From Vibrio cholerae ATCC 14035 (GTDB lineage Bacteria > Pseudomonadota > Gammaproteobacteria > Enterobacterales > Vibrionaceae): 6,131 nucleotides of DNA. The stretch spans positions 1-6,131 of the forward strand of contig NZ_JHXR01000049.1 in assembly GCF_000621645.1 (NCBI RefSeq). Reading direction: 5' to 3'. The position numbers and the translations under genes are program-made. Below the pieces are notes generated by a model, which had not been told where the DNA came from, made no database searches, and saw nothing but the letters and a program-made list of their open reading frames with translations. Numbering within the stretch: the stretch's first letter is position 1; every line of letters starts with the position of its first letter. Positions 1 through 6,131 of this stretch are shown here, piece after piece.

Positions 1-27
1 TTTAAATGATTTTTATAGTTTTGTTCT

Positions 28-279
28 ATGTTCTACGGCATGTCATCGAAGAGCGCGATGGACAAGCATTCTGGCGGTGTAGCAGGTTACCGTGCCGCCG
101 AAGGAAAAACCGTACTATTGCCATACCGTGGCAGCGTACACGGCACCATTCAAGACATCCTCGGCGGTGTGCGCTCAACCTGTACCTACGTAGGCGCGGC
201 GGAGCTTCGAGAGCTGACTAAGCGTACAACTTTTATCCGAGTTCAAGAGCAAGAGAACAACGTCTACGGGCGTGAGTAA
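28..279 (+). pseudogene. guaC: 3'-terminal fragment of GMP reductase gene (guaC), last ~83 codons only
   Basis: The translation [82 protein letters not shown] aligns nearly residue for residue with the C-terminus of E. coli GuaC as I recall it ([28 protein letters not shown]...DILGGLRSACTYVGA...[18 protein letters not shown]). The same frame has stops at 7-9 (tga) and 16-18 (tag). Bases 1-27 are AT-rich and not guaC-like, so the gene is 5'-truncated within the window. The ATG at 28 is probably an internal Met codon, not a real start. Confidence 0.8.
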
Positions 280-304
280 GCGCATAGATTCTCTTACATT
301 AACG

Positions 305-332
305 AAAAGAGCCGCTTTGAGCGGCTCTTTTT
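305..332 (+). terminator. Rho-independent terminator downstream of the guaC fragment
   Basis: aaaagagccgc (305-315) is the perfect reverse complement of gcggctctttt (321-331), with a 5-nt loop tttga. The GC-rich core gagccgc/gcggctc is followed by a T-run at 328-332, 26 nt after the guaC stop. Confidence 0.85.
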
Positions 333-458
333 ATCCTGTGAGTGGCTGCGAATCTTCTACGCAGTCGCTTGCTTTCGTGGCCTTGGGGTAACATTCACAA
401 AACCTAGGTTTTTGCTGCCGTCTGCTAAATTACTAATGGATATGTATTAAACTCCAAG

Positions 459-478
459 TACTGTGTTAATATACAGTT
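459..478 (+). promoter_or_regulatory. LexA (SOS) box overlapping an extended -10 promoter element
   Basis: taCTGTgttaatatACAGtt has the exact CTGT-N8-ACAG core with an AT-rich spacer. It matches 16 of 20 positions of the gammaproteobacterial consensus TACTGTATATATATACAGTA. Inside the box, tgtTAATAT (464-472) reads as an extended -10 element (TGnTAtAAT) facing the methyltransferase. No good -35 was seen. Confidence 0.6.
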
Positions 479-602
479 CATTCGAATTGGGCTAGAACTC
501 AATGTTTGCTTTAGTTTGTTAAAAACAAGGTAAATATTGGGAGGTAAGCTATTTTAATATGTCACTATGTTATGCCATGAGGTAGTATGGTGATACAGTT
601 AA

Positions 603-1754
603 TTGATAACTTTGACAGTATGGGCTTTCAATTTGTTCTCTCCTTCTAAACCAATAATATTTTCTTTCTTCGCTGGTAGCGGCTTTCTAGACTTAGGTTT
701 TGAAACATCAGGCTTTGATGTTCGTTTTGTCAATGAGTTTCATAAACCATTCCTGGACGCTTACAAATATTCAAGAGAACATATGGGCTTACCTAAGCCG
801 AAATACGGTCATTACTTGGGCAGTATCGATGACTTTGTGACTGGTGAAAAAAAACAATTACTTTATGATCTTGTACAAGAAGCCAAGTCTGAAGCGTTAA
901 CTGGTTTCATCGGCGGTCCTCCTTGTCCTGACTTCTCTGTGGCGGGTAAGAACAAAGGTTCAGATGGTGAGAATGGTATTCTCACTCGTGTCTATATTGA
1001 TGCTATCGTTCAGAATCAACCTGATTTTTTCCTTTTCGAAAATGTTAAAGGCTTGTGGAAGACTGGTAAGCACAGAGCTTTTTATGATGCTATGAAAGCA
1101 CATCTTGAAGATGCAGGTTATGTGCTTACAGACCGATTAACAAATAGTATCGAATTTGGTGTACCGCAAGATCGAGACCGTATTTTGATGTTCGGTATCC
1201 ATAGAAAGCATGTGGGTGATAAGCTTACCAGCATAGAACTTGCCAGAGATTTCGATTGGGAGCGAGAAGTAAAATTTGATAAAACGAAAGTCCTAGATAA
1301 ATCGATTTGGCCTGAACTTGCAACTTACAAAGAGAATTCAATTCGAAAGCTTCCAAAGCATTTAGATAACTATCGTGAGTTGACAGTAGAGCATTGGTTT
1401 CAAAAGAATGATGTGAACCAGCATCTTAATGCTAAGCATCATTTTAGGCCGTATTCGGATAAGTTCAAAACAATCCAAGAAGGTGATGATAAGAAAAAGT
1501 CATTCAAGCGTTTGCATAGATACCGTTTTTCTCCAACTGCTGCTTACGGGAATAATGAAGTGCATTTGCATCCGTACAAACCTCGCAGATTAAGTGCAGC
1601 AGAAGCGCTTGCTATTCAGTCTCTACCGAAAGAGTTCCACTTACCTCCAACTATGACTCTTTCAGATATGTTTAAGACTATAGGAAATGGCGTGCCATTT
1701 CTCGCCTCAAAATGCATTGCTCAGACGATTCATAATTATCTAGAAAGTTTGTAA
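603..1754 (+). CDS. DNA (cytosine-5)-methyltransferase (Dcm/PF00145-type)
   Basis: All canonical C5-MTase motifs are present in order: motif I FSFFAGSGFLDLGFE (from 666); motif IV GGPPCPDFS (912-938, catalytic Cys codon at 924-926); motif VI FLFENVKGL (ENV at 1038-1046); motif VIII FGVPQDRDR (QDRDR from 1167); motif IX RRLSAAEALAIQSLPKEF; motif X TIGNGVPF (GNGVP from 1683). A ~125-aa variable region between motifs VIII and IX is the presumed target-recognition domain. The start is uncertain: an in-frame stop sits at 600-602, and there is no in-frame ATG before motif I. The only candidates are TTG at 603, 612 or 633. Confidence 0.9.
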   Translation: MITLTVWAFNLFSPSKPIIFSFFAGSGFLDLGFETSGFDVRFVNEFHKPFLDAYKYSREHMGLPKPKYGHYLGSIDDFVTGEKKQLLYDLVQEAKSEALTGFIGGPPCPDFSVAGKNKGSDGENGILTRVYIDAIVQNQPDFFLFENVKGLWKTGKHRAFYDAMKAHLEDAGYVLTDRLTNSIEFGVPQDRDRILMFGIHRKHVGDKLTSIELARDFDWEREVKFDKTKVLDKSIWPELATYKENSIRKLPKHLDNYRELTVEHWFQKNDVNQHLNAKHHFRPYSDKFKTIQEGDDKKKSFKRLHRYRFSPTAAYGNNEVHLHPYKPRRLSAAEALAIQSLPKEFHLPPTMTLSDMFKTIGNGVPFLASKCIAQTIHNYLESL

Positions 1755-1780
1755 AAAGGGAGTCATTTGACTCCCTTTTT
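1755..1780 (+). terminator. Strong (bidirectional-looking) rho-independent terminator after the methyltransferase
   Basis: gggagtc (1758-1764) pairs with gactccc (1769-1775) around the loop attt. The stem is flanked by an A-run (1753-1757) and a T5 run (1776-1780), and begins immediately after the taa stop at 1752-1754. Confidence 0.85.
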
Positions 1781-1830
1781 ACATGCTTCACAGCGTAGTC
1801 GCTTGTTTCTCTACACTTCCAATTAAGCCG

Positions 1831-1839
1831 TGCTAATAT
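1831..1839 (+). promoter_or_regulatory. Candidate extended -10 promoter for the three-gene operon
   Basis: tgcTAATAT (TGnTAATAT) lies ~39 nt upstream of the ATG at 1878, downstream of the terminator at 1755-1780. There is no convincing -35 hexamer. Prediction by eye only. Confidence 0.35.
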
Positions 1840-1877
1840 AGCGTTAATAAACAATACTTTGTTAGTCGGCGCATGTT

Positions 1878-3794
1878 ATGAAACTTGAAGAAGTTTTAGG
1901 TTATCTAGAACAGATGGTTGGTTTGAAACTTCAACCCATAAATGAATCAAATGAATCACTTGTTATCCTTGAAGTTGACCGAGAGAACAGCCGTTATACG
2001 GTAGATAAGACCCAAACCACACGAAAACGTACTCGTCCTTTCGTTGAGCTACAAAAGATATTAAGCGCATTAAACCAGAAAGGTTTTACTAGTGTAGATC
2101 AGGCTCTAGGGGGCGCTGGCTCGAGTCGTCATCAGCCAGAAACTATTTTTGCCAACCTCCCATGTATTGAACATTTTAAGTATGAAAAAAAGAAACACCT
2201 TTACTTAAGAGATTCTAATACACATGAGCTTGGAACTATTAAAGAGCTAACAGCATCTGAAACTCGAGAAATTAAGAGAAAAATTGATCGATATCGTGAT
2301 TTCGACGTCTCCCAATTTTATGAACTGCACAGAGAACAAACTATACAACTTAAACACAAACTAGATAGTATTTTTACGAAATATCCTGGTGAGAGTGATG
2401 TAGATGCAGTTAAAGACATTATAGAAAAAATCCAAGAACTAGAAGTTCGACTTTCTGAAGCCATAGTAAGTATTGAGCAAAATGAAGGACAATCCTTTTC
2501 TAAAAGTATTGATGATGATTCGATCCCATTTGGTGGTGAAGAATCAGGTGATGATAACAATGATGAGCGAGAAACGATTGACACTGATGTTACGATCGTA
2601 AAGGGGCTTACCCCAACAAGAATTACCCAAGTTAGTCCTACAGTATCACTTCTATACGACCGTGTTTTACACAATGAAATAGATTTAACACCTGAATATC
2701 AACGCAAAGATCGTATTTGGCCTATAAAAGATAGAGCCCGTCTAATTGAGTCTATTTTGCTTGGTCTACCGTTACCTGTATTCTATTTTGCAGAAAGAGC
2801 TAATAAAGATGCAGAGTCTGAAGTAGATTTTGATTGGGTGGTTATTGACGGCTTACAGCGTACAACTACTTTAGTAGATTTCGTTCAAGGTAAATTTGCT
2901 CTTAAAGATTTAAATCAGTTACCGAAGTATGACAACTGTTATTTCAAAGATTTACCGAGGAAAGAACAACGAAAAATTCGAGAATATCAAATTCATGGTC
3001 ATTTGATTCAAGTATCGAATGATAGCGAAGAAATGATTCGTGAGTTATTTCATCGTATCAATACCTATGGGAAAAACTTGAGTTATCAGGAAATACGTTC
3101 AGCATTGTATCCAGGTTCGACTAATCGATTCTGTAAATATTTCTCTTCTGAAAATATTTTCTTAGATAGTATTCCAGCTAAAGTTAGCGATGAGAGAATG
3201 CTAGATGTTGAGTATGTTTTAAGGGCTGTTGCTTACCTCGTATTAGGATTTGAAAAATATTTTTATAAAACTAATGATGACTTCTTGTGTCATACAATGA
3301 AAGTTCTTAACGCATTTCATTATGATAAAGATAAGGGTGTTTCTTCGTCAGATAGAATATTTCAGATAATTGACTATAAATTAAAAGAGTCACTCAAAAC
3401 GATATCTGTGATATTTGAAGACGATGCATTTAAAAAAGAACCTAAAGGTAAGTTGAATAAGATATTATTTGAGTTGTTAGTTTCTATATTTGCCATGATG
3501 TCTGATGAACAGCGGGAAATAATGGTAATTCCTGAGAATGCGGAACTTTTTAAAAAAACCATGTGGGACGCGATATCTGGTGATGAAAAAACGTCTGATT
3601 GGGAGTCTGAAATATACAAAGAGCTGGGAAGAGGGTTTGATTATTCTATTACAAACTCTACAGGTAAACGAGTGACGGTTCTATACCGATTTAGAAGTTT
3701 GGTTGAATTTATTAATAAAGTGCCTGGCATGATTTTTATGCCGCAAGGAATGTTGGAAAATGAAAATTTAGTCATGGGTAATAAAAATGATTAA
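1878..3794 (+). CDS. DUF262 (ParB-like / GmrSD N-terminal type) domain protein with an unassigned N-terminal module
   Basis: 638-aa ORF. An in-frame stop at 1863-1865 makes ATG 1878 the first possible start. Residues ~255-415 (nt ~2640-3125) carry the DUF262 signature: EYQRKDRIWP (from 2694), LIESILLGLPLPVFYF, DGLQRTTTL (DGLQR at 2847-2861) and LFHRINTYGKNLSYQEIRSAL (from ~3045). Residues 1-~210 match nothing I recognise. Residues ~210-238 (nt ~2505-2590) form an acidic low-complexity linker (SIDDDSIPFGGEESGDDNNDERETIDTD). I saw no DUF1524/HNH-type motif in the C-terminal ~220 aa. Confidence 0.8.
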   Translation: MKLEEVLGYLEQMVGLKLQPINESNESLVILEVDRENSRYTVDKTQTTRKRTRPFVELQKILSALNQKGFTSVDQALGGAGSSRHQPETIFANLPCIEHFKYEKKKHLYLRDSNTHELGTIKELTASETREIKRKIDRYRDFDVSQFYELHREQTIQLKHKLDSIFTKYPGESDVDAVKDIIEKIQELEVRLSEAIVSIEQNEGQSFSKSIDDDSIPFGGEESGDDNNDERETIDTDVTIVKGLTPTRITQVSPTVSLLYDRVLHNEIDLTPEYQRKDRIWPIKDRARLIESILLGLPLPVFYFAERANKDAESEVDFDWVVIDGLQRTTTLVDFVQGKFALKDLNQLPKYDNCYFKDLPRKEQRKIREYQIHGHLIQVSNDSEEMIRELFHRINTYGKNLSYQEIRSALYPGSTNRFCKYFSSENIFLDSIPAKVSDERMLDVEYVLRAVAYLVLGFEKYFYKTNDDFLCHTMKVLNAFHYDKDKGVSSSDRIFQIIDYKLKESLKTISVIFEDDAFKKEPKGKLNKILFELLVSIFAMMSDEQREIMVIPENAELFKKTMWDAISGDEKTSDWESEIYKELGRGFDYSITNSTGKRVTVLYRFRSLVEFINKVPGMIFMPQGMLENENLVMGNKND

Positions 3795-4911
3795 CGAAGT
3801 AACTTTAAGAAATTTTAAATGTTATAAAAACCAATTATTTGAACTTGCTAATTTGACGGTTTTTTGTGGAAATAATTCGTCAGGAAAAAGTACTGTAATT
3901 CAATCCTTATTGCTAATCCTACAAAATAACTTCTCTAATAAATTGGAACTTAGAGGAGATTATGTGCAACCAGGAAGTTATAACGATTTGCACAATAGAA
4001 ATGCTGATGAAGATTCGTTATCAATATTAATCGATACCAGCGTTGGAGCTGTCTCTTGGGGTTATAGTGAAGATGAGTTTTCGAGTCAGAAAAGAAAGGA
4101 AGTCGAAGAGGCTCCACTACCTTTATTAGACTTTTCTGACAAAACTGTTCTACACAAGCTTCGAGAGTTATATGAGGATGAATTTATTTACCTTCATGCA
4201 GAGCGTTGGGGGCCAAGGAGCAGTTATCCATATTCAACTCGAAGACGCTCACAAAACTGGTTAGGAACAAATGGTGAATATGCACCACAAGTTTTAGAAC
4301 TGGTGGTTAAAAATATTCAGACAATGCCCAGTGATGATGTACGTATACACCCTAATCTGACTGATGGCTCTGTAGTCGGTATAGCGCAGAACTTATTTGA
4401 ATGGATGGGGGAAATTTCTCCTGGAGTTTTTATTAAGGCTCAGGCGTTTAAACATGCGGACATTACGACAAATCAATACACTTTTGGTGGTGAGAGCTAC
4501 AGAGCCGTCAATGTTGGTTTTGGTTTAAGCTATGTTCTACCGATCGTCTTGGCACTTTTGGTTACTAAACCTGGTGGACTAGTTATTATTGAAAATCCGG
4601 AAGCCCATCTTCATCCGAGGGGGCAAAGTTATTTGGGCAGGCTAATTGCTCTTGCTGCCGAGGCTGGAGTTCAAGTCGTAGTTGAGACTCATAGTGACCA
4701 CATTATAAATGGTATTCGATTGATGCCAAGGCTAGGAAAGGTTCAAGATAAAAATCTTCTTTTTTATCAGGTTATTAATGAGGATGTAGGTACAACTACA
4801 GTTAAAAAAATAATCGTTAATGCGCAAGGGCAATTTTCAGAATGGCCAGACGGTTTCTTTGACCAGCAAGTATTAGATATGCAAGTGTTAATGACTGGAC
4901 AGGATAAATGA
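3787..4911 (+). CDS. ABC/AAA-type ATPase, DUF3696-like (AAA_15/AAA_21 class)
   Basis: The N-terminus MINEVTLRNFKCYKNQLFEL is typical of SMC/ABC-like ATPases. Walker A is GNNSSGKST (3868-3894, Lys34). Walker B is LVIIENPEAHLHP (4579-4617). The H-loop-like element is ETHSDH (4684-4701). The C-terminal EWPDGFFDQ (WPDGFF at 4843-4860) is what I associate with DUF3696 proteins. ATG 3787 overlaps the upstream stop by 8 nt (ATGATTAA). Confidence 0.8.
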   Translation: MINEVTLRNFKCYKNQLFELANLTVFCGNNSSGKSTVIQSLLLILQNNFSNKLELRGDYVQPGSYNDLHNRNADEDSLSILIDTSVGAVSWGYSEDEFSSQKRKEVEEAPLPLLDFSDKTVLHKLRELYEDEFIYLHAERWGPRSSYPYSTRRRSQNWLGTNGEYAPQVLELVVKNIQTMPSDDVRIHPNLTDGSVVGIAQNLFEWMGEISPGVFIKAQAFKHADITTNQYTFGGESYRAVNVGFGLSYVLPIVLALLVTKPGGLVIIENPEAHLHPRGQSYLGRLIALAAEAGVQVVVETHSDHIINGIRLMPRLGKVQDKNLLFYQVINEDVGTTTVKKIIVNAQGQFSEWPDGFFDQQVLDMQVLMTGQDK

Positions 4912-5786
4912 AAACTATAGTTTCCGTTTCAAATTTCAGTTTAGATTCGTGCAAGTTTAGTAGTTTTATGGAGATAGATACATCGCTTTCCAAGTTAAAA
5001 AATGTCCTATCATTATTTAATCAAGAGAGCGTAGAGTATTACGCAGGTAATGACATTTTAGAGCATAAAGGATTTGGGCTATCGTTTATTGAACAGGCTA
5101 ATAATTTCTCTTATGCTGGTGATAAAGGTGTACAAGCATATCTATATAGTAAGTTATTTCAATCATACTTAAATGGTTTTACTCTTACTTTTTCTACAGA
5201 TGAATTAATGGAGAGAGCAAATAGATTTGTGCTAGAGGAATGCAATGAAAGCTATATCTTATACGCTCCTTGTTTAAATGTTTACAGAGTCAATGTTATT
5301 AATAGTGTTGATGACTTTTATTCTCACTATGAGAATTTATTAAGTAAATACCCAGTCGATGAGCATAGTTATTACAATCGAGCTAAAAGTCATTTTAAAA
5401 AAATCACTTTTCATTCTGATTGTGGTGATACCCTAAAGTGTATCGGTGATGGCGGTATAAAAAACTTTTCAATTGCAATAACGAAGTGCTTAAAAGCCCT
5501 AAATGAATATCAAGCACAAATGAAAATCCCTGAGGATTTAACTATATTAGGTGGTTTGGCTGGGTGTGACTGTACGACACAGGGTAAGAATGGGAAAGAT
5601 GATATGAAGTTTATTTTCCCTGAAATTTCAACAAAAAATGAAGTTAATTGTGAATATCATTTAAAACCTTACAGTAGTAATGATCCAAAAGATAATAAAT
5701 ATTACCAAAAGCGTATTTATTTTACTTTTGCCAATGTTGGTGGGTGTATCAAGACTTTTGTTGCTAGCATTGGACCTCATTTATAA
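4908..5786 (+). CDS. Hypothetical protein (orphan; third gene of the coupled operon), with a C-terminal Cys/His cluster
   Basis: 292-aa ORF. Its ATG overlaps the ATPase stop in ATGA (4908-4911), and AGGA at 4901-4904 can serve as the Shine-Dalgarno. Its AT-rich composition resembles its neighbours. I recognise no family. The C-terminal third contains HSDCGDTLKC (from 5412), GCDC (Cys codons at 5565-5567 and 5571-5573) and NCEYHLKP (Cys codon at 5649-5651). Confidence 0.65.
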   Translation: MKTIVSVSNFSLDSCKFSSFMEIDTSLSKLKNVLSLFNQESVEYYAGNDILEHKGFGLSFIEQANNFSYAGDKGVQAYLYSKLFQSYLNGFTLTFSTDELMERANRFVLEECNESYILYAPCLNVYRVNVINSVDDFYSHYENLLSKYPVDEHSYYNRAKSHFKKITFHSDCGDTLKCIGDGGIKNFSIAITKCLKALNEYQAQMKIPEDLTILGGLAGCDCTTQGKNGKDDMKFIFPEISTKNEVNCEYHLKPYSSNDPKDNKYYQKRIYFTFANVGGCIKTFVASIGPHL

Positions 5787-5796
5787 ATATAAAAAT

Positions 5797-5820
5797 CCGC
5801 CTTCTTAGAAGGCGGTTTTA
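5797..5820 (+). terminator. Rho-independent terminator ending the three-gene operon (bidirectional-looking)
   Basis: ccgccttc (5797-5804) pairs with gaaggcgg (5808-5815) around the loop tta. tttta follows at 5816-5820 and an A-run precedes at 5791-5795. The structure starts 11 nt after the stop at 5784-5786. Confidence 0.8.
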
Positions 5821-5826
5821 ATATAA

Positions 5827-5843
5827 GCCCCCTAAAAGGGGGC
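5827..5843. repeat. Subterminal hairpin, probably the right end of the IS200/IS605-family element (may also terminate tnpA)
   Basis: Perfect inverted repeat gccccc-taaaa-gggggc, 10 nt beyond the tnpA stop codon (5854-5856 on the minus strand). IS200/IS605 elements have subterminal hairpins instead of terminal inverted repeats. Confidence 0.5.
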
Positions 5844-5853
5844 CACGACGCTG

Positions 5854-6131
5854 TTAGTCTCTCAATAACTCTAACTGCTGCTCTTGCTCAAGCTCTTTTT
5901 TGTCTTGATGCCGTACATACCGTCTAATGATTTCTTCATTTACACCTACCGTATCCACAAAATAGCCTCGCGCCCAAAAATGATTTCCCCATAACTTTTT
6001 CCTGATATGTGGAAACTTGTTGAATAGCCTAATTGCACTCCTACCCTTTAAAACTCCCATCAACGTCGAAATCGATACTTTGGGCGGAATTATCGCAACT
6101 AAGTGGACATGATCTGGCTGAACATTGAGTT
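5854..6131 (-). CDS. tnpA: IS200/IS605-family Y1 (HUH) transposase TnpA, C-terminal ~92 codons; the 5' part lies outside the window
   Basis: The minus-strand translation continues beyond the ORF-track start, whose first M is really an internal TTG Leu codon: ...LNVQPDHVHLVAIIPPKVSISTLMGVLKGRSAIRLFNKFPHIRKKLWGNHFWARGYFVDTVGVNEEIIRRYVRHQDKKELEQEQQLELLRD. It contains the HUH motif (HVH) and the W.RGYFVDTVG block that matches E. coli/Salmonella IS200 TnpA (FWCRGYYVDTVGKN). The frame stays open to the window edge. Confidence 0.9.
   Translation of the reverse strand, partial: LNVQPDHVHLVAIIPPKVSISTLMGVLKGRSAIRLFNKFPHIRKKLWGNHFWARGYFVDTVGVNEEIIRRYVRHQDKKELEQEQQLELLRD

What the first reader, a model, noticed from the sequence alone, without database searches (positions are those of the whole stretch)
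603..5786. Candidate composite defence locus: C5-methyltransferase plus a coupled DUF262 / DUF3696-ATPase / orphan operon
**Seen in sequence**
- Four same-strand genes lie in a markedly AT-rich block between a housekeeping gene remnant and an IS element.
- The last three genes are translationally coupled: ATGATTAA overlap at 3787-3794 and ATGA overlap at 4908-4911. This argues for a stoichiometric complex.
- The domain content is a ParB-like DUF262 module, an ABC-type ATPase with the DUF3696 C-terminal WPDGFF signature, and a protein with no recognisable family.

**Established knowledge**
- DUF262 is the NTP-binding/DNA-sensing module of GmrSD/BrxU/SspE-type modification-dependent nucleases.
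- DUF3696 ATPases are frequent DUF262 neighbours in defence islands.

**From memory, unverified**
- I recall the DUF262 + DUF3696-ATPase + small third protein combination as the Pfam content of the Menshen (NsnABC) system from the 2022 Sorek-lab screen.

**Inference**
- This is either a Menshen-like system or a new relative.
- The unusual elements are a neighbouring C5-MTase, a large novel N-terminal module on the DUF262 protein, and an orphan third gene as possible effector.
Basis: partly seen in the sequence, partly recalled or inferred. Interest (0 to 1): 0.8.

Follow-up and report, generated by a model that had tools for sequence, protein, structure and literature searches.

The report
VchM methylase plus Menshen defence island
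This is the known Menshen anti-phage island beside guaC in pandemic Vibrio cholerae, and its neighbouring methylase is VchM, long called an "orphan", which comparative genomics and old published genetics suggest is really Menshen's self-marking partner.

Summary
In detail: four same-strand genes in an AT-rich block between guaC and an IS200-family element, with ATGATTAA and ATGA overlaps joining the last three. It is not a new system. All three downstream proteins hit the PADLOC NsnA, NsnB and NsnC models essentially full length (1e-108, 1e-111, 2e-129). The extra N-terminal module makes it Type II Menshen as defined by Li et al. 2025, and a predicted Menshen island at guaC in every pandemic V. 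cholerae strain is already published.

What seems unrecognised is the methylase link. Published primers match the window exactly, so the methylase is VchM (VCA0198, m5C at RCCGGY) and nsnABC are vca0199-0201. The first ~125 aa of NsnA form a portable reader domain. In 73 dereplicated loci it sits beside a C5-methylase in all but two informative cases, nearly always VchM-family, in three restriction architectures: Menshen, LlaJI/McrB-type, and GHKL-Mrr-helicase-Vsr. Published genetics fit a pathway VchM -| NsnA -> NsnB/NsnC. Loss of vchM, or non-null nsnA point mutations, removes rpoE essentiality only when nsnB/nsnC are intact.

Best reading: a restriction-modification-like Menshen that senses unmethylated RCCGGY DNA and fires an RNase. 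Counter-evidence: Salmonella loci without a methylase, and a terminator between vchM and nsnA.

The parts
1..279 (+). 3' end of guaC (GMP reductase), cut by the window edge. This is the chromosomal insertion hotspot, not part of the system.
   Evidence: NCBIfam GMP reductase NF003470 at 1.7e-41, matching model positions 265-346 of 347. guaC is a full 347 aa in L002. guaC is reported as a defence-island hotspot (PMC12082036).
304..333 (+). Intrinsic terminator of guaC.
   Evidence: Hairpin plus T-run, dG -19.7 kcal/mol, z -5.6.
603..1754 (+). vchM (VCA0198), a C5-cytosine DNA methyltransferase. The literature reports that it methylates the first C of RCCGGY. PC-motif Cys is at aa 108, ENV at 146, QxRxR at 189, the TRD at about aa 200-327, and GNGVP at 361.
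   Evidence: PF00145 at 1e-47, TIGR00675. PADLOC MTase_II at 1e-192. The protein is 100% identical to a V. cholerae protein. Published VCA0198 deletion primers match exactly at 575-601 and 2253-2275. RCCGGY specificity is taken from PMC4654547 and PMC8559950.
1750..1785 (+). Strong intrinsic terminator between vchM and nsnA. It is followed by about 90 nt of putative nsnA promoter/leader.
   Evidence: strand folding gives dG -26.4 kcal/mol, z -8.3, with 0 of 200 shuffles folding as well. The consensus scan missed it because the A/T arms extend the stem.
1878..2243 (+). NsnA N-terminal 'reader' domain (aa 1-122). Its layout is alpha-beta3-alpha3-beta hairpin with a winged-helix-like second half. 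The motif G79-x-G81-S-S-R84-x-x-P87-E-T89, plus K106 and H116, is invariant. It is the proposed sensor of unmethylated RCCGGY.
   Evidence: AlphaFold2 domain model with pLDDT 91. Invariant columns come from A1, A3 and A5. Foldseek gives only weak winged-helix hits. The domain has no Pfam, NCBIfam or PADLOC hit. It occurs in 234 representative clusters and three architectures.
2253..2612 (+). NsnA three-helix bundle (aa 126-194) followed by a disordered acidic linker (aa 198-245).
   Evidence: AlphaFold2: helices 126-141, 144-168 and 173-194; pLDDT below 50 for aa 198-245. The linker is not conserved between cassettes.
2622..3110 (+). NsnA ParB-like DUF262 NTPase domain. Motif I is Q275-R276-x-x-x-x-W281, motif II is D324-G-L-Q-R328, and motif III is F391-x-x-x-N395.
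   Evidence: PF03235 at 3.5e-23. All motif residues are invariant in 56 homologues. The best PDB fold matches of the full-length NsnA model are BrxU at 5e-05 and SspE at 1e-02.
3117..3794 (+). NsnA C-terminal helical domain ('ParBDB' of Li et al.). It holds an invariant S594-T595-G-K597-x-V-T600-x-x-Y-R604-F605 motif. The published rpoE-suppressor mutations S594Y and P616L map here.
   Evidence: The PADLOC NsnA match extends to aa 615. AlphaFold2 shows an all-helical domain over aa 414-637. The suppressor mutations are in PMC2761261.
3787..4911 (+). nsnB (vca0200), an ABC-type ATPase and proposed transducer. Walker A is G28-NNSSG-K34-ST, Walker B is VIIEN (the EN variant), there is a GFG signature and an H-loop THSDH, and the C-terminal DUF3696 helix carries WPDGFF. 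It overlaps nsnA by 8 nt.
   Evidence: PADLOC NsnB at 1e-111, full length. AAA_15, AAA_21 and DUF3696. The motifs agree with the Li et al. description of NsnB. The overlap is shown.
4908..5786 (+). nsnC (vca0201), the proposed effector. The N-terminal half is hypervariable (inPIN-like according to the literature; fold not tested here). The C-terminal ~50 aa are conserved and carry invariant N247, C248, Y250, H251, K253, R269, Y271, F272, A286, G289 and H291, an H-R-H triad as described for the PB-BECR1 RNase. It overlaps nsnB by 4 nt.
   Evidence: PADLOC NsnC PDLC03915 at 2e-129, full length. Alignment A4 of seven cassettes. N-terminal identity is near zero in 4 of 6 cassettes, against 36-64% for the C-terminus. 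The overlap is shown.
5797..5815 (+). Intrinsic terminator closing the nsnABC operon.
   Evidence: 8-bp stem with 6 GC pairs plus a T-run. The folded region gives dG -29.4 kcal/mol.
5828..6131 (-). IS200-family insertion sequence that bounds the island: an end hairpin at 5828-5841 and the C-terminal part of tnpA (stop at 5854, frame open to the window edge). It is not part of the system.
   Evidence: PF01797 Y1_Tnp at 3e-15 and NF033573. The frame is open for 92 codons. The V. cholerae assembly contig ends just after nsnC.

Best explanation
The window is the guaC-adjacent defence island of pandemic Vibrio cholerae chromosome 2. It holds vchM (VCA0198) followed by a Type II Menshen operon, nsnA-nsnB-nsnC (vca0199-0201).

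Proposed mechanism, with each step marked:
1. VchM methylates the first C of RCCGGY on host DNA. This is shown in the literature.
2. The N-terminal ~125-aa winged-helix-like reader of NsnA recognises the same site when it is unmethylated, as on incoming phage or plasmid DNA. This is inferred from gene-neighbourhood evidence.
3. DNA engagement switches the ParB-like DUF262 NTPase and helical ParBDB core of NsnA. This is inferred by analogy with ParB, GmrSD and SspE.
4. That activates the NsnB ABC ATPase, which holds NsnC through its DUF3696 tail. This comes from the AlphaFold 3 models of Li et al. and was not tested here.
5. The C-terminal BECR-like RNase of NsnC (H251/R269/H291) is released or activated, and RNA cleavage stops the infection. 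This is inferred.

The four genes would therefore work as a restriction-modification-like unit. Its 'restriction' arm is a sensor-ATPase-RNase cascade instead of a DNA endonuclease. VchM would not be an orphan.
For: Identity
- Full-length PADLOC hits to NsnA, NsnB and NsnC.
- DUF262 motifs I-III, the NsnB EN-type Walker B with DUF3696, and the NsnC H-R-H triad are all present and conserved.
- The NsnA model matches BrxU and SspE folds.
- Published VCA0198 primers match the window exactly.

Coupling of methylase and Menshen
- In all 8 species contexts sampled where the methylase homologue is at least 66% identical, it is followed by long-NsnA, NsnB and NsnC. This holds despite unrelated flanks: prophage tail modules, integrase/CI satellites, an ICE-like region, and a site next to gyrB.
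- The methylase is the most conserved gene of the cassette, at 66-87% identity.
- At 62% identity the same methylase family pairs with a Cfr10I/Bse634I (RCCGGY-type) endonuclease instead.

- In 104 loci, dereplicated to 73 clusters, it is accompanied by a VchM-family methylase in three architectures.
- Architecture (a): NsnA fusion.
- Architecture (b): fusion to a McrB-like AAA_5 ATPase plus an RE_LlaJI nuclease, with the methylase 0-16 bp upstream.
- Architecture (c): a free-standing 238-aa protein in the operon methylase, GHKL ATPase, Mrr-nuclease/helicase, reader, Vsr.
- Seven further clusters carry a different C5-methylase. In the one locus annotated in detail (L070) it is paired with a Cfr10I/Bse634I endonuclease.
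- Only 2 informative clusters lack any methylase.
- Reader and methylase co-diverge: Mantel r 0.55, with 0 of 2000 permutations reaching it.
- The methylase TRD aligns end to end at 42-54% identity across architectures.

Published genetics, reinterpreted
- Deleting vchM makes rpoE dispensable, but insertions in vca0200 and vca0201 are not tolerated in the vchM rpoE double mutant; read ratios are 0.08 and 0.05 (PMC4654547).
- The non-null vca0199 point mutations S594Y and P616L give the same suppression, 'only in the presence of Vca0200' (PMC2761261).
- S594 is invariant in 56 of 56 homologues.
- vca0199 and vca0200 are co-transcribed.

Allele swapping
- A second V. cholerae allele at guaC keeps a 97%-identical methylase while its NsnA is only 39% identical.
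Against: - A strong terminator separates vchM from nsnA, so they are not one transcript.
- Salmonella enterica loci carry reader-NsnA, NsnB and NsnC with no C5-methylase within 6 kb upstream or 4.3 kb downstream.
- One metagenomic NsnA locus also lacks a methylase in 7 kb upstream.
- The vchM deletion is viable with only a moderate growth defect. Chao et al.'s list of insertions enriched in the vchM mutant does not include vca0199-0201. So strong autoimmunity is not evident.
- No binding, methylation-sensitivity or phage data exist for this system.
- The RNase assignment of NsnC rests on motifs, PADLOC and the literature. A profile search of PDB sequences found nothing, and no structure was predicted.
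- Co-divergence of adjacent genes is expected from linkage alone.
- The experimentally validated S. silvestris Menshen is Type I; the literature read here does not describe a methylase as part of it.
Confidence: 0.6

Rival explanations
1. Independent neighbours. NsnABC is an ordinary Menshen system whose sensing has nothing to do with methylation. VchM is a separate orphan or regulatory methylase, or the survivor of a Type II R-M system that lost its Bse634I-like endonuclease. The two merely travel together on small mobile islands.
For: - vchM has its own terminator and is a separate transcription unit.
- Salmonella loci carry the same long NsnA without a methylase.
- The vchM deletion is viable, and nsnABC insertions are not reported as enriched in it.
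- VchM has documented direct effects on gene expression through intragenic RCCGGY sites.
- Li et al. note that methylases near Menshen often have their own nucleases nearby.
Against: - The reader domain, not Menshen as such, tracks the methylase family through three unrelated restriction engines, at fixed operon positions.
- The methylase-NsnABC adjacency is kept in at least 8 unrelated genomic contexts.
- Published epistasis links vchM, vca0199, vca0200 and vca0201 in a single phenotype.
Confidence: 0.2
2. Reverse polarity. The reader binds methylated RCCGGY. Either methylated host DNA sequesters NsnA and keeps it off, so the system fires when methylation fails (for example when a phage depletes SAM or floods the cell with unmodified DNA), or the system is Type IV-like and targets foreign m5C DNA of another pattern.
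For: - Characterised DUF262 relatives (GmrSD, BrxU, SspE) are modification-dependent.
- The nuclease-helicase partner of the free-standing reader best matches a PADLOC 'Type IV methyl-directed' model.
- The published genetics (loss of methylation leads to NsnB/C-dependent effects) fit 'methylated DNA inhibits' as well as 'unmethylated DNA activates'.
Against: - A reader that activates on the product of its own co-encoded methylase would be self-destructive.
- The LlaJI-type and Cfr10I/Bse634I-type partners seen here are classical systems that attack unmodified DNA (established knowledge of LlaJI and Cfr10I/Bse634I).
- The sequestration version needs an extra assumption and has no precedent that I know of.
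Confidence: 0.12
3. Addiction module. The main role of the four genes is to stabilise the island by post-segregational killing: loss of the cassette dilutes methylation and triggers NsnC. Anti-phage defence would be secondary or absent in V. cholerae.
For: - The cassette is carried by prophages, satellites and ICE-like elements.
- The methylase stays nearly identical while the NsnABC arm is exchanged at the same site.
- The vchM deletion has a fitness cost that depends on catalytic activity.
Against: - This is a consequence of the R-M-like logic rather than an alternative mechanism.
- Menshen has validated anti-phage activity in another species (Li et al., citing the original screen).
- The vchM deletion is readily obtained.
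Confidence: 0.05

Closest known systems
Menshen (NsnABC), Type II as defined by Li et al. 2025 (NAR, PMC12065111). The founding example is the Type I system of Solibacillus silvestris StLB046.
   Same: The three-gene A-B-C order is the same. NsnA has ParB-DUF262 with motifs QRxxxW, DGxQR and FxxxN plus a helical ParBDB domain. NsnB is an ABC ATPase with an EN-type Walker B and a DUF3696 tail. NsnC has a variable N-terminus and a BECR-type H-R-H C-terminus. All three give full-length PADLOC hits. The extra N-terminal sensor on NsnA defines Type II.
   Different: Nothing structural departs from the published family definition. Three points may go beyond the published description. The neighbouring solitary methylase is consistently the same family. 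The NsnA sensor domain is shared with two bona fide restriction architectures that use that methylase. Published genetics exist for this locus. Its pattern of conserved effector and variable inPIN resembles their 'PS-wHTH5-PB-BECR1' loci.
Cfr10I/Bse634I-type Type II restriction-modification systems (RCCGGY).
   Same: The methylase family is the same: a 62%-identical homologue in Shewanella sits in a C-protein, methylase, Bse634I-endonuclease unit. VchM's reported target is RCCGGY. The proposed self/non-self logic is the same.
   Different: There is no endonuclease of that family in the window. The restriction arm is replaced by NsnABC, with a predicted RNase rather than a DNase output.
LlaJI-type R-M systems (C5-methylase, McrB-like GTPase with an N-terminal DNA reader, and an RE_LlaJI nuclease).
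   Same: The N-terminal reader domain and the methylase family are the same, and the methylase lies immediately upstream. The principle is the same: a sequence reader drives an NTPase-coupled effector, and methylation protects self DNA (established knowledge for LlaJI).
   Different: The engine differs: a ParB-like NTPase, an ABC ATPase and NsnC, instead of an AAA+ GTPase and a PD-(D/E)xK nuclease. Canonical LlaJI uses a B3-type reader and a different site (my recollection, not tested).
GmrSD / BrxU / SspE (DUF262-DUF1524 modification-dependent nucleases).
   Same: The DUF262 NTPase plus the following helical DNA-binding domain are shared. The best PDB fold matches are BrxU at 5e-05 and SspE at 1e-02.
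   Different: There is no DUF1524/HNH nuclease domain in NsnA. The effector is a separate protein reached through an ABC ATPase. The proposed trigger is unmodified rather than modified DNA.
PARIS (AriAB), Septu (PtuAB) and Gabija (GajAB): ABC-ATPase-controlled effector systems.
   Same: NsnB gives secondary PADLOC hits to AriA, GajA and PtuA. Li et al. model an NsnB4-NsnC2 assembly analogous to these systems.
   Different: These systems have no DUF262 sensor protein and no associated methylase.

Membership tests
Menshen (NsnABC) | NsnA carries a ParB-like DUF262 domain with motifs I (QRxxxW), II (DGxQR) and III (FxxxN). | tested here: met
   PF03235 at 3.5e-23. The PADLOC NsnA hit is 1e-108. 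Q275/R276/W281, D324-R328 and F391/N395 are invariant in 56 homologues.
Menshen (NsnABC) | NsnA has a C-terminal helical ParBDB domain following DUF262. | tested here: met
   The PADLOC NsnA model is covered to position 382 of 385. AlphaFold2 shows an all-helical region over aa 414-637 with pLDDT of about 90. The model matches the BrxU and SspE folds.
Menshen (NsnABC) | NsnB is an ABC ATPase (Walker A GxxxxGKS, EN-type Walker B, GxG, H-loop) with a C-terminal DUF3696 helix. | tested here: met
   PADLOC NsnB at 1e-111, 1-343 of 345. AAA_15, AAA_21 and PF12476. The sequence shows G28...K34-S-T, VIIEN, GFG, THSDH and WPDGFF.
Menshen (NsnABC) | NsnC is a third gene immediately downstream, with a polymorphic N-terminal (inPIN-like) domain and a C-terminal effector domain. 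| tested here: met
   PADLOC NsnC PDLC03915 at 2e-129, 1-301 of 301. The N-terminus is hypervariable and the C-terminus conserved, with an invariant H251/R269/H291 triad.
Menshen (NsnABC) | The NsnC N-terminal domain adopts an inactive PIN-like fold and the C-terminal domain a BECR RNase fold. | not tested
A sequence profile of NsnC against PDB chains gave no hit at E <= 10.
Menshen (NsnABC) | The three genes are in the order A-B-C on one strand as one operon. | tested here: met
   8-nt and 4-nt overlaps. The order is conserved in every related locus examined. Northern data show co-transcription of vca0199 and vca0200.
Menshen (NsnABC) | The system protects against phage. | not testable with these tools
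   Only the S. silvestris Type I system is cited as validated. I found no phage data for the V. cholerae locus.
Type II Menshen (Li et al. 2025) | NsnA carries an additional globular domain N-terminal to DUF262. | tested here: met
   aa 1-122 form an alpha/beta domain with pLDDT 91, and aa 126-194 form a helical bundle. The PADLOC NsnA model aligns only from aa 202.
Classical Type II R-M (Cfr10I/Bse634I type) | A C5-methylase is paired with a cognate endonuclease (PF07832 or equivalent). | tested here: not met
   The methylase is present. No endonuclease-family ORF is in the window. The endonuclease is present next to the 62%-identical homologue in Shewanella.
GmrSD/BrxU/SspE Type IV restriction enzymes | DUF262 is fused to a DUF1524/HNH-type nuclease domain in one polypeptide. 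| tested here: not met
   Only GmrSD_N was detected in NsnA, with no DUF1524 or HNH hit.
LlaJI/McrBC-type restriction | An AAA_5 (McrB-like) GTPase and an RE_LlaJI/McrC nuclease are present. | tested here: not met
   Both are absent from the window. They occur only in other loci that share the reader domain.
Druantia type II (DruM) | A DruM methylase is accompanied by DruE/F/G. | tested here: not met
   The methylase hits a DruM2 model at 9e-134, but no other Druantia protein matches. The hit reflects general C5-methylase family similarity.

The most novel reading that the evidence does not exclude
VchM, studied for about twenty years as the 'orphan' m5C methylase of V. cholerae, is the self-marking arm of the adjacent Menshen system. 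The N-terminal domain of NsnA is a portable reader of unmethylated RCCGGY that evolution has plugged into three different restriction engines: Menshen, LlaJI/McrB-type, and GHKL-Mrr-helicase. Part of the pleiotropic vchM-deletion phenotype (growth defect, loss of rpoE essentiality, perhaps aminoglycoside tolerance) would then be low-level Menshen auto-activation through NsnB and NsnC. That would make this the first Menshen with a defined trigger, and an R-M-like system whose output is an RNase.
Probability: 0.5. Interest if true: 0.8.

Novelty: new variant of a known kind. Interest (0 to 1): 0.6.

Why it matters
The three-gene system itself is ordinary: a textbook Type II Menshen, already annotated at this locus. 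Three things would matter if the methylase link holds.

1. **A trigger for Menshen.** Menshen has no known trigger. A methylase-gated version with a separable ~125-aa reader domain and a known site (RCCGGY) makes sensing testable with simple binding and transformation assays.

2. **A rethink of VchM.** VchM is a standard example of an orphan regulatory methylase. If its loss activates an RNase-based defence system, the published transcriptomic, envelope-stress and antibiotic-tolerance phenotypes need re-reading. The widely used vchM::spec strain also over-expresses vca0199-0201 four- to six-fold.

3. **Ready-made mutants.** Existing nsnA alleles (S594Y, P616L) that behave as non-null mutations would be the first candidate activating mutations in a Menshen sensor.

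More broadly, one reader-plus-methylase pair serving three different effector engines would be a clean example of modular exchange of the 'restriction' arm in R-M-like immunity.

Tried and rejected
- **E. coli genomes.** A megablast of the whole window found no match.
- **Species-representative genomes.** The scan with NsnA gave only one relative, Pseudoalteromonas fuliginea. The V. cholerae representative evidently lacks this allele.
- **Word-index search with the NsnA N-terminus alone.** It found only 5 proteins and wrongly suggested rarity. The exhaustive search corrected this to 234 clusters.
- **NsnC.** No Pfam or NCBIfam hit, and no PDB sequence hit with a 7-sequence profile at E <= 10.
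- **Site depletion.** The test is underpowered in 6 kb: 0 RCCGGY against about 1.8 expected. CCGG occurs once against 6.4 +/- 2.4 in shuffles, which is suggestive only.
- **Rfam.** No RNA family was found in the window.
- **Terminator scan.** The consensus scan missed the guaC and vchM terminators. Direct folding found them.
- **vca0199-0201 induction as methylation-dependent regulation.** Rejected. The window has no RCCGGY site, and the in-frame deletion of Chao et al. does not list these genes as differentially expressed. Read-through from the aadA7 cassette is the likelier cause.
- **Strong Menshen autoimmunity as the cause of the vchM growth defect.** Not supported as stated, because vca0199-0201 insertions are not among those enriched in the vchM mutant.
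- **My first reading of Chao Table 2.** I first read it as synthetic sickness with the vchM deletion. That was wrong. The ratio compares the vchM rpoE double mutant with the vchM single mutant.
- **Druantia membership.** Suggested by the DruM2 hit and rejected, because no other Druantia component is present.

Full report
**1. Observation**

The window holds four + strand ORFs at exactly the stated coordinates: 603-1754, 1878-3794, 3787-4911 and 4908-5786. GC is 0.29-0.43 across them and 0.48-0.50 over the first 450 bases.

The junction overlaps ATGATTAA (3787-3794) and ATGA (4908-4911) are present. Upstream lies the last 83 codons of guaC (NCBIfam GMP reductase, 1.7e-41). Downstream, on the minus strand, lies the C-terminal part of an IS200-family transposase. 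Its frame stays open to the window edge.

Pfam confirms the domain calls:
- PF00145 for gene 1.
- DUF262/GmrSD_N for aa 266-411 of gene 2.
- AAA_15, AAA_21 and DUF3696 for gene 3.
- Nothing for gene 4.

Two refinements matter. guaC is not a remnant; it is simply cut by the window, and it is intact in the source contig. A very stable hairpin plus T-run (dG -26.4 kcal/mol, z -8.3) sits between gene 1 and gene 2. So the methylase is its own transcription unit, and only genes 2-4 form the coupled operon.

**2. What it is**

PADLOC models settle the identity:

| Gene | PADLOC model | E-value | Coverage |
|---|---|---|---|
| 2 | NsnA | 1e-108 | aa 202-615 to model 27-382 of 385 |
| 3 | NsnB | 1e-111 | 1-343 of 345 |
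| 4 | NsnC | 2e-129 | 1-301 of 301 |

- 23% of NsnA proteins carry extra N-terminal sensor domains, which defines Type II Menshen.
- NsnC is extremely polymorphic, with an inactive-PIN-like N-terminus and, most often, a BECR RNase C-terminus bearing an H-R-H triad.
- 27.9% of Menshen operons neighbour R-M systems or methylases. [quoted passage not shown]

The sequence features agree with that description:
- NsnA has QRxxxW, DGxQR and FxxxN, all invariant in 56 homologues.
- NsnB has Walker A K34, an EN-type Walker B, GFG, an H-loop and WPDGFF.
- NsnC has invariant H251, R269 and H291 inside a conserved C-terminal block, while its N-terminal 200 aa are unalignable in 4 of 6 related cassettes.

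An AlphaFold2 model of NsnA (pLDDT 80) shows five parts: an N-terminal alpha/beta domain (aa 1-122), a three-helix bundle (126-194), a disordered acidic linker (198-245), DUF262, and a helical C-terminal domain. Its best solved-structure matches are BrxU (5e-05) and SspE.

**3. Source and prior knowledge of the locus**

The methylase and NsnA are 100% identical to Vibrio cholerae proteins. The same guaC-methylase-NsnABC arrangement is found in a V. cholerae assembly, where the contig ends right after nsnC.

The primers that Carvalho et al. used to delete VCA0198 (vchM) match the window exactly. One abuts the start codon (575-601) and one lies 500 bp past the stop (2253-2275). The methylase is therefore VchM, described as an orphan m5C enzyme that methylates the first C of RCCGGY. 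nsnA, nsnB and nsnC are vca0199, vca0200 ('putative ATPase') and vca0201.

[quoted passage not shown] A 2026 preprint lists Menshen in the O1 'pandemic core'. Neither mentions VchM. No paper in the searchable library contains both 'VchM' and 'Menshen'.

**4. The methylase travels with this Menshen subtype**

I started from the methylase. Homologues at 66-87% identity are each followed by a 629-656-aa NsnA, then NsnB, then NsnC. This holds in V. metoecus, V. alginolyticus, V. harveyi, Providencia, Undibacterium and Pseudoalteromonas fuliginea.

Their flanks are unrelated:
- integrase plus a CI/HNH satellite-like element at guaC;
- the end of a prophage tail module;
- an anti-restriction/ICE-like region;
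- a site next to gyrB;
- a site between a flavoprotein gene and a sugar epimerase gene.

Within the cassette the methylase is the most conserved gene:

| Component | Identity to window (%) |
|---|---|
| Methylase | 66-87 |
| DUF262 | 50-70 |
| NsnB | 41-52 |
| Reader | 36-55 |
| NsnC C-terminus | 36-64 |
| NsnC N-terminus | about 0 in four of six |

Rahnella and a second, divergent V. cholerae allele at the same guaC site also keep the methylase directly upstream. In that second allele the methylase is 97% identical to VchM while NsnA is only 39% identical. The downstream arm has been exchanged behind a fixed methylase.

At 62% identity the methylase family appears in a classical unit in Shewanella: controller protein, methylase, Cfr10I/Bse634I-family endonuclease. 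That fits VchM's RCCGGY specificity.

**5. The N-terminal module of NsnA is a portable reader tied to that methylase**

An exhaustive profile search found the module in 234 representative clusters. Most are free-standing proteins of about 238 aa, and some are fusions to AAA_5 (McrB-type) ATPases.

I fetched 91 further loci from metagenomes and viral contigs and analysed them with my own HMMs. Three architectures emerged:
- **(a) NsnA fusion plus NsnB and NsnC.** The methylase is about 110-125 bp upstream. In a few loci it is convergent downstream.
- **(b) Methylase, then reader::McrB-like ATPase, then RE_LlaJI nuclease.** The methylase is 0-16 bp upstream. This is a LlaJI-type R-M system.
- **(c) Methylase, GHKL ATPase with zinc ribbons, Mrr-nuclease/SF2-helicase, reader, Vsr.** All genes overlap, and the methylase sits a constant ~4.25 kb upstream. 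Vsr repairs m5C deamination and so signals an active C5-methylase.

After dereplication to 73 clusters the counts are:

| Architecture | VchM-family methylase | Other C5-methylase | Flank too short | None despite enough flank |
|---|---|---|---|---|
| NsnA fusion | 19 | 1 (truncated at a contig edge) | 1 | 1 |
| Free-standing | 21 | 7 | 18 | 0 |
| Other fusions | 4 | 0 | 0 | 1 |

For the seven 'other' methylases, the one locus annotated in detail (L070) pairs the methylase with a Cfr10I/Bse634I endonuclease.

Further support:
- Reader and methylase identities are correlated: Mantel r 0.55, with 0 of 2000 permutations reaching it, and the correlation also holds within architectures.
- The methylase target-recognition region aligns end to end at 42-54% identity across architectures and with the Bse634I-paired enzyme.

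**6. Published genetics fit the pathway**

Davis and Waldor (2009) isolated rpoE-suppressor mutations in vca0199 (S594Y, and later P616L). [quoted passage not shown] They also showed that vca0199 and vca0200 are co-transcribed. They described S594 as poorly conserved, but it is invariant in all 56 long-NsnA homologues, within an S-T-G-K-x-V-T-x-x-Y-R-F motif.

Chao et al. (2015) found that deleting vchM, or inactivating its catalytic cysteine, slows growth and makes rpoE dispensable. They also found that transposon insertions in vca0200 and vca0201 are tolerated in the vchM mutant but not in the vchM rpoE double mutant (ratios 0.08 and 0.05). They noted only that these are hypothetical genes downstream of vchM.

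Both data sets are what one expects if unmethylated DNA, or an activating NsnA mutation, turns on NsnB and NsnC, and their activity changes physiology enough to bypass sigma-E.

Two cautions apply:
- Insertions in vca0199-0201 are not listed among those enriched in the vchM mutant. Menshen therefore does not obviously account for the growth defect.
- The 4-6-fold induction of vca0199-0201 in the vchM::spec strain is absent from the differentially expressed list for the in-frame deletion. Cassette read-through past the deleted gene is the likely cause.

**7. Counter-evidence and rivals**

Salmonella enterica carries reader-NsnA, NsnB and NsnC next to an integrase with no C5-methylase in the fetched flanks. 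Either a methylase acts in trans, or the system is inactive, or coupling is not obligatory.

The terminator between vchM and nsnA, the viability of the vchM mutant, and the lack of any biochemical data keep the 'independent neighbours' reading alive, at about 0.2.

It sits poorly with the LlaJI- and Bse634I-type partners, so I put it at about 0.12.

**8. Verdict**

The system is known, and so is its presence at this site. The claims of a novel N-terminal module and an orphan third gene do not stand.

What the evidence adds is a specific, testable link between two literatures that have not been joined: VchM as the modification arm of a Type II Menshen whose NsnA reader is shared with two other restriction engines. 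I rate the identification as near certain, the methylation-gated mechanism at about 0.6, and overall interest at 0.6.

Noticed in passing
L111-L113 (other V. cholerae strains, guaC site); compare window 603-3794: A second allele of the cassette occupies the same guaC site. Its methylase is 97% identical to VchM in both core and TRD, but its NsnA is only 39% identical, and NsnB and NsnC also differ. Methylase C-terminal identity drops to 86%, so the recombination breakpoint seems to lie near the 3' end of vchM. The 'restriction' arm has been swapped behind a fixed methylase.
   Followed up: partly
L107 and L108 (Salmonella enterica): Reader-NsnA (635 aa), NsnB and NsnC lie next to an integrase and a TraI_2 relaxase. 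No C5-methylase is found within 6 kb upstream or 4.3 kb downstream.
   Followed up: partly
L082 1592-8158; also L049, L079, L104 and more than 20 other metagenome loci: An apparently uncharacterised five-gene operon with overlapping genes: VchM-family methylase, GHKL ATPase with zinc ribbons (845 aa), Mrr-nuclease plus SF2 helicase (577 aa), free-standing reader (238 aa), and Vsr. It is common in gut and rumen metagenomes and occurs on viral contigs.
   Followed up: partly
L028 5422-9526; L043 532-4676; L061 3244-6932: The same reader domain is fused to a McrB-like AAA_5 ATPase and followed by an RE_LlaJI nuclease, with the VchM-family methylase 0-16 bp upstream. This is a LlaJI-type R-M variant. 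One version is 857 aa with an extra middle region.
   Followed up: partly
L070 7712-9794 (minus strand); similar methylase placement in L035, L039, L048, L055, L067, L077: In L070 the GHKL-Mrr-helicase-reader operon has no VchM-family methylase. Instead it abuts a convergent Cfr10I/Bse634I endonuclease plus a different C5-methylase. The other six loci show the same methylase placement, but their neighbouring gene was not annotated.
   Followed up: partly
L097 3662-5600 (viral contig): NsnA is split into a 135-aa reader ORF and a 466-aa DUF262 core ORF. This is either a frameshifted pseudogene or a naturally split sensor.
   Followed up: no
window 4597-4600, and the whole window: The window has only one CCGG, against 6.4 +/- 2.4 in dinucleotide-preserving shuffles, and no RCCGGY site at all. 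The island may avoid its own target, but 6 kb is too little sequence to say.
   Followed up: partly
window 603-1754; supplementary tables of PMC8559950 and PMC4654547: The vchM::spec strain used for the aminoglycoside-tolerance work over-expresses vca0199-0201 by 4-6-fold. The in-frame deletion of Chao et al. does not list these genes as changed. Read-through from the resistance cassette into the Menshen operon is a possible confound for that strain's phenotypes.
   Followed up: partly
window 603-640: The longest vchM ORF starts at TTG 603, which puts the catalytic PC-motif cysteine at residue 108. The literature calls it C109. Homologues align only from about residue 11-17, and in-frame TTGs at 612 and 633 are alternative starts. 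The true start is uncertain.
   Followed up: no
L003 13307-14956; L008 12207-13562; L111 9962-11216: In several vibrios the cassette is followed on the opposite strand by an HNH endonuclease (ScoMcrA_N-like) and a CI-type repressor, and preceded by an integrase. The four genes appear to ride on a small prophage- or satellite-like element. In the window these parts are missing and an IS200-family element follows instead.
   Followed up: no
L013 9122-11202 (Shewanella): Directly after the Bse634I-type R-M unit come a 348-aa protein with no family hit and a 344-aa DUF262 protein. This is another DUF262 system sitting next to the same methylase family.
   Followed up: no
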